From IMG/VR virus record IMGVR_UViG_3300020530_000006: a stretch of DNA of 64,000 nucleotides; one strand, written 5' to 3'. How positions within the stretch are numbered: position 1 is the stretch's first letter; each line of letters begins with the position of its first letter. Shown here piece after piece: positions 1 to 64,000 of the stretch. The translations under genes were made by a program, and so were the position numbers. The notes under the pieces are model-generated. The model was not told the origin of the DNA and ran no database searches. It worked only from the letters and a program-made list of their open reading frames with translations. The stretch comes from a virus.

Positions 1-1
1 T

Positions 2-2098
2 GTCGAGAGAGTCAAAAACATGATGCACACAATGTATGTTGATAAAAATATATCAGAAGATATTAATTGGGCGTACGACATGATGTACAAAAAAAAGGTT
101 TTAGGAAGCCAAAGAGGTTTGCAATTTGGTGGAGATCCTATCCTAAAAAGACATGCTAAAATATATAATTGCACAAGTTCATATTGTGATAGACTAAGAT
201 TTTTTCAGGAATGTTTTTGGTTATTGCTTTGTGGTAGTGGCACTGGTTTTAGTGTACAAAAGCACCATGTTGCCAAATTACCAACACTAGAACATGATCC
301 ACCACAAGATAAAGGTACTGTCTATGTTATAGAAGATAGTATCGAAGGTTGGGCGGATGCTCTCGGAGTTCTACTTAGTAGTTATTTTAGTAAACCAATA
401 GATGAATATAAGCAATATAAAAATTGTCATATTTTATTTGACTATAGTAATATTAGACCTCAAGGATCTAATCTCAGTTCTGGCGTAGGCAAAGCCCCAG
501 GATTTGAACCATTAGCCAAGGGGCTAGAAAAAATTAGAACTTTACTAGATCGTTGTGTTGCTAATGGTCAGAAAAAACTTCGTCCAATTGATGCGTATGA
601 TATTGTTATGCACAGTAGCGATGCTGTATTAAGTGGCGGAGTAAGACGTTCTGCAAGTTTGGCTTTATTTAGTCCAGACGATGAAGAAATGGCTAAAGCA
701 AAAACTGGAAATTGGTATATAGACAATCCACAAAGAGCGCGTAGTAATAATTCTGCACTATTGTTAAAAGATGAAACAACATACGAACAATTTGAGTCTC
801 TTATGGAATCTGTTAAAGAATTTGGAGAACCCGGCTTTATTTGGAGCGATTCTACAGAAATGACATTCAATCCTTGTGTAGAAGTTGGAATGTGGCCTGT
901 TGATGAAGAAAGTGGCAAAAGCGGATGGCAAGGATGTAATTTATCTACCATTAATTGTTCTTCTATCGAAGATGAAAACGATTTTTATGATAGATGCAAA
1001 GCAGCAGCTATTATTGGTACTTTACAAGCTGGTTTTACAAAATTAGATTATTTGGGAGAAATTAGTTGTAAGATTTTTCAAAGAGAATCTTTACTGGGTG
1101 TTTCTTTGACCGGAATTATGGAAAAATATGATTTAATTTTGTCCGAAAAAGTACTCAAAGCCGGAGCAAAAATTGCTGTAGAAACTAATAAAGAAATGGC
1201 TAAAAAAATCGGAATCAATCAAGCAGCCAGAGTTACCTGTTTAAAGCCAGAAGGAACATCATCAAGTATGTTGGGAACTAGTTCAGGTATCCATCCACAT
1301 CACGCCAAGCGTTATATAAGGCATGTACAAGCCAATATTTTGGAGGCACCATACCAACACTTTAAAAATTATAACCCGCAGGCTTGTGAAAAATCAAGTT
1401 GGTCGGCCAATAATACTGATGAGGTTGTCAAATTTCCAATCGAAGTTCCAGACGGGTCAAAATTAAAAAATCAATTGCCTGCTGTTGAAATGTTGTCAAT
1501 TGTAAAAGATACTCAAAAAAATTGGGTATACTCTGGCAAGAACAAGGCTATTTGTACACAAGAATATTTAAATCATAATGTTAGCAATACAGTTACAGTC
1601 AAGCCAGATGAATGGGTCGATGTTACCAAATATATTTATGATAATCGTAAATATTTTGCTGGTATCAGCCTTATTCCTCAAAGTGGAGATAAAGATTATC
1701 CACAAGCACCATTTACTACGGTTTATACTAGTAGAGAAATAGTAAAGGAATATGGTGATGCTGCATTATGGTGTTCTGGTCTTATTGAACTAGCACTAAA
1801 TGCTTTTGATAATAATCTTTGGGCGGCTTGTGATTATGTAACACTCAATCAAGCCCAAAAAGATCATCATGAGTCCAAACTAAAGTTTGTTACTAAAATG
1901 AAAAATTTTGCCGGTAAATACTTTAATGGAGATATAAGACGATTAACATACTGTATGAAAGATGTTTATAATTGGAAAATATATTGTGATCTTTACAATA
2001 CTTTCAAGCGAGTTGATTACACACAACTTCTAGAAACAGAGGACAATACACTAGGAATAGAAGAGATTAGTTGTGCTGGCGGCGCGTGTCTAATTTAA
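2..2098 (+). CDS. nrdJ: Class II (B12-dependent, monomeric RTPR-type) ribonucleotide reductase, 5'-truncated by the window edge
   Basis: Motifs YNC, GVRRSA, NPCVE (thiyl Cys), GCNLS, TCLKPEGTSS and C-terminal CAGGAC redox pair. The frame is open from base 2, so the true start lies upstream of the window. Confidence 0.9.
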   Translation, partial: VERVKNMMHTMYVDKNISEDINWAYDMMYKKKVLGSQRGLQFGGDPILKRHAKIYNCTSSYCDRLRFFQECFWLLLCGSGTGFSVQKHHVAKLPTLEHDPPQDKGTVYVIEDSIEGWADALGVLLSSYFSKPIDEYKQYKNCHILFDYSNIRPQGSNLSSGVGKAPGFEPLAKGLEKIRTLLDRCVANGQKKLRPIDAYDIVMHSSDAVLSGGVRRSASLALFSPDDEEMAKAKTGNWYIDNPQRARSNNSALLLKDETTYEQFESLMESVKEFGEPGFIWSDSTEMTFNPCVEVGMWPVDEESGKSGWQGCNLSTINCSSIEDENDFYDRCKAAAIIGTLQAGFTKLDYLGEISCKIFQRESLLGVSLTGIMEKYDLILSEKVLKAGAKIAVETNKEMAKKIGINQAARVTCLKPEGTSSSMLGTSSGIHPHHAKRYIRHVQANILEAPYQHFKNYNPQACEKSSWSANNTDEVVKFPIEVPDGSKLKNQLPAVEMLSIVKDTQKNWVYSGKNKAICTQEYLNHNVSNTVTVKPDEWVDVTKYIYDNRKYFAGISLIPQSGDKDYPQAPFTTVYTSREIVKEYGDAALWCSGLIELALNAFDNNLWAACDYVTLNQAQKDHHESKLKFVTKMKNFAGKYFNGDIRRLTYCMKDVYNWKIYCDLYNTFKRVDYTQLLETEDNTLGIEEISCAGGACLI

Positions 2099-2120
2099 CT
2101 ATTACCAGTGGAGATAACCA

Positions 2121-2852
2121 TTGAGAAAAAATAATAAAAATAATAAAAAAAGACCAAAAGTACTAGACGCTACAAATGATATCCAACCAAATGGTATGAT
2201 CTATAGAAATAGATTAAAACCAAGAACAGATAATCAAAAAGAATATATCAGAACAGTAGCAGAAAACACCATAACATTTTGTCAGGGTGTTGCTGGTAGT
2301 GGTAAAACACATATTGCTGTTGGAATGGCTTTAGAACATCTTTTGGAAGAAAAAGTAAAAAAGATTGTTATTACCAGACCGGTAGTAGAAAGCGGAGAAA
2401 AAATTGGATATTTGCCGGGAACAGCAGAAGAAAAGTTACACCCATACTTATTGCCTATACTGGATGAAATTTGTCATTTTATACCAATGAGTCATTACGC
2501 AAGTCTGAAATTAAATAATAAGATTGAAATAGTACCTCTTGGATTAATGAGAGGACGTAATTTTCATAACTCCTTTATAGTAGCAGATGAGTGTCAAAAC
2601 GCTTCGTATGATCAACTAAAAATGTTGTTGACACGTATTGGAAATGAAAGTAAAATGGTATTGACCGGCGACGTTAGCCAGTCAGATCTTCACAGAAGTA
2701 TGCGTGGTGGCTTTATAGATTTAATTGGAGCCCTATACGGTGTCGATCAAATCGGAATTAGTGAATTATTCAATCAAGATATAATTAGAAATCCTATTAT
2801 TGGTAAAATTTTAACACGGCTAGATTCGTATGAAAACAGAAAACCGGAATAG
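2121..2852 (+). CDS. phoH: PhoH-family ATPase
   Basis: GVAGSGKT Walker A, ITRP, GYLPG, MRGRNF, DECQN and GDVSQSD motifs; TTG start after GGAG. Confidence 0.95.
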   Translation: MRKNNKNNKKRPKVLDATNDIQPNGMIYRNRLKPRTDNQKEYIRTVAENTITFCQGVAGSGKTHIAVGMALEHLLEEKVKKIVITRPVVESGEKIGYLPGTAEEKLHPYLLPILDEICHFIPMSHYASLKLNNKIEIVPLGLMRGRNFHNSFIVADECQNASYDQLKMLLTRIGNESKMVLTGDVSQSDLHRSMRGGFIDLIGALYGVDQIGISELFNQDIIRNPIIGKILTRLDSYENRKPE

Positions 2853-3447
2853 TAAATGTTTATTGCTAAACTCTGACTATTCTCCATTGTCTATCATTTC
2901 GTGGAAAAAGGCTATTGTATGGTCTTTTAGATCAGAATGTGATATAACATATGGAATAGAGATAATTGATTTTTTTAAAAACGACCACATCAATGGTGTT
3001 AATAAAAAATATCCTATACCAGCAGTAGCAAGAACAAAAAGATTTTTTAGAATCAATAATTCTTCTATCACATTTTCTCGTAAAAATATCTATATAAGAG
3101 ATAATTATACTTGTCAGTATTGTGATATTATTTATTCTTTTAAAGATTTAACATATGATCATGTTATTCCCAAATCAAAATGGTTAGATAATAATGGCTC
3201 TCCAACAAATTGGACAAATATAGTAACAGCCTGTATCGAATGTAATAGAAAAAAGGGTAATAGAACACCAACACAAGCAAATATGCCACTTAAAAAATTG
3301 CCAAGCAAGCCACAAAAAAATATAAAGTTCTTGCCGATATCGTCATATTTATCTACTATAAAGGACAGAGTACCACAAGAGTGGCTTATCTATATACCAG
3401 AATCTTATAAAGAAATAACATGCCAACATACTCATACGAATGTCTAA
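2830..3447 (+). CDS. HNH endonuclease
   Basis: RDNYTCQYC, TYDHVIPKS, NIVTACIECNRKKG. Confidence 0.9.
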   Translation: MKTENRNSKCLLLNSDYSPLSIISWKKAIVWSFRSECDITYGIEIIDFFKNDHINGVNKKYPIPAVARTKRFFRINNSSITFSRKNIYIRDNYTCQYCDIIYSFKDLTYDHVIPKSKWLDNNGSPTNWTNIVTACIECNRKKGNRTPTQANMPLKKLPSKPQKNIKFLPISSYLSTIKDRVPQEWLIYIPESYKEITCQHTHTNV

Positions 3448-3806
3448 ACTGTAAAAAAAATTTTGAATTATTTTTCTATATCAAAGACTATAACGATAAA
3501 CCATCGTGTATACACTGTAATAAAGCCAATACCCAGCGTCTCTATGCTTTAGATGTTGCCACACAATCAGCATCTGTTAAAAAAAGCGATACGGAGTTGA
3601 AAACAATTGGGGATTTGGCCTTGAGAAACGCAGAAAAAATGAGCGACGATGAGAAGATGAGCCTGCACAAGAAACATAACTCGTATAGAGATGAACAAAT
3701 AGAAAAAGATTTGCCTTCTGGAATGGGCAGAATTAAAAAACCAGAAAAACCAAAGTGGCCAGGAATAAGCAACACAAAGAAAAGAAGGAAACTAAAAAAT
3801 GGATGA
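3420..3806 (+). CDS. FmdB-like zinc-ribbon protein
   Basis: MPTYSYECLNC...FE...CIHC N-terminus. Confidence 0.8.
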   Translation: MPTYSYECLNCKKNFELFFYIKDYNDKPSCIHCNKANTQRLYALDVATQSASVKKSDTELKTIGDLALRNAEKMSDDEKMSLHKKHNSYRDEQIEKDLPSGMGRIKKPEKPKWPGISNTKKRRKLKNG

Positions 3807-4173
3807 TATGTTTAAAGTAGATAAGTCTAAGACGCCAGAAGAATATAACTATACATACTATACAATATTTGGTTCTCACGAAGACTTGGACAACGATGGA
3901 AATCCATTGATCCAAGATAAGAAAAAATGCCTAGCTTATATTAGACATGGTAATGAGGATGAACATTTTTATTTGAAAGTTGGTACTTATGGGAAAATTT
4001 TCAATCCTATTGGACTATACTCAGAAGGAAGACAAAATAAGTTTTTATCAAAAATTGGTAAGGAAGAATACTCATTTACAAGAGTCAACAATAAGGTGTT
4101 TAGTATGTATCTAAATTTTTTACGAACAAAAAATATGGCATGGTTAAACAATGCGGAAAGGGAACTATCATGA
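3799..4173 (+). CDS. Hypothetical protein
   Basis: 124-aa ORF overlapping both neighbours in a tightly packed operon. Confidence 0.7.
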   Translation: MDDMFKVDKSKTPEEYNYTYYTIFGSHEDLDNDGNPLIQDKKKCLAYIRHGNEDEHFYLKVGTYGKIFNPIGLYSEGRQNKFLSKIGKEEYSFTRVNNKVFSMYLNFLRTKNMAWLNNAERELS

Positions 4174-4532
4174 ATAAATCAGAAAAAAATCAAGAAGTAA
4201 ACGAAACACAAATATTTGCTATATATCATCTAGCAGATACGGGTTTGTCTGCTGCTGACATAGGCAAGAAAATCAAAATTTCTACTAAAGAAGTAAGGGA
4301 TGTCTTATCTAAAAGAGACTCTGAAAGATCTGATGCTATTAAAACAACATCATCAAAAGTTAACAGCAAGGATTTAATGATTACACAAACAGCAGCAAAA
4401 GGAATAAATAATGTTGCTATTATGACTAAAGCCGCATCAGAAATAAATGATGCTCACCGACAAACTATGGAAACAGATAGCACTTCTCGAACAACCAGAA
4501 ATGCTATCTATAGGCCCAACAACAATAAATGA
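4170..4532 (+). CDS. Hypothetical protein with possible helix-turn-helix
   Basis: ATGA overlap start at 4170 (MNKSEK); GLSAADIGKKIKISTKEVRDVL is HTH-like. Confidence 0.6.
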   Translation: MNKSEKNQEVNETQIFAIYHLADTGLSAADIGKKIKISTKEVRDVLSKRDSERSDAIKTTSSKVNSKDLMITQTAAKGINNVAIMTKAASEINDAHRQTMETDSTSRTTRNAIYRPNNNK

Positions 4533-4933
4533 AATATTCATCAAGATATTCTAACGGAAAAACCGTAACTGCTCAACAATATATTACAGAAATTATATGT
4601 GAGAATAAAGCTAAAATAGATAAAAAAGATCTATATTTTAGATTTTGGACAAATAAGGAATGGTCAAAATTTTATAGAGATCAAATAGCAACGGCCAATA
4701 AACTTGTTAAGAAATATTCAGAACAAGCAATTATCAAAGCGCTACAGAATCCAAAAGCATCTAGAATCTTTTCTTTGCGTGCGCCACATCTAATACCTAT
4801 CATAGAATACGAGCAGGAACAGCTTTCTAACCAGAATACTATTTTATCAAAAGAGTATGATAGGTCAGATAAAAAGTTCGAACAAAGAAAAAATAAGTCA
4901 TCAGTACTGTCTAAATTAAAGGAACTTGAATGA
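4529..4933 (+). CDS. Hypothetical protein
   Basis: 134-aa ORF translationally coupled to recA. Confidence 0.7.
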   Translation: MKYSSRYSNGKTVTAQQYITEIICENKAKIDKKDLYFRFWTNKEWSKFYRDQIATANKLVKKYSEQAIIKALQNPKASRIFSLRAPHLIPIIEYEQEQLSNQNTILSKEYDRSDKKFEQRKNKSSVLSKLKELE

Positions 4934-5943
4934 GTGTTAAACTAAAGGATGATGTTACTAAACAATTTGGTTCCGACATTATTCTAAATGGTAATGCTAT
5001 TGTTGATAAAAAAACATTAATTATACCAATAAGTCCATCGTTAGATATAGTCTTGAATGGCGGAATCCCAGAAGGAAGTTTTGTTGTATTGACCGGACAA
5101 CCTAAGTGTGGCAAGACCACAACAAGCCTAGACTTTGCAGCAACAGCACAACAAAAACAATATGCTCACGGATCTTTTAAAGAAGGTCGGGAAGTGTACT
5201 ACCTAAATATCGAAGGTAGATTAAAAAAGCGTGACCTAGAAGGGATACCCGGATTGGATCTTTCTAGGTTTCATGTGATAGGTAGTCAACAAGGGAAAAT
5301 ATTACACGCAGAAGAATACTTACAAATAGCTGAAAGAATCATTAATGAGATTCCTGGAAGTGTTGTAATAATTGACTCATATTCTGCTCTGTGTACTGAA
5401 GCAGAAATTACAAGCGATATGGATAAGATGCAAAGAGCAGACGGAGCAAAATTACTTGCAAAGTTTTGTCGTAAGGTTGCTAATGTTATTCCAGTAAATA
5501 AAAATATAGTTATTGGCATTACTCATTTAATGGGTAATCCAACAGGATATGGTGCAGAATTTAAAGAAAAGAGTGGTCAGGCTATTGCTTATCAGACAGA
5601 TATTAAACTTAGGGCAAAAACATTCAAGCCTTGGACATTAAGTGCCGATAGTACACAAATAGGTCAAGAGATAGAGTGGCAAGTTCTATGTTCTGCTTTG
5701 GGACCGCCGGGAGGCTCTATAACGTCATATATCAGATATGGTCAGGGAATCGACAAGCACACAGAACTTATAAGTTTTGCTGTCGATGTAGGATTAATAA
5801 ATAAGGGTGGAGCTTGGTATACTTATGAGTCAGAAAAATTTCAAGGCATGGAAAAACTACGTCAATATTTCGTAGACAATCCTGAAAAATATTCCTCATT
5901 AGAAAAATCAGTTAAAGAAACAATGGGTGTTAAGTGCAAGTAA
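4930..5943 (+). CDS. recA: RecA/UvsX-like recombinase
   Basis: SPSLDIVLNGGIPEG, GQPKCGKTT Walker A, IIDS Walker B, GQGID, GLINKGGAWY. Confidence 0.9.
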   Translation: MSVKLKDDVTKQFGSDIILNGNAIVDKKTLIIPISPSLDIVLNGGIPEGSFVVLTGQPKCGKTTTSLDFAATAQQKQYAHGSFKEGREVYYLNIEGRLKKRDLEGIPGLDLSRFHVIGSQQGKILHAEEYLQIAERIINEIPGSVVIIDSYSALCTEAEITSDMDKMQRADGAKLLAKFCRKVANVIPVNKNIVIGITHLMGNPTGYGAEFKEKSGQAIAYQTDIKLRAKTFKPWTLSADSTQIGQEIEWQVLCSALGPPGGSITSYIRYGQGIDKHTELISFAVDVGLINKGGAWYTYESEKFQGMEKLRQYFVDNPEKYSSLEKSVKETMGVKCK

Positions 5944-6350
5944 AGACCTTAGATGGACAGATACAAAATTGGCAGTTGACAGGACATTTCGCTCATGCTA
6001 AACTAGAGAACAAGTCGTCTTTACATATCTCGGCAAGACAAATTTTGAAAAATAAATTTCCAACACTGCAAATACTAGAGGAAATACCCATACCTGTTAA
6101 AAAATCAGAAAGTTATTTTCTGGACTTTTATATACCTATGTTGAAAACAGCGATTGAAGTTCATGGTGAACAACACTATAAATTTGTGGCCTTTTATCAT
6201 AACAACCAATTGGGTTTTATAAAGTCTCAAAAAAGAGACAGAGAGAAAAAAGAATGGTGCGAAATTAACAATATTCAGTATATAGAACTACCTCATCACG
6301 AATCAGAGGAACAATGGGTCGAAAGGATATCAAGTGACAACAGAAACTAA
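5934..6350 (+). CDS. DUF559/Vsr-like endonuclease
   Basis: LDFYIP..KTAIEVHGEQHY...RDREKKEWC..NNIQYIEL; GTG start. Confidence 0.75.
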   Translation: MQVKTLDGQIQNWQLTGHFAHAKLENKSSLHISARQILKNKFPTLQILEEIPIPVKKSESYFLDFYIPMLKTAIEVHGEQHYKFVAFYHNNQLGFIKSQKRDREKKEWCEINNIQYIELPHHESEEQWVERISSDNRN

Positions 6351-6834
6351 AAGCACATCTTCAGATCAAATAAATTATTGGGACAAAGTATTAGATGAAT
6401 ATGAAACCACTCTAGGACTGCCACAATATAATCCAAAGGTTTTGCCAGAAGAAGAACTTAATCAATACCTAACAATGGATAGAAACGTATTAGAAAAATT
6501 AACTCCGGAAGACTGTGCTCAAATATCTTATAGGCTAGGCCAGTTTTCTTTCCACATTCAAAGAACTATAAATAGAGAATTGGCTAGATTCAATTGGGCT
6601 GATGAGACACTTAAAGAAACCATAGCCGATGAGATTAATAATTATAAAGGTTATGGCTATATAGAAAAGGCTCCACAGGCTATTAAGCATAACGAAAAAG
6701 CATCAGCATTAAACAAAATAAAAAAATACGCTAAACAAAGATCAGATAGGCTGACATATATTTCCTCTTCGATTAAAAATTTATCCGATATTATATTATC
6801 AATTCAAAGAATGAAGGTTAAACATGGATCTTAA
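6334..6834 (+). CDS. Helical protein, possibly a UvsY-like recombination mediator
   Basis: Coiled-coil-like 166-aa protein two genes downstream of recA; function inferred from size and context only. Confidence 0.35.
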   Translation: MTTETKSTSSDQINYWDKVLDEYETTLGLPQYNPKVLPEEELNQYLTMDRNVLEKLTPEDCAQISYRLGQFSFHIQRTINRELARFNWADETLKETIADEINNYKGYGYIEKAPQAIKHNEKASALNKIKKYAKQRSDRLTYISSSIKNLSDIILSIQRMKVKHGS

Positions 6835-7189
6835 TTTTAAAGACCCCGAACAAATTAAACAATTAATATCTTTATTAGAAAGTCTATTACCCCAAGAAAA
6901 AACAACAGAAGACTTTTCTCCAAATATAAAAACAAAAACACGATCTAGTAAAAGCACACAAAGCAACAATAAGTTTTTAAGTATGCCAGAATCTAAGATG
7001 CACAAAGAAGATATTGAAATAGATAAAAAGCTTTCTGTCAATGCTCCAACACCGAGAACTAGAAAATTTGAGGCTGTTGAAACAACGTGTCGCGTGTGTG
7101 GTAAAAAAGAGAAGGTTAGTCCAAATCTGATAGTTGATTCCATAGACAGATATAAATGTAACAAATGTTCTGGCTCCGCTGGAGGTTAA
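6824..7189 (+). CDS. Hypothetical protein with C-terminal zinc ribbon
   Basis: CRVC...CNKC. Confidence 0.65.
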   Translation: MDLNFKDPEQIKQLISLLESLLPQEKTTEDFSPNIKTKTRSSKSTQSNNKFLSMPESKMHKEDIEIDKKLSVNAPTPRTRKFEAVETTCRVCGKKEKVSPNLIVDSIDRYKCNKCSGSAGG

Positions 7190-8662
7190 TTGAAAATGAT
7201 TTTGGCTGATCCATCCGCAGAAAGGGCTGTTCTTTCTGGAATTTGTAGATATGGTGAGTCTGTATATCTAGACGTAGCAGATATTTTACAAGACTCATCA
7301 TTTACTATTGATAGTAATAAGATAATATATAGTTGTATAAAGCATATATGTGATAAGCAAGAATCTTCTTCCATTGATATAGCTTCTATATATTCGGCCG
7401 CACAAGAAATAGGCGTTTCTCACGTTCTTTTGAAAAAAGAAGAAAGCCAACACTTAAAAGCTATTCTAGACTTTCCAGTAAACAGAGAAAATATACCTAA
7501 GTTTGCTGCAAAAATCAAAAAACTACAAATAGCCAGACTATTACATGAACAACTTGAAGCAGCGAAAGAAAAACTCTTAGATGTTAATGGTAGCGAACCT
7601 GTGTCTTCTATCTTGGCTATAGCCGAAGATACTGTTTTCGATTTTACTTCATTAATTAATGATACAGACAACAATCCTGTATTTATGGGCGATGGTATAT
7701 CCGAATATATACAAAACCTTATTGATAATCCTATTGATCAAGTTGGTATTCCAACAGGATTTCCAGTATATGATAGTGCTATAGGTGGAGGATTAAGAAG
7801 AAGCACTGTGAATGTTATAGCGGCTAGACCCAAAACAGGAAAAACTCTATTAGTAGACAATATGGGGTGGCATGTATCGACACTAGGGATACCTGTTCTT
7901 AATCTAGATACAGAAATGACCAAAGAAGACCATATTAATAGATTATTAGCTATGATAACAGAAACAGAAATAAACTCTATTGAAACTGGAAAATTTGCAA
8001 ATTCTCAAGATAAAAAATCTAAAATAGATAAAGCTGTTGATATGTTGAAGCAATCAAAAATATATTATAAGTCTATTGCTGGTAAACCATTTGAAGAACA
8101 ATTAGCCTTAATGCGCAGATGGATAGTTAAAGACGTTGGTTTAGAAGATGATGGATCGGCAAAACCCTGCGTAATATTTTATGACTATCTTAAACTTATG
8201 GATACTCAAGGTATGAGCCAGGACTTAAAAGAATATCAAGTCTTAGGCTTCATGATGACCGCCTTGCACAATTTTGCCACAAGATATAAGGTTCCTATTG
8301 TTGCTTTTGTTCAGCTTAATAGAGACGGTATTACAAAAGAAAGTACAGATACTGCTAGTGGATCAGATAGAATTATCTGGCTATGTAGTAATTTTACAAT
8401 TTTTAAACGCAAAAGTGATGACGAAATAGCAGAAGATGGTCCGAATGAAGGTAATAGAAAATTGGTTCCAATCATAAGCCGTCATGGCGGCGGTCTTGAT
8501 GACAATGATTATATTAACTGTCATATGAAGGGTTGGTGTGCAAAAATTACAGAAGGTAGAACAAAATTAGAAATAGCTAATAATATTGGGAGCAAAAATA
8601 ATAATGGTAATGACTTTACAATCGAAAATGAACCAGACAGCAAAAACATCCCGTTCATATGA
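7190..8662 (+). CDS. dnaB: Replicative DNA helicase
   Basis: AERAVL N-terminus, GIPTGF, ARPKTGKT, DTEM, YDYLKLM, QLNR, SRHG. Confidence 0.95.
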   Translation: MKMILADPSAERAVLSGICRYGESVYLDVADILQDSSFTIDSNKIIYSCIKHICDKQESSSIDIASIYSAAQEIGVSHVLLKKEESQHLKAILDFPVNRENIPKFAAKIKKLQIARLLHEQLEAAKEKLLDVNGSEPVSSILAIAEDTVFDFTSLINDTDNNPVFMGDGISEYIQNLIDNPIDQVGIPTGFPVYDSAIGGGLRRSTVNVIAARPKTGKTLLVDNMGWHVSTLGIPVLNLDTEMTKEDHINRLLAMITETEINSIETGKFANSQDKKSKIDKAVDMLKQSKIYYKSIAGKPFEEQLALMRRWIVKDVGLEDDGSAKPCVIFYDYLKLMDTQGMSQDLKEYQVLGFMMTALHNFATRYKVPIVAFVQLNRDGITKESTDTASGSDRIIWLCSNFTIFKRKSDDEIAEDGPNEGNRKLVPIISRHGGGLDDNDYINCHMKGWCAKITEGRTKLEIANNIGSKNNNGNDFTIENEPDSKNIPFI

Positions 8663-9773
8663 TCAGGACCAATTAAAGGTTATATGCGATAGCTTATGTG
8701 ATAAGATAGAATCTTTATTTGAGGTCTTATCTATAGACGATGTACATCATAATGGTAAGATGTATGTTGGATGTTGTCCAATACATAATGGAGACAATAA
8801 GAGCGCTTTTAATCTATATCCAGATGGAGATACGTATAGAGGCAATTGGAAGTGTAGAACACACAATTGTGAAAGATATTTCAAAGCATCTATAATTGGA
8901 TTTATTCGTGGTGTTTTGTCGAATAAAAAACATAATTGGGAAAATAACACAAATAAAAGCGTAGGTTTTCAAGAAACTATGGAATTCATAGAAAAATTTC
9001 TTGGAGACGATTTAAAGAACATAAAAATATCTAAAACCCAAAAAGAGAAAAATAGATTCTCTTCTGCAATAAGTCATATTACACAAAAAGATATTGATTA
9101 TGTTTCACAAATTAGTCGAAGCAGTATAAGAAAATCATTAATAATTCCTGCTCAGTATTTTATAAACAGGGGATTTAGTTCAAAAATTTTAGATAAATAC
9201 GACGTAGGACTCTGTGACAAAAAAGAAAAAGAAATGTATAATCGTGCTGTCGCACCTATCTACGACATTGATCATAAATATATGGTTGGTTGTACTGGTC
9301 GTAGCATTTTTAACAAATGCTCTTTATGTGAATCATATCATGACGAAAATAATTCCTGTCCATCTGAAGAAGATAGATGGAAATTTCCAAAATGGAAACA
9401 CAACTACCAATTCAAAAGTCAAAACCATTTATACAACATATGGTTTGCAAAAACCAAAATTCTTGAAACCACAAAAGTAATCTTAGTAGAAAGTCCAGGC
9501 AATGTTTGGCGTCTAGAAGAATGTGGAATACAAAACTCTGTTGCTCTGTTTGGGGCAAATTTGAGCGATAGACAAAAAATGTTATTGGATGGTTCTGGCG
9601 CTATGACTATTATTACCATAATGGATAATGATGATGCTGGTCAAAAAGCCGCATCTCTTATAAAAGATAAATGCAAAAATACATACAATATTATGAATCT
9701 AAATATTAGTAAACCAGATATAGCCGAAATGTCGGAAGAAGAAATTAACAAAGAAATAAAGGCATACGTATGA
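8628..9773 (+). CDS. dnaG: DNA primase (CHC2 zinc finger + TOPRIM)
   Basis: CPIH...WKCRTHNC zinc finger; LVES and MDNDDAG TOPRIM motifs; ATG 8628 preferred over the track's start at 8586. Confidence 0.9.
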   Translation: MNQTAKTSRSYDQDQLKVICDSLCDKIESLFEVLSIDDVHHNGKMYVGCCPIHNGDNKSAFNLYPDGDTYRGNWKCRTHNCERYFKASIIGFIRGVLSNKKHNWENNTNKSVGFQETMEFIEKFLGDDLKNIKISKTQKEKNRFSSAISHITQKDIDYVSQISRSSIRKSLIIPAQYFINRGFSSKILDKYDVGLCDKKEKEMYNRAVAPIYDIDHKYMVGCTGRSIFNKCSLCESYHDENNSCPSEEDRWKFPKWKHNYQFKSQNHLYNIWFAKTKILETTKVILVESPGNVWRLEECGIQNSVALFGANLSDRQKMLLDGSGAMTIITIMDNDDAGQKAASLIKDKCKNTYNIMNLNISKPDIAEMSEEEINKEIKAYV

Positions 9774-10357
9774 CTATGATATTAGGTTTTGCCGGAAGAA
9801 AACAATCTGGTAAAACTACCTGCTCAGAATTTGTTCTAAGTTATTTTAATGGAATACTTAATAGTGCTAAAATATATAATTTTGCGGATCCTCTTAAAAA
9901 AGATATCTGCATGAATATACTAGGTTTAACTTATGAACAATGTTATGGGGAAGATATAGATAAAAATACTATTACAAATATTCAATGGGATGGCAAAAGT
10001 CTCACAGCACGAGAAGTAATGCAATTTATTGGAACAGATATCTTTAGAAAAATGAAAACAGATGTTTGGACTAACGCAACAATCAATAGAATTAATCAAG
10101 AAAAATCAAAACTAGCCATAATTGCTGATTGTAGATTTCCTAATGAAGTAGAATCGATTAAATCTGCTGGTGGATTAGTTATAAAGCTTATGAGAAATCC
10201 ATATAATTCTGATCATGATAGTGAAACTTCTCTTGATACGCACAACTATGATCATGACAATTTTGATTTAGTTTTACACAATAATGTGTTGGGAATAGCT
10301 GATCAAAACAATATAATTTTAGAATTTTTAAAACATAAAGGAATAGTACCATTATAA
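9770..10357 (+). CDS. Deoxynucleoside monophosphate kinase
   Basis: GRKQSGKT, FADPLKK, REVMQFIGTD..R, IIADCRFPNE. Confidence 0.9.
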   Translation: MTMILGFAGRKQSGKTTCSEFVLSYFNGILNSAKIYNFADPLKKDICMNILGLTYEQCYGEDIDKNTITNIQWDGKSLTAREVMQFIGTDIFRKMKTDVWTNATINRINQEKSKLAIIADCRFPNEVESIKSAGGLVIKLMRNPYNSDHDSETSLDTHNYDHDNFDLVLHNNVLGIADQNNIILEFLKHKGIVPL

Positions 10358-11397
10358 TCACATATTTTAGAAGTAGTTCTTTTAACACACATAATATGTG
10401 TGAACAGCAATATTTTATGGAATATGTACTTGGGTGGCGTGGCCCTTCAAATAAAAAAGCAGACAAAGGTACTATAGTACATAAAGTTTTAGAAGTTTTA
10501 GCAGATATTAAACTAGCACAGCAAAATAAAAAAAGTAAAATTGTTGATGATATTTTAAAAGAGATTGATACACAGAACTATTCTTTAAACGATATCATAG
10601 AACAAGTTTATGATTTTTATACCAAACAATTTGGTCATCACGAATGGTCAAGCAAAGACTTCTCTGATTGTAAACTATGGTGTCAAAAAGTAATTGATTT
10701 TAATGGTGGCATGTTTGATCCAAGAAATAGACAAATTCTTCAACCAGAACAACATTTTGATATAGTTATAGATAAACCTTGGTCAAAATATAGTTATAAA
10801 ACTGACGAAGGAGATCTGGATGGAAATTTGGCTTTAAAAGGCACTATTGACTTGATCACCAGGATCGACGATAATACTATAGAAGTCATAGACTGGAAAA
10901 CAGGCAAAAGGCTGGACTGGGCAACAGGACAAGAAAAAACTCACGCAAAACTACAAAACGATCCACAGTTAATGATATATCACTATGCTATAAGTCAAAT
11001 ATTTCCAGAATACGACCATATCATAGTTACAATTTACTTTATCAATGATGGTGGTCCGTTTTCAATAATGTTTGATAAGAGCGATCTTGCTAGAACAGAA
11101 AATATGTTAAGAAATAAGTTTGAGATTATAAAAAAGACAAAAAAGCCAAGACTACATAAAACATGGATGTGTAGTAAGCTTTGTCATTTTGGTAAAACCA
11201 CTTTTGAAGACAACAGTAATATAAAACCCATTGTCGAGTACAGAGATAACCAACCCTGTAACATTGGCTATAATATGACAAAATGTGAACAGGTTAAACA
11301 CGAAATCGAAATCAAAGGGATAGATCAGGTAATATCTGAATATAAAAACCCACAACATAACTTTGGTAAATATAAAGCCCCAGGATCAATAGAATGA
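10351..11397 (+). CDS. PD-(D/E)XK Cas4/AddB-like exonuclease with putative Fe-S cysteines
   Basis: KGTIVHKVLE, GTIDLI, IDWKTG, QLMIY; one N-terminal Cys plus C-terminal CSKLC...C. The frame extends upstream of ATG 10396 through IIITYFRSSSF to an ATT at 10351 preceded by AAGGA. Confidence 0.85.
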   Translation: MIITYFRSSSFNTHNMCEQQYFMEYVLGWRGPSNKKADKGTIVHKVLEVLADIKLAQQNKKSKIVDDILKEIDTQNYSLNDIIEQVYDFYTKQFGHHEWSSKDFSDCKLWCQKVIDFNGGMFDPRNRQILQPEQHFDIVIDKPWSKYSYKTDEGDLDGNLALKGTIDLITRIDDNTIEVIDWKTGKRLDWATGQEKTHAKLQNDPQLMIYHYAISQIFPEYDHIIVTIYFINDGGPFSIMFDKSDLARTENMLRNKFEIIKKTKKPRLHKTWMCSKLCHFGKTTFEDNSNIKPIVEYRDNQPCNIGYNMTKCEQVKHEIEIKGIDQVISEYKNPQHNFGKYKAPGSIE

Positions 11398-13262
11398 AAT
11401 ATAATCCGTTACATTGTCACTCAATGTATTCTTTGCTTGATGGTCTTTCAAAACCATCACAGATTGCGTCCCGATGTGTTGATATTGAAGCTAAAGCATG
11501 TGCATTAACAGATCACGGAAATATAGCCGGAGCAATTAAATTTCATAAGGCGATGACTAAAGTTGGAGTAAAACCAATTCTTGGTTGTGAGATCTATTTG
11601 TGTGACAAAGACGCAACAGATCAAACCAAAGACAATAAAAGTCTCACACACTTTCTTATTTTGGCCAAAAATATAAAAGGTTGGAAAAAATTAATTAGTC
11701 TTGTGTCAGAATCTAATAGGCCCGATTTTTTTTATCATAAGCCAAGACTAGATTTAAATAATCTGGCAAGATTTATAGATGGTAATCTTATAGGATTTTG
11801 TGGACACCTAGGCTCTCTTGTTGCGGATAAAATAATTGATAACGATAAGATTAATCCCGATTGGAAAAATATTGGTAGTTCAATTGTTAACAAATTAAAG
11901 AATATCTTTGGTAATGATAATTTTTTTCTAGAAGCACAATTAATGGATGTGGTTAATACTCCAATACAAAAAAACTTAACAGATGTAATAAGAGAACTTG
12001 GCAAGATTACAGATACTAAAGTAATATGCACACCAGATGCTCATTATGCGAAAAAAGAGGATGCCTCTGATCAAAGAATATTGCTTTGTAATAACTTAAA
12101 AACAACACTGCCTGATATAAGCAGAAAAATAGCAAATAATCAAGATGTTCCATTGGGTTGTTTCTTTAATTCTGACAACTTTCATATTTTATCTCAAGAA
12201 GAGATGTCGGATATGCACACAGAAGAAGAGATTGCTAATACTCAATTAATTGCTGATATGTGTGAAGAATATGATATTACAAGCCGTCCAAAGCTACCTC
12301 CTTTTGATTGTAAGCCTAATCCAGACGAATTTTTAAGACAATTATGTAGAGATGGCTGGAAAGATAAGATAGCTAATTTCATAACAAAGGAAAAACAAGA
12401 AGAATATGTTGATAGAATTAAGTATGAACTAGGAATTTTACAAGGGGCTGGGTTGAGTAGTTACTTTCTAATAGTACAAGATATTGTGCGATATATTAGA
12501 AATAGCAATTGGCTTCCAGGTCCAGGAAGAGGTAGTGCCGCTGGATGTCTTGTTTCTTACTTAATAGGAATAACTAGTATTGATCCAATAAAATATAGTT
12601 TACTTTTTGATAGATTTTACAACTCCGGACGCAACACTAGTGACCGAGTTAGTATGCCAGATATTGATGTGGACGTTCCTATAGAAAAAAGAGAAAACAT
12701 TATAGACTATATCAAAAATAAATATGGGCAAAACCAAGTTTCTCAAATGGTTACTTTTAATACCATCAAAGGTAGAGGCGCTATAAAAGATGTATTAAGA
12801 GTCTATGGGAATATAGGTTTTGATGAAATGAATAAAATTACAAAAAATATTCCGGACGAAGCAAAAATTGCTGACGAACTACAAGAAATGAAAGATGAAA
12901 CTGGAGAAGCTTCTATCATAAGATGGTCGTTAGAAAACGAGTCCGACAAACTTAAAGATTGGTGCTTTATTGACGATAATAATGAACTACAAGGGCCTCT
13001 TGCCAAGCGATTTGAACAGGCTATAAGATTAGAGGGCACCAAGGTGAACCAGTCAAAACATGCCGCTGGGGTTGCAATAGCTGATGAAAACCTATCAGAT
13101 ATTTGTCCAATGATATATGATACCAAAAGCGAAACAAAAATAGCTGGTATGGAAATGGAAGATCTAGAAAATATCGGTGTTGTTAAATTCGATATTTTAG
13201 GTGTTGCTATGTTAGATAAAATTATGTTTATTTCAGAATACTTAAAAACGGAGGGACTATAA
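11394..13262 (+). CDS. dnaE: DNA polymerase III alpha, N-terminal part (PHP, palm, thumb)
   Basis: HCHSMYSLLDG, TDHGN, PDAHY, PGRGSAAG, MPDIDVD, KHAAG, KFDILG. Confidence 0.95.
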   Translation: MKYNPLHCHSMYSLLDGLSKPSQIASRCVDIEAKACALTDHGNIAGAIKFHKAMTKVGVKPILGCEIYLCDKDATDQTKDNKSLTHFLILAKNIKGWKKLISLVSESNRPDFFYHKPRLDLNNLARFIDGNLIGFCGHLGSLVADKIIDNDKINPDWKNIGSSIVNKLKNIFGNDNFFLEAQLMDVVNTPIQKNLTDVIRELGKITDTKVICTPDAHYAKKEDASDQRILLCNNLKTTLPDISRKIANNQDVPLGCFFNSDNFHILSQEEMSDMHTEEEIANTQLIADMCEEYDITSRPKLPPFDCKPNPDEFLRQLCRDGWKDKIANFITKEKQEEYVDRIKYELGILQGAGLSSYFLIVQDIVRYIRNSNWLPGPGRGSAAGCLVSYLIGITSIDPIKYSLLFDRFYNSGRNTSDRVSMPDIDVDVPIEKRENIIDYIKNKYGQNQVSQMVTFNTIKGRGAIKDVLRVYGNIGFDEMNKITKNIPDEAKIADELQEMKDETGEASIIRWSLENESDKLKDWCFIDDNNELQGPLAKRFEQAIRLEGTKVNQSKHAAGVAIADENLSDICPMIYDTKSETKIAGMEMEDLENIGVVKFDILGVAMLDKIMFISEYLKTEGL

Positions 13263-13264
13263 TT

Positions 13265-13444
13265 ATGAAGTTTCATGAGCTTGCTGTTGGAGAAAAATTT
13301 AAAATGAACAATCTAGAATATCAAAAAATTCCTGAAGTTAAACTTAGTTGTTGCAAGATTAAAGAGAATGCTCAATCTTCTAGCGACGGATCTAAGATTG
13401 TTGTGAAGCCACTGGACGAAGTAGAAAGAATTGCTCAAAACTAA
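13265..13444 (+). CDS. Small 59-aa hypothetical protein (MKFHELAVGEKF...ERIAQN), below the ORF-track cutoff
   Basis: ATG 13265 to TAA 13444 fills the gap between dnaE-N and the exonuclease; GGAGG lies just upstream. Confidence 0.75.
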   Translation: MKFHELAVGEKFKMNNLEYQKIPEVKLSCCKIKENAQSSSDGSKIVVKPLDEVERIAQN

Positions 13445-13446
13445 AT

Positions 13447-14142
13447 ATGTTAACCAAAAAAATTTGCGTATTCGACTTTGAAACCGACGGATCAGATCCG
13501 TATGTCTGTAGTCCGGTTCAGTTATCTGCTGTTATTGTAGATCCGATTAAACTTGATATTATACCAGGATCAGAGTTTAATGTCTTTTTCAAGCCAGAGG
13601 TAATAGAAAAAGATCCAGATTATCAATATACAACAGATATTATTGATTTTCATTCTAGAGTAAAAGGATGTTCTCAAGAAGAGATATATAAACAATGGCA
13701 AGAATATCCTTCTCAAGAAATATCTTGGACATCGTTTATAAACTATTTAGAAAAATACCATTGCGGTGGCAGGAAAAAGAAAAATATGTTTTCTGCTCCA
13801 ATAGCCGCTGGATACAATATCAATAGGTTTGATTTAAAAATTATAAACAGACTATCAGAAAAATATAAAAATCTAGAGACAAAAGAGAATGTATCTAATC
13901 TTTTTTATCCTAGAGACGTAATAGATATTATGAATTTAGTATTTTATTGGTTTGAAAATTTAGATATAAAAAGCTATTCATTAGATAATGTTCGAGATTT
14001 CTTAGGGATAGATAAAGAAGGAGCGCATGATGCTGTGAAGGACGTTATAGATTCCGCAAATATCCTTATAAGATTTTTAAGACTACATAGAAATTTATCG
14101 TCAAAGATTAAGTTCAAAGGATCTTTTACTAATGCTAGCTAA
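13447..14142 (+). CDS. dnaQ: DEDDh 3'-5' exonuclease (DnaQ/epsilon-like)
   Basis: ExoI FDFETDG, ExoII GYNINRFD, ExoIII HDAVKD. Confidence 0.85.
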   Translation: MLTKKICVFDFETDGSDPYVCSPVQLSAVIVDPIKLDIIPGSEFNVFFKPEVIEKDPDYQYTTDIIDFHSRVKGCSQEEIYKQWQEYPSQEISWTSFINYLEKYHCGGRKKKNMFSAPIAAGYNINRFDLKIINRLSEKYKNLETKENVSNLFYPRDVIDIMNLVFYWFENLDIKSYSLDNVRDFLGIDKEGAHDAVKDVIDSANILIRFLRLHRNLSSKIKFKGSFTNAS

Positions 14143-15724
14143 GTATGAGTGTGGATGTTCTTTTAGAATATCAGATTCCGAAGACCGAAATAAGATCATT
14201 TACGACACAAACGATATAAATTTTGATTGTGTAAAAACTTGGGACCTTCTAGCAGACGGAAATACAAAAGGAGTATTTCAGTTAGAGTCTCGACTTGGAC
14301 AAAGTATGTCAAAAAAACTAAAACCAGAAAATATAGAACAATTATCTGCGTTGATTAGTATTATGAGGCCGGGATGCTTAGAGGCTTTTAGGGAAGGAAA
14401 AAGCGTAAGTAATCATTTTATAGACAAAAAAAATGGATCAGAATCTATAGATTATTTTAATGAGGCTCTTGAGCCTATACTAAAAAACACTTATGGAGAA
14501 ATGGTCTATCAGGAACAGGCTATGGAAATAGCTAAAGATATAGCCGGTTTTAATTTGCAAGAAGCAGATATGCTTAGAAAAGCCATTGGCAAGAAAAGGC
14601 CAGAAGAAATGGCAAAAATCAAAAATAAATTCATTGACGGCTGTAAAAAGATAAATAAGGTTTCTGTTGATGAGGCAGAGCAGATATTCGGATGGATAGA
14701 AAAAAGCCAAAGATATTCTTTTAATAAGAGTCATGCGGTAAGCTATGCTGTTAATGCTTATATCTCTGCGTTCGCAAAGGCTCATTTTCCATTAGTCTTT
14801 TTCTTATCGTATTTAAGATTAGCAAAAGATAAAATTAAGCCACACGAAGAAATATTAGAGTTGATTATTAACGCAAAAACGATGGGGATCTATGTCTTTG
14901 GTCCAGATCTGAGATTAAAGAATAAGGACTTTGTTATTAATGATACAAAGATATACTTTGGTTTGACCAATATAAAAGGTCTTGGAGATGCGGTATTTAT
15001 TAAATTGTTTGATCTAATCAAAGATAAAGATCTTTATCAGTATGCTTGGTTGAATATGCTATTTGAGGTTCTACTAAATATTAACAGTACCGCCGCAAAA
15101 GCACTAATATCTTCTGGGGCTTTAGACTATTATAAAATATCTAGAAATAAAATGTTGCATGAATATATAATGGTTTCCGAATTAACCAATAAAGAAATAG
15201 CTATATGTCTACAAAGCGAAATAAAAAATACAGAGCTAAAAAATATTCTGAGATTTTTACTAACCCAAAAGGTAAGCAAACCAAGACAACAAAAGGTTTT
15301 ATCTCTTATTAATCAACTAGAAAACCCATCTTATAGTCTAGAAGATAGTATAGAATGGCTATCGGATAACGAGAGAGAACTACTAGGAGCATCTATTACC
15401 TGTACAAAAACAGATTCTTACGATTCTTCGTATGCTAACACAGATTGTGGTAATATACAATCTTTTAATACAGACAAGCAGTTTTTTATTGTAGCCGAAA
15501 TAGATGGATACAATGTTATAAAAACAAAAAGAGGGAAAAATCCAGGACAGGAAATGTGCTTTCTAAAACTATCAGATTCTTATGGAAGCATAGATTGTGT
15601 TGTTTTTCCGGATGAATATTCGGAAATGAAAAATTTATTAGAAATTGGAAGAGTTTTAATGTTTAATGGTCAAAAATCAAAAAAAGACCATACACCAGTT
15701 GTAAAAAAATGTTTTGTTGTTTGA
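14132..15724 (+). CDS. dnaE: DNA polymerase III alpha, C-terminal part (fingers, HhH, OB fold)
   Basis: GVFQLES, RPG, YQEQ, RKAIGKK, YSFNKSHA, FGLTNIKGLG, C-terminal MCFLKLSDSYGSIDCVVFP OB fold. Confidence 0.95.
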   Translation: MLAKYECGCSFRISDSEDRNKIIYDTNDINFDCVKTWDLLADGNTKGVFQLESRLGQSMSKKLKPENIEQLSALISIMRPGCLEAFREGKSVSNHFIDKKNGSESIDYFNEALEPILKNTYGEMVYQEQAMEIAKDIAGFNLQEADMLRKAIGKKRPEEMAKIKNKFIDGCKKINKVSVDEAEQIFGWIEKSQRYSFNKSHAVSYAVNAYISAFAKAHFPLVFFLSYLRLAKDKIKPHEEILELIINAKTMGIYVFGPDLRLKNKDFVINDTKIYFGLTNIKGLGDAVFIKLFDLIKDKDLYQYAWLNMLFEVLLNINSTAAKALISSGALDYYKISRNKMLHEYIMVSELTNKEIAICLQSEIKNTELKNILRFLLTQKVSKPRQQKVLSLINQLENPSYSLEDSIEWLSDNERELLGASITCTKTDSYDSSYANTDCGNIQSFNTDKQFFIVAEIDGYNVIKTKRGKNPGQEMCFLKLSDSYGSIDCVVFPDEYSEMKNLLEIGRVLMFNGQKSKKDHTPVVKKCFVV

Positions 15725-15725
15725 C

Positions 15726-15755
15726 TTGACTTTGGCGAATTTTCGTTTATATTAA
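15726..15755 (+). promoter_or_regulatory. Sigma70-like promoter upstream of ssb
   Basis: TTGACT, then TATATT (16-nt spacer) or TATTAA (18-nt spacer), in one of the few intergenic gaps; strong SD AAGGAG follows. Confidence 0.5.
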
Positions 15756-15796
15756 AGTAATGGTTTTGAATTTTAGCAAAAATAAGGAGTTGATAC

Positions 15797-16162
15797 ATGA
15801 ATATTGTAATTTTAAGAGGTAATCTAACGCGCGATCCAGAATTAAGAACAGTTAATAGCGGAGAGAAGCAAACATCTGTTGTTTCATTCACCGTTGCTGT
15901 ATCAAAGGATTTTACAAGAGCTAATGGAACTAAAGATAAGATTGTTTCATATGTTCAATGTGAAGCATGGGATACCGGAGCAGAAGTTATTGGTGAGTCC
16001 TTTAAGAAGGGCGATCTGGTAATGATCGAAGGTAGTCTGAGGAACGATAATTGGGAAAAGGATGGTGTCAAGCACTCGACACTTAAAGTTAGAGTAAATA
16101 ATTTCTCAAAGATTACAAAGTTAAAGAAGCGAGAGTCAGCAGAAGAAACTGTCGCTTTCTAA
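15797..16162 (+). CDS. ssb: Single-stranded DNA-binding protein
   Basis: MNIVILRGNLTRDPELR, CEAW, KKGDLVMIEGSLR..NWEKDG. Confidence 0.95.
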   Translation: MNIVILRGNLTRDPELRTVNSGEKQTSVVSFTVAVSKDFTRANGTKDKIVSYVQCEAWDTGAEVIGESFKKGDLVMIEGSLRNDNWEKDGVKHSTLKVRVNNFSKITKLKKRESAEETVAF

Positions 16163-16180
16163 ATCCTAAATATTTATTAA

Positions 16181-16214
16181 AGACTTGGGGATGGAAACAT
16201 CCCCTGTCTTTTTT
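16181..16214 (+). terminator. Rho-independent terminator
   Basis: GGGGATG-GAAA-CATCCCC stem (extended by AGAC/GTCT) followed by a T6 run. Confidence 0.85.
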
Positions 16215-16251
16215 AAATGCTATATCAACAATCAACCCTATCTTAATTAGC

Positions 16252-17844
16252 ATGTCAAAAAAAAGAATTCTAATGTGCGCCGAATTTCATGGTATAAATT
16301 CGGGATTCGGTCGATATACAAAAGAGATTTTATCTAGACTACATAAAAATCCGAACTATGAAATAGCAGAATTCGCGTCTTATTGTAGTGATTCTTATGT
16401 CAAAGATGTTCCTTGGAAAGTATATCCCAATATCGTAGCCGAAGGACACAAAGACTTTGAAGTATATAAGTCTAATCCAATTAATCAATTTGGCCAATGG
16501 AGATTTGAAAAGGTTGTTTTACACTTCAAGCCAGATATAGTTTTTGATATAAGAGACTATTGGATGTTTTCGTATCAAGAAATGTCTCCACTATTAAGTT
16601 ATTTTCATTGGGTTGTTGCTCCCACTATAGATTCTATTCCACAAAAAACAGAATGGCTTAGAACGTTTAATAACGCAGACACGGTTTTAACACATACCGA
16701 CTGGGCAGCAAACTATCTGCTTTCTGTTAATAATAAAATTAAGTTTTCTGGGTGTGTTTCTGATTCTGTGGATAGCGATGTATTTAAACCAGTAACTTGG
16801 ACCAAATCATATCACAAAGCAAAATACAACATTCCTTCCGATGCTATAATAATAGGGTCGGTCATGAGAAATCAAAAAAGAAAGCTAATACCAGAATTAT
16901 TTGCCTCACTAAGAGATCTAATAAATAAAACAGATCAAAAGATTTTTCTTTATTTGCACACTTCGTTTCCGGAAGCCCAAGGATGGAATATACCAGAGCT
17001 TTTACAAGAATACGGTGTTTATAATAATGTATTATTTACATATTATAATCCAAATAATAAGAAAGCCTATTGTTCTCTATATAAAGGCGCACGAATAAAT
17101 TGCCCAGATGATGCTGGGCATTGCATATTTCCAAATGTTATTAATGGTTTAGACAACAATCAACTTGCAGAAATATATAATTTATTTGATATCTATGTAC
17201 AATATGCCATATGTGAAGGATTAGGAATTCCACAATTAGAGGCTGTGTCATGCGGCGTACCTTTGTTTGCCGTAAATTACAGTGGAATGAGCGAAATACT
17301 GGCTAAAGTAAATGGAACGCCAATAGATTGTGTTTTAGCAAAAGAACTAGAGACTGGGTCGGATAGAGCCACTCCTATAAATTCTGATCTTGTAAACAAG
17401 GTCTTATCCTGGATCTCTTTGAGTAAAAAAGAGAAAACAGAACTTTCTAAACAAACAAGAAAGCTTCTTTTAGAAAATTATAGTTGGGATAAAACGGCAG
17501 AAAAACTATGTGATGTTTTTGATAGTCTTGAACCAAAAAATTGTTGGAATAAACCAATGATAACTCAAAATTTAAATGTTCCAGATAAACTATCTAATAG
17601 AGAGTTTGTTAATTTTATCGTTGAGAATATATTATGTGAACCCAGATTAAAGCAAACACATTTTGTACAAAATCTTATTAGATATATGGATGAATCTTAT
17701 GATACCAATAATATTGGAGAAAATAAAGCTCCAAAACAACATGTTGTTAAGTCTTTAGAGGTATTTCTAAATAATAAAATTTATTGTGAAAAACTTCGTA
17801 ATGGTGAAATAGACATATCTGGCGAGATCTTTTTAAATAAATAA
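16252..17844 (+). CDS. GT-B (family 4-like) glycosyltransferase
   Basis: SGFGRY, VMRNQKRK, FDIYVQ, EGLGIPQLEA (E-x7-E), YSWDKTA. Confidence 0.85.
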   Translation: MSKKRILMCAEFHGINSGFGRYTKEILSRLHKNPNYEIAEFASYCSDSYVKDVPWKVYPNIVAEGHKDFEVYKSNPINQFGQWRFEKVVLHFKPDIVFDIRDYWMFSYQEMSPLLSYFHWVVAPTIDSIPQKTEWLRTFNNADTVLTHTDWAANYLLSVNNKIKFSGCVSDSVDSDVFKPVTWTKSYHKAKYNIPSDAIIIGSVMRNQKRKLIPELFASLRDLINKTDQKIFLYLHTSFPEAQGWNIPELLQEYGVYNNVLFTYYNPNNKKAYCSLYKGARINCPDDAGHCIFPNVINGLDNNQLAEIYNLFDIYVQYAICEGLGIPQLEAVSCGVPLFAVNYSGMSEILAKVNGTPIDCVLAKELETGSDRATPINSDLVNKVLSWISLSKKEKTELSKQTRKLLLENYSWDKTAEKLCDVFDSLEPKNCWNKPMITQNLNVPDKLSNREFVNFIVENILCEPRLKQTHFVQNLIRYMDESYDTNNIGENKAPKQHVVKSLEVFLNNKIYCEKLRNGEIDISGEIFLNK

Positions 17845-17846
17845 TA

Positions 17847-18950
17847 ATGGATAATATACTATATATCGGACCATATAGAGAATTTAGCGGAATAGGAAAC
17901 GCATCACGATCCTATTTAAAGGCCCTTATCCATAGTGGACATAATATTAGCGTAAGACCAATATATAATATTTTTAAAGGATGTCCCGAAGAAGAAATTG
18001 ATCAAGATATTTTGGAACTAGAATCCAATTTTAGTAAAAAATACCATAAGGTTATTCAACACTGTTTTCCTCATCAGTTTTGTTTTAACAGCAAATTTGA
18101 TCAACACATAGGGATCGTTCATCTGGATTCTTTTAATTATAAGAATAATGTCTTTCAATATTTGGATATCATGGATGATATAATTGTTGGATCCTCTTTT
18201 GTTTATAATCAACTTAACAAACAAACATCTGCTAATATACATATTGTGCCAGAGCCTATAGATCTTGATAGTATTAGAGAATATAGAAATAGTACAAAAA
18301 AAACAGAAAAGACAACTTTTAATTTTTATTGCATAGCCGACTTTATAGACAAAAAAAATATACAAAAAGTTCTTTTGTGTTTTATAGATCTAATAAGACA
18401 GTATGAGAACGTGGAACTAGTTATTAAAACCAAGTCTTATTTAGGCGAAGAAATTATAATAAAAGATAAAATCGAATACGAATTTTCTAAAATATACGAT
18501 TTATATAAAACATCAAAAATAAAGAAGAAACCCAAAATAGTTGTTGGAGATGTTAAAACAGAGGCTATGTACTATATACATAATAATAATGATTGTTTTA
18601 TCAATGTTTCTAGCGGAGAAAGTTTTGGACACTCAACATTAGAAGCTATGTCTTTTGAAAATAGTATAATAGTAAACAAAAAAATAGGCAGTCACGACAT
18701 AGTTAAAAATGGTTGTGGATTTTATGTAGATAGCGTTACTAATAACTGTTTTGATGCGGATAGACTATTTCCTATGTATAATACGCCACAACAACTTATT
18801 CACGAGCCTGTGATACATAGCATATTTGATCAAATGAGCAATGCTATAAATGAATCCTCAGAATCTAAAGAAATAAGAATCAAAAAACAAAAAGAACAAA
18901 TACTAGATTTTTCTATAGATAAAATTTCTTCATTAATTAGTAACATATGA
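17847..18950 (+). CDS. GT-B glycosyltransferase
   Basis: SGIGNASR, KKNIQ, DCFINVSSGESFGHSTLEAM. Confidence 0.8.
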   Translation: MDNILYIGPYREFSGIGNASRSYLKALIHSGHNISVRPIYNIFKGCPEEEIDQDILELESNFSKKYHKVIQHCFPHQFCFNSKFDQHIGIVHLDSFNYKNNVFQYLDIMDDIIVGSSFVYNQLNKQTSANIHIVPEPIDLDSIREYRNSTKKTEKTTFNFYCIADFIDKKNIQKVLLCFIDLIRQYENVELVIKTKSYLGEEIIIKDKIEYEFSKIYDLYKTSKIKKKPKIVVGDVKTEAMYYIHNNNDCFINVSSGESFGHSTLEAMSFENSIIVNKKIGSHDIVKNGCGFYVDSVTNNCFDADRLFPMYNTPQQLIHEPVIHSIFDQMSNAINESSESKEIRIKKQKEQILDFSIDKISSLISNI

Positions 18951-19420
18951 TAGCCAATATTATAAATAAAGAAGCTGTGACGGCTGATCCGACAATAAAC
19001 ATATGTATGTCGCGTCATGAGAGTCAATACTGCAAAAACTACTTTAAAGAAATATTTCCAAAATCTTTTGTGGTAGATTTTGAAGATTCTTATTATGGGA
19101 ATATGGAGCCCACTATTATAATTTGTAATAATAGATTAACACACCTAGAAAAAAGTATAGAATTAGCTAAATTTTTTCATACTCCACTAATTATTATAGA
19201 CCACGACACAAAACCAGAGTTGGTAACAAATCAAACCAAAAGTGAGTTTTTAATTAGTCCTGTATCTCAAATAGCTTTATCTAAGGATATATATTTTTCT
19301 TGGAATAAAATACATGATGATATTATTGATCTAGCATTGGAAAATAAACCAAAATGGAAAAACATAATGTATAATATGTGTAAGCAAAGTTTTAAAATTA
19401 AAATAAATAAGATAAAATAA
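18947..19420 (+). CDS. Hypothetical protein, possibly a degenerate glycosyltransferase N-domain
   Basis: IIICNNR...FHTPLIIIDHD; context within the GT cluster. Confidence 0.4.
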   Translation: MIANIINKEAVTADPTINICMSRHESQYCKNYFKEIFPKSFVVDFEDSYYGNMEPTIIICNNRLTHLEKSIELAKFFHTPLIIIDHDTKPELVTNQTKSEFLISPVSQIALSKDIYFSWNKIHDDIIDLALENKPKWKNIMYNMCKQSFKIKINKIK

Positions 19421-19421
19421 A

Positions 19422-19895
19422 ATGGCAAAAAAAACTAAATTAAATAAAATATCAAAATTAATACAAAAAGACACTAATTACTTTATTCATATTTTTGAAT
19501 CAAATAAAGATCTAGATAATTTTGAGTTTATAGATCTAGAAACATTTTTTAAAAAACATAAAAAAAATGAATCTTGCAATGATATATTAATATCCGATCT
19601 ATTAGAATATTTTAGTGAAGCGGATAGTTTAGAGGTTCTTTCCGGCATATTATCTAAAATGAAAAAGGGCAGTAGATTGTATGTGCAGGGTACGGATATA
19701 TTGTCTGTATGCTCTAGTTTAATAAACAACCAGATTACTCCGTCGATGTTTAATATGATAGTTTATGGTTTGGGTAAAAAACATATGTTTACTTTTGGAA
19801 ACATCAAATCTCTTTTAAGTGGACAAAATTTGCAAATTAATCAAATAAAATTTATAAATGGCATAAACTATTATATAGAATGTACTAAGCTATGA
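19422..19895 (+). CDS. Class I SAM-methyltransferase-like protein (divergent)
   Basis: CNDILISDLLEYF...LSKMKKGSRLYVQGTD resembles the later MTase motifs; no GxG SAM-binding loop. Confidence 0.5.
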   Translation: MAKKTKLNKISKLIQKDTNYFIHIFESNKDLDNFEFIDLETFFKKHKKNESCNDILISDLLEYFSEADSLEVLSGILSKMKKGSRLYVQGTDILSVCSSLINNQITPSMFNMIVYGLGKKHMFTFGNIKSLLSGQNLQINQIKFINGINYYIECTKL

Positions 19896-20569
19896 CTGGT
19901 ATAACGTATGCTATTATTGCTTGTTATATAGACAAAGGCATGAAATCAAAAGGCTCAAAATGTTTGATGGAGTTTAATAAAAAAAAATTATTAGACTATC
20001 AAATAGGTAATATAATATCTGGACATAATAAAAAAATACCATATGAAATTATTATTATAACTAATTTTGAAACTCAAAAAATTCAAAAACACTTCTCAGA
20101 AAAAGCAAAGATTATTGAACACAAAGAACTTGTTAATCCAATAGTTCAAATATCGGAAGAAGCCAAATATAAAAATATCTTTTTTATAGACTATGGTTGT
20201 GTATACTCAAAAGATATCATCAATAATTTAAAATTTGCTGATTCTTTTATCTTATCTATTAAAAATAAAGCCAGTAACGAATTAGATGTTGGAATTACAA
20301 AAGATAATACTGATATTATAACACATATGTTTTTTGGTTTAGAAGACTGCAAATTCACAAATATGTTTTATCTATCAGAATCAGACACAACTAGAATATT
20401 AAAAAATATCAGCATCCACAGAAATAACTTATTATATTTTGAAATTATTAATTTTTTGGTAAATCAAGGTTCGTTAATAGCCACCAGACCGATAAATAAA
20501 AACCTATTCATCTTTTTTAATAATGCGAGACAAAAAAATGGAATTACAAAATTCATCAAAAATAATTGA
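19892..20569 (+). CDS. Sugar-phosphate nucleotidyltransferase-like protein (divergent)
   Basis: AIIAC..DKGMKSKGSKCLMEFNKKKLLDYQI resembles the ILAAG.G.RM...PK.L motif. Confidence 0.55.
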   Translation: MTGITYAIIACYIDKGMKSKGSKCLMEFNKKKLLDYQIGNIISGHNKKIPYEIIIITNFETQKIQKHFSEKAKIIEHKELVNPIVQISEEAKYKNIFFIDYGCVYSKDIINNLKFADSFILSIKNKASNELDVGITKDNTDIITHMFFGLEDCKFTNMFYLSESDTTRILKNISIHRNNLLYFEIINFLVNQGSLIATRPINKNLFIFFNNARQKNGITKFIKNN

Positions 20570-20915
20570 TATAAGTCTATATTATAAAACTATAGACGAA
20601 AATATTTTTAAAGAACAAGCATTTGTGGAACTTATAAACATGCTTGTAAAAAAAGAATTAATTTATAAGTATAAATACGCGTTCTATACTGACGCATATT
20701 TACTAAAAACTAATATTTATATACCAAATTTTCATACTATGTATTTGGCTAATGGCAGTCATAATGTGGTGATAAAAAATAGTGAGGATCTTTGGCTTTT
20801 AGAAATATTTAATAATAATCGTTATTATGTTCTAGACGATCCAAATGATACTTTCGATTACGAAAGTCATGGGATTATAAAATTACGTCAACTAAAAGAT
20901 ATAGGGATAGAATAA
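20538..20915 (+). CDS. Hypothetical protein
   Basis: ORF filling the gap after the cluster; start at 20523 or 20538. Confidence 0.6.
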   Translation: MELQNSSKIIDISLYYKTIDENIFKEQAFVELINMLVKKELIYKYKYAFYTDAYLLKTNIYIPNFHTMYLANGSHNVVIKNSEDLWLLEIFNNNRYYVLDDPNDTFDYESHGIIKLRQLKDIGIE

Positions 20916-20916
20916 A

Positions 20917-21708
20917 ATGAATTATGAAAATTTATCCGATGAAAAAAAAACAGAGTTATTAAAAAAGCTATACATCAAAGAACAAAAATCATTTAAGCAA
21001 ATTGCGGATGATTTAGGCTCCTATTCTAATAAGATTCGGAGAGATGCAAAAAAATTAAATATACCAATTAGAACAAAAAGCGAAGCTCAAAAAAATGCTT
21101 TAAGCAATGGTACGATAAAGCATCCGACCAAGGGTAAAAAAAGACCAGATGATGTCAAAGCTAAAATAGGTTTGTCTGTTATGCAAAGTTGGGAGAATCT
21201 GACCGAGCAAGAATTTAAACAAAGGCAAAAAAAAGCCAAAGACACATGGGAGTCCATGAGCGAAGATCAAAAAGAACGAATGGTAAAACTAGCCAATGAG
21301 GCTGTAAGATCGTCTAGTAAGACTGGGTCTAAGTTAGAAAAGTTTTTATTGGATAGTTTGATTAAAAATGGATATCGAGTAGAATTTCATAAAGAACAAA
21401 ACTTACTGAATACAAAACTACAGATAGATATATTTTTACCAGAAATTAATACTGCTATAGAAGTTGATGGTCCGTCGCATTTCTTGCCAGTTTGGGGAGA
21501 AGAATCTTTAAAAAGAAACATCAAGTATGACAATAAAAAAACAGGACTTTTGCTCGGCAAAGGCTGTGCTATCATAAGAATAAAGCAAACCAAGGATTTC
21601 TCACCAGCACGAGCGAGTTTAATAGCACAATCAGTTCTAGACGAGCTTGCAAAAATAAAAAATAAATTTCCGGAACCCAATAATAGGACTATAGAAATAG
21701 GAGACTAA
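20917..21708 (+). CDS. Free-standing homing-endonuclease-like protein (HTH/NUMOD3 + Vsr/DUF559 EDxHD nuclease)
   Basis: KSFKQIADDLG HTH, HPTKGKKRPDDVKAKIG NUMOD3-like, SKLE...IDIFLP..TAIEVDGPSHF...DNKK. Confidence 0.7.
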   Translation: MNYENLSDEKKTELLKKLYIKEQKSFKQIADDLGSYSNKIRRDAKKLNIPIRTKSEAQKNALSNGTIKHPTKGKKRPDDVKAKIGLSVMQSWENLTEQEFKQRQKKAKDTWESMSEDQKERMVKLANEAVRSSSKTGSKLEKFLLDSLIKNGYRVEFHKEQNLLNTKLQIDIFLPEINTAIEVDGPSHFLPVWGEESLKRNIKYDNKKTGLLLGKGCAIIRIKQTKDFSPARASLIAQSVLDELAKIKNKFPEPNNRTIEIGD

Positions 21709-21709
21709 A

Positions 21710-22471
21710 ATGATGGCAAGACCAAAAAAGAATTCTACAGAAACTACGGAGGTAGAGGCGGTGTGTTCGGAATCGACCAAAAACACAAATGATATGAATA
21801 AGCCTAATCAAAACGATATTGGTTGGACAGACTATGTTCTAGGATTGTTGTCTGATGACGAGAAAATAAGCGGCAACCCTACTACGGACGGATTAAGGCG
21901 TGTCTTTGAAATAGCATTAAATTGTGCTGTTGTAGAATCTACTAGTAATGTTGTTCAAACCCCCGATATTAACAACGAAAAACGAGCAACTGTGGTTCAT
22001 ACCATAGGCTATATATTAAATAATTCCGACAGCAACAGCGATCCCATGCTTTTAAATATGAGGACTGTGAGCGGCGCTGCGGACGTTTATTGGGGTAATT
22101 GCGACAAGGTGTTTAGAAATCATCCGGTTGCCGTTGCCGAAACACGAGCCGAAGGACGAGCATTAAGACGAGCACTTAAACTACGCAAAGTAGTGGCTGC
22201 GGAAGAATTGGCCAAAGATATTGAGGACCATCCTGATCATGATACTGTAAATAAGATTACTAATAATCAGATTAATTTTATTGATGTTCTTAGTAAAAGA
22301 CTAGATATCAATGTTAATAAGATGCTAGAAAAACTTGGATACGAAAGCAAGAATATCTATAATATAGAGCATGCAAATGCTATTGAAATTAGTAAACTAT
22401 TATCGTCATATCAGCAAGATATTTCCGCAATCACTGAGGATATAAAAGGATATGACACAAACTGGAAGTAG
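21710..22471 (+). CDS. Rad52/Sak-like single-strand annealing protein
   Basis: VSGAAD...AVAETRAEGRALRRAL; C-terminal ITNNQINFI helical module. Confidence 0.6.
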   Translation: MMARPKKNSTETTEVEAVCSESTKNTNDMNKPNQNDIGWTDYVLGLLSDDEKISGNPTTDGLRRVFEIALNCAVVESTSNVVQTPDINNEKRATVVHTIGYILNNSDSNSDPMLLNMRTVSGAADVYWGNCDKVFRNHPVAVAETRAEGRALRRALKLRKVVAAEELAKDIEDHPDHDTVNKITNNQINFIDVLSKRLDINVNKMLEKLGYESKNIYNIEHANAIEISKLLSSYQQDISAITEDIKGYDTNWK

Positions 22472-22479
22472 GGTGTTAT

Positions 22480-22806
22480 ATGAAATTAAATTACAAGGTT
22501 AGTGATAAACTACAATTTGAACTTGAGGGTGCTGGTCAAAAAGAAGTATTTAAGGAATTAGCTATTATTCAAGAAATTTTTGGCGAGAAAAATTGTGGTT
22601 TGTGCGGTAAGGATAGTATCAGATTTGTGGTTCGTAATGTTGAAGATAATGATTATTATGAACTACGATGTGATTGTGGTGCTATACTAGCATTTGGTCA
22701 GCATAAAAAGGGTGGCACTCTATTTCCAAAACGCAAAGATGATGAGGGTAACTATTTGCCAAATAAAGGCTGGCATAAATGGAATAAAGAAGTTAAGGAT
22801 AGGTGA
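22480..22806 (+). CDS. Hypothetical zinc-binding protein
   Basis: CGLCG...ELRCDCGA. Confidence 0.7.
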   Translation: MKLNYKVSDKLQFELEGAGQKEVFKELAIIQEIFGEKNCGLCGKDSIRFVVRNVEDNDYYELRCDCGAILAFGQHKKGGTLFPKRKDDEGNYLPNKGWHKWNKEVKDR

Positions 22807-23300
22807 TGAGTCCTCTTTATTTTAATAATGGAAAATTATTAATAGTTAATGGTAAGTTAGCAACTAACAGCAATTGCTGCTGCGGCGGCGGATGCCCGCC
22901 GGGCTCAACGTGCTGTGGCTACTACCAATACAAGGTCGATTACTGCGAACAGGTTGGCGGCGAGTGGGTGCAAGCGTTCGGTTCAAACCCTGGAGATCCC
23001 TGCGAGTGCTGCAATGGCTTTGAAAGCAGAGTTTGGTTTGAGGGCGACCTAGGCTTTGGACTTATTCGCGTCCTTGAATGCCACCGGTACTGGTGCGGCG
23101 AGGAAGTAAGCGGAATCCCCGACTACTGTTGCGGCGACAACGTGACGCAAGAGCAATCAGACTTTTGCAGCCTGTGGTGGATGCGGCTGTCAGGTCAAAT
23201 CCCATCGGACTTGGTTGACCCGGACGCCGTGTGTGCCTATGCCTCATCGTACCCCGCTGATGTCATACAGATTGGGTGCGTCGAGAACCCGTTGCCATGA
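22806..23300 (+). CDS. Cysteine-rich protein
   Basis: GKLLIVNGKLATNSNCCC leader followed by many Cys; everything after CCC is GC-rich. Confidence 0.75.
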   Translation: MSPLYFNNGKLLIVNGKLATNSNCCCGGGCPPGSTCCGYYQYKVDYCEQVGGEWVQAFGSNPGDPCECCNGFESRVWFEGDLGFGLIRVLECHRYWCGEEVSGIPDYCCGDNVTQEQSDFCSLWWMRLSGQIPSDLVDPDAVCAYASSYPADVIQIGCVENPLP

Positions 23301-23450
23301 TCCGCTGCCACCTGCACCACCTAGAGGCCCGCTGCCGTCAGCGTGGCTACACGCTCGACGAGGTGCGGCCGTGCATCGTGAGTCAAGACGGCGACACGAT
23401 CACGGTTGACGAGACACATCCGGCTTACCCGAGTGTGCCGAAGCCGGGAC
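22875..23450. other. GC-rich patch (about 60% vs about 30% background, by eye), probably recently acquired
   Basis: Abrupt switch to GC-ending codons inside ORF 22806 and back again inside ORF 23297. Confidence 0.85.
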
Positions 23451-23740
23451 TATCCTCTGAAACAAAGATTTCACCAAATCCACACACCCCTATCTCTGGC
23501 GTCGGCACAGAATTAAAAAAACTTTTAGGTAAAATTGGAATCAAAGCAACTCCTAATTGCTCATGTAATAAAAAAGCATTACTAATGGATACTAATGGTA
23601 TAGAGTGGTGCGAAAAGAATGTTGATACTATAGTTGGATGGTTAAGAGAAGAAGCGACCAAAAGAAAACTGCCCTTTATTGATATGGCAGGAAGAATATT
23701 AGTTAAACGAGCTATAGGTAATGCTAAGAAGCGGATATAA
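23297..23740 (+). CDS. Hypothetical protein (MIRCHLHHLEARC...HPAYP module + GTELKKLL...CSC...W domain)
   Basis: ATGA overlap start at 23297; the N-module is GC-rich and the C-domain AT-rich. Confidence 0.75.
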   Translation: MIRCHLHHLEARCRQRGYTLDEVRPCIVSQDGDTITVDETHPAYPSVPKPGLSSETKISPNPHTPISGVGTELKKLLGKIGIKATPNCSCNKKALLMDTNGIEWCEKNVDTIVGWLREEATKRKLPFIDMAGRILVKRAIGNAKKRI

Positions 23741-24091
23741 ATTTAGAAGCAAAACCTTTAGCGGTACATCCTTCTAGGATAGAATACCCAGCACTATTTG
23801 AAACTTTGATTGTTCTTCCTATAAGATCAATATCTCCTCCTGTTACTTTTTCTACACTAAGCCAAGCAAAACCGCTATTAATTTTGGTGATAGTACCAAA
23901 GGATGTGAGATCGAATTAGCAGGATGGCAACCTGACGATTGCCCTGGACATATAGCTAGTGTGCAATTAATTAAAAATTAATTTATAATAATAAATCACA
24001 AATAATAGATAATCTATGGTTACACATAGATAAAGGATCAGAAAAAATGACACCAGCAAGACAGTCTCTTATAGACTATATAGATAAATAA
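23741..24091. pseudogene. Gene remnants at the convergence of the two transcription arms
   Basis: Start-less protein-like frames: minus FGTITKINSGFAWLSVEKVTGG...; plus GCEIELAGWQPDDCPGH... and NLWLHIDKGS... Confidence 0.35.
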
Positions 24092-24093
24092 TA

Positions 24094-27000
24094 TTATGGT
24101 GGTGGCGTTTCTTCTGGAGAAGCGCATTCAGTAAGTTCATAAATAGTCAAGCATCCATTACTGTCTAAGCCAAGCACTCCAGCACCACCTGATCCTAATC
24201 CAGCTAAACATTCTTTAAGACCACAAACGTCCGGACATTCTGTTGGTGGAGTAGTTTCTGTAGTCGTTTCTGTAGTCGTTTCTGTAGTAGTAGTTGTGGT
24301 AGTTGTGGTAGTAGTTGGCGTTGTTTCAGTTGTTGTGGTTGTTGTTGTCGTAGTAGTAGAGCACAAACACTCATATGGTTCTTGATTAACAGCCGAGCTT
24401 TCTAAAACAATATATTTGCCATCATTAAAAGCTGCGTATACAACAGTTCCTTTACATAAATTTCTTCCTAGAAAATCTGATATTAAGATTGTAGAGGCAG
24501 TAATATCAGTCATTAAATTTTCGCCATTAGGACCATATATTCCATAATTTTCATAAAATGGACCGTCGTTACTATGAGGATTTAAAAGAATAGCGTCGGT
24601 AGAGCCATATGGTGACAAATCAGATAATAATTGAGCAACGATAATTCTGTCTGATGGTGGGCATACCCAAACACCACGATCTCGATCCCATCTTAAATCT
24701 ATTGGACCAGCTGGCCATGTTTTGGGATTCTCTAACCAGTTGGTCATAAAGTTATTTTTGGTACCTTCTGACTTAAATGTTCCAGCCTCGGCCATTGCTG
24801 GCGAATCTATAATATTTGGAATTGGTTTATTCTCAGTATCATATCCCCAAGATTGTAATACTAATGGACCACGCAAAGCAGCAAACCCATAATCTTCTTC
24901 ATTTTGTTTTTTAGTCTTGTCTTCTAATTCAGAAACTTTATCTCCAAATGCCACATATTGAATATTAAATCCTTCTGCTGAAACTCCCCTACCTCCCCAA
25001 TCTTGCAGTAATTTCTTAGATAAAATAGGATTTAAAAATTTTTGATTAATAGGTATTCTTTCCGGATTTCCATTTTTGAAAATGGGAGGCATCGGTGGTC
25101 TACTTTTAGTCAATCTATTTTCAGATTCTTTTGTTCTATCTATTGCTGGAGTCATTGAACCTTTATACTCATTAGCAGAATCTAGATTATATTTCGAAAA
25201 TCTGGCCAATCCACCACGAGTTCCACCAAGAGAAATAGGAGTTAAAAGACCATCCATAGACATAATAGCGATATTTTTAAAACCCGCGCCATTTACAGCA
25301 TCCTCTATTTCATGTTTAGCATTTAATCCTATCTCATATAATTTCGATCTACTTGCGCTACCTGATGATGGACTTGATGTAGAAGGAGTTCCCTGTGTAA
25401 CTTCACATTTGTCTTTAGCTTTTTTTTCTGTGGCCCAGCCGGTTCTGCTTCCATATCCACCACTAGTATTTGTATTAGTGTCTTTATCATAAAATCCACC
25501 CATGAGTAAAAATCCAGGACTAGCGGCATGTTGCATACCTTGCTGTGGCAAATTTAGTTTATCTAATACTTTAGAAACCGCGGATAAAGCACCATATATA
25601 CCGCTAATCATCTTTCTTCTTTGGTCTTTAATTTTATCAAGAACCTGACTTCTTACAGTATTATTTTCTCTTACCAAAGAAGCTATTGCTTGTCCATAAT
25701 CTGCGTATTTTTTAGAAAAGGTTTTAAATGAATAGCTTGTTGTCACACCTCCACTACCATTATAGTTTACATTAATATTATCTACAAAAATTCCAGCTTG
25801 TAAAAAGTATTGAACATTATATCCTGGAGGTTCTGCAAGAGTGAATGATCCATTTTCCGAGATATTAGATGTTCTAATTCCTTGAGACGCCAGGGCATTG
25901 CCCACAGTATATAGTCCTGACCAGCCGCCATAATTCCATGGATTAAGATCAGTAGCAACACTAACTTTTGTTGAGCCAATTGCTCCTCCACCACCAACAA
26001 ATGGACCATAAACATAAACATTGCTTTTCATTGGAACTACTGCATTTTCTATCGCTCCAGCAGCAAAATTCATTTCAAAAATATTAAATGATGTTACATC
26101 AGAGAATCCCTTGTCTCTCTTTATTAATTCATCATATTTATCTGTTCCAAAAAGAACAGCAAAAGCACGAAGTCCTTTATTTAATAAATAATTTTTTTCT
26201 TCTCCAAAATAAGGCAAGCATGCTACAGCACTTTCTGTTTGTATTAAAATTTCTGGAAAAGAAGTATTGGCATTGGTAAAAATAGGATTACCAGCAGCAC
26301 TACATTTTAAATAAATTCTATCATTTTTTATAATATATGATGTAGAAGTCATTTCTCTTGGAGCTATTCTGAATTGAGTTTCTTTTCCTGCTATAGTTTT
26401 TTTGCTACCTCCAAGACTAGAAAAATCAACAAATCCAGAAATTCTATTATCTGGCGTTTCAAATAAAACAGTATCTTGACCAACCACAAGACCTCTAATT
26501 CCTCCACTAAGTTGACCTTCGCTGGGATATCCTCCATCAGAAGGCACATCAGATAAATAATATTGGCCAGTATCACTATAAACAATGCTAGCATTACTTC
26601 GTGGATATCTACAAAAATTATTCACAGGTATTATATATTTTTTAGCATAATATTCATCAATAAAAGATCTAAACCACTGATATGCCTGATCATATAAAGC
26701 ATATTTTGCTGCTGAATTAGCTTTTGATGGAATCTTAGATAAACTATTCATTGCTTGTTTCCAATCTATAGTTTTGGAATCACGCTTGAATAGTACGTTA
26801 TAAGCATCTATTACACTTTGACCAATACTATCGTTTAAACCAAGAGCCTTAATAATAGCTCCAGATAAGCCTTTTTTATTCATTGTTAAACCATACATTA
26901 ACCACATCTGTTGTGATCCAGAACATATGATTTCTTCTTCAGAAACATAATAATCATCAACACCCAAGTTTATTCCTATAGATTTTAGACTTCTAACATC

Positions 27001-28014
27001 CAAAACAAATGTAAAATTACTGTTATATATCCTTTGTGGATTGCCTTTGGAGTCATATCCCATAAACATAGCTATTGGTCTTCTAGAAGCTGACACGTCT
27101 GCTAGGTATTGTACTTTATCTCCTATTATAACTTTATTACTAGGTTCGTATATTTCTTGAGATCCTTCTTCACTACTAATGAGCGTACCTGTTCCTTTAG
27201 CTGTACCTATTATATTTTGTATAACTCCTAAGCTTGGCTCTATAGATCTATCTATCAGCCAAACAACTATTGCCGAACCAACAAGCTCTACAAAATAATC
27301 ACAAGCTACATCTTGACAGGCTTTATCTATTAGTCCAGACAAAGACTCGCTTTCACCGCTTAGTCTTGACCAAAAAGCTTTGCCTCTCACTGTCGATGCT
27401 AGGAGACTCATTTCTATTCTTAATGGATCTCCTGCGGTTGTATATACTGTTTGTCCTCCTAATGCTTCTAAAACCTTATATGTTTGTACTCCATTCTCTG
27501 GACTATATCCCGATAATGCTGAATTACCGAAAGCATTGCAAGATCCAACCCTAGGCCAATTTTCAGAATCCTCTCCTGGCGGACAAACAGCAACTCCTGG
27601 TTCTAAATTATCAAAAACATTTATAAAATTAGCTATTCCATTGATAGGACAGTAATAGTCTTTATACATAACAGTAACATTTTCAAGAATTCTTTTTGGA
27701 TCAATAATTTTTATTTTAAAAATAAATCCTGAAGCTGTAATAGAGTATGTTGATTCATTAACAATGCCTCCAAAAACAAGAGCATTGCATTGAAATCTAA
27801 CAGCTTTACCTACTGGTGGTAGAATTGTTGGAATAGTAGATACATTATTGCATCCACCGAATAAAAAAGATAATTCTAATGTGGAAGATCCTGATCCAAC
27901 ACCTAAATTAAGAGAAAAGTCTTGTAATGTAACAGAGCCGCTTATGGCTGCTCCGCCACCATTTACATAAGTAAAACTAAAAGAGGCTGGTGCGGAAGTA
28001 CATAGTGTTGACAT
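24094..28014 (-). CDS. Large tail-tip/baseplate-associated structural protein with Thr-rich stalk and Cys-rich C-terminus
   Basis: 1306 aa, last gene of the tail module downstream of the tape measure; hub-like N-terminus; poly-Thr linker. Confidence 0.55.
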   Translation of the reverse strand: MSTLCTSAPASFSFTYVNGGGAAISGSVTLQDFSLNLGVGSGSSTLELSFLFGGCNNVSTIPTILPPVGKAVRFQCNALVFGGIVNESTYSITASGFIFKIKIIDPKRILENVTVMYKDYYCPINGIANFINVFDNLEPGVAVCPPGEDSENWPRVGSCNAFGNSALSGYSPENGVQTYKVLEALGGQTVYTTAGDPLRIEMSLLASTVRGKAFWSRLSGESESLSGLIDKACQDVACDYFVELVGSAIVVWLIDRSIEPSLGVIQNIIGTAKGTGTLISSEEGSQEIYEPSNKVIIGDKVQYLADVSASRRPIAMFMGYDSKGNPQRIYNSNFTFVLDVRSLKSIGINLGVDDYYVSEEEIICSGSQQMWLMYGLTMNKKGLSGAIIKALGLNDSIGQSVIDAYNVLFKRDSKTIDWKQAMNSLSKIPSKANSAAKYALYDQAYQWFRSFIDEYYAKKYIIPVNNFCRYPRSNASIVYSDTGQYYLSDVPSDGGYPSEGQLSGGIRGLVVGQDTVLFETPDNRISGFVDFSSLGGSKKTIAGKETQFRIAPREMTSTSYIIKNDRIYLKCSAAGNPIFTNANTSFPEILIQTESAVACLPYFGEEKNYLLNKGLRAFAVLFGTDKYDELIKRDKGFSDVTSFNIFEMNFAAGAIENAVVPMKSNVYVYGPFVGGGGAIGSTKVSVATDLNPWNYGGWSGLYTVGNALASQGIRTSNISENGSFTLAEPPGYNVQYFLQAGIFVDNINVNYNGSGGVTTSYSFKTFSKKYADYGQAIASLVRENNTVRSQVLDKIKDQRRKMISGIYGALSAVSKVLDKLNLPQQGMQHAASPGFLLMGGFYDKDTNTNTSGGYGSRTGWATEKKAKDKCEVTQGTPSTSSPSSGSASRSKLYEIGLNAKHEIEDAVNGAGFKNIAIMSMDGLLTPISLGGTRGGLARFSKYNLDSANEYKGSMTPAIDRTKESENRLTKSRPPMPPIFKNGNPERIPINQKFLNPILSKKLLQDWGGRGVSAEGFNIQYVAFGDKVSELEDKTKKQNEEDYGFAALRGPLVLQSWGYDTENKPIPNIIDSPAMAEAGTFKSEGTKNNFMTNWLENPKTWPAGPIDLRWDRDRGVWVCPPSDRIIVAQLLSDLSPYGSTDAILLNPHSNDGPFYENYGIYGPNGENLMTDITASTILISDFLGRNLCKGTVVYAAFNDGKYIVLESSAVNQEPYECLCSTTTTTTTTTTETTPTTTTTTTTTTTETTTETTTETTPPTECPDVCGLKECLAGLGSGGAGVLGLDSNGCLTIYELTECASPEETPPP
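24243..24359 (-). repeat. Thr-codon low-complexity tandem repeat (TTTTT/TTET/TTP)
   Basis: Runs of GTA/GTT/GTG triplets on + and a repeated 12-mer gtagtcgtttct. Confidence 0.9.
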
Positions 28015-28016
28015 TA

Positions 28017-30365
28017 TTATTTCCTTATAAATATCTTTTCATTATATGATACAAAGTCCAGGAAAACCTCCTCACCAGAATTGTTTTCTATAGTAACTTT
28101 CGTCTCATTCTGATATAGTCCTAAAGAATTAAGATTATCTTGATCTCCTATAATTGTATATACACCCGGAATCAAGTTTGCAAACTTTGTTGACACACTA
28201 AAGGATTTTTTATAATTTTTTGGCCCATATATATAACATTTTATATTTTTACTTAAATTTATACTTATACTAGACGTATTAGTAGTATCTGATGTTTGAT
28301 CAACGACAACAAATGTTTGATCTAAAATACTTGTGGATAGAACCACCGGTTCTGATTCAATCAAGGGACTAGAAGGTAATTTTGTTTCTTCAATTATAAT
28401 AGGATCATAACCCAGGTAAACAAAAATATCTCCATATAAAAATTTATCTAATACTTGTGAATTATAGGACTGGATAGTTCTTTTAGCAGTAAGGAAGTGA
28501 TCGTCGTAGGAAATTTGATTTGAGTTGTATCTTATATTTCTGGGAATATTATTATATAAGTCTTTGATTCTAATTATATAGAATCCATTTTGAATATTTT
28601 GTACAGATGTGACATTTTTTATAATCTGTTGTCCTTTATATAAGGAGAACAATGATTCCGACCCTTGATCTATGTAGAAATAGTCTATATTGTATATATT
28701 TTCTGTTATTGTATTGTCTGGATTTTCGAATGCGTTATTACCAATAATATTAAAATTAATAAGACTCGTATATTCAACATTCTCTTTGTTATATAAAGAA
28801 ATATTATTTATGTTATTAAAATTATTGATTGTTTTTAAAATATTTTTAATATTAATAATGTATAAATATTCATCTTTAGATATAGCGCAGTATGTTGCGT
28901 TAACGTTGACATTTTCATTCAGAATATTGAACTGTTCTAGAAAATTAATAACTGTAACGGCACCAATTTCGTAGGTGTTTATTTGAGTAATTTTTTTAAT
29001 ATTCTCAAGATAATATTCTGTATTGTCTAAGTCTATATCTCCAATTATTATATTTATATTTCCACCATTATAAAATTCTGGATATTCTAAACCATTAAGA
29101 ATAAAACTACCTCTAACTAAACTAATATTTTCTGGATCTAGATTACCATGTTTGTCTAGTCCAAGAGTAACGTCGAAAGATTGATCTTTATCAACAAATT
29201 TAATTTCAGAATTCATAAATTCAGGATTATTATTTAGATTGATTGAAGGAGCTATATAGAAATAGTAAAACCAATTATCTGAATTATTGTCTAGTCTTAA
29301 AATTTCTATTTTTTCATCTCCAATACAATATTTATTTAGCAAGTTTTTAACTATGGAATATTCATAAATTTGTCCATCGATAGATAAATTAATACTATCC
29401 TTAGTTTTTTTGTCTTTGATTTTTTGCCAAACCTCAGAATTAGAAACGATTAATTTGTATGGAACTAGAATAGTATTAAAAATAGGTATTGGTTCTCTAT
29501 ATATATAAATTTGATTATCTTCATTGTTTGCTTCTATCTGAAGATTAACAGATATCTCGTTGATATTTGGTAAAACAATACTAGTTTGAGTGGAACATCC
29601 ATAATCATTGCTAACCGTTAGGTCGTATGTTCCTGGAGTTAATAAATCATTAAATATATATACATAATTATTTTCGTTTATATTATCTAAATATTTAGTT
29701 TCTAATGGATGAACATATATCTTTTCTTCTGTAGTAGTATTGGAAAAAATAAAAGAAAATGGACCATATCCATTAACATTACACTCTAGATAAACATAAC
29801 TATCTAATAATTTAGGAGGTAATGTTCTAGTAACAGAAAACACAATTCTACTATCTTTAATTTCAATTGTTCGTGGCCAACGATAAGAACATCCAGCGCT
29901 ATCAGATAATAATACTGTATATTCTCCATGAACTATATCGTTAAATCTTATATTATTTGTTTCTGTTGTTGTAGATTGAGAATCAATTGAGCAAAAATAG
30001 GGTGGGGTTCCACCACTTATTTCAAGATATATATAGCCATTATTATTTTCACACGCATATTCTGAATATTTTAATTCTGTTATGGATAACTCTGGAGGAG
30101 ATGTTATAGTTACAGAGTATACGTCTCCTTCAGCATCTGATGATGTGCTTACAACTTTGAATGTGTATGTGCCGTTAGATAAATTTGTTGCTATAAATCC
30201 ATCATTAGATATAAAAGAGCTTTCAGAAAAATTGCCACCCCATTGTATGACATAGTTTTCATAAGCGCTTGTTTCGGACTCATCGAATTCTATATTTTCA
30301 ATAAATATACTAGCAATATTATTATCAAAACAAGTATTGTTGATTGTCGAATATATTATTTCCAT
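28017..30365 (-). CDS. Asn/Ile-rich beta-sandwich protein with SprB-like repeats, probably virion-associated
   Basis: ISGGTPPY...GEYTVLLSDSAGC, LTPGTYDLTVSNDYGCS, LIPGVYTI. Confidence 0.55.
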   Translation of the reverse strand: MEIIYSTINNTCFDNNIASIFIENIEFDESETSAYENYVIQWGGNFSESSFISNDGFIATNLSNGTYTFKVVSTSSDAEGDVYSVTITSPPELSITELKYSEYACENNNGYIYLEISGGTPPYFCSIDSQSTTTETNNIRFNDIVHGEYTVLLSDSAGCSYRWPRTIEIKDSRIVFSVTRTLPPKLLDSYVYLECNVNGYGPFSFIFSNTTTEEKIYVHPLETKYLDNINENNYVYIFNDLLTPGTYDLTVSNDYGCSTQTSIVLPNINEISVNLQIEANNEDNQIYIYREPIPIFNTILVPYKLIVSNSEVWQKIKDKKTKDSINLSIDGQIYEYSIVKNLLNKYCIGDEKIEILRLDNNSDNWFYYFYIAPSINLNNNPEFMNSEIKFVDKDQSFDVTLGLDKHGNLDPENISLVRGSFILNGLEYPEFYNGGNINIIIGDIDLDNTEYYLENIKKITQINTYEIGAVTVINFLEQFNILNENVNVNATYCAISKDEYLYIINIKNILKTINNFNNINNISLYNKENVEYTSLINFNIIGNNAFENPDNTITENIYNIDYFYIDQGSESLFSLYKGQQIIKNVTSVQNIQNGFYIIRIKDLYNNIPRNIRYNSNQISYDDHFLTAKRTIQSYNSQVLDKFLYGDIFVYLGYDPIIIEETKLPSSPLIESEPVVLSTSILDQTFVVVDQTSDTTNTSSISINLSKNIKCYIYGPKNYKKSFSVSTKFANLIPGVYTIIGDQDNLNSLGLYQNETKVTIENNSGEEVFLDFVSYNEKIFIRK

Positions 30366-30368
30366 ACA

Positions 30369-31856
30369 TTATCCACATTTAATAAAGGTTTTATTCCTAC
30401 TATATGAATATGTAGAAATAGTTTTATTTTCTTCTTTAACTAACCATCCATTATATTTACTGGAAGAAAGTGTAAATTGCCTATCAACACAATTTATAAT
30501 TTCTGCAATTTTTGATTGATCACATCCTTGTAATGTTCCTCTAACCGTAACAGTAGCTTCTTGAGGTTTGTCTCCAATATAATGTATTATAGATCGTAAA
30601 TTATTTGGCACAATAAATTCTTGATGTCTAACAGATGGCAATTTTTCATCTATCGTTGTTTCTATTGCTGCTACTCCTAATGTTTTACACGTTGGTATAT
30701 CCGCATATTCTGCGTTAAATGTAATTTCTCCAGCAACAACAGATGTTGATATACTGCTAGATATTCTTTGATAACAAACTTCTTCTGTGTCATCTTCTTC
30801 GCAAGTTGAGTTTGGAGTTGGTCTTGGTTTGTTTCGCTCTCCTGTTGGATTTGGCGATAATTCAGGCCAATTACCATTGATAATTTTTGGTAATATTTTA
30901 CCCAAAGCAACATTAGCATTAGCTAATCTTTCTCCGGGTCCAATTTTATTGCCTAAAAAATTCAGAGTTGCCGGAGATAATCCTTTGATCGTTCCGCTAA
31001 TTGTTCTAGTTTTTTTAGGCGTTTCTGATTCTAAAGACACTTTATCATCTGTATTAAGATCCACCCATGCGCTTGGAGCACAGCTCCCAGAGGACATATA
31101 TAGATCAAATTTCCAAATAGCGGCCCCAGAATCATTTATTTCGAAAGTTTTTGTATCTATCCATTTTTGCCAACCAGAATAATTAGCTAGCGGATTTGTT
31201 GCTGCTTCTGGGCCACTAAATATAAAACTCATTAAATTAGCGGCTCTTTCTTCTATAAGAGCAATAGCCTGCTTCATGCCATCATATTCGGGAACACCAC
31301 AGATATTTCTACCATAGCATGTAACGTTGATTTCTCCTTGTGCTTTAACATATGATTTTGATAAACCCAATTCGGAATCTACTAGTCCCAAGTTATCAGA
31401 ATTTCCTTCAAAAGATAATTTTTCAAAATATGCTTTGATAAATCTTGCGTTTTTTTCACTTAAATTATTTCGAGTTAAAAATTCAGGATCTGGATTAACA
31501 GCCGGACCATCGCCTAATGCTTCTATCGCTATAACAATAGAATAAGTTGCTACGAATGGCTGGTCAGATTGGGATAATTCTACAGATCGTACTCGGCCAG
31601 CTCCTGATAAAAAGTCACTAGTTCCTTGACAGCCTATTGTTACCATTACGCAGTCCTGGGTGGATTGTAGGGCTCCGATGTCATTCATCTGTGTTACAAT
31701 ATCTTCTCCAACAATAGTGCCGTCTAAATTTACAATTAATAATCCTCCTATAATATATTGTCCACTTTTATTGTATTCGTATGATGTACTTACGAACGGA
31801 GCTGGCTTTAAATTTGTATTTCCTATTTTAACCGAACTGGGGGTGATTGTTGCCAT
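30369..31856 (-). CDS. Tail structural protein, paralogue of 31856-33328
   Basis: Start MATITPSS at 31856 (TAATG coupling); shares AP..S.S.EY..SG..IIGG, SQ/DQ..P....YSI and FI.C terminal motifs with its neighbour. Confidence 0.55.
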   Translation of the reverse strand: MATITPSSVKIGNTNLKPAPFVSTSYEYNKSGQYIIGGLLIVNLDGTIVGEDIVTQMNDIGALQSTQDCVMVTIGCQGTSDFLSGAGRVRSVELSQSDQPFVATYSIVIAIEALGDGPAVNPDPEFLTRNNLSEKNARFIKAYFEKLSFEGNSDNLGLVDSELGLSKSYVKAQGEINVTCYGRNICGVPEYDGMKQAIALIEERAANLMSFIFSGPEAATNPLANYSGWQKWIDTKTFEINDSGAAIWKFDLYMSSGSCAPSAWVDLNTDDKVSLESETPKKTRTISGTIKGLSPATLNFLGNKIGPGERLANANVALGKILPKIINGNWPELSPNPTGERNKPRPTPNSTCEEDDTEEVCYQRISSSISTSVVAGEITFNAEYADIPTCKTLGVAAIETTIDEKLPSVRHQEFIVPNNLRSIIHYIGDKPQEATVTVRGTLQGCDQSKIAEIINCVDRQFTLSSSKYNGWLVKEENKTISTYSYSRNKTFIKCG

Positions 31857-33328
31857 TATAAGCACTCTATAAAGTTTTGTCGAATAGTATAGCTATTTCT
31901 AGTTTCTGTGGTGGTATTTTCTATTAGTAGTGCTTTTGCTGGAACATATTGGTTTATTGCTATTGCTAGTCCATCGTTTGTTGTGCATTTTGTTTTATTG
32001 CCACAATTATCTTCTGGATATGATGTTGCCACAGTAATATTAACTTTTTTTGCTGATTTACAATTTAAATTTTGTATAAGGGTGCCTCTTCCTGGTAAAA
32101 TATGCTCGACATATTGAGGTTGTGGTTCGATAATTTCTACTGTTGTTTCTGTTTTGATTCCATCTTTTATACATGTACCTCCGCTACTATCTTGAGTTGT
32201 TGACCATTCAAAATTAAAGTTGATTACTCCATCTGTTCTAGATACTGATATTGTGCCAGAGGATGGTTTTATATAATTCGAGTCCTCATTACCACCATCT
32301 TCTGGTTTGTTTTCGCATCTGCCTATATTAGTGTTGCTTGTTGGTGGACAATTTGGTTTTTCATTAAGTTCTAATGTTTGACCAGCCCAACTATTTAAAT
32401 CTTCATATTTTCCCCTTACTTTTGTAAAAGTTCCCATAGCATTAGCCAATTTTGAAACAGAGCATGTTGATACCAGAGTAACTAAGTCTCCCCAATCTAC
32501 ATTAACAAGACCCGTTACGGTTCCAGATGTAACATATGTTATATCTTTAGATTCGTATGTTCGATTATATGAAAAAATTAAATCGACCAATGCTGTTCCG
32601 GTAGATGTTGGTGGTAATAAAATCATATCACAACTAAAACTTATAGATCCATCGTTATCTATTTCTATAGATCTAGACTGTAAATATTTTTTATACGCTC
32701 CATACAGTGTTATTAATTTTGAATTTGAAATACCGTATTTAACAAGTCTTTTCAAAACACTGATAGTAGTATTTGTTGATCCGCAATATGTTTCGCACTT
32801 TAAACTAATACTATTAGAAAATCTTATAAATGCTTTTGACACTCCATTAACTTCATCATAAACATATCCGTGAGAATCTTCCCCTATGGTAATTGATTCT
32901 TTTCTACTAAGTTCAACCACACCATCAGCGGCTGTTATTCCAAAGCTATTTGATGGTATAGAAGATATTAATCCTCTTAGTTCTATACTATAAGCGCCCT
33001 GGTTTACCCATGATGGATCAGGACCTTGGTCTATGGTAACATTTGTAATCCTCGCTTTGTCACCTAGTGGATTAAAATTTGGTATACCAGTAGTAACCAC
33101 ACACTTTGGTGACGATCCTAATTTTCTGATTAATGCTAGTCTGGACATGACTACGCTTCCGGTTTTCGAGCCGTCTTGATCCGAAACAGATACAATTCCT
33201 GTTATTTTAGCAATTATATTTCCTCCGATGATTTCTCCGGAGTCTGATGTATAGTATTCAAATGATATATTAGATGTTGGAGCATATTGTTCCTCATCTA
33301 ATACCAATGATCCTATTGTAATTGACAT
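31856..33328 (-). CDS. Tail structural protein, paralogue of 30369-31856
   Basis: Same shared motifs; position downstream of the tape measure and fibre genes. Confidence 0.55.
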   Translation of the reverse strand: MSITIGSLVLDEEQYAPTSNISFEYYTSDSGEIIGGNIIAKITGIVSVSDQDGSKTGSVVMSRLALIRKLGSSPKCVVTTGIPNFNPLGDKARITNVTIDQGPDPSWVNQGAYSIELRGLISSIPSNSFGITAADGVVELSRKESITIGEDSHGYVYDEVNGVSKAFIRFSNSISLKCETYCGSTNTTISVLKRLVKYGISNSKLITLYGAYKKYLQSRSIEIDNDGSISFSCDMILLPPTSTGTALVDLIFSYNRTYESKDITYVTSGTVTGLVNVDWGDLVTLVSTCSVSKLANAMGTFTKVRGKYEDLNSWAGQTLELNEKPNCPPTSNTNIGRCENKPEDGGNEDSNYIKPSSGTISVSRTDGVINFNFEWSTTQDSSGGTCIKDGIKTETTVEIIEPQPQYVEHILPGRGTLIQNLNCKSAKKVNITVATSYPEDNCGNKTKCTTNDGLAIAINQYVPAKALLIENTTTETRNSYTIRQNFIECL

Positions 33329-33330
33329 AA

Positions 33331-36300
33331 TTATGTATTAAGTGTTGATGCTGTAATTTTAATCCAATTATCATTGCCGCCATGAGCTAGTGTTATGTTA
33401 TATAGAGAGGATAACGTTTCAAATGCGGATCCTGCTCCTGATTTTCTAATTTCTATAGTATTAACAGATGACATATTAGCTATAGTAAATTTTTTACCTA
33501 AATATAAGCCCGTGCCATTTGGTAGATAAACAATAGAAGATCCTGTTGGATATAAAAATTGATACTCGGCGTCTGTGTGTGTTAACTGTCTGGGTGATAC
33601 AAAAGTTCCGGACGATGCTAAATTATTATATTCTACTTGATTATTTTGATACAATAATGATTGAACACTTCCACTACCAGAAACGGAAATCATAGAGGGT
33701 AATATTAATTGATCGGTACTAAAAGATGTAAAGTCACCGGTTGCATATGTTCCATCAAAATCTATATCTATTACTTTTGAGATGCTATTACGAACAATAA
33801 AATCTCCCTCATCACTAACTTCCATTGTGCCGCTGTTCCAAACGCCTGTTCCAATACTAACTACATCATTAATAACAAAAAGTTTCGCGTTATTTCCGGA
33901 AGTCCCACTACCAACAACGATCTTATCTAGATATCCAGTTTTAGCTATAAGATCTTCAACATATGTTGTATTTGGTTGAATTCCAGTTATATTTTGTCCA
34001 AAAATAAATACATTATCATATCCTCCATCGTTATTATACCCACCAAAGATTACATTAAAATCCCCACTTGAAACATTAGCAAAACCATTTATTGTGGTAT
34101 AATCGCCGGTCGAGTTATTTACTGCTCCAGCTATAATAGAACTATGTATTCCACTAATACTATTATTTGCTCCACCTAATATACAGCTCCATGTGCCACT
34201 ACTACCTATAGTATTAGATTGACCACCACCAATAAAACTTTCTTGAGCATTATTAATATTTTGGCTTCCACCAATTATGGAAGAGAAAGATCCCGCTGTT
34301 CTATTGTTATATCCGCCACCTAAAAAGCTATAAGTTCCTGATGCTACACTAAGAGCAGATGATCGTCCTCTTTGTAGATCAACCGCATAAGATCCTCTAA
34401 GATTACCAGAAGGATCTAATTGAAAAGCATTAGTTCCACTAGGAACTAGTATTAGGTTACCGCTTGTGGAACTTAATGTATTTCCATCCAATTTTAGATT
34501 ATCCACAGATATACTACCATAAACTATCAATCCAGAATCCACAACAAAATCTGATGATGTTTTAACAACAACTCCGGTGTTGCTAACATTGATATAATTA
34601 CTAGCATCAGTATAAAGGCTTATAATATTATTACCAGAAAAAGATGCTAAACTATTATTAGAAAGTAGTATATTGTTAATTCCAGAAACTTTTGTATTAG
34701 CGCCGATAACAATATTATTATTGCCAGACGATACTATGTTATTGCCAAAAACTAATCCGCCAGATCCGTATATTTGATTGAGGTATCCGGCCATAAATCC
34801 GGTGTTAGAAATTGAGCCATAGTTTCCTATACCAAAAGCCACAAGAGAACCATCGTTCGCGGTTGCTAACAAAGAATTATTTTTACCAACAGCAACAGAG
34901 TTGTTTGCTGTAACGAGATTAGATTCTCCTAAACCAACAGAGTAGTCACCGTGCGCTCCGTTAAGATAACCACAAGTAACCGAGTACAAACCACTATTAG
35001 CATTACCGATACCTATTGCGGTAACATAATCTTCATTGACTTCGTTATTATTGCCAATTATAACTACTCCAAAATTACCACTACTTAAGCATGTGTTATT
35101 TATACCAAATATGCTCATGTTCGATCCTGAACATACTATGTCATCTCCAAAAAGAATATTATTTGTACCACTAGTAACTATTGATTTTCCAAAAATAAAG
35201 TTTCCAGAACTTATAACAGTATTATCGTGTCCAACTACTGTATTTACGCCACTAATACTATTGCGACCTATAGAGGCCCCATTACCATTAACGTTAATAA
35301 TTTCCGAAAGCACTCCACTATTAAGACTTTTAACAATGAATGTTGATCTTTCAGAGTTGTTTGTAATAGCATTTATATTAGATACTAAGGCTAAACCTGT
35401 TTTTTCCACACCAGATGAGTTTACAAATGTGAAGACTAAAGATTCATCAATACCGCTTGCTAATATTGATTTATTTTTAATACTGAATACCACATTATTA
35501 TCTGTTAATGTTGTGTATGTTGCATTACCGGAACTGGTGATTGAGAAGTGATTATCGTTATTTGTGGCTATATAAATTTTATTATTGCCACTAACACTCA
35601 CATTTTCCCCACCTATTACCCATATGTTATTTCCAGACGCTGAATGATTGCTACCTATTAAACCACCAAATGTACCAGACGATAAGGAACAGTTGTCTCC
35701 TATAACAGCACAGTTTTCTCCACAGATATTATTATAGTATCCGAGAACAACGTTATTGCCTTCGTTAGATGATGCTCCACCTATGATTGTTCCGTCAAGA
35801 TTAGAATTATTAAAACCAAGAGTTATTCCACTAGGAGCAAAAACTGCCACATCTTCGAACGATCCATTATTCATGATACCAATATTGACTAAAGATTTTT
35901 CTGATCCGCTAGTTGTTGATTCTATTTCTGTTACGATTTTACTGTACGCAACAGGAGCATTAGCAGAATTTAATCCAGAATAAGTTATTGTTCCAACCAC
36001 ATTATTTGTGGCTAAACCACTGGTTGACGTATTTCCAAGAACAATTGATGGACCAACACCACTCTTATAGATAACTATTCCATTTTTATTATTACTATTT
36101 ATTGTTAAAGTATCGTATGCGGCGGATGTGTTTATTCCTATAGTATTTGCTCCGCCATCAACAAATAGCAGATGGGTATTTCCTGTACCAGCTACTCTAA
36201 GATCATTATCATATAATCTTTGATTAAAAATTGTGGTTTGTCCAGAAGATGATGGCAGAACTATATCTGCTGTGGCATTTCCAGAATTGCCTATTAGTAG

Positions 36301-37050
36301 TGAACTGCTAGAATAATCCCACACAAAATTATTGACTCCACTAAATGATCCATCATATTTAAATTGTACATAGCCATCATTACCGTATGGATTGGTGGAA
36401 TCTTGAACAGGATCTAACTTTAACCATCCTGTTTGTGATGGTACAGAAATCAGTTGTAGATAATCATTTAGTATTGTTACTGTTTCAGAAGATGTCGAGC
36501 CGTTTATTGTCTCTGTTCCATATGGATCTAAAACTATAGCGTTTGATTGTTCGTAAGCTCCACCTATTGTGGATTTTAATAAAAATGATAAAATTACAGG
36601 ATCATCTTCGGAATTTACTTGTGGTAGAGTTACTGTTACTCCGGTAACAGAAGCATCCACAACATAAACCGCAGGAGCATATGGTGCGGTAAAAGATGAT
36701 GATTTTTCTTCTAAATTAACAAACCCATTATTAATTAGATTGTCGGCAACAACACTCTCTACATATTTTGTGCCAGATGAGAAACTAACAAAATTATTAC
36801 CATTTGTAGAAGATAATACTCTCTCTCTAACTAACTGATTAACTCCACCACCACTACTAATATAGCCAATACCAATTTCCCACTCCAAGTTTGTGTCTCG
36901 TCTATATATATAATAGGCTAGTTTTTTGTCCGATCCTATTGCACCAACAAAAGATCTGGATCCTAGTGTGGCTCCGGAAAGAACAAAATTTCCCGAACCA
37001 TTTGTTGTTGATGTTTCTTGAATTTTATTAGCATAATATGTTATAGACAT
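33331..37050 (-). CDS. Tail fibre / adhesin with YadA-head-like Gly-Asn repeats
   Basis: N-terminal QETSTTNGSG...EWEIGIG...LVR..VLSSTN anchor module; many [VI]G..N repeats; RGSYAVDLQ and SFLGGGYNN repeats. Confidence 0.75.
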   Translation of the reverse strand: MSITYYANKIQETSTTNGSGNFVLSGATLGSRSFVGAIGSDKKLAYYIYRRDTNLEWEIGIGYISSGGGVNQLVRERVLSSTNGNNFVSFSSGTKYVESVVADNLINNGFVNLEEKSSSFTAPYAPAVYVVDASVTGVTVTLPQVNSEDDPVILSFLLKSTIGGAYEQSNAIVLDPYGTETINGSTSSETVTILNDYLQLISVPSQTGWLKLDPVQDSTNPYGNDGYVQFKYDGSFSGVNNFVWDYSSSSLLIGNSGNATADIVLPSSSGQTTIFNQRLYDNDLRVAGTGNTHLLFVDGGANTIGINTSAAYDTLTINSNNKNGIVIYKSGVGPSIVLGNTSTSGLATNNVVGTITYSGLNSANAPVAYSKIVTEIESTTSGSEKSLVNIGIMNNGSFEDVAVFAPSGITLGFNNSNLDGTIIGGASSNEGNNVVLGYYNNICGENCAVIGDNCSLSSGTFGGLIGSNHSASGNNIWVIGGENVSVSGNNKIYIATNNDNHFSITSSGNATYTTLTDNNVVFSIKNKSILASGIDESLVFTFVNSSGVEKTGLALVSNINAITNNSERSTFIVKSLNSGVLSEIINVNGNGASIGRNSISGVNTVVGHDNTVISSGNFIFGKSIVTSGTNNILFGDDIVCSGSNMSIFGINNTCLSSGNFGVVIIGNNNEVNEDYVTAIGIGNANSGLYSVTCGYLNGAHGDYSVGLGESNLVTANNSVAVGKNNSLLATANDGSLVAFGIGNYGSISNTGFMAGYLNQIYGSGGLVFGNNIVSSGNNNIVIGANTKVSGINNILLSNNSLASFSGNNIISLYTDASNYINVSNTGVVVKTSSDFVVDSGLIVYGSISVDNLKLDGNTLSSTSGNLILVPSGTNAFQLDPSGNLRGSYAVDLQRGRSSALSVASGTYSFLGGGYNNRTAGSFSSIIGGSQNINNAQESFIGGGQSNTIGSSGTWSCILGGANNSISGIHSSIIAGAVNNSTGDYTTINGFANVSSGDFNVIFGGYNNDGGYDNVFIFGQNITGIQPNTTYVEDLIAKTGYLDKIVVGSGTSGNNAKLFVINDVVSIGTGVWNSGTMEVSDEGDFIVRNSISKVIDIDFDGTYATGDFTSFSTDQLILPSMISVSGSGSVQSLLYQNNQVEYNNLASSGTFVSPRQLTHTDAEYQFLYPTGSSIVYLPNGTGLYLGKKFTIANMSSVNTIEIRKSGAGSAFETLSSLYNITLAHGGNDNWIKITASTLNT

Positions 37051-37061
37051 TATAATGTTAC

Positions 37062-40000
37062 CTATTTTTTAGAAGTGCGTAAATCTAATTTAATTCCACC
37101 ATTAGTTTTATTACTTAATTCGGTTGATATTGTATTATAAATATCGTCAGCAAACTGCTCAAGTTTTTCTCCCAATCCTTGTCCGCCATTAACTGTTACT
37201 GTTACATTTACTGGTATGGACCCTGTTACATTAAGGCTTATTGAATCTGGTATGCCGTCGAGGGCAGATTGTAATCTACCAACAGCAGTATTAAATTCTC
37301 CGATAGAAGTTGTTAGTCCTGTTGATGCTCCTCCTAATAATGCTGCTGCTGTTGATAATGCTGTAAATCCACTTACGATACTATCTAATGCTCCAAATCC
37401 ACTTATTATTGCTGATCCGCCACTAACAAATTCTTGAATACTACCAGATAACTGGCCAACAATAGAATCAAAAGACGAAAATGAACCATCCAAATTAGAA
37501 GTATCAATTGATAATACACCGCCAGATGATCCTCCGGATGAACTAATATTACCACCATTAACTCCACCATCAGCAAAATATTTGGGTTTTACCATACCTC
37601 CGGTATTGTAGTTTTGACTATTAATTTGTTGTAATAAGCCTAAATTTTGTCTAGTGGCTTTACGATTGACCACAAATTCTCCCGGAGTTAACATTGCGGG
37701 AACAGTGTCGGTTCCTCGTGGTTGATAGTTTACTAATTGGCCCTTACTAGCATAAACAATACCACCAGTAGACATATTTTGAGTGCGTCTTCGTTCCATT
37801 TCTTGTTGATATGCTAGTTGTTTATTTTTCTTTGAATCTTCATAATTTTTACGTTTATCCTCTTGCATTGATGAATAATTAAATTTACCTCTTTGTACTT
37901 TATAAAACGCTAAAGAGTCCTTATATTGACTATAAGCTGATTTATAACCTACTATTTTATTAGATTCATTCCCCAGCTCGCCAACTAAAGCACTTCCTGC
38001 TTTCAGACCTAAACTTAAAGAAGATAAATCCCCTTCTCTAACACCAGATAGTTTTCGATTTTTAAAGGGGTCTTCTGCATTATTTTCCAAAGCCCAAGCT
38101 GCATCAGCTTTCTTTTTTTCCTCAAAACGTTTTTTATCAAAATCTTTTGGAACTAAAAATGTTTCTAATGATTTGTTTTTAAAATCTTCTAAACTATAAA
38201 TAGAAGGTAATCCAAACTCTTCAAAAGATTCTATTGTCTTACCGAAGTTATTTTTTATATAATCATTAACCGCAGTTAAATATGTTGTAGTATCTGTCTT
38301 TAGTGGGTCCTCCTCTAACGATTGTTCTTGTGCTCTTATTAATAATTCTGATCTTAAGCGATCAAACTCTTTTATTGCAAATATGTTTTCTCTATTTTTT
38401 TGTTCGGTCTGAGCTGTTTCATCATTATCGCTTTGAACTATTTTTCCTTTTTCTCTTGTGTCTAGACCAGTAATTCTTTGTGTCTTGCCTGGAGTTGTTT
38501 CACCGAATAATTCTTCATCAGCCTTCTTAATATATCTAGCGTCTGTTATAAATTTATCTTTAATTGGTGGTACGGGTGGTTGGGGTGGCGTCATACCTAC
38601 CAACCCTTTAATAAATTCTCTGTATGTTGGCTCATCATAATAATCTGGTTGAGCACCACTTACATTCTCAAGCATTTCTTCAGCCTTAGTATTCATGCTT
38701 TGCATAGTTTGGATAGAAGCAGCAGTAGTACCAACAACTCCTCTAATAGATTCTGGAAGCATTCCAATTAATTTTGAACCGATAGTTTGAGGCGCTGATA
38801 CTCCAGCGGGTTGTTGAGTAGGTGTTGGAGTCTGATTATCGAATAGAGAAACCATATCGTCTAATATGTATGTTGGTGGACCTTGACGATTCTGTAAAGA
38901 TTGTTTAAGTTTATTATACGCGTCATTATATGGTGTTCTCCAAGCATCAAACTCTATATTAGACATTTTGCTAATTTCTTCGCCACTGCTTTGTATCAAG
39001 CTCATTATAGCAGTCTCGAAATCCATAACAGCCTGATTATCTATGGTATTTGGAGATAGTTCTGACTGCCCTTTAATCCAGCCTAGTCCAGTTTCTATTT
39101 CTTTAGCAGCGTACTCGAATTGTTCTGGAGTTAGGTTTTGATCGGTGAAAGACGATGCGAAAAGCAAGTCCATACCTTCTCCGAGATGTCTCATACCCAA
39201 TAAGCCATCTCCATCTTTTTGTTCTGGCTTCTGAACATCTCCACCATCCTGTAAATAAGCAACCCCACCCTTACTATATCCCTTAGCGCCACCATTAATA
39301 GATCTGAGAAGTCCAAGATTGTTTTTAGTGGCTCTGGCATTTACCACAAACTCTCCCGGAGTAAGCATAGCGGGTACAGTATCTGTGCCACGAGGTTGAT
39401 ATGGAACTAGTGTGCCTTTGCTGGCATAAACAGTTCCGCCCTTTTTATATCCATGCGCTTTCCACATTTGTCTTAAAATTTCTTGAGCTTTAGAGGATTT
39501 CTCAAATAAGTCTTTAGTAGCAGGGTCGAAAGCGGCTTGATTAAGAGTAGTAAAAAATTCTGCTCCAGCTACATTAGAGTTTGGATTTCTAACAAATTTA
39601 GCATTATATGCGCTATTTAGTCCTTTAGCTATATCATTATATTCTGTATCCAAAAAAGAGTCCAATAATTTTGGATCAACCATCTTTTTCAGTTCATCAT
39701 ATGTCATATTCAATTTACCAGCCATACCAGCGGCAAAATGTGTAGATTCATGAACCCCTGTTGACATTTGCGATCCAGGACCTACTCCTATAACCGGATT
39801 TGAAGATACACTACCTTTTTTAGTAAATATTCCTTTAGCCTTTTTTATATATGATGATGTATCAGGTAATCCACGAGCTCTAAAGTTCGTAGACCATTTA
39901 TTTGCTACTTTATTGAGATGTGTTTCAAAAGCGGCTGGGTCATCTATCCATGCCAACTCATCAGCGGATGCTTTTTCTAGCATGTCTATTAAAAATGCTT

Positions 40001-43000
40001 CTTGTTTATCTGGATTAACATTTCGTGACAAAGCTTCAAAGGCATCTCTTTGAGCCTGAGGTATATTTTCTGCGTATGCTTTTGCTTTAGATGATAAAGC
40101 TATATCTTTTATAGATTTTGAAGATCTTGCTCCAATAGGACTAGAAAGACCAGACTTGATTGTGCTTCTACCCTCAGGAAAAAGATTTCTTAATTCTTCT
40201 AATTTTTGTTCTACTGTAATTCCTTGTTCCGCTGCTCTTGCTCGTATAGCATCTCCAAAAGACAAAGGTTTTTCTTGAGTTATTGGTTTTGGTTGTTCAA
40301 TTTGAGTTATTGGTTTTGGTGTCTCTGGAATTGGTTGAGTTGTTTTGGTTCTTTTCTCTGATCCTAATTTTACCAGATCTTCTAAAGGATTTTCAGATAG
40401 TTTTTGTTGTTTTTGTAAATTTTCAAACCATTTTCTTGTGGATCTATCTCTAAATATATTACTTATATTTTCACCAAAACCCATAATTTTTTCACCAAGG
40501 CCAAAACGACCAGCTCCTTGCGCTCTTGCGGTTTTTCTTGCTTGTTTCTTCATCCAGTCTATTTTTGGAAGGACGCCTATTTTTCGTAATGAATTTAAAA
40601 TTGGGCTTTTTTCAAACTGTAACAAACCTCTAGCGGCGCCCATAGCTCCTTTACCAGCACCCATAACTCCTTTACCAGCAATACTAGCAGCACCCATAAC
40701 GCTCTTACCAGAAATACTGGCCGTACCCATAAGTGCCTTGCCGGTAAAATCTTGTAAACCAGCTAGACCTTTTTCGGCCAAATCAACACCTCCAAAAAAA
40801 CCTTTTTTAATTCCTCCTCCAAGAATACCAAGTCCTCGTCCAACTGTTTGTCCAAACTCTGTTGACGCTTTTTGATCCAATAGATTTGCTGTCATATTAG
40901 CAAAATTTGTGCCTGTGCCAGATGTTGTGCGATTTGCAATATCACTAGAAGCTCCTGTTGGAAATCTTACGTTTGTATTATCAAATAAATCAGCACTAGC
41001 TGTTGTTGTTTTAACAGGGGTTGGTGGTCTGGGTCCGACAGATTTTGCCATTCCTTTGAAAGCATTTGGAAACAATCTTCCAAATAACTTTTCACCACCA
41101 ATATCACCAGCTGCTTCACCGAAAATATCTCCTGTTGTAATGGCTCCTCTAACAACATTTTCAGGAGTTAACAGATTACCCAACGTTGTTCTGTTATCTG
41201 TTTGATAGGCCCCACTAGCTCTCTCCACTTCTTGAGATATCAAAGCTTCTCTTCTTTTCATTGCTTCTTGTTCCGCAGTACCATATGCTTCTCCAAAGCC
41301 CAAACGAGATCCTAATCCTGAGCCAACTTGTCGGATTCCTTCTATACCCATTCCGGCCTGAGCGCCGCCGGATTTTGCTAACTCTTGACCAAACTGAGTA
41401 AGCATATCACTTCCAGTAAGTTTGCCAGCTCCATAAGTTAGTCCACCAGCAAGAACACCGGCTCCGCCAACAGTTGTTCTTATAACATTAGCAACATTCT
41501 TTGGAACAGCACTAACAGCAGCTAAAACTGGACTTTTATCAACACCTTCGCCAAATTGTTGCAAGGCCGTATCCATATTTTTCTTAGCAAAGTCTTCTTG
41601 AGATTTAGCGACCATCTCTTGTCTTGCTCGTCCCTGTCTATTATATTCAACAGTAGCTGACGTTACTATCTCTCCTATTCTAGCTCTCAATGATGACCTA
41701 GATTTGGCTAAAGGCACGTTGACTCTCCTTCTATCCCAATCAGTACCATAAATAGATGGTGTTTGTTCTCTTATTCTATTTTCAATAAATTCTCTTAAAA
41801 TAGGATCGGATGTTTGGTTATAATAGCTACTGTTTCTATACATATCTACGAGAGACGCCCCAAAACTTTCTGCCTGGTACATTTTTGTTTCTTCTTTCAG
41901 ACGTAATTTTCTTGCTTTATCATCGGAAAGAACCTTTTGTTGAGCCTCAAAAGCCTGTCGTGCTAAAACACCCTGTTTTTCAGCATCGCTTGAAAATGGT
42001 TTTTTAGTTAGTGGATTAATTTCTGTTCTTGCCTGAGTATCTGCTTGTTTCACAGTTTCCATCTGTCTTTTAGTTTTCTCAATTTCCGCAAAACGTCCCT
42101 CAAATTCTTGTTTTCTTTGTTGTTCTCTTTCAGCCGCCTGAGCGTTGATCTGCGCTTGTCTTAATTTATCTCTTTCGTCAATGCTTAGTGGTCTAGATGC
42201 TGTTGAATAATCTCCATCCCTAATTCCAAGATCATCAGCACTAACTATACCAGCATTTACGGCTTTTCGAAGTTCTTCGGCTTGTAATTGAGCTAATCTT
42301 GGAGCATCTGCTGCTCTAGCTTCTCTAACTTTGTCTCCTTCAGCATTAGCTGCTTTTGATCTTCCAAATTCATAATTCTTAATAAATTCATTTATAGCAG
42401 CGTCTACTGATTCTATATCTTCTGGAGCTAAAGATTCGTATCCTAATGGTCTTTCACTAGTGGCTCGCAAATCTTTAAAAATAGCATCTAAGTCAGCTTG
42501 GGATCCTGATCCTAATAGATCAGCATAATATTTGTCATCACCACTAGATGTCAAAAATTTACTAAATAATTGTTTACCTTTATTGATATCTATTACGCCA
42601 CCATCAGCTAAATAAACCATACCCCCCTTAGAATATCCAGTATTATTAGATCCATTATTTATAGATTTTAATAATCCCATATTCTTTTTGGTGGCTCTAG
42701 CATTAACAACAAACTCGCCAGGAGTTAGCATCGCTGGCACAGTGTCGGTTCCTTTTGGTTGAAAATTAACTAGCTGGCCCTTGCTAGCATAAATCATTCC
42801 TCCTCTAGAAGCATAACCAGCAACATTGGCAGGATTTCCATCTATACCAACACCAACCGGACGCGCTTCTAATGGTAAATCTCCAGCATTTTTTATTCTA
42901 TCTAGAAATGCATCTGCTGCTTCTATTACTTTAGTCTTTAAAATTTCAGATGAGTCTTCCATACGTTCAGATAATAGTAATGTGGCATCTGTTTGAGCTT

Positions 43001-46000
43001 TTATTGCTTGATTATATTGATCAATTGCTTGGGTCATTTTAGCGTCCGGACCGCCAACTCCTATTAATCCTCGTATAACTTCTGGATCTACCTTTAATCC
43101 GGCCTTTTGTAAAATATTAATAATATTATTATAGAATTTTTCTGTTGCTGCTTCTCTTTCTAATGGATCCATACCAGCAATTCTTGTTCTAAAGGCTTCA
43201 AGTGCTGGGCCTATATCATATATAGTGCCTGCTCCTTGATCAACTCTAACGAGAGAGCCAACTTGACTAGTAAATTCCGATATCCATTCTGGATTATTTA
43301 GATTTTTAAGTATTTCATCAAAGGTTCCTCGTCTACTTTCTTGTGCTTGTCGTAGTTCTCCGATTCTAGTAAGAGCATTAGAAGCTCTTGTGGTATTATT
43401 AGCAAGCATTTCTTGTGCTTTAGCAAGCCTATCGACCGTTGTTTTATTTTTGGCTAATCTAGTGTAAAATTCATCTAAACTTTCACCCTTTTGCTGACCA
43501 CCCGCTTGTGTTTGAGCAAGTTCTTTGTCTGCTTGAGCTAATCTACGAGCTATCTCTTCTGGATCTAGGGTTCCGGTTCCACGAACAATTCCATTCGGTC
43601 CCTGAGTACTTGTTAAAGAGTCTATAGCGTTTTCAAATGGTCTATTTAATTCTGTTACTGAAACTCCTTTGCCAAGAGCTTGTTTAAGATTATTAGCAGC
43701 ATCTAATTCGATAGAAGATGCTTGGATTTGTAAATCTAAAATTCTACCAAGATGATTGGTATAATTATTCATTTCATTATTGGTTGCGCTTAGCATGTCA
43801 TTGAATGCTTTCAACGAAGACTCAACAGTTGATGTAACATCAGCCAATGGCTTTAATAATCCTTGTAATTCCGGTACACTAGCAGCAATCTCTTCGAAAC
43901 TCTTTCCTTGTAGTGATGTTGCTGATTTACCAAGAGCGGTAACAACATTTTTTAATGCTGTATCTAGAGTTGTTGAATCTATTTCTTCTCCTAGTGCTGC
44001 CTTTAATGGATCAAACACCTCTGTTATTCTGTCTGTAACAGATTGATCTACTTCTCCTCCAGGAGTTTTTTGAGATTGAGCAGCCTCTAGTAGAATTCGT
44101 GGTAACTCCGATTCTAATGTTTGCTGTGCTACAGCGCTAGTTTTTATTTGTTTGCTAAATTCTGGAGAAAATCCCAAAGTTTCTGATGTTCTATCTAATG
44201 CTTGAACAAGTTCGTCTGTAGAATATGCTGTTAAATTACCTAATACATTTTCATCTAATCTTGATGGACCAACTATTTTGGCATCTCCTAGACCAGAGGA
44301 TGTTGCTATGTCTCGTAATCTACCAGCTTCTGCAAATTCAGCATCGGCCCTACTTATAACCCCTCCTAATTTTTTAATCTGTTGAGCGAACATATCTATT
44401 TCAACGCTCACAGCTTTTGCTGCTGCTGCATTTTTATTACGAGTCTCTATTTCTTTTAATTCTTCCGAGGACAATCTGTCTATAGCTGCTGCTCTTTTTG
44501 CATTCAAAGCTTCTAGTTTTCTTGTTTTTTCTTCTTCTGCTGTCTCAACAGTACCATTTGCTCTAATGTCTCCTCCAGTATAACGCTTAGTTTCTGCCGC
44601 AGCAATATCTGCTTCTATTTTTGTAACTTCGTCTTTGCCTCTAGCAATTGCTAGTGTTCTTTTTGTTTCAGGATTAGCATCTGCTCCTGTAAGTTTCAGA
44701 TTTTTAAAAACGTCTTCTAAAGATATTCCGGATGTTAATTGTGTTTCTATGGCTCTTTGTAACGCGGTTGCTTGTGGTAAAGATTCAGATAAAAGATTTC
44801 TATTAAGGGCTGTTGTATCTATTGTTTCTGGTGTTGTTCCAAAATATGTTTCTGAAAAATTAGCGGACGCGTCCCTAAAAAACTCTCCAATAAATCTTCC
44901 TATGGTTCCTTCTTCTAGTCCTAATAAGCCTTGTGACTCTCTGGTAACAATTTGTCTATTTTCAGCCCCAGATGACATAATAGCCATAAGAGCATTACTA
45001 GCGTCGGATATATTGCTTGCTGTGTCTCCAACATTTTGTGAAAGATTTTGTAGTGCTTTTTCAAGTTTAGATGATTCGGTTTCTATTTTTAGTTCGTTCT
45101 GGGCTTTAGTATAAGCGTCTGCTGCCGATTCGGCATTTATAAAAGCAGAAGCTAGTCCAGCAGCAGCTCCAACAATAGCTCCGGGAGCACCAAAAGCTGA
45201 ACCAACAGTAGCCCCAGAAACAACAGATGTTATCCCAGCACCAACAACAGCTCCGGTTTTACCAAAATTTTTAGTTACAGAAGAATTAATAGCTTCTGCT
45301 ATCATTGGCCCAATAAACATCAAGCCTAGAGATTTTAATCCGCCACCACTATCATTAGTTTGATTCGCTGTTTGATTGGCTGCTTTTTGATTTCTACTTC
45401 TCATATTATTTATGCCGCCAGTGGCATATCCGGCATTAACCATTGCGGCTTTCAAAGCAGCTCCAGACAACCCTTGCTGTCTAAATGTCGCCACTTGTTG
45501 AGCGGCCATATTTTTTGTAACGGTTGCGGTAGTGGTAGATAGTTGATTAAAACTAGGTATTAATTTAGAAATAACCGACACTAATCCACTAAATACTTGA
45601 GCCATACCACCGGCCGCAAAACTTTGAACTCCTCCACCACCAGCAAAACTTTGTATATTTCCGACAGCTCCACCCTTATTAAATCCTTGTGTTTTATCAG
45701 CTTTATTAAGTTGATGTAATTTGGATGAACCTATTCTTTTTGCCGCTTTTTTATTTATAACAAATTCGCCAGGAGTTAATAGTGCCGGAACAGTATCTTG
45801 TCCAGAAATTGAACCACCCGTAGCATTAGCAGATATTAATCCTGCTGATTTTAATTTTTCAATAAGTTTACTATTGGTCGCCAACGCATTATCAAGAACA
45901 TTGCCTGTTGCTTTTGGCATTTTTCTACCAATATTAGGCAATCCGAATTCACCTAATACACTATTAAGTTGTGTTTGATTTGTTGGACTTTTTTTAGCAA

Positions 46001-48932
46001 TATCAAATAGATTCTGAGCGGTAAAAGCATTAGGAGCTAATTTTATTGATTTAGAAAATTCTCCTTTATTTACTGCTTTAGTAAATCTAGATATCTGATC
46101 AACAAAACTTGATATACCTTTACCAACGCCTCCGGAAGTTCTTGTTGCATCAGTTGGTACATCTGTTGGAAATTGACCAAACAATTTAGAAGCAGTACCT
46201 AGGCCAAATGGAAAATCTATAGATTTTAATGATTCTACCTTATCAATAAATGGAGCACCAACCATTTGTAAAGCGGCTTCAAATATGCTTCCAGTAGCAC
46301 TACTTAATACTGCTCCACTTAAAATATTTTTTTCTAAGTTTCCAGATGCTGGTGTTGCTTTTATGGATGATGCTAATGCTTTACCAGTATTTACAATCAC
46401 TCCTTCTAAACTATCAACGATATCTTTTTCAATATTGCCATATTGAGATTTATTGTCTGATAAAGCTCCGACATGAATTCTTGCTCTTTTACCAGTATCT
46501 TTAATTGGCCTATTCTCTATCCTACCTCCTTTGGAAGTACCTGACTTTAACGATACTAATCCAAAATTATAATTGCCTTGTCTATCAATCATATTTCTAT
46601 TAATTAGATTTTCAAAACTACCAGCATCCTCAACCTGAGATTTTAATTGTGGACTAAGTTCTTGAACCTTGGCTCCTTTTTTAAATTTTTGAACTATACC
46701 ACCATTATTAAATGGATATAGTTGCATAAATTTTTGTTTTTGTCCACGCCCCATCTCTATGGTATCTAAATTACCAATATTCACATCATCTGTATTTGGA
46801 GTAAAATTATATCTAGAAAGAGTATTTTGTTGATATTTATATCTAAATAATTTACTTAAAAGATCTAGTATTGGAACTTTTTTACTAGTAAATTTAACTT
46901 CAGTAGGATTTTTTCTACCAATAATATCAACAGGATAACTTTGTGGAGTTCTTGTTCCTCCATAAAATTTTTCAACACCTGTTTCGAAAGCGTCTCCAGC
47001 AGCTATATCTTTTAGTTTTTTATCGGATGCTTTAGGACTTTTTTGTTTTAATTGAAGATATCTCTGTTTTGCGTTGTTTTGAATAAATGTCCACTTAGGA
47101 TCATTTGGTTTAATGGTTTCTGATTTACGATTAATATTTCCTCTAATGCTGTCATTTGGTTGTATTTTTGAGCTATATGCTTTTTTAATTGTTTCCGAAC
47201 CACTTCTTCTTTCTAAATCTTTTAATTTAACCGGGCCTCCACCAGCATATTTATTCATATTCTTCAAACCATTAAGACCAATTGCTTGTACTGCTTTTTT
47301 ACGAATAACAAATTCGCCAGGAGTTAACATAGCAGGAACGGTATCTCTATTTCCTGATCCTGGTACATATCCACCACTAGCAAACGCTCTTACTGGTCCA
47401 CCATCATTTTTTCGAGCTATGTTTCTACCAAAACCACCAACAAATTGACCAATCGCAGGGATGGCTTTTATAGCTGTTAGTGCTGCTATTGCTGGTAAAA
47501 CTTCTTTAGCCGCAGAAGCCACGCTTATAAGAGCGCTCGCTAATTGAAGAGAAATATCCACAAATCTTTGAAAGTTTTTACTTTGTCCTATATCACGAAT
47601 TAAAGCTATAAATTCTTCTCTGACTTTTGTAATTTTATTAGCTAAAGATATTTGTGCTATTGCTGCATCTTCAGCCAAAGATCCGGCTCCTCTTTGAGCG
47701 ACCCCTAGAGCCTGTTGAGCAACCGTGAATTGTTGAATAAGAGGAATAACCTTGCCGATTTGTCGGAAGCCACCAAGTTCTTCTACTATTTTATTAAATC
47801 TAAGATCTCTTGGATCTAATAATTTTAAGCCTTCGCTAAGTCTTCTGATTGCTTCGTATGGTCCAACGAATTTACCTTCTAAATCTGTTAAAACAACACC
47901 ATATTCTTTTAGTGCTTCTATGGTGCTTCCTCTTTGAATTCTTGTAAAGATAGTTCTTAAACCAGTAGCAATTGTTTCTGCACTTTCACGAGTGGTTTGA
48001 CGAACACTTGTAAATACAGCAATAAATTCATTAAGAGCGTCTTTGCCTTGGCTAACTCCTTTACTAGCAGCAGCGAACACACCGCCCGTTCTTTGAATAG
48101 CTTTAATAATATCTCCTGATTCTACCGCGAACGCAGCAGCAACAGCATTTACAGAACCAAGCGAACTTTCTAGATCACTAGCACTAATACCGAACTGTCT
48201 CATTAAAGCGATACTACCTTCTACGGTATCATTTAAATTATCGAAAGACGGAGCTAATGCGGATTTAGCTAAGGCTTCTAATGCCGTTTTTGTTTCTGTC
48301 GCACTTAAACCAGCCTGGGCGAGTGTTGAACTCACGGTCAATAAGTCTGAACTTGTCACACCAAGACTAGTGGATAGTCTGGTTATTTCGTTAGTGATGC
48401 CTTTCAATCCGTTTTCTGTTGCTCCAGTAACTTGTTGTAGTTTAACAAGTTCTTTATTAAAATTTAAGAATTCTCCATAGGCAGAGGCTACTGCTCTACT
48501 TAGCGCATATATGCCTCCGGTAGCAACACTAAACGCTGCGAATCTTCTGACCGCAAGAGCTGACTGCTTACCAAACTCTTCCATCTGTGATGTTATTTGA
48601 GCAGTGCTTTTTCTAGCATTATTAACTTGATTAGCTATATTATTTACGCCACCACCAAGATTATTCATTCCTCTAGAGGCATTTCCAATAGCTGTTCCAA
48701 GATTACTTAGAGCAGTATTTAAATTAGCAGCATTGGTTGATGCGCTTTTCAATGCAGCATTTAGTGACTGTATATTTCCGGTAGCTTGTTGTATGCTAGA
48801 TAGTGATCTAGGATTAATATTAAGATCAAGAGTTACTGTTGATAATTGACGACGAATATCAGATACAACTTTACTAAGATTGGACGGTCCTCTTAGATTA
48901 ATTTCCGCGGTTAGATTAAAAGCTGATGCCAT
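37062..48932 (-). CDS. Tail tape measure protein (3956 aa, multidomain)
   Basis: N-terminal TP901-type TMP core (LAQAGL, FAVES.D, ESAETIATGLRTIFTRI, GGFRQ), long Ala/Gly helical regions, five DTVPAMLTPGEFV motifs; follows the tube and chaperone genes. Confidence 0.9.
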   Translation of the reverse strand: MASAFNLTAEINLRGPSNLSKVVSDIRRQLSTVTLDLNINPRSLSSIQQATGNIQSLNAALKSASTNAANLNTALSNLGTAIGNASRGMNNLGGGVNNIANQVNNARKSTAQITSQMEEFGKQSALAVRRFAAFSVATGGIYALSRAVASAYGEFLNFNKELVKLQQVTGATENGLKGITNEITRLSTSLGVTSSDLLTVSSTLAQAGLSATETKTALEALAKSALAPSFDNLNDTVEGSIALMRQFGISASDLESSLGSVNAVAAAFAVESGDIIKAIQRTGGVFAAASKGVSQGKDALNEFIAVFTSVRQTTRESAETIATGLRTIFTRIQRGSTIEALKEYGVVLTDLEGKFVGPYEAIRRLSEGLKLLDPRDLRFNKIVEELGGFRQIGKVIPLIQQFTVAQQALGVAQRGAGSLAEDAAIAQISLANKITKVREEFIALIRDIGQSKNFQRFVDISLQLASALISVASAAKEVLPAIAALTAIKAIPAIGQFVGGFGRNIARKNDGGPVRAFASGGYVPGSGNRDTVPAMLTPGEFVIRKKAVQAIGLNGLKNMNKYAGGGPVKLKDLERRSGSETIKKAYSSKIQPNDSIRGNINRKSETIKPNDPKWTFIQNNAKQRYLQLKQKSPKASDKKLKDIAAGDAFETGVEKFYGGTRTPQSYPVDIIGRKNPTEVKFTSKKVPILDLLSKLFRYKYQQNTLSRYNFTPNTDDVNIGNLDTIEMGRGQKQKFMQLYPFNNGGIVQKFKKGAKVQELSPQLKSQVEDAGSFENLINRNMIDRQGNYNFGLVSLKSGTSKGGRIENRPIKDTGKRARIHVGALSDNKSQYGNIEKDIVDSLEGVIVNTGKALASSIKATPASGNLEKNILSGAVLSSATGSIFEAALQMVGAPFIDKVESLKSIDFPFGLGTASKLFGQFPTDVPTDATRTSGGVGKGISSFVDQISRFTKAVNKGEFSKSIKLAPNAFTAQNLFDIAKKSPTNQTQLNSVLGEFGLPNIGRKMPKATGNVLDNALATNSKLIEKLKSAGLISANATGGSISGQDTVPALLTPGEFVINKKAAKRIGSSKLHQLNKADKTQGFNKGGAVGNIQSFAGGGGVQSFAAGGMAQVFSGLVSVISKLIPSFNQLSTTTATVTKNMAAQQVATFRQQGLSGAALKAAMVNAGYATGGINNMRSRNQKAANQTANQTNDSGGGLKSLGLMFIGPMIAEAINSSVTKNFGKTGAVVGAGITSVVSGATVGSAFGAPGAIVGAAAGLASAFINAESAADAYTKAQNELKIETESSKLEKALQNLSQNVGDTASNISDASNALMAIMSSGAENRQIVTRESQGLLGLEEGTIGRFIGEFFRDASANFSETYFGTTPETIDTTALNRNLLSESLPQATALQRAIETQLTSGISLEDVFKNLKLTGADANPETKRTLAIARGKDEVTKIEADIAAAETKRYTGGDIRANGTVETAEEEKTRKLEALNAKRAAAIDRLSSEELKEIETRNKNAAAAKAVSVEIDMFAQQIKKLGGVISRADAEFAEAGRLRDIATSSGLGDAKIVGPSRLDENVLGNLTAYSTDELVQALDRTSETLGFSPEFSKQIKTSAVAQQTLESELPRILLEAAQSQKTPGGEVDQSVTDRITEVFDPLKAALGEEIDSTTLDTALKNVVTALGKSATSLQGKSFEEIAASVPELQGLLKPLADVTSTVESSLKAFNDMLSATNNEMNNYTNHLGRILDLQIQASSIELDAANNLKQALGKGVSVTELNRPFENAIDSLTSTQGPNGIVRGTGTLDPEEIARRLAQADKELAQTQAGGQQKGESLDEFYTRLAKNKTTVDRLAKAQEMLANNTTRASNALTRIGELRQAQESRRGTFDEILKNLNNPEWISEFTSQVGSLVRVDQGAGTIYDIGPALEAFRTRIAGMDPLEREAATEKFYNNIINILQKAGLKVDPEVIRGLIGVGGPDAKMTQAIDQYNQAIKAQTDATLLLSERMEDSSEILKTKVIEAADAFLDRIKNAGDLPLEARPVGVGIDGNPANVAGYASRGGMIYASKGQLVNFQPKGTDTVPAMLTPGEFVVNARATKKNMGLLKSINNGSNNTGYSKGGMVYLADGGVIDINKGKQLFSKFLTSSGDDKYYADLLGSGSQADLDAIFKDLRATSERPLGYESLAPEDIESVDAAINEFIKNYEFGRSKAANAEGDKVREARAADAPRLAQLQAEELRKAVNAGIVSADDLGIRDGDYSTASRPLSIDERDKLRQAQINAQAAEREQQRKQEFEGRFAEIEKTKRQMETVKQADTQARTEINPLTKKPFSSDAEKQGVLARQAFEAQQKVLSDDKARKLRLKEETKMYQAESFGASLVDMYRNSSYYNQTSDPILREFIENRIREQTPSIYGTDWDRRRVNVPLAKSRSSLRARIGEIVTSATVEYNRQGRARQEMVAKSQEDFAKKNMDTALQQFGEGVDKSPVLAAVSAVPKNVANVIRTTVGGAGVLAGGLTYGAGKLTGSDMLTQFGQELAKSGGAQAGMGIEGIRQVGSGLGSRLGFGEAYGTAEQEAMKRREALISQEVERASGAYQTDNRTTLGNLLTPENVVRGAITTGDIFGEAAGDIGGEKLFGRLFPNAFKGMAKSVGPRPPTPVKTTTASADLFDNTNVRFPTGASSDIANRTTSGTGTNFANMTANLLDQKASTEFGQTVGRGLGILGGGIKKGFFGGVDLAEKGLAGLQDFTGKALMGTASISGKSVMGAASIAGKGVMGAGKGAMGAARGLLQFEKSPILNSLRKIGVLPKIDWMKKQARKTARAQGAGRFGLGEKIMGFGENISNIFRDRSTRKWFENLQKQQKLSENPLEDLVKLGSEKRTKTTQPIPETPKPITQIEQPKPITQEKPLSFGDAIRARAAEQGITVEQKLEELRNLFPEGRSTIKSGLSSPIGARSSKSIKDIALSSKAKAYAENIPQAQRDAFEALSRNVNPDKQEAFLIDMLEKASADELAWIDDPAAFETHLNKVANKWSTNFRARGLPDTSSYIKKAKGIFTKKGSVSSNPVIGVGPGSQMSTGVHESTHFAAGMAGKLNMTYDELKKMVDPKLLDSFLDTEYNDIAKGLNSAYNAKFVRNPNSNVAGAEFFTTLNQAAFDPATKDLFEKSSKAQEILRQMWKAHGYKKGGTVYASKGTLVPYQPRGTDTVPAMLTPGEFVVNARATKNNLGLLRSINGGAKGYSKGGVAYLQDGGDVQKPEQKDGDGLLGMRHLGEGMDLLFASSFTDQNLTPEQFEYAAKEIETGLGWIKGQSELSPNTIDNQAVMDFETAIMSLIQSSGEEISKMSNIEFDAWRTPYNDAYNKLKQSLQNRQGPPTYILDDMVSLFDNQTPTPTQQPAGVSAPQTIGSKLIGMLPESIRGVVGTTAASIQTMQSMNTKAEEMLENVSGAQPDYYDEPTYREFIKGLVGMTPPQPPVPPIKDKFITDARYIKKADEELFGETTPGKTQRITGLDTREKGKIVQSDNDETAQTEQKNRENIFAIKEFDRLRSELLIRAQEQSLEEDPLKTDTTTYLTAVNDYIKNNFGKTIESFEEFGLPSIYSLEDFKNKSLETFLVPKDFDKKRFEEKKKADAAWALENNAEDPFKNRKLSGVREGDLSSLSLGLKAGSALVGELGNESNKIVGYKSAYSQYKDSLAFYKVQRGKFNYSSMQEDKRKNYEDSKKNKQLAYQQEMERRRTQNMSTGGIVYASKGQLVNYQPRGTDTVPAMLTPGEFVVNRKATRQNLGLLQQINSQNYNTGGMVKPKYFADGGVNGGNISSSGGSSGGVLSIDTSNLDGSFSSFDSIVGQLSGSIQEFVSGGSAIISGFGALDSIVSGFTALSTAAALLGGASTGLTTSIGEFNTAVGRLQSALDGIPDSISLNVTGSIPVNVTVTVNGGQGLGEKLEQFADDIYNTISTELSNKTNGGIKLDLRTSKK
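37670..47350 (-). repeat. Five dispersed copies of a D-T-V-P-A-[ML]-L-T-P-G-E-F-V module within the tape measure gene
   Basis: Copies at about 47300-47350, 45755-45800, 42705-42800, 39345-39440 and 37670-37770; the last three share YASKG.LV..QP.GT upstream. Confidence 0.9.
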
Positions 48933-48964
48933 ATGGTGTTCCTTTTAAATCTAGTATAAAATAC

Positions 48965-48991
48965 AAAAAGGCACGCGTATACAACGTGCCT
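48965..48991 (-). terminator. Rho-independent terminator/attenuator between chaperone and tape measure genes
   Basis: Minus strand AGGCACG-loop-CGTGCCT followed by a T run. Confidence 0.65.
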
Positions 48992-49020
48992 GATTGTATT
49001 CAATCTTTAAAGTTAAATTA

Positions 49021-49908
49021 TCAAGAGTCCACAGATACTGGCTTAGTTTCATTAACCAATTCTGTTTTAGGCTCTTCTGGAGTCTGGGGTTTTGGTTGAA
49101 CTTCAGCACTATCTTCGACAATAGGATTACCATCATCATCAGTAAATGGTTTAAAGTCGGTGATGTAGTCTCCATTTTCATCAACAAGGTTTCCGTTTTT
49201 GTCAACATATTCCCCTTTTTCGTTAATAAATCTTCCAAAAGTATCTATTAGTCTACCATCACTATCAACAAGTTTTCCTTCTGCGTTTACCAAACGTAAT
49301 TTATCATCCACAAACTTATACTTAATTAAAAATTTATTTTCTGGTAATTTCTTTTCGTAATCATTATCCAGGCCGTAAAGCATATTCGCCAAGACTTGAG
49401 CCGCTTTGATCGCTATAGGCTCTGCGGCTTTTGACAAATATTCTTCATAACTCTTAAAATACTTCTTGTCTTTATTAGATGAATACACCAAGCAGGCAGA
49501 TATTAAATAGTTAAATCTAGCATTATCAGCTTGACCTTCTGCTGTGTGATTATCCAAATTGGTTCTAACAGAGATCAGCTCTCTCATGTCCTCTCTGAGA
49601 CCTTTCATTTTAATGGCTATCTCTTTAGCCGATTTTAGATTAATACCACCTTTGGATAGTGTCTTTTCATAATCTAATATCTGTTGTTGCAAGGTATTGA
49701 ACTTGACCTGTTTGTTATCATCCCACAGACCTTGTTCTTTTAATAGATCATCTAGTCTAGCTCGTACAATACATCCTGACTTTACAGCATCAGAGAAGGC
49801 TTGATTATATACCTTCTGGGCCTCTCTCTGATCCCCTAGAGAGGGAGATTTAATTGTAAAGTCCTGTTCTGAACCATCAATAAAAAATTTAAAAGAATCT
49901 AAGTTCAT
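49021..49908 (-). CDS. Putative tail assembly chaperone
   Basis: Directly upstream of the tape measure gene; helical with acidic tail; contains [VI][DN]xxGx[LFY] heptad repeats. Confidence 0.5.
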   Translation of the reverse strand: MNLDSFKFFIDGSEQDFTIKSPSLGDQREAQKVYNQAFSDAVKSGCIVRARLDDLLKEQGLWDDNKQVKFNTLQQQILDYEKTLSKGGINLKSAKEIAIKMKGLREDMRELISVRTNLDNHTAEGQADNARFNYLISACLVYSSNKDKKYFKSYEEYLSKAAEPIAIKAAQVLANMLYGLDNDYEKKLPENKFLIKYKFVDDKLRLVNAEGKLVDSDGRLIDTFGRFINEKGEYVDKNGNLVDENGDYITDFKPFTDDDGNPIVEDSAEVQPKPQTPEEPKTELVNETKPVSVDS

Positions 49909-49911
49909 AAT

Positions 49912-50214
49912 TTACTCCTTATTTGTCTTGTTATTAATAATAAAATGATATCTAAATATTTCGTTTTCCTTTTCTATATAATCTATAATTTCATCAATAG
50001 CTTCTCTCATTTGATTATTGCCATGATTAAGTATAGATGTTCTAGTATATTCCCATAGTTCAGCAAGCTCTTCTTGTTTATCTGTTAATTTACCATCGGA
50101 ATTATGGTTCCAAAGGTGTCCAAAATTATCTTCAAATCTAGCGAGGCATCCAATCATTGTGGTTTGAAATCTTTTACTTATACTATTAACTATTCCTTTT
50201 CTATTATTTTTCAT
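49912..50214 (-). CDS. Hypothetical protein
   Basis: 100-aa ORF in the tail operon. Confidence 0.65.
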   Translation of the reverse strand: MKNNRKGIVNSISKRFQTTMIGCLARFEDNFGHLWNHNSDGKLTDKQEELAELWEYTRTSILNHGNNQMREAIDEIIDYIEKENEIFRYHFIINNKTNKE

Positions 50215-50216
50215 AA

Positions 50217-51239
50217 TTATTTCCTTCTAGAACTAATTTCTTGTTTTACATTTTCTTTTACAAAATTCAAATCTTGCCACTTAGTTTCTTTTTGCTGACT
50301 AGCAGCAATCATTTCTTGTATTTGTTGTTTTCCTTTGTCGTCATTCACACTAAATATTTCTTGTGATTCTTTGGCGTCGTTTGTTATTAAGAATATTTCA
50401 TCTTTATTTTTATTTTTATCACCAACCTTGCCAAGAATAGCGTTTTTCTTCTTTTCCTTTTCTGCTTTTCTATTTTGATGTAAAAACCATCCATCTAAAG
50501 CATCATCATCTTTTATTATATCCTCAGATGGAGATTCTTGGTGTTGTCTAGCATTATCATACATCTTATGTAAACCTATTAAATGTCTATAGTCATCATT
50601 TATATCTAAAAAATTCATAATTAAATTTGCACAATTAGAGTAGGATCTCCATAGGTCGGACTTTACTACTAATCTAAGCTTGGTCGCATCAATAGTATTG
50701 ATAACTATCTCATGAATAAATTTTTGTAAATATAAACTATCATGGGTTTCTTTTTCTGGATTATCAAAATACAATTTATCATCAAGATAGATAGTGTTCA
50801 TTATAATAAATTCGTTTTTAATAGAGAGAGCTTGTTCTTCTATGCCCAAATGATTCATTGATGTTTTTTGAGTATATTGTTGATTGATTAACTTATTTAG
50901 TGTTTTTATGCTATTTTTTATGTTCTTTTTTTTCTTCTCATTTATATAATTTAAATATAGATCTATTTTTAGATCCTCTAAAATTTTATTATTATTTTCC
51001 AGTTCTTCTTCTTTAGTCTTGTTCCATATATTATTATGATCCAAATAAATAGATATCTCTGCTGGAGTTAACCATGCTTTGTCATATTTATTGTCCTCTA
51101 TAATTTTTTCATATAATAATTGAGCTTTATATTTTATATCCAAACTAGGATAAATAATTTTATAAGTTATATTATGTATAACTATATAGTAGTATCCTAA
51201 TAAAATTCTGTATAGAATTTTTTCTACATCTATTTCCAT
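50217..51239 (-). CDS. Hypothetical protein, possible tail assembly chaperone
   Basis: Between the tube genes and the tape measure; C-terminal MYDN...SPSEDIIKDDDALDGWF. Confidence 0.45.
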   Translation of the reverse strand: MEIDVEKILYRILLGYYYIVIHNITYKIIYPSLDIKYKAQLLYEKIIEDNKYDKAWLTPAEISIYLDHNNIWNKTKEEELENNNKILEDLKIDLYLNYINEKKKKNIKNSIKTLNKLINQQYTQKTSMNHLGIEEQALSIKNEFIIMNTIYLDDKLYFDNPEKETHDSLYLQKFIHEIVINTIDATKLRLVVKSDLWRSYSNCANLIMNFLDINDDYRHLIGLHKMYDNARQHQESPSEDIIKDDDALDGWFLHQNRKAEKEKKKNAILGKVGDKNKNKDEIFLITNDAKESQEIFSVNDDKGKQQIQEMIAASQQKETKWQDLNFVKENVKQEISSRRK

Positions 51240-51242
51240 AAT

Positions 51243-52139
51243 CTACGCACACGGATCATTTATGGGCATTATTGTAACTGGTTTTATATTTTGACTATTA
51301 GTAACTTTATAACTAGTAAATGTAGCCGATAGTGTTTGATTGCTGTTTGAACCAGCGTCTGCTCCAGAATAATTTAAATTCGTCAAATATGCTTCTGGTA
51401 TTGTAATGCTACCTCCTCCACAGTTTAAAGATATAGTAATATTTTGTTTGTAGGTTGAAGGATTTTGACACGCAGACTGTAGAGCATCTATGGTATAGGT
51501 GTCTACAGATTGTGTCAGAACCTCAAAAGTTACTGTTGTTTCTAGAGGAAAATTAACATAACTTGCATATGGTTTTCTTGTTGCGAATTCGTTAACTGGT
51601 GTTCTATTTATAGTAAAATTAATTGAAATATTTTGAAGTGCCTGTTGCCCCAATCCGGCGGGTAGTCCGCTAGCAAAGGCTTGTCTTCTGAGAACAGTTC
51701 CTGTGGATTCTGCTGCTAATCCAGCGGCTGATCCTGTCAATTTAGAAAATCCTATATATTTTCTTTCCACAGTAAATGGAGCATCCACTGGTAAATTATA
51801 GGTTACACTATTTAATAGGGCAAACGAGCATCTCGCTGTTGATTTATTACCAGAAAGGAATGGGGCGGTATCGTCTCCTATAATCAAGTCAAATCCTGTT
51901 GGATCATTGATGCCATTTTCAGAAGCAAACCCGGTAAGACTAGATAAATATTGAGAGTATGTAAACTCTACATTTGGCATTTCACCATAAGTTGATACGG
52001 GATCTCTTCTGCCTCTAGCAAAAATATTGCTAAATGCTCTGTTCAGAGATAAAGATCCTGAAATAACTCTCTGGTATGCTGCTGATTTGCACTCAGCAAC
52101 ACCCAAACATCCATAAAATACTCTGTTGTTTCCTGGCAC
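51243..52139 (-). CDS. Tail tube-like protein 2
   Basis: GTG start; paralogous to 52173-53066 (NRVFY, RRQ...LP, ITIN..R, VNFPLE.T..FEV, L......G.D.G..N). Confidence 0.65.
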   Translation of the reverse strand: MPGNNRVFYGCLGVAECKSAAYQRVISGSLSLNRAFSNIFARGRRDPVSTYGEMPNVEFTYSQYLSSLTGFASENGINDPTGFDLIIGDDTAPFLSGNKSTARCSFALLNSVTYNLPVDAPFTVERKYIGFSKLTGSAAGLAAESTGTVLRRQAFASGLPAGLGQQALQNISINFTINRTPVNEFATRKPYASYVNFPLETTVTFEVLTQSVDTYTIDALQSACQNPSTYKQNITISLNCGGGSITIPEAYLTNLNYSGADAGSNSNQTLSATFTSYKVTNSQNIKPVTIMPINDPCA

Positions 52140-52172
52140 AAACTTTTCCTTTGAGTTTGTTTATATATCGAA

Positions 52173-53066
52173 TCAGCCGGCAATATCTAATTCGTTATAT
52201 GTTGAATAACTATATGTAATTGTAGCATTACCACCACCAGTATCGCCACCGGTTTGATTGATACTAGATAGTAGATTCTTACTACCAAGATTGAATGTGT
52301 ATGCTGTTCCACTGCTTAATGTATCACAAACCTTTACAACAATAGATTGTTCATTGACTGGCGAGCCACTGCAGCCTATCGCGGTGAGATCAAGAGCAAC
52401 ACCATCAACACCAGTAGCACTAACTTCGAATTCGCATGTTACTTCTAGTGGGAAATTAACAAAGCGATGGAATGGGCCATATTGACCAAGCTTGTACATG
52501 CTTTCTCTTCCAAGATCAGCATTAATAGTGATACTAGTAATATTTTTACCAGCCACTTCTGATGGTAAAGTTGAACCAGCTATATCAAGATTCTGTCTGC
52601 GCATAACAGTTGTACCACTTGTAGTTGGAGCACTAACACCTGTTGCTGCGATTGTTTTAGCATTGCCTACAAATGTTACGTCTTCTGTAAAATTTCCATC
52701 AACAGGAAAAGTATATGTTAAACTAGAAATAAACATTTCATTACAGATGACACTGGCAGAAGTAGTTAGTGTAGCATTTGTATCCTCTCCAATACCAACA
52801 ACAACTTGTGTTGACTTGTTAGCATTTGCTATGAGTGTGCCGCCGCCAGTGGTCAAATTCCAAATTGTGCTTTCGCTATCAAGAACCTTACTAACTGTAA
52901 CTTCTACTTCTGGATCAACCACGATATTATCATATAGGGCAACTTGACCTAATTGAAAAGCTTGCTCTAGATTAAATGTTGTTGAGATACCAACACTTTG
53001 AGCGCCTTGTACTGTTGTACCGCCTACCCTTACGCCTTGACTAGCATAAAAAACACGATTTGGCAT
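52173..53066 (-). CDS. Major tail tube protein
   Basis: Thr/Ser/Gly/Val-rich 297-aa protein after the neck genes; own candidate promoter motif and GGAG SD. Confidence 0.7.
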   Translation of the reverse strand: MPNRVFYASQGVRVGGTTVQGAQSVGISTTFNLEQAFQLGQVALYDNIVVDPEVEVTVSKVLDSESTIWNLTTGGGTLIANANKSTQVVVGIGEDTNATLTTSASVICNEMFISSLTYTFPVDGNFTEDVTFVGNAKTIAATGVSAPTTSGTTVMRRQNLDIAGSTLPSEVAGKNITSITINADLGRESMYKLGQYGPFHRFVNFPLEVTCEFEVSATGVDGVALDLTAIGCSGSPVNEQSIVVKVCDTLSSGTAYTFNLGSKNLLSSINQTGGDTGGGNATITYSYSTYNELDIAG

Positions 53067-53109
53067 ATTATTTCTCCACTATATACGAGAGTTTTGTATT
53101 GGACATATT

Positions 53110-53119
53110 TATTATACAC
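53110..53119 (-). promoter_or_regulatory. Candidate late promoter GTGTATAATA (copy 1)
   Basis: Same 10-mer lies in the intergenic gap at 55671-55680. Confidence 0.45.
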
Positions 53120-53125
53120 ACATTT

Positions 53126-54091
53126 TCAGAAAGAAGTAAAAATTATTTCGTTAGATAGCCTTATTACAGACCCGTACATTCTAATATTGGTGAAGTTAAT
53201 TTCTGATATATTTACATCTGTAATTTGACATCTAATCCATCTATAGTTTGGATTGTTCACAATTGTATAGTAATTTTGACCATTTATATTTTTGCTACCA
53301 TTATAGTTTAATGGATAAATACCACTATTAATAATTTCTTTAGTATTATATAGCCAAATTACTCTATCTTCTTGAAGTCTAATAACATCAATAATATTAT
53401 TTTTTTGATTCGGAGTATCCGATAAAACATGAAGCAGCATATCCTGTTCTATTATTAGTGACTTATCTCCGAGTCTATATGGCTTGCTATTGGATCTGGC
53501 TATCGTTTCTATAATTATTGCTGGTAGTTGTATTCTGTGTTCACTATTGATAGCAAAATCGCCCTTATCACTAAGAGATAGTCCGGTCTTATTTTCTAAA
53601 GATCTATATTGTATTTCTCTCCAGTATGGAAATTCTTCCATTTTATAGATTTGAATATTTTTATAAGAATATGATACTTGCACATTACTATTGGAAGCTA
53701 CGGGCTTGTTAAAAACCACACATCCTTCTGGATAATTAATAGAGTATCCTAAAGTAGCATTTCCTGTTGGTCCAGGATAAAATACAGAATTTACATAAAC
53801 ACCGCTGACGTTAATAGGAGCAGCTGTAGAATAGTTTACTCCGGATTCGTGTACCCAATCTTTTCGTGCTGCCTGCCAAACTGTTCGATCAGATTTGTTT
53901 GGATTATTTGTTGGTTTGAGTATATGTAAATCAAATCCAGCTATATTTTGTGTTGGTATATGCACATTCGTAAACGCACCAATATTTAAAAATCCCCAGT
54001 CTAAAAAAGACTTGTAGTTATTTTCAAGTTCGTTAATAATTAATGGTGTGCCAATATTATCAACACCCATGAATGATGGATCGTATGTCAT
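53126..54091 (-). CDS. Putative tail terminator / neck protein
   Basis: Between head-tail joining genes and the tail tube; QLPAIIIE motif typical of tail-completion proteins. Confidence 0.5.
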   Translation of the reverse strand: MTYDPSFMGVDNIGTPLIINELENNYKSFLDWGFLNIGAFTNVHIPTQNIAGFDLHILKPTNNPNKSDRTVWQAARKDWVHESGVNYSTAAPINVSGVYVNSVFYPGPTGNATLGYSINYPEGCVVFNKPVASNSNVQVSYSYKNIQIYKMEEFPYWREIQYRSLENKTGLSLSDKGDFAINSEHRIQLPAIIIETIARSNSKPYRLGDKSLIIEQDMLLHVLSDTPNQKNNIIDVIRLQEDRVIWLYNTKEIINSGIYPLNYNGSKNINGQNYYTIVNNPNYRWIRCQITDVNISEINFTNIRMYGSVIRLSNEIIFTSF

Positions 54092-54092
54092 G

Positions 54093-54737
54093 TTATATGT
54101 CCATAAGGTCTTTTAGTTTTTTTTCTATTGATGGTTGAGCAGCGTCTATGGCTCTCGTAATCCAATTATTTTTTATATTACCAGCAAATTCTGGCGGAAC
54201 TCTCCATGATGCTCCAGAATAACCTTTCATTATACCTAGTCCTGTTCTAGATGAAGGATTTGGACCAGCAACGAATCCATAATCACTTATAATAATAGTA
54301 TCTCCTTCTAACAAAAGCCATTGTAGCCAATTTAATTTAGTTCCTTTTTCTGTAGTAAAAGAGGCCGAACCTAGGCTTATAAGATCTTGAAAATCTGAAC
54401 TAATCATTTGAAATCTAATTCCGGCATTAATTTTTCCATTGACTATAGATGTTGGTTTTCTTACTATGTTAGATCCTGACTTTATTGTTGAAATTATATC
54501 TGATAATCTTGATGATGGATCAGGAATGCCGAACTCACCTTGTAGTTGACCTCCCATTAAAGAGTCATATTCTGGTTGACTAATAATACTATCAACAACA
54601 ATATCTGATATTGAACTAGCCATGCTTTGATATATCTTATTTAAATATTTATTAATCTCTGGTACTAAGGCATATGATATGCGTTGAGCAATGGTGAAAT
54701 CGTCCTCTAAAACTTTTACTTTAAAATTTAGAGTCAT
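54093..54737 (-). CDS. Putative neck / tail-completion protein
   Basis: Probable start MTLNFK at 54737 (ATGA overlap); WLQWLL.EG, SRTG..IM, NNWITRAI. Confidence 0.5.
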   Translation of the reverse strand: MTLNFKVKVLEDDFTIAQRISYALVPEINKYLNKIYQSMASSISDIVVDSIISQPEYDSLMGGQLQGEFGIPDPSSRLSDIISTIKSGSNIVRKPTSIVNGKINAGIRFQMISSDFQDLISLGSASFTTEKGTKLNWLQWLLLEGDTIIISDYGFVAGPNPSSRTGLGIMKGYSGASWRVPPEFAGNIKNNWITRAIDAAQPSIEKKLKDLMDI

Positions 54738-55243
54738 ATCTTTTTCCAATATGTAAAAAAATAAGAACTGTCTCCAAAGCCACATGGCTCTGGTTCGCTA
54801 TTTCTTTGATAAAAACTTTCTGTATAGTTTTGAATATTTGTATCTATTATAATTTTATTGCAATTTTTAATTTTTGGATAGTCTTCTAGTTTGCTAATAG
54901 TTTGTACTAAACCATCTGGACTATGTATTTTGCTATTAAAATTTATCCAGTACTTATAATCAAATATAACTAATAAATCTAGAGTATCAGAATTTTCACT
55001 ATATGATCCACCAATACCTCTACAGTAGGGACATATTTGTCCATCCGCAAAAGTTATTGGCCCACCAGTTTTATACATATTACTTGATTTGTGTGAAATA
55101 GGATCTATATCACAATTTATACATTCTAAAAATGATGAGCCTTCATAGATCAATTTACATGGTAAAGACAAAGAGCCAGATCTTAGCAACTCATCTATGA
55201 AAGATTTGTATAAATTTTTTAACTCAGTAGTTATTATATTCAT
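54734..55243 (-). CDS. Putative head-closure protein with zinc-binding Cys pairs
   Basis: CINC...CPYCRGIG; position in the neck cluster. Confidence 0.5.
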   Translation of the reverse strand: MNIITTELKNLYKSFIDELLRSGSLSLPCKLIYEGSSFLECINCDIDPISHKSSNMYKTGGPITFADGQICPYCRGIGGSYSENSDTLDLLVIFDYKYWINFNSKIHSPDGLVQTISKLEDYPKIKNCNKIIIDTNIQNYTESFYQRNSEPEPCGFGDSSYFFTYWKKI

Positions 55244-55249
55244 AATATT

Positions 55250-55645
55250 TTATATAAAAGTAATTAGTCCTTTAACTATTTTGCTATTTTCTGATGTTGG
55301 GCTAATTAGCTCCACTTCATAAACAGCAAAAGTTTGATCGAATCTTCTTGTAAAACTTTCTGGAACAAACATATATATAGAACTTGCTTGATTGTTTATT
55401 TCTAATAATTGATTCGCAGATGACATATTTAATAAAGATTCTGTGGAAGTATAAGATAGCTTTATGGTTCCTCTTAGTGAATATCCACTTAGATTAACAG
55501 AATTATTGTCTTTTGATAAAAGAAATGTAATTCTATATCCGCTTCCTTTATCTAGCGTTAAATTTCTTGTTGCGCATAGAAAACACGCATCGTTTTCGCC
55601 AGGATTCTCTAAAGTATCAAAAAGAGTAACGCAGAAAGAGGCCAT
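55250..55645 (-). CDS. Small beta-sandwich virion protein (BppU N-terminal-like)
   Basis: LTLDKGS...VNLSGYSLRGTIK...AVYEVEL.......KIVKG. Confidence 0.55.
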   Translation of the reverse strand: MASFCVTLFDTLENPGENDACFLCATRNLTLDKGSGYRITFLLSKDNNSVNLSGYSLRGTIKLSYTSTESLLNMSSANQLLEINNQASSIYMFVPESFTRRFDQTFAVYEVELISPTSENSKIVKGLITFI

Positions 55646-55670
55646 TTTATTCTCCTTATGTGGTATAGTG

Positions 55671-55680
55671 TATTATACAC
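55671..55680 (-). promoter_or_regulatory. Candidate late promoter GTGTATAATA (copy 2)
   Basis: Intergenic, just upstream of the AAGGAG SD of the 131-aa gene. Confidence 0.45.
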
Positions 55681-55705
55681 CATATGGCATAATTGAACAA
55701 AATGA

Positions 55706-56953
55706 CTAATTATTTAGAAAAAACCGATCTATCTGATTACAGTCGTTGCTTATGATATTTTTTTGAATATTTTCTATAGTTTTCTTATCTATTATATCTG
55801 GATGAACCCACCAATCCTCAAATGGGCTAATATCTGTTGGAGCAATATTAGGAATTAAAAGTTTATATCCTAATGACTCTAGATATTCTCTAGATTTAGT
55901 TCTATATGATCTTGTAATATCTACATAATAATCATGTTCATATGTTATGAATCCAAATTTATATTTATCAAACGGTATTGATATTAAAGCTTCATATGTT
56001 TTATCAGAAGGTTCTATATCTAATTGTAGATAATCTATAGTAGATATATTTGAAAAATATTTTTGTAATAATTTATTATAATCAATAATTAAAGCATCGA
56101 TGCATAATACTGGATTTTTTCTATGTTGTCTATAATTATTAACTAAATCTTGATCATATTCAATACCTATTCCATGCCATCCAAATTTCTGTTCGATTAG
56201 CGCAGTATTGCTATTTTTAAATGGTTCTGATGTTCCAATCTCTAAATATGTACCATTATATTTTCCATTAAATAAATGTAATAGCATCATATCTTGATAT
56301 GTTTGAGAATAATTTCTCTCTACGTGTTCAATTCCAGAGAAAGAAAATTTTAACCTCTCTCTAAATTTAGAATAATATGTTCTAATACATATGTGACACG
56401 GTCCAGATCCTAGCCAAAATACATTGTTACCAATAACAGACTTATGTTCTTCGGATAGTTGATCAAAATAATTGTTTAATAAGATTTGATAAATCTGTCT
56501 AGCCTCTGTTGGTTTACCAACATGGTAGGCTGATATGGCTTTTTGTAGTAAAAAAATATATTTCCCAGGGTAGTTCGATTGGGTGATCAATTTTGATGAT
56601 TGACCACAAATATCAAAAGCTATACAAGCATTCGTATACATATCAATCCAATTATTTTTTTTCTCATAATATTGACCAAGAAAAAAATATGCTTCAGGTT
56701 TCTTAGGATCAATCGTTATAGCTTGCTTTAGTAGAGTTTCGCAAGTAATATCTCTGCCTCCTAATCTATCATAGCATAGATACATCCTTATTATAGATTC
56801 ATATCTTAGATTTATATCATTCGTTACTTCTGCACACCTTAGAAAAAAGGAAAGTGCTGGTGAATAATGATTGATTGACTCGTACCATAATGCAATATTA
56901 AAATTACATAAATCATTTTTAGGATTATTTATATAATCTATTAAATAATTCAT
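55706..56953 (-). CDS. TPR-repeat + FkbM-family methyltransferase fusion
   Basis: N-terminal TPR helices (LKQAITIDPKKPEAYFFLG); C-terminal YSQTYQD, YLEIG, SNT..IE...W.GIGIE, IDYLQLDIE, TYEHD, EDWWV. Confidence 0.8.
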   Translation of the reverse strand: MNYLIDYINNPKNDLCNFNIALWYESINHYSPALSFFLRCAEVTNDINLRYESIIRMYLCYDRLGGRDITCETLLKQAITIDPKKPEAYFFLGQYYEKKNNWIDMYTNACIAFDICGQSSKLITQSNYPGKYIFLLQKAISAYHVGKPTEARQIYQILLNNYFDQLSEEHKSVIGNNVFWLGSGPCHICIRTYYSKFRERLKFSFSGIEHVERNYSQTYQDMMLLHLFNGKYNGTYLEIGTSEPFKNSNTALIEQKFGWHGIGIEYDQDLVNNYRQHRKNPVLCIDALIIDYNKLLQKYFSNISTIDYLQLDIEPSDKTYEALISIPFDKYKFGFITYEHDYYVDITRSYRTKSREYLESLGYKLLIPNIAPTDISPFEDWWVHPDIIDKKTIENIQKNIISNDCNQIDRFFLNN

Positions 56954-57936
56954 AGTCCTACCATTTCATTAATTATAGATTTATTTAGAGAAAGTAAATA
57001 TGCTGCGTTATCTTGAAAACCAAAAGTAATCAATATTTTTCCTTCAAATTCGGTCATACCGCAAGCAAATTCTATACCACCGTCCATAAAATCAAATCTA
57101 GGAGAAACTCTGAGAGGATTTAAATTTTGATCCCATAAAACAAACCTATGTCTATAAATTGCGTCTTTTCGACCAGCTTCGCTCGTAAATAAATGAACTT
57201 CATGTAATATTGCGAGATAGTGGTTTTCATATGGTATAACTTGTGAGCCTCCTCTCAAATCAGAAGTATTAAAATTTTTATATTCTGACATTATTATAGT
57301 TTTAGTAGATTGCGATGTTGGATCATACTCAACAACTTCAGTAGGATTTGTCCATTTTACATATTGATATGGTCTGTCAATTATTGGCATCCAGTTTTTT
57401 TCGCAATATGAGTTGTTCGGCTCTGGAGCTGGTAATCTTTGTCTATTAATCTCTTTTGGATTATCTTTTATATCAATTTCTGATAGTTCAATTCTACCCT
57501 GACCATTAGTAGTGGTATCCCTTCTAACTCCGCTCAAAAATAATTTATTATTCCATTTAATTAATCGACCATCTTCTAATCCTACAAATTCCCATAATGG
57601 TTTAACATCCAGAGTTGACGTATCCACTACAGAACTATGAATTATATTAAAATTATTATCTAGCTCACATATAATGTTATGAGTGGCTAATACTTGGTGT
57701 TGTTCGGTATGCAGATAACACAATGGTCCCCAAACGTGTTCATTTACGCCATTTTCTGAATGATAAAGAGTGTAGTTAACATTACGCAAATTAACTAATA
57801 ATTTACCATCTAAATTAATTATAGATGGATTCATTAAAGATGGCCCAACCATTTTATCGGTTGGAATTAATAGTGGATAAATATTTCCACCATTTTGGAT
57901 AGCTTTTTGTACAAAATTTCCTATATCACTAATCAT
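56950..57936 (-). CDS. Five-bladed beta-propeller glycosidase/phosphorylase-like protein (GH43/GH130-type clan)
   Basis: MNPSI, GLEDGRL, EKNWMP, LRGGS, YRHRF, IEFACG, ITFGFQD. Confidence 0.75.
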   Translation of the reverse strand: MISDIGNFVQKAIQNGGNIYPLLIPTDKMVGPSLMNPSIINLDGKLLVNLRNVNYTLYHSENGVNEHVWGPLCYLHTEQHQVLATHNIICELDNNFNIIHSSVVDTSTLDVKPLWEFVGLEDGRLIKWNNKLFLSGVRRDTTTNGQGRIELSEIDIKDNPKEINRQRLPAPEPNNSYCEKNWMPIIDRPYQYVKWTNPTEVVEYDPTSQSTKTIIMSEYKNFNTSDLRGGSQVIPYENHYLAILHEVHLFTSEAGRKDAIYRHRFVLWDQNLNPLRVSPRFDFMDGGIEFACGMTEFEGKILITFGFQDNAAYLLSLNKSIINEMVGL

Positions 57937-58021
57937 AAGTTCTCCTTATATGATTATAGTAATCAAAAAAGAGAATTAGGCAAATTAGATATTTTGAGCC
58001 TATCGGTAAATTTTCTTTGTT

Positions 58022-58654
58022 TTATAGGCCGTATCTACCTTTAATAGTATTATAATTTTGTAAAACTTCAGACGATGATAGTTCTTTATTATATAATTTT
58101 AGTGTGGATACTCTACCAGACATATAAGCTGTATCAGCTCGACCAATATAGATATTCCCAGTTGTTGTAACCTTTGATCCAAAAGTACTTACTAGATTAC
58201 CATTAACATAAAATAAACTAGATGATGACTTTCTAATAATCGTGGCGATAACCCATGAATTAATAGGAACAGAACTTGTTACTGCTGTAGACGAAGATCC
58301 TGGACCCCAATATGTAACAGAAGCGAAATTGAATATGCTCCACTGCCACGTGGTAGAATTATAAGCATTAGCTCCAGCATATATAATTGGAAAATTATTT
58401 CTATTGTTCATATAAAAAGAAACTTCCACAGACAGTGGCTCAAGAACATGCGGAACTATTGCATACTGACTTGTTCCATTAAGAGAAAAATAATTATTAG
58501 TAAAAGTTGGACTATTATATAGTGTAGCATTATATCCTGAACTAGACATATCATTCCAATTAGCTCCGCTGCCAGAATAGCTTTTATTAGATGCGGCATC
58601 TAAGCATAGAATAAGAGAGTCTGTGACTATTTTTGGTCCGTTATTATAGCTCAT
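58022..58654 (-). CDS. LamG/concanavalin A-like domain protein
   Basis: GPKIVTDSLILCLDA..KSY.GSG..W.D.S, FYVNG, LYNKELSSSEVLQNY...KGRYGL. Confidence 0.85.
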   Translation of the reverse strand: MSYNNGPKIVTDSLILCLDAASNKSYSGSGANWNDMSSSGYNATLYNSPTFTNNYFSLNGTSQYAIVPHVLEPLSVEVSFYMNNRNNFPIIYAGANAYNSTTWQWSIFNFASVTYWGPGSSSTAVTSSVPINSWVIATIIRKSSSSLFYVNGNLVSTFGSKVTTTGNIYIGRADTAYMSGRVSTLKLYNKELSSSEVLQNYNTIKGRYGL

Positions 58655-58691
58655 TCAATAAAACCTTATTAGTAAAATTGTTTAATGTTTT

Positions 58692-58930
58692 TGACCCATG
58701 GCTACCGCCAACATTGTGTCCTATAGTTTCCTATAAGCATGGACTATATCTTCCACGTTTGTGGTGGGGGCGCTCTAGCCTGTTATTAAAACAAACCTTT
58801 TTGTTTCAGGTAGTCTCTACACCTTCACAGAGATGGCTCTGTGCTTGGCTCGGTATTGCCATCAGCATTATCTGTTAAGGTTTCACCGAATTCACCCCCA
58901 ATGGGCCTATTCTCATATGGTGCTGGGCCT
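58692..58930 (-). ncRNA. ORF-less group I intron/ribozyme (IA-like, with P7.1)
   Basis: Minus strand: P3 UGGGGGUG/CGCCCCCA, P AAUUCGGUGAAA, Q AAUACCGAGC, P6a CACAGAG/CUCUGUG, R GUGUAGAGACUA, P8 CCAC-AAAC-GUGG, S AAGAUAUAGUCC, P9 UUAUAG-GAAA-CUAUAG, end ACAAUG (terminal G at 58712). Confidence 0.88.
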
Positions 58931-59473
58931 CCTTTCAATATTATTGTTCTTATATACTATGACAATGTTATTTTGAGTAATTTTTCCGTATCTATATATT
59001 TTAAAAAAATTAGGAATAGGAAGATTAGGAAAATCGCCAGGCTCTTTTTCAATAGCTATACTGTGAACACCCTCTATAAAAAAATAGCTATTGTTAGAAG
59101 GAAAGCTAAATAAAGACTTTAAAATAGATTGAGTAATAAATGTTGGTTCGCTTTCTCCTGTTACTTCTGTCGAATGAACAAGAGATCTAGAATTAAGTTC
59201 AGAAATGTCGATCACATTATCGGGCTGTTCAAAATTTTTAACACCTTTATATGTTTTGTAGTAATTAAAATTGTCATTCATGGATATATATTGATAAACA
59301 TATCTTCTTATACAAAGATTCTTTCTACTACCTGTTGATCCAGATCCGTAAAGAATAGCTTTTCCTCCACTTTTAAGAGTTGGGGGGGTATAAAATGAAT
59401 ATGTTTCTCCTACCGGATCAAAATAAGGATCATTGTTGTCAAAATGTGGAGGTTGTCCGTATACATTAGTCAT
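58913..59473 (-). CDS. Hypothetical protein; its 3' end runs into the group I element
   Basis: 186-aa ORF, TAATG-coupled to the upstream mini-gene. Confidence 0.65.
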   Translation of the reverse strand: MTNVYGQPPHFDNNDPYFDPVGETYSFYTPPTLKSGGKAILYGSGSTGSRKNLCIRRYVYQYISMNDNFNYYKTYKGVKNFEQPDNVIDISELNSRSLVHSTEVTGESEPTFITQSILKSLFSFPSNNSYFFIEGVHSIAIEKEPGDFPNLPIPNFFKIYRYGKITQNNIVIVYKNNNIERRPSTI

Positions 59474-59619
59474 TATAGTCCAAACCTTCCTTTAGTAGCA
59501 TTATAATTGTATAAAATTTCATTTGCTGATAATTCTTTATTATAAACTCTAGTAATAGCAATATCAATACAAAAAACTAATCCATCAGTAACTATATCTG
59601 GTCCTCCGTATATAGACAT
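59473..59619 (-). pseudogene. Internally deleted LamG gene (48-aa mini-ORF)
   Basis: MSIYGGPDIVTDGLVFCID joined directly to IAITRVYNKELSANEILYNYNATKGRFGL, matching the two termini of the 58022-58654 LamG protein. Confidence 0.85.
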
Positions 59620-59628
59620 AATATTTTC

Positions 59629-60048
59629 CTATATATATTGAGCTTCTATAAAAGCAGTATCAACCTGATTTTCTGTTAATCCTAGAGCCTGAGCTAGCGG
59701 AGCTAACATAGGATGATTTCTTTCCACATAAGGAGCATATTCCCATTCAACTTTTATAGTTTCTCGTGTTATTGGATCTTCTATACTATTTATAGCATTT
59801 TCTACTTGAGTTAATTGAATGCCGTTATTTATTAACCATAATCTTATTTGTCGTGCGCTAACGCTTTCTGGAACCGATTGTTGATATTGCGTCCATACTC
59901 CATTATTCCAATAATAATCATTGGCTGGTTTTTCTGGTAGTAAAGCCCACTTGTTTTTTTTGGGATTGTCGTTTTCAATCCAACCAGATACAAGTTCATC
60001 ACTCAGATCTTTAATTTCATAAGTGTCAACATTATAATATAAATTCAT
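59629..60048 (-). CDS. Tail-fibre-associated (chaperone-like) protein
   Basis: YYWNNGVW..., VPESVSARQIRLWL...EWEYA..VER.HP....LGLT..QVD..F..A module, commonly found next to fibre genes. Confidence 0.55.
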   Translation of the reverse strand: MNLYYNVDTYEIKDLSDELVSGWIENDNPKKNKWALLPEKPANDYYWNNGVWTQYQQSVPESVSARQIRLWLINNGIQLTQVENAINSIEDPITRETIKVEWEYAPYVERNHPMLAPLAQALGLTENQVDTAFIEAQYI

Positions 60049-60671
60049 GAATATATCCTATTATGAGTAGTAACTGTTGCTGCGTTATTATTTGTTAAAG
60101 TAGTATTATTATTATATTCATAAAGATTTCTTACCAAAGGAGCATAATACTCTAGTGATTGTGGCCTTATTTTTTTTGCAGAGAATCCTTTAACTAAGCT
60201 ATTAATCTCGTCAATATTGAGAGCTGCTGACCATATAGCAATGTCACTTATATAACCATCGAAACCTTCTACTGTATTTGTTCCAATTAAAACTCTAGTT
60301 AAACTAGTTGGCGTAACATCAGTCGTATTAGTGCCACTGGAACCTCCATCTCTATAAATTGTTCGTGATGTTGAGGATGAACAAACGAAACAAACATGGT
60401 GCCAAGTATTAATAGTGAATCCACTAGTGGTTTGGGCAATATAATTTACTGTTGTTAATAAATTACCTCTAATAGGATCTGCTACTGCTTGGCCAGCAAA
60501 TAGCGTACGAAATCCTTGATTAGTAGCTGCTTGCAGCCAAGACATAATTGTCATAGCAACAGTATCATTAGTAGCATAGGCCCATGCGGAAAAAGTTACA
60601 GGATAAACAGAAATAGATGGTCCATTACCAGAAATAGATTGTGAGCTTGCTCTAACAAAATTATATGCCAT
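60045..60671 (-). CDS. LamG/concanavalin A-like domain protein
   Basis: TFSAW, NTWHHVC, IYRDG, FDGYISDIAIWSAAL..DEI..L. Confidence 0.85.
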   Translation of the reverse strand: MAYNFVRASSQSISGNGPSISVYPVTFSAWAYATNDTVAMTIMSWLQAATNQGFRTLFAGQAVADPIRGNLLTTVNYIAQTTSGFTINTWHHVCFVCSSSTSRTIYRDGGSSGTNTTDVTPTSLTRVLIGTNTVEGFDGYISDIAIWSAALNIDEINSLVKGFSAKKIRPQSLEYYAPLVRNLYEYNNNTTLTNNNAATVTTHNRIYS

Positions 60672-62740
60672 TATAGAACACTCCTAACTTCCACAGCAAT
60701 AAGTTCAGCATCTCCAGTCATAGTGTCATTAGTAGTATCACTAACATCTCTATAAATTTTGATCCTAAAGAAATCACCAGCAACTAATGAATCTATGGTT
60801 GTGCATGTTATTGTTGTTGTGGTTGGTATTCCGGCGGTGCCGTTAGTAGCAGAATGAGCTTCTGTTGCGGTATCGAATGAATCGGCATCCTCGTCGGTAT
60901 TCATATCTTCAAATTGAATACCCCAACGACAATTACCACTGGTAGCAGTAGTTGCCATCCAATGAATTCGTACTGAAAGTCCTGATGCTAGATTAGCATT
61001 ATCTGGTACAACCCCAACAAATACTGCACTTTCTTCTGTCGTGTCGTCGAAATCTAAAACAGCAATACTGTTTCTCGTATCTAATGTTGCGAATGCGGAT
61101 GCTGGAGGTTGATTATCTAGAGCTGTAAATAATCTTAAAGTTTTTGTTTTTAATGGAGTTCCTGCGGTCGCAGCACCCTCTGTTATATCTAGATAGTATC
61201 CTCTGTTAGATCCTGTGGTCTCAAAAATTCGTAATCTATTTTGCCATAAATCTATTGTGAGATTACCACTAATGGAACTATTTGTTGCTGGTTTATTGAG
61301 TAATATTTCTCCACCCTCATCGCCAGATGATTGTGAGCTAATAAATCTATTAGCATTAATATCTGAACTAAATAGACCAGAGCCAATAACATGAAGTTTT
61401 GAGGTGGGCGACGCTGTTCCAATTCCAACATTACCACCACTACTAATTACAAAATCATTTTGATTATATCGTCCACCAATCACTCTATCATCACTAAATA
61501 CTTCAAACACTGGTAACCCAGCATTATTATTAACACTCATAAGAGTGCCACTAAGATTGTCTATAACGCTAAATAATGACCCATTAGTACCCTCAACATT
61601 AAATATCATATCCCCACTAGTAGCTGAATACAGATCTAGTAAAGCATTTGGAATTATACCTGTTGTGGTAGAAAACAATCCAGTTCCTATAACATTTAAT
61701 GTTCCGGATGGTAAAGCGGTACCTACACCCAATCTATTATTAGTAGCGTCCCAAAATAATTGACTAGCATCGTGAGCTATTCCGCTACTACTAGTCCAGT
61801 ATGCTATATGATTCGCTGCTCCTGTGCCAGTAACAGGATTTGTTAAAGTATTTTGTTTAGCATTAAGTTGGGTTTGTAGTGCGCTCGTAACACCCTTAAC
61901 ATAACTTAATTCGGTTAAGCTTGGATATGTTCCAGTAGCTAGAGAGGTAATATTTTTATTACCGTCAAAACCCGCTATGGTGTTTGCTGTTTGATTATTT
62001 ATCGTTACATTATTACTAAAATAACCACTACCAGTAACATATAGAGCATAGTCATTTACCGGTGAAGCGCCAACACCAACAGAAACTCCTGATCCGCTCC
62101 AATTGAAATTTGGTTGTCCATAGTTATTAACTAAACTTCTACCGCCCCAACTTACTGAATTGATTCCGTCGCTGCTATTTAGTATAAGTTCTTCACCCTC
62201 AAATATAGGAATATCATTGAAATTTCTAATAAAAACATACTCATCATCCACATCTATATAATCTAAATTTCCTATTCTAGCACTTCCGCTACAAACAAAA
62301 GTAGTACCATCAAATGTAAGATTCGACTCAGCATTTATGCCAACAGTACTTCCTGTGCTTGTAAGAATTCTATTATTTCCACTATTTGATATGGTTGGTA
62401 ATAATCCACTTACGCTAGAGTTAAAGTCAGTTATATTTGACGAGGTATGGGTATGACCACTAAAACTAACCCCGGTTACACTAACAGTAAAACTATTAGT
62501 ACTATCATTATAGTTTAGATTGATGCCAGTACCAGCAACGAATAGTCCACTGCCTATACGATCATCAACAGCCTCATTGAAATCAGTAATTGAAGAAGCC
62601 GTATGAGTATGACCACTAATACTGACAACAGTTCCATTAAATGTTAGATTAGTAAAAACACCACTAATAGCGGTAACTATACCACTAACACTAATATTGC
62701 CACTACTAGATACATTATTTGTACCATAATCAATAGGCAT
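60671..62740 (-). CDS. Tail fibre protein
   Basis: Two SGHTH...ITDFN repeats, ELSYVKGVTSALQTQLN coil, RLGVGT/GNVGIGT repeats, C-terminal globular domain. Confidence 0.8.
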   Translation of the reverse strand: MPIDYGTNNVSSSGNISVSGIVTAISGVFTNLTFNGTVVSISGHTHTASSITDFNEAVDDRIGSGLFVAGTGINLNYNDSTNSFTVSVTGVSFSGHTHTSSNITDFNSSVSGLLPTISNSGNNRILTSTGSTVGINAESNLTFDGTTFVCSGSARIGNLDYIDVDDEYVFIRNFNDIPIFEGEELILNSSDGINSVSWGGRSLVNNYGQPNFNWSGSGVSVGVGASPVNDYALYVTGSGYFSNNVTINNQTANTIAGFDGNKNITSLATGTYPSLTELSYVKGVTSALQTQLNAKQNTLTNPVTGTGAANHIAYWTSSSGIAHDASQLFWDATNNRLGVGTALPSGTLNVIGTGLFSTTTGIIPNALLDLYSATSGDMIFNVEGTNGSLFSVIDNLSGTLMSVNNNAGLPVFEVFSDDRVIGGRYNQNDFVISSGGNVGIGTASPTSKLHVIGSGLFSSDINANRFISSQSSGDEGGEILLNKPATNSSISGNLTIDLWQNRLRIFETTGSNRGYYLDITEGAATAGTPLKTKTLRLFTALDNQPPASAFATLDTRNSIAVLDFDDTTEESAVFVGVVPDNANLASGLSVRIHWMATTATSGNCRWGIQFEDMNTDEDADSFDTATEAHSATNGTAGIPTTTTITCTTIDSLVAGDFFRIKIYRDVSDTTNDTMTGDAELIAVEVRSVL

Positions 62741-62750
62741 ATTTTAATCC

Positions 62751-63107
62751 TTATTCTGGAGAAACTGGCGTTTCTGGCTCAACTATAGTAACGGTACCAT
62801 CTTCATTTATTATAAAGTTACCAACTAGATCAACTCCTTCGGCTATGGCTTCTGGTTTAACGGTAGCAATAAGTTGGCCGAGCTTGTGATGCAACTCAAA
62901 AACTTCTTTAGCGTCTTCCCCCAATTCAGCAGCAATCTCTGATGGGGTGGCGCCCATACCATTTTTCCAAAATATTTGAGCACCCTGATTAAAAGATTGA
63001 ACCATTTGTTGATAAGTTTGTTTGGTCATTTGAATTAAACGATTAGCGGCCATTTTAGCTTTGGGAATTTCTATTCTGTCTGGCCTGTTGTTGTCTAATA
63101 TACTCAT
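62751..63107 (-). CDS. Hypothetical protein
   Basis: 118-aa ORF coupled to the sulfotransferase gene. Confidence 0.7.
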   Translation of the reverse strand: MSILDNNRPDRIEIPKAKMAANRLIQMTKQTYQQMVQSFNQGAQIFWKNGMGATPSEIAAELGEDAKEVFELHHKLGQLIATVKPEAIAEGVDLVGNFIINEDGTVTIVEPETPVSPE

Positions 63108-63108
63108 T

Positions 63109-63909
63109 TTAATTTTTCCATAATTCTAGATTACTATATTTTTCTACTAAAAATTTACCTAATATTTTATCACTATCATGGGGAACAGGAACTACTACTG
63201 GTTTGATTTTGTGCAAATCTTGGATTCTATGAACTCCTTCGTCATCCTCCTGAGTGTATTGTTCCACATTATTAAAGTTGTGTTGATAGTAGGGTAATTC
63301 TAAATAATCATACACCATTTTGAGGGTCTGCGTTGGCTGGCTAGTTAATTGGTCAAATTCCACAAAAAGAAGATCGTTCTGATAGCCTCTAGTAATAGTA
63401 TCTTTTACTCTGTTGTATGCTAGTCCTACTGGTTGACCAGCACTAGCCCAAATATCACAGCGTCCCTCCACAGTTTGACTCTTGATATAATCACCCTGTT
63501 CAAAGTTCCACTGACTTTGACCAGTACTTTTTCTCCATAGTTTTTCAAAACTACTTAGTATTTCTGTAATATTACGCACCGGGACTATAATTTTAGGGGT
63601 TGAACCATTTATAAATTCAATCATTTCTATCAAAGAAAGCCATCCTCTACCCTTATCAATAATAGTATTTTTATCTGTTGAATGATAATTATTTAATATA
63701 GAGTTTAGTACTCTCTTTAGTTGATTATAATCCACACCTTCCGCTTGATGCTCAATCAGTTTATCCCACTGATTTCTAACACCAAACAAAACATCGTGAC
63801 AGCCACTTGTTGCTTTGCTAACAAAAACGTTGTCATTTTGGGCTAATATATTACAAAGTAAGGTGCTTCCAGATCTTGGAAGTCCGCTAATAAAAAAGAA
63901 CTTTTTCAT
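63109..63909 (-). CDS. Sulfotransferase family protein
   Basis: 5'-PSB loop SGLPRSGSTLL, IIDKGRGW, 3'-PB PVRNITEILSS, FVEFDQL...P..TL..VY.YL; AGGAG SD. Confidence 0.85.
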   Translation of the reverse strand: MKKFFFISGLPRSGSTLLCNILAQNDNVFVSKATSGCHDVLFGVRNQWDKLIEHQAEGVDYNQLKRVLNSILNNYHSTDKNTIIDKGRGWLSLIEMIEFINGSTPKIIVPVRNITEILSSFEKLWRKSTGQSQWNFEQGDYIKSQTVEGRCDIWASAGQPVGLAYNRVKDTITRGYQNDLLFVEFDQLTSQPTQTLKMVYDYLELPYYQHNFNNVEQYTQEDDEGVHRIQDLHKIKPVVVPVPHDSDKILGKFLVEKYSNLELWKN

Positions 63910-64000
63910 ATTGTCTCCTGTTGTATCAGATCCTTATCCTATAATACTCATAAACATCATGGTGTACCATAACTAACTTGAGAGATATCCACAACTGCTA

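What the first reader, a model, noticed from the sequence alone, without database searches (positions are those of the whole stretch)
58644..58920. Unannotated compact group I ribozyme core inside the tail-fibre/LamG accessory region
Seen: all canonical core elements (P3, P4/P, Q, P6, R, P7 GACUA/UAGUC, P7.1, P8, S, GNRA-capped P9, P9.0 AU/AU, terminal ...CAAUG) in about 200 nt that the ORF track fills only with spurious + strand ORFs. Known: phage group I introns mostly interrupt conserved DNA-metabolism, terminase or lysin genes and often carry a homing endonuclease. This one has no ORF and sits at the end of an orphan gene. Alternative to the permuted model: cis-splicing from U58915 to U58711 would remove the TGA of the 186-aa ORF and add FGGSHGSKTLNNFTNKVLLNEL, stopping at 58644 and overlapping the LamG start. 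I could not find a U.G P1 helix for that site.
Basis: partly seen in the sequence, partly recalled or inferred. Interest (0 to 1): 0.75.

Follow-up and report, generated by a model that had tools for sequence, protein, structure and literature searches.

The report
Group I ribozyme with downstream target
A real self-splicing-type (group I) RNA enzyme sits between two phage structural genes, but it is wired to cut the message behind itself rather than to splice a gene, a layout otherwise known mainly from engineered RNA-circle constructs.

Summary
The ribozyme is real. RF00028 matches window 58720-58971 (minus strand) at 50.2 bits, E 1.4e-11. In nine relatives 98% of core pair cells are standard pairs and 25 of 55 pairs show compensatory changes.

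That ORF belongs to a family of 32 homologues, and the 30 family members aligned (window ORF plus 29 homologues) all end at the same place. No upstream P1 exists. The proposed exon 2 is conserved RNA structure.

All 9 family loci with downstream DNA carry the ribozyme right after the stop. A second clade of 5 distinct members sits in front of a large virion gene. All 13 complete members share three things:
- an unvarying guide GGCCC three bases before P3;
- an unvarying GGGUCAA behind P9, giving 5 pairs that include a U.G;
- a new covarying helix X that clamps the two (1 of 20000 permutations).

My best reading (confidence 0.6) is G-dependent self-cleavage at U58694|C58693. This frees the LamG mRNA and may close an 18-nt ring.

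My searches found this layout in print only as engineered constructs, plus a different permuted precursor in a coral mitochondrion. Unchecked AI notes of this scan report similar elements on other phage DNA.

The parts
58913..59473 (-). 186-aa ORF of a conserved, uncharacterised family; complete, with stop TGA at 58915-58913
   Evidence: 32 homologues. The aligned C-termini coincide. No Pfam or PHROG match. AF2 model pLDDT 75.8, with no Foldseek match at E<=0.001.
58684..58907 (-). Whole conserved ribozyme element (224 nt), from the guide to the 3' strand of helix X
   Evidence: Conservation begins at GGCCC and ends after helix X in the 13 complete members. The 5' flank is AU-rich and not conserved.
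58903..58907 (-). Guide (IGS-like) GGCCC, followed by the 3-nt linker AUU (58902-58900)
   Evidence: Identical in all 14 members, including truncated L123. It lies between the 5' edge and P3, the slot that the guide GCCUCC also occupies (further upstream) in canonical terminase-gene relatives.
58893..58899 (-). P3 5' strand GGGGGUG; it pairs with CGCCCCC at 58772-58766
   Evidence: 7 pairs, 3 of them with compensatory changes, 100% of cells paired (helix 1).
58821..58889 (-). P4-P5-P6 domain (P4 58889-58884 with 58855-58850; P6a 58843-58837 with 58832-58826)
   Evidence: P4 never varies. P5a and P6a covary, with 6 of the 7 P6a pairs changed on both sides.
58811..58815 (-). P7 5' strand GACUA; it pairs with UAGUC at 58746-58742, preceded by J8/7 AAGAUA at 58752-58747
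   Evidence: Unvarying in the 9 sequences. The same J8/7 and P7 3' stretch (AAGAUAUAGUC) is found in canonical relatives; it occurs once, exactly, in the 159-kb genome.
58779..58810 (-). P7.1 long hairpin between P7 and the 3' strand of P3
   Evidence: Helices 8 and 9, with compensatory changes in L092.
58753..58764 (-). P8 hairpin CCAC-AAAC-GUGG
   Evidence: 4 of 4 pairs show changes on both sides (helix 10).
58720..58737 (-). P9 hairpin with GAAA loop
   Evidence: 7 of 7 pairs show changes on both sides (helix 11).
58711..58715 (-). Helix X 5' strand AAUGU.
   Evidence: Pairs with 58688-58684. Matched pairs beat mismatched ones in all but 1 of 20000 permutations.
58699..58710 (-). Variable hairpin UGGC-GGUA-GCCA
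   Evidence: The stem sequence differs between members while the pairing is kept: UGGC/GCCA, UAGC/GCUA, UGCU/AGCA, AGUC/GACU, GCGGC/GCUGC (read by eye from the sequences printed; RNAfold predicts a hairpin here in 6 of 9 members). It is expanded to about 70 nt in L128 and in clade 2.
58693..58697 (-). Target strand GGGUC, pairing with the guide (G-C, G-C, G-C, U58694.G58906, C-G). Cut predicted between U58694 and C58693.
   Evidence: GGGUCAA is identical in the 13 complete members. There is no GGGUC within up to 1500 nt (or to the locus end) upstream of the guide in 9 of 10 members, and upstream GGGU positions are scattered.
58684..58688 (-). Helix X 3' strand ACAUU
   Evidence: coordinates checked.
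58022..58654 (-). Downstream LamG-domain gene (210 aa). Its mRNA would start at C58693 after cleavage.
   Evidence: PF13385, E 2.2e-10. A gene opening with the same conserved N-terminal motif as the window's LamG gene (my reading, no family search run on them) follows the ribozyme in L121, L124 and L126.

Best explanation
This is a catalytically intact group I ribozyme that is not an intron of the 186-aa gene. Its guide (GGCCC, 58907-58903) lies at the 5' edge of the RNA. The strand that the guide pairs with (GGGUC, 58697-58693, with the U.G wobble typical of a 5' splice site) lies downstream of the core, behind P9 and a small hairpin.

A further helix, X (58715-58711 with 58688-58684), ties the sequence just after the target to the sequence just after P9. 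It also buries a conserved G (58712).

Inferred mechanism. On the polycistronic late transcript the guide and target form a P1-like helix. A free guanosine or GTP bound in the P7 pocket attacks after U58694. The message is cut into two pieces: the 186-aa ORF with the ribozyme, and G-CAAAA...LamG mRNA.

Once helix X melts, G58712 could enter the G pocket, and the new 3'-OH of U58694 could attack after it. That would close U58711-U58694 into an 18-nt ring. This second step is much less certain.

Shown: the fold, its selection, the lack of an upstream splice site, the conserved guide/target complementarity, helix X, and the fixed position after this gene family. Inferred: that the two pentamers pair, the chemistry, the cut site and the ring.
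For: Core. RF00028 scores 50.2 to 61 bits in the window, L001, L002 and L133. In the window, L001 and L133 the P1/P2 part of the model is poorly aligned (low posterior probability, gaps or mismatches). Covariation is strong (98% paired, 25 of 55 pairs compensatory, 0 of 500 shuffles; slid controls 35-42% paired).

Not an intron of the ORF. The 30 aligned family members end together. Rfam's P1 for the window lies in conserved codons and has U-A, not U.G.

No upstream target. No GGGUC lies within up to 1500 nt (or to the locus end) upstream of the guide in 9 of 10 members, and L126 and L128 have no GGGU at all in what upstream sequence is held.

Fixed linkage. All 9 ORF-family loci with downstream DNA have the ribozyme 0-28 nt after the stop, although the next gene differs. 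A tenth locus, L125, ends inside the ORF.

Guide and target. GGCCC plus a 3-nt linker plus P3, and GGGUCAA, are identical in 13 of 13 complete distinct members from two clades, while P3, P5a, P6a, P8 and P9 all vary. In canonical terminase-gene relatives the guide GCCUCC likewise sits between the intron's 5' end and P3, though with a longer linker, and pairs with the 5' exon GGUGGU, with one intron-side pair as here.

Helix X. There are ten different sequence pairs; mean matched score is 5.77 against 4.09 mismatched, and 1 of 20000 permutations is as high.

Feasibility. Engineered Tetrahymena constructs with the ribozyme first and the target after the insert cut and circularise, and 'only the P1 helix' is needed (PMC10457212, abstract and section 7; PMC10415121, passages).
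Against: The guide and the target never vary, so their pairing has no covariation support and rests on complementarity of two conserved pentamers. My rough estimate of chance for one register is about 0.007.

The linker to P3 is only 3 nt, against about 7-8 nt in P2-less canonical relatives. I could not test whether P1 can dock.

G58712 is paired inside helix X, so a role as omega-G needs a conformational switch. No P10 is evident. P9.0 fails in L001.

An 18-nt ring is very small, and the ring sequence is not conserved.

The per-sequence shuffle test of helix X was weak (fractions 0.03 to 0.94). The sequences are related, so the permutation figure is not a true probability.

There is no biochemical or transcript evidence.
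Confidence: 0.6

Rival explanations
1. An ordinary cis-splicing group I intron at the 3' end of the 186-aa gene. Splicing would remove the stop codon and add a short C-terminal exon.
For: RF00028 aligns a nominal P1 in the last codons of the ORF. L002 has a small hairpin with a U.G there. The tail ...AAUG resembles the A-rich, G-ending 3' ends of terminase-gene introns.
Against: The 30 aligned family members stop at the same place, with no extension. The nominal P1 is conserved coding sequence and lacks U.G in the window and L001. In more distant members 12-28 unconserved AU-rich bases separate the stop from the guide. The proposed exon 2 is structured RNA with compensatory changes. The ribozyme was present in 9 of 9 assessable loci, which is unlike a sporadic mobile intron.
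Confidence: 0.05
2. A ribozyme that acts only at a 3' splice site, or a lariat-capping-like ribozyme. GGCCC with GGUC would be a P10-like helix, the first G of GGGUC would be omega-G, and the RNA would cut by hydrolysis or branching just before GGUC without a 5' exon.
For: There is no 5' exon. A helix joining a strand just 5' of the core to a strand 3' of P9, plus extra helices formed by flanking strands, recalls the lariat-capping ribozyme's peripheral domain (my recollection of its layout; its function as quoted in PMC8637638). The element sits in front of an mRNA.
Against: The base before GGGUC is not conserved (U, G, A or none). An unvarying U.G followed by one further pair is the signature of a 5' splice site, as in the canonical relatives. 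The strand connections differ from a DP2-DP2.1-P10 three-way junction. No family other than RF00028 scored on this strand at E<=10.
Confidence: 0.15
3. A non-cleaving structured RNA or an immobilised intron relic. It would be kept as a 3' stabiliser of the upstream message or as an insulator between cistrons.
For: There is no activity data. It always follows one gene family, close to the stop codon. The ring would have no conserved sequence.
Against: J8/7 with the P7 3' strand, and the P4 to J5/4 stretch, are letter for letter those of canonical relatives, and J3/4, P4, J6/7 and both P7 strands never vary across members whose ORFs are only 40% identical. A mere stabiliser would not need these.
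Confidence: 0.12
4. A trans-acting ribozyme. The guide GGCCC would target GGGU sites on another phage or host RNA, and the downstream GGGUC would be a decoy or autoinhibitor.
For: The guide sits at an exposed 5' edge. Short guides can act in trans (recalled from work on the Tetrahymena ribozyme; no call).
Against: A 4-5 nt guide has no specificity. The cis target is unvarying and is held in place by helix X.
Confidence: 0.05

Closest known systems
Engineered 'self-targeting and splicing' and ribozyme-upstream circular-RNA constructs built on the Tetrahymena group I intron (PMC10457212, PMC10415121)
   Same: Same order of parts: guide, then catalytic core with terminal G, then insert, then target ending in U. 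P1 is formed with a downstream strand. Extra complementary arms bring the ends together, as helix X does here. P1 alone suffices.
   Different: Those are laboratory designs with long inserts. This one is natural, conserved in at least 13 phage genomes, has an insert of only about 18-90 nt, and sits between protein genes. Cutting the message, not making a ring, may therefore be the point.
Canonical ORF-less phage group I introns of the same sequence class (terminase-gene and tRNA-gene introns, loci L003-L120)
   Same: The P4-P6 core stretch used as the search pattern is identical across the class, and J8/7 with the P7 3' strand is identical in the terminase-gene subset; in that subset the distance from P4 to P7' is also similar (119-145 nt against 142-143). 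The guide lies just 5' of P3.
   Different: In those the guide pairs with an upstream exon, and the flanks restore a gene (for example YGG|..AAGAGK in terminase). Here there is no upstream exon, both flanking genes are whole, and the target is downstream.
ND5-717 group I intron of mushroom-coral mitochondria (PMC6545197)
   Same: [quoted passage not shown]
   Different: The permutation there arises at transcript level, around a giant intron that holds most of the mitochondrial genome in P8, and the splicing restores a coding gene. Here the break is at P1, it is fixed in the DNA, and no coding exon is joined.
Lariat-capping (GIR1) ribozyme
   Same: A group I derivative that no longer splices but makes the 5' end of a downstream mRNA (PMC8637638, Discussion passage).
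   Different: That one is eukaryotic, has a remodelled core and uses a branching reaction. Here the core is standard group I and the reactive helix looks like P1 with U.G.
Natural circularly permuted group II introns (PMC8637638)
   Same: A natural rearranged self-splicing ribozyme in bacteria that makes RNA circles and does not interrupt an ORF.
   Different: A different ribozyme class and chemistry.

Membership tests
Group I catalytic intron (RF00028) | Conserved core fold P3-P9 with the P7 guanosine pocket and J8/7 | tested here: met
   50.2 bits, E 1.4e-11; 56, 56.3 and 61 bits in relatives; covariation.
Group I catalytic intron (RF00028) | P1 formed by the guide and an upstream 5' exon ending in U of a U.G pair | tested here: not met
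   No conserved upstream GGGU or GGGUC. Rfam's P1 is low-confidence and lies in coding sequence. In the window, L001 and L133 the P1/P2 model positions are poorly aligned or deleted.
Group I catalytic intron (RF00028) | Interrupts a gene, so that exon ligation restores the reading frame or RNA | tested here: not met
   The 186-aa ORF is complete. The downstream genes start with their own ATG.
Group I catalytic intron (RF00028) | Terminal omega-G at the 3' splice site | tested here: inconclusive
   A G is conserved 1-3 nt before the hairpin in clade 1, and also inside the 5' strand of helix X in clade 2, but it is base-paired in helix X.
Group I catalytic intron (RF00028) | Self-splicing with guanosine | not testable with these tools
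   Needs in vitro transcription.
Permuted / target-downstream group I design (PIE, STS) | Guide 5' of the core, with the target U downstream of the core's terminal G | tested here: met
   GGCCC at 58907-58903, G58712, GGGU at 58697-58694; same order in 13 of 13 members.
Permuted / target-downstream group I design (PIE, STS) | Produces a circular RNA from the segment between the two sites | not testable with these tools
   The predicted ring U58711-U58694 is 18 nt. No transcript data.
Lariat-capping ribozyme (GIR1) | Remodelled core, and a match to its own Rfam model (that Rfam holds one is recalled, not checked) | tested here: not met
   In the scan of all 4227 families at E<=10, only RF00028 hit this strand.
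Riboswitch-controlled (allosteric) group I ribozyme | A ligand-sensing aptamer adjoining the ribozyme (system recalled from memory) | tested here: not met
   No riboswitch family in 58300-59300 at E<=10.

The most novel reading that the evidence does not exclude
The ribozyme is a phage device for maturing mRNA 5' ends. By adding GTP at U|C it would give the downstream structural-gene message a fresh triphosphate-G 5' end and free its start region from P1 and helix X. In the second clade the AUG follows GGGUCA directly, so cleavage would leave an almost leaderless mRNA. Expression of virion genes would thus depend on ribozyme folding and GTP, an RNA-only counterpart of the eukaryotic lariat cap. 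The small ring would be a by-product.
Probability: 0.25. Interest if true: 0.9.

Novelty: new variant of a known kind. Interest (0 to 1): 0.8.

Why it matters
Group I ribozymes are textbook selfish introns. A conserved natural family that has given up splicing, and has its splice-site helix rewired so that the enzyme cuts behind itself, would be a second case (after the eukaryotic lariat-capping ribozyme) of a group I core turned to a new job, and the first in phages.

It would show that the ribozyme-first layout recently engineered for making circular RNA already exists in nature. It would also offer compact, P2-less natural scaffolds for that use.

It gives a testable idea of how phages separate and activate cistrons of long late transcripts. 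There is a practical lesson too: standard Rfam scans with default filters missed the element in 64 kb and in the whole genome, so such elements are probably under-annotated.

Tried and rejected
Scans that missed the element. The whole-window Rfam scan at gathering threshold, the genome search for RF00028 and a 13-kb E-value scan of L001+L002 all returned nothing, though 0.6-1-kb scans score 50-61 bits. I treat this as a filter effect, not as absence.

The 186-aa ORF. No Pfam or PHROG family. No tblastn hit in 50,697 cultured-phage records. The AF2 model (pLDDT 75.8) has no Foldseek PDB match at E<=0.001. Its function stays unknown. The link of the clade-2 392-aa ORF to this family is weak (hhalign 44%, 29 columns).

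Readings I dropped:
- A P2 made of GGCC/GGCC in the window, because L001 has GACC there.
- Rfam's P1 in the window, and the L002 hairpin with U.G, because neither is conserved and both are coding.
- A role of the AAGGAGG near the ORF end as a shared RNA motif, because it is coding and its distance to the guide varies.
- The reading that the 186-aa ORF lies inside the intron with a splice site upstream of its ATG. The ORF overlaps the stop of different upstream genes, and no GGGU is conserved there.

Methods that fell short. MAFFT alignment A3 puts the 3' tails out of register, so guide/target and helix X could not go through the count of structure pairs. I used scripts instead. The first helix-X test, by shuffling each sequence, was weak, and my automatic P9 end was misplaced in 4 of 13 sequences. 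The corrected version still misplaces P9 in L002.

Promoter and terminator scan: 8 promoter-like sites against 7.1 expected, and 0 terminators. So there is no evidence for a promoter of the ribozyme's own, and none against co-transcription.

Literature. Seven searches found no printed natural phage or bacterial group I ribozyme with a downstream target. Subscription journals and supplements were not searchable.
Full report
WHAT IS THERE. The window is part of a 159-kb uncultured phage record. All genes around the finding run on the minus strand. In order they are a 689-aa fibre-like gene, a LamG gene, a 139-aa gene, a 48-aa LamG remnant, a 186-aa ORF (59473-58913), a 258-base gap, and a LamG gene (58654-58022; PF13385).

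A whole-window Rfam scan found nothing. A 1-kb scan with lax filters gave RF00028 at 58971-58720 on the minus strand, at 50.2 bits and E 1.4e-11. The region is also richer in G+C than its flanks (0.41-0.47 against about 0.30) and folds better than shuffles (z -3.3).

THE 186-AA ORF IS WHOLE. It has 32 homologues of 162-205 aa. In the alignment of 30 of them (window ORF plus 29 homologues), all C-termini coincide (...YRYGKI.NN.IV....) and end 3-9 residues after the last conserved block.

Rfam's nominal P1 (58968-58941) lies inside these conserved codons and has U-A where U.G is required. The gene is therefore neither an orphan nor interrupted.

THE RIBOZYME TRAVELS WITH THIS GENE. Scans of IMG/VR and of metagenome contigs with the protein alignment gave ten loci, plus L128 found by a DNA pattern. 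L128's 172-aa ORF is a family member (hhalign 98.4%).
- In 9 of 9 loci that have DNA after the ORF (window, L001, L002, L121, L122, L123, L124, L126, L128) the same ribozyme begins 0-28 bases after the stop.
- L123 is cut off by its contig end, and L125 ends inside the ORF.
- The ORFs are down to 40% identical, and the next gene differs: it opens with the LamG-type N-terminal motif in the window, L121, L124 and L126 (my reading of the translated starts), is a 746-aa fibre in L001, a 219-aa protein in L002 and a 901-aa fibre in L128.

I found no family member without the ribozyme.

A SECOND CLADE. A pattern holding the guide and P3/P4 found five further distinct members: L092 (with L132 nearly identical), L130, L131, L133 and L134.
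- L133 scores 61 bits, with most P1 model positions deleted and the P2 region at low posterior probability.
- In the two I inspected, the upstream ORF is about 392 aa, with only a weak resemblance to the 186-aa family.
- The downstream gene, 1094 aa in L092, is a virion structural protein (phrog_5838, E 4e-158).
- L092 and L131 are two different copies on one 148.8-kb contig.

THE CORE IS UNDER SELECTION. On nine sequences, 98.0% of 494 pair cells are standard pairs. 25 of 55 pairs show changes on both sides, and 0 of 500 column shuffles reach these values. Sliding the partners by 1-3 columns drops pairing to 35-42%. P3, P5a, P6a, P7.1, P8 and P9 covary. P4, P6 and P7 never vary, and J3/4, J6/7 and J8/7 are likewise unvarying in the alignment.

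The same P4-P6 stretch is shared with 118 or more canonical phage introns in tRNA and terminase genes, and the same J8/7-P7 stretch with the terminase-gene subset. By sequence, then, this core is not separable from active introns.

WHAT IS MISSING AND WHAT REPLACES IT. Conservation starts abruptly at GGCCC (58907-58903). Upstream of it lies only an AU-rich spacer of varying length. There is no P2, and 3 bases (AUU) link GGCCC to P3.

In the closest canonical relatives, the terminase-gene introns, the guide GCCUCC also lies between the intron's 5' end and P3 (with a longer linker of about 7-8 nt). It pairs with the 5' exon GGUGGU, ending in U.G, plus one intron-side pair. Here no matching upstream exon exists. 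GGGUC is absent from up to 1500 bases upstream of the guide (or as far as the locus reaches) in 9 of 10 members. GGGU occurs at scattered distances, or not at all in L126 and L128, where only 211 and 1278 upstream bases are held.

Instead, all 13 complete members have GGGUCAA behind P9. GGGUC is complementary to GGCCC: three G-C pairs, U58694.G58906, then C58693-G58907. That is a P1 with the wobble in the usual place and one intron-side pair.

Neither pentamer varies, although P3 next to the guide does. The pairing therefore rests on complementarity and position, not on covariation.

A NEW HELIX. Between P9 and GGGUC lies an A-rich tail with a conserved G (58712 in the window), then a hairpin. 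The hairpin's stem sequence changes while its pairing is kept: UGGC/GCCA, UAGC/GCUA, UGCU/AGCA, AGUC/GACU, GCGGC/GCUGC (my reading of the sequences). It grows to about 70 nt in L128 and in clade 2.

The tail pairs with the bases that follow GGGUC by 2-10 nt:
- window AAUGU/ACAUU
- L001 AAAGCU/AGCUUU
- L121 GGUGU/ACACC
- L124 AUAUGU/ACAUAU
- L122 and L126 UUGAUG/CAUCAA
- L128 UGAUG/CAUCA (one search scored the overlapping AUGAU/AUCAU)
- L092 AAAAGUC/GGCUUUU
- L130 ACGUC/GGCGU
- L131 UGUGU/ACACA
- L133 AUGUGC/GCACAU

(These are trimmed cores; one search reports some of them one or two pairs longer.)

Matched tail/flank pairs score 5.77 on average against 4.09 for mismatched pairs, and only 1 of 20000 permutations reaches that. 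The sequences are related, so this number overstates independence. A per-sequence shuffle test was weak.

This helix X encloses the hairpin and the target strand.

HOW IT MOST LIKELY WORKS. The order guide, core, conserved G, insert, target-U is that of engineered ribozyme-first circular-RNA constructs. In those, guanosine attacks after the target U, and the new 3'-OH then attacks behind the ribozyme's terminal G; P1 alone is sufficient (PMC10457212, abstract and section 7; PMC10415121, passages).

By analogy I predict a G-dependent cut between U58694 and C58693. It would separate the message of the 186-aa ORF, still carrying the ribozyme, from G-CAAAA...LamG mRNA.

Helix X would hold the target in place and keep G58712 out of the G pocket until the first step is done. 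After that an 18-nt ring (U58711-U58694) could form. I rate the cut at about 0.6 and the ring at about 0.3-0.4.

In clade 2 the start codon follows directly (GGGUCA-AUG) and the first codons form helix X. In L124 the AUG overlaps helix X. Cleavage would therefore also uncover the start of the next gene. No terminator-like site and no above-chance promoter lie in 58300-59700, so co-transcription with the upstream gene is plausible but not shown.

RIVALS. These are ordinary cis-splicing (0.05), a P10-type or lariat-capping-like 3' cutter (0.15), a non-cleaving structure or relic (0.12), and a trans-acting ribozyme (0.05). The reasons are given under rival explanations. The main weakness of my own reading is the lack of variation in guide and target, together with the very short linker to P3.

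WHAT IS KNOWN.
- Natural circularly permuted group II introns are described (PMC8637638). A passage of that paper cites a permuted group I precursor in coral mitochondria.
[quoted passage not shown] It is a transcript-level permutation of a giant intron that restores ND5.
- Phage group I introns in print interrupt genes, for example 2513 of them in Jug phages (PMC12880540, passages).
- Seven full-text searches found no natural phage or bacterial group I ribozyme with a downstream target. Subscription-only papers and supplements could not be seen.

Unchecked AI notes of this scan report similar elements in other phage genomes, and two first-reader notes on this same stretch propose the permuted reading. 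I had reached that reading from the comparative data before opening them (stated). They gave me the lead to the engineered self-targeting constructs.

VERDICT. The cis-splicing interpretation is not supported. The element is a conserved, non-intronic group I ribozyme with its target strand downstream. That makes it a new natural variant of a known ribozyme kind, with an inferred and untested role in cutting the message, and perhaps activating the next gene.

Noticed in passing
window 59473-59619 (minus strand): A 48-aa ORF that equals the first ~20 and last ~28 residues of a LamG-type protein with the core missing. Its stop overlaps the ATG of the 186-aa ORF (TAATG). PHROG hits cover only the C-terminal 30 residues.
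   Followed up: no
window 1-64000; G000 whole genome: Default-filter Rfam and Infernal searches miss this ribozyme although it scores at or above the gathering threshold in short scans. Such P1/P2-less cores are likely to be under-annotated.
   Followed up: partly
L092 and L131 (one 148.8-kb IMG/VR contig): Two diverged copies of the module (upstream ORF, ribozyme, large virion gene) in one phage genome, each with GGGUCA-AUG at the junction.
   Followed up: partly
L001 about 3830-3860: About 60 nt after the ribozyme's GGGUCAA, a second partial copy of the 3' strand of P7 plus the start of P9 (GAUAGUCCAUACUAUAA). It may be a recombination scar or the remnant of a second ribozyme.
   Followed up: no
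loci L005, L010, L011, L016, L017 and dozens more of L003-L120: Many IMG/VR phage contigs carry tRNA genes interrupted in the anticodon loop by group I introns of the same core class (5' exon ...GGUAGACACACCAGACUU|AUG...). Others interrupt terminase at YGG|.
   Followed up: no
window 58938-58909 (minus strand): A promoter-like site, TTGAAA-18-GAGAAT (9 of 12), ends 2 bases before the guide. The number of such sites in the region is no more than chance.
   Followed up: no
window 55706-57936 (minus strand): Downstream of the LamG gene lie a 328-aa protein with a faint glycoside-hydrolase-130-like match and a 415-aa TPR protein. Enzyme-like genes sit among the fibre genes.
   Followed up: no

Follow-up and report, generated by a model that had tools for sequence, protein, structure and literature searches.

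A candidate naturally permuted group I ribozyme between late tail-fiber genes of uncultured phages

INTRODUCTION

Group I ribozymes are the textbook self-splicing introns, and in permuted form they are the workhorse of synthetic circular-RNA production. The classical permuted intron-exon (PIE) RNAs are reportedly those of Puttaraju and Been in 1992. In an engineered Tetrahymena construct in which the ribozyme comes first, guanosine cleaves at a downstream 5′ site, and the insert is then circularized (Cui et al. 2023, PMC10415121).

The sole natural permuted group I case that we found in the literature is in coral mitochondria, and it arises at the level of the transcript: ND5-717, the giant group I intron of mushroom corals, is processed from a permuted precursor via a circular exon RNA (Chi et al. 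2019, PMC6545197). A literature search for natural permuted group I ribozymes of bacterial or phage origin returned nothing. Among other ribozymes, the circularly permuted group II introns of bacteria set free a small RNA circle (Roth et al. 2021, PMC8637638). The lariat-capping ribozyme GIR1 is of group I descent and carries out a branching reaction, according to the work of Nielsen et al. (2005) and Meyer et al. (2014) as it is cited in PMC8637638.

Here we analyze a phage locus whose initial annotation proposed a permuted group I intron with the splice-site helix downstream of the terminal G. That annotation named no natural permuted group I example, which the ND5-717 intron of mushroom corals, spliced from a permuted precursor, corrects (PMC6545197).

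RESULTS

The window analyzed is a 64,000-nucleotide (nt) stretch of IMG/VR virus record IMGVR_UViG_3300020530_000006. On its minus strand, a group I ribozyme core (58712-58908) lies in a gap of 258 nt between an open reading frame (ORF) of 186 amino acids (aa) and a LamG gene (Table 1). These flanks are two complete, separate genes, and there is no interrupted gene that removal of the ribozyme would restore. The ribozyme is a cassette within a late tail-fiber operon of the phage. Among the homologues described below, the 3′ flank of the ribozyme is noncoding, with length differences that are not multiples of three, and the neighboring genes vary from locus to locus.

TABLE 1 Features of the ribozyme cassette and its neighbors (positions in the window)
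Feature	Position(s)	Strand	Remarks
Whole ribozyme cassette (A-GGCCC guide, core P3-P9, terminal G, linker hairpin, GGGUC-AA)	58691..58908	-	Same layout in 17 homologous loci
Upstream gene, 186 aa, no known family	58913..59473	-	Stop codon 5 nt before guide; usual 5′ neighbor of ribozyme
Downstream LamG-domain gene, 210 aa	58022..58654	-	Own start and AAGG ribosome-binding site, 39 nt past predicted cut
Guide strand GGCCC (3′ strand of predicted P1), followed by AUU (58902-58900) and P3	58903..58907	-	Invariant in 14/14
P3 5′ strand GGGGGUG, pairs with CGCCCCC 58772-58766	58893..58899	-	Compensatory changes in 3/7 pairs
P4-P5 domain, including J4/5 AAA; UCGGUG 58889-58884 pairs with UACCGA 58855-58850	58850..58889	-	P4 invariant, P5a covaries
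P7 5′ strand GACUA, pairs with UAGUC 58746-58742; guanosine-binding pseudoknot helix	58811..58815	-	Invariant in 14/14
P8 hairpin, CCUG...CAGG plus inner stem	58779..58810	-	Compensatory changes in 4 pairs
P7.1-like hairpin CCAC-AAAC-GUGG, between 3′ strands of P3 and P7	58753..58764	-	3/4 pairs covary
P9 hairpin CUUAUAG-GAAA-CUAUAGG, GAAA loop	58720..58737	-	6/7 pairs covary
Terminal G (omega G), predicted 3′ splice site directly after	58712	-	Equivalent G in 14/14 homologues
Predicted 18-nt mini-exon: U, hairpin UGGC-GGUA-GCCA (58710-58699), UGGGU	58694..58711	-	Homologue mini-exons mostly 18-22 nt
Substrate strand GGGUC (5′ strand of predicted P1); predicted 5′ splice site 58694/58693	58693..58697	-	GGGU invariant

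A local, permissive Rfam scan of positions 58000 to 60200 matched RF00028 at 58720-58971 with a score of 50.2 bits (gathering score, 50) and an E value of 3e-11. This match was missed by the gathering-mode Rfam scan of the whole 64-kb window and by a genome-level RF00028 search, an effect of the speed filters, which can easily discard borderline ribozymes of this kind. The minimum-energy fold of 58687-58913 had a z score of −4.4, with none of 200 shuffles as good, and contained a closing helix of 7 bp plus P3, P4, P5, P6a, P9, and the linker hairpin. The two strands of P7 agree with the Rfam consensus, AGACUA and GAUAUAGUC. The group I core from P3 to P9, including the P7 guanosine-binding pseudoknot, is genuine and intact.

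Homologues were collected in several ways. A pattern search with the core plus BLAST gave the viral contigs L018, L020, and L021/L023, which are about 80% (L018) to 88% identical to the ribozyme over the aligned stretch; the upstream proteins of these loci are 59, 41, and 32% identical to the 186-aa protein, and the ribozyme follows in each. A profile search with the 186-aa protein found 60 homologous proteins (P0001 to P0060), and when the contigs of ten of these were taken from across the range of identities, all had a gap of 210 to 435 nt after the gene, with the ribozyme in it. Thus, the ribozyme follows a homologue of the 186-aa protein in all 14 loci sampled. A core pattern without the guide added L068, L123, and L099 from metagenome contigs, the last of which (OGVY01003269.1, minus strand, around 691-960) is a more divergent member behind an unrelated K/E-rich gene. 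The L099 contig starts with Illumina adapter sequence. The resulting set is 17 distinct cassettes (14 aligned, plus 3 further loci), a lower bound, all from metagenomic sequences of uncultured phages.

Two more guide-free core patterns were run against collections of viral and bacterial genomes. Besides L018, L020, and L021, they brought up conventional introns only. These introns have psbA, tRNA(CAU), tRNA-Leu, and protein genes as hosts, and each has its own upstream P1. Records of cultured phages gave only partial matches, and these were to conventional introns. The initial annotation had named homologues with the core but lacking the downstream complementarity as a finding that would speak against it; there were none in the family, and the other matches were ordinary introns with an upstream P1. 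These candidate permuted group I ribozymes are a small, well-defined family.

In the alignment of 14 sequences, A-GGCCC-AUU, the catalytic core (P4, P7, and J4/5), the terminal G, and GGGU(C/U)AA are invariant. When the structure, including the P7 pseudoknot, was applied to these sequences, 99% of the cells paired; with slid registers as a control, the paired share fell to 35 to 42%. Compensatory changes occurred in 24 of the 59 pairs, against a mean of 9.8 in shuffled alignments, and none of 500 shuffles reached 24. The covarying helices are P3, P5a, P6a, P8, P7.1, and P9; P4, P7, and the guide helix do not vary.

The usual group I order, in which the 5′ splice site precedes the core, was not found here. 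The P1 that Rfam proposes upstream (58968-58942) has no U·G and two mismatches and lies within coding sequence, and in the 14 loci there is no conserved GGGUY before or within the upstream gene, in agreement with the initial annotation, which found no credible P1 upstream of the core. The order is the permuted (PIE-type) one, in which the terminal G (58712) comes ahead of U58694 with 18 nt between, and it is the same in all 17 loci, which backs the proposed sequence of core, terminal G, short exon, and U·G splice-site helix. The guide GGCCC ends 3 nt before P3, and its complement GGGUC lies 3′ of the terminal G, past a small hairpin. The complementarity can be extended to GGCCC(AU), 58907-58901, with (AU)GGGUC, 58699-58693. 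These positions, and those of the second copy GGCCCA (58929-58924), the terminal G, and the hairpin, are as first annotated to the base.

U58694 forms a wobble opposite G58906, as had been proposed; the G·U wobble is present in all 14 aligned sequences, and C-G never substitutes for it in the 17 loci. Its polarity is that of a P1, with the G on the strand that enters P3 and the U on the opposite strand with one further pair after it. The predicted P1 would have 4 pairs on the exon side and 1 past the cut, and P10 at most 1 to 3 pairs. The base after GGGU is C in 13 sequences and U in one (L054), either of which pairs with G. A58908, which precedes the guide, and AA (58692-58691), which follows the substrate strand, are also invariant.

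We estimate that a complementary 7- or 5-mer would turn up by chance within 60 nt in a single sequence with a probability of about 0.03 to 0.2, but the match exceeds chance because the same structural positions are kept in all 14 aligned sequences and in the 3 further loci. RNAalifold found the GGCCC-GGGUC pairing unaided in the 14-sequence alignment, and the sequence between and around the guide and GGGU(C/U) cannot be aligned among the homologues. The spacing from GGGUC to the ribozyme is kept, whereas the next start codon lies anywhere between 9 and 210 nt from GGGUC (4 nt in L099). Because the spacing is fixed only with respect to the ribozyme, GGGUC is part of the ribozyme and not of the start signals of the downstream gene.

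Two copies of the guide had been put forward. The copy at 58907-58903 is conserved, and the comparison singles it out as the guide. It stands in the same relation to P3 as does the guide in the psbA intron from Synechococcus phage S-SRM01. In that intron, which lacks P2, the exon sequence GUGGCU pairs with GGUCAC, eight bases ahead of P3. The copy at 58929-58924 is missing in L018, L042, and others, as is the P2 that had been proposed to go with it [CC(A)UAU-GAGA-AUAGG, 58920-58906], which would also compete with the conserved guide for G58907-58906; we discarded both. Both are made up of the final codons of the upstream gene and the few bases that follow its stop. A weak promoter had also been suggested (TTGTCA-N16-TAATAT), but it matches at 9 of 12 positions, and the 2.2-kb region contains 10 such matches versus 11.7 expected from shuffles, so it is at the background level.

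The initial annotation had looked to covariation among homologues as a test of the guide pairing. Both strands are kept in every family member, but among the 14 aligned sequences there is no covariation in the guide helix, which is invariant except for one pair-preserving change of C to U. Because this helix never varies, covariation can neither support nor refute the pairing. Its freezing beside peripheral helices that covary may reflect a constraint other than pairing, which could be tertiary recognition of P1 or another constraint.

The terminal G lies 6 to 8 A/U-rich nt past P9 and 0 to 3 nt ahead of the linker hairpin in 14 of 14 homologues. From the terminal G to GGGU, the sequence cannot be aligned and yet forms a hairpin in nearly every member, with stems that differ (UGGC/GCCA, UAGC/GCUA, UGCU/AGCA, AGGU/GCCU, CUGC/GCAG, CGUGC/GCAUG, GCGC/GCGC, and others). 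Thus, the hairpin first noticed within the 18-nt exon is retained in homologues whose sequences differ. The predicted mini-exon is 18 to 22 nt long in 12 of the 14 members; the two longer ones, of 35 and 67 nt, belong to L048 and L020 (cassette at 3642-3921), respectively. The permuted order of core, 3′ site, 18-nt mini-exon, and 5′ site is, as judged from these comparisons, a selected feature of the family, because it is kept while the identity of the upstream protein drops to 32% and the linker and the flanking genes change.

For comparison with conventional relatives, we used the psbA intron of phage S-SRM01 and the tRNA(CAU) and tRNA-Leu introns of jumbo phages and Gammaproteobacteria. The cores of these introns are about 74 to 81% identical to that of the cassette, and P3 to P9 and the P7.1-like hairpin are common to both. 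In conventional introns, the strand ending in U is upstream and splicing restores a gene; here, that strand is downstream and the flanks are whole genes. Klebsiella phage Muenster (MT708547, about 302827-303136; 2420-2729 in L001) has an unannotated tRNA with anticodon CAU and a group I intron of about 230 nt. This split tRNA, which ARAGORN does not report, sits between the annotated tRNA-Ser and tRNA-Asn, and its halves, once joined, form a normal cloverleaf with CCA at the end.

Pfam and PHROG contain no family for the 186-aa protein. AlphaFold modeled it with confidence (pLDDT, 83), but Foldseek gave no convincing match in PDB or BFVD (E at least 0.05), and in the Atlas there were only viral hypothetical clusters. 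An ATP-grasp/ligase-type fold was considered and rejected, the best VIA-align Z of 4.2 being under the tool's own noise level. The family is viral, with proteins of about 165 to 205 aa and the motifs GQPPxFD, YKTYKGV, and IYRYG. In several loci, the start of the gene overlaps the stop of a preceding fiber-like gene, which is the usual place of fiber accessory proteins.

Partial LamG sequences occur near the ribozyme. In the window, a 48-aa ORF at 59473-59619 (minus strand) is equal to a LamG protein, such as that of 58022-58654, reduced to its N-terminal ∼19 and C-terminal ∼29 residues, with the core missing, and in L044, L046, and L049 LamG N-terminal stubs (MAVYGGPDIVTDG...) lie 3′ of the ribozyme. 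Together, the 48-aa ORF and the stubs suggest recombination between the conserved ends of LamG genes. In L050, the LamG start as called (2718) lies within the ribozyme linker, 23 nt ahead of the predicted cut, and an ATG 25 nt past the cut is more likely to be the start.

DISCUSSION

We estimate a probability of about 0.55 that the cassette is a natural, self-contained group I ribozyme, circularly permuted by an opening in the P1 loop. In topology it would be a group I intron cut open in the P1 loop, with the old ends bridged by a hairpin. One of its closest counterparts is the ribozyme-first Tetrahymena construct, in which guide, core, terminal G, insert ending in a U that pairs with the guide, and tail come in the same order (PMC10415121). 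The phage ribozyme differs in being natural, phage-borne, and conserved; in its insert, which is mostly 18 to 22 nt and has no coding or other conserved sequence; and in having neither a designed P10 nor helper antisense arms. In classical PIE RNAs, the intron is split in P6 or P8, whereas here the break would be in the loop of P1.

Among natural systems, ND5-717 is likewise a natural group I ribozyme with a permuted intron-exon precursor. However, its gene order on the circular mitochondrial DNA is conventional and the permutation comes from where transcription starts, whereas in the phages the permutation is fixed in a linear gene order; ND5-717 is broken in P8 and yields a restored ND5 mRNA, whereas the phage break would be in the P1 loop and no coding exon would be rebuilt. 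The bacterial permuted group II introns resemble the phage cassette in being stand-alone permuted self-splicing ribozymes that interrupt no ORF, but they react by branching, whereas the phage ribozyme would use guanosine attack, and the two have no sequence or structure in common.

If the cassette reacts as group I introns ordinarily do, the first step would be an attack by free guanosine or GTP just 3′ of U58694, which would cut the polycistronic RNA between U58694 and C58693, 39 nt before the LamG start codon. The new 5′ end of the downstream message would carry the added G, possibly as a triphosphate if GTP were used, and the folded ribozyme would stand at the 3′ end of the upstream message. 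In a second step, the 3′-OH set free on U58694 would attack 3′ of G58712, and the 18-nt mini-exon (58711-58694) would become a ring. The engineered Tetrahymena construct of the same order is cleaved and circularized in the way predicted here (PMC10415121). In some members, the cut would leave a leader of only a few nucleotides; in L099, the next ATG is 4 nt past GGGUCAAC, and cleavage there would give a nearly leaderless message. Ordinary RNA-seq would miss a circle of 18 nt.

The ring is probably a by-product and the cut the selected outcome, because the hairpin shape of the mini-exon is conserved but its sequence is not. We speculate that the role of the cassette is phage-encoded processing of mRNA without a host enzyme, by which the downstream fiber/lectin gene would be uncoupled from the gene that precedes it. 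That the family is active in this sense, making a GTP-dependent cut in the late operon before fiber/lectin genes and shedding a ring of 18 to 22 nt, is a tentative reading to which we give slightly less than even odds.

The helix of GGCCC and GGGUC could instead be a structural closing stem, like a P2 or like P10/DP2 of the lariat-capping ribozyme, in a ribozyme that acts otherwise, by hydrolysis at the terminal G only, by cleavage in trans via a transient P1, or by a changed chemistry. The helix directly precedes P3, the place of P2 in many introns, and by position alone it might be a P2; it also lacks covariation. However, a structural stem should drift and covary, as P5a, P6a, P8, P7.1, and P9 do here, and the U·G pair has the polarity expected of a P1 and is never C-G in 17 loci. 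In addition, the identity of about 75 to 80% to ordinary self-splicing relatives leaves little room for a new chemistry. In favor of the analogy with GIR1, in that ribozyme, too, the 5′ region is joined by pairing to sequence just past the terminal G, and GIR1 is a group I derivative that does not splice and that processes the 5′ end of a downstream mRNA. But the Rfam scan of 58000-60200 (4,227 families, presumably with GIR1 among them as RF01807) gave no GIR1 match at E values up to 10. Furthermore, GIR1 has a 3-nt lariat fold right after the terminal G and then P10, where the phage sequences have a hairpin of 12 to about 60 nt, and its remodeled core without P1 is part of a twin-ribozyme intron that precedes a homing endonuclease gene, neither of which is seen at the phage locus. 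On balance, we regard a closing stem as unlikely.

Two further readings do without the predicted P1 reaction. The location between complete genes, with no reading frame to restore, would suit a catalytically dead scaffold that, for example, stabilizes the upstream message at its 3′ end, insulates translation, or binds a protein. Yet the elements of the catalytic core, the terminal G, and the wobble have stayed invariant while the proteins diverged to 32 to 40% identity, and a mere scaffold would tolerate changes at those positions, which makes this reading quite improbable. The other possibility is a conventional or trans-splicing intron whose real 5′ splice site is far upstream, making the 186-aa gene intronic, or is on another transcript, with GGGUC incidental. 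ORFs in the 5′ peripheral loops of introns are known, and UGGGCU at about 59951-59946 could pair with the guide. Against this, the genes on both sides change between loci while the guide is constant, and the upstream protein matches no endonuclease or maturase family. In the 159-kb phage genome, the ribozyme occurs once and no further group I match was found, although a bare GGGU target is beyond such a search. A distant upstream 5′ splice site with an intronic ORF was rejected for lack of a conserved GGGUY in the 14 loci, and we hold the reading as a whole, trans-splicing included, to be very improbable.

If the cassette is the permuted ribozyme that we propose, it would be the first natural example of a group I ribozyme whose permutation is fixed in gene order, and the permutation trick of synthetic circular RNA would be one that nature also uses. 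At about 215 nt, it would also be a very compact natural template for RNA circularization tools. It would mean that group I ribozymes can be retained for RNA processing instead of intron removal, as GIR1 is, and that phages may encode their own intercistronic mRNA cleavage, with no host enzyme needed.
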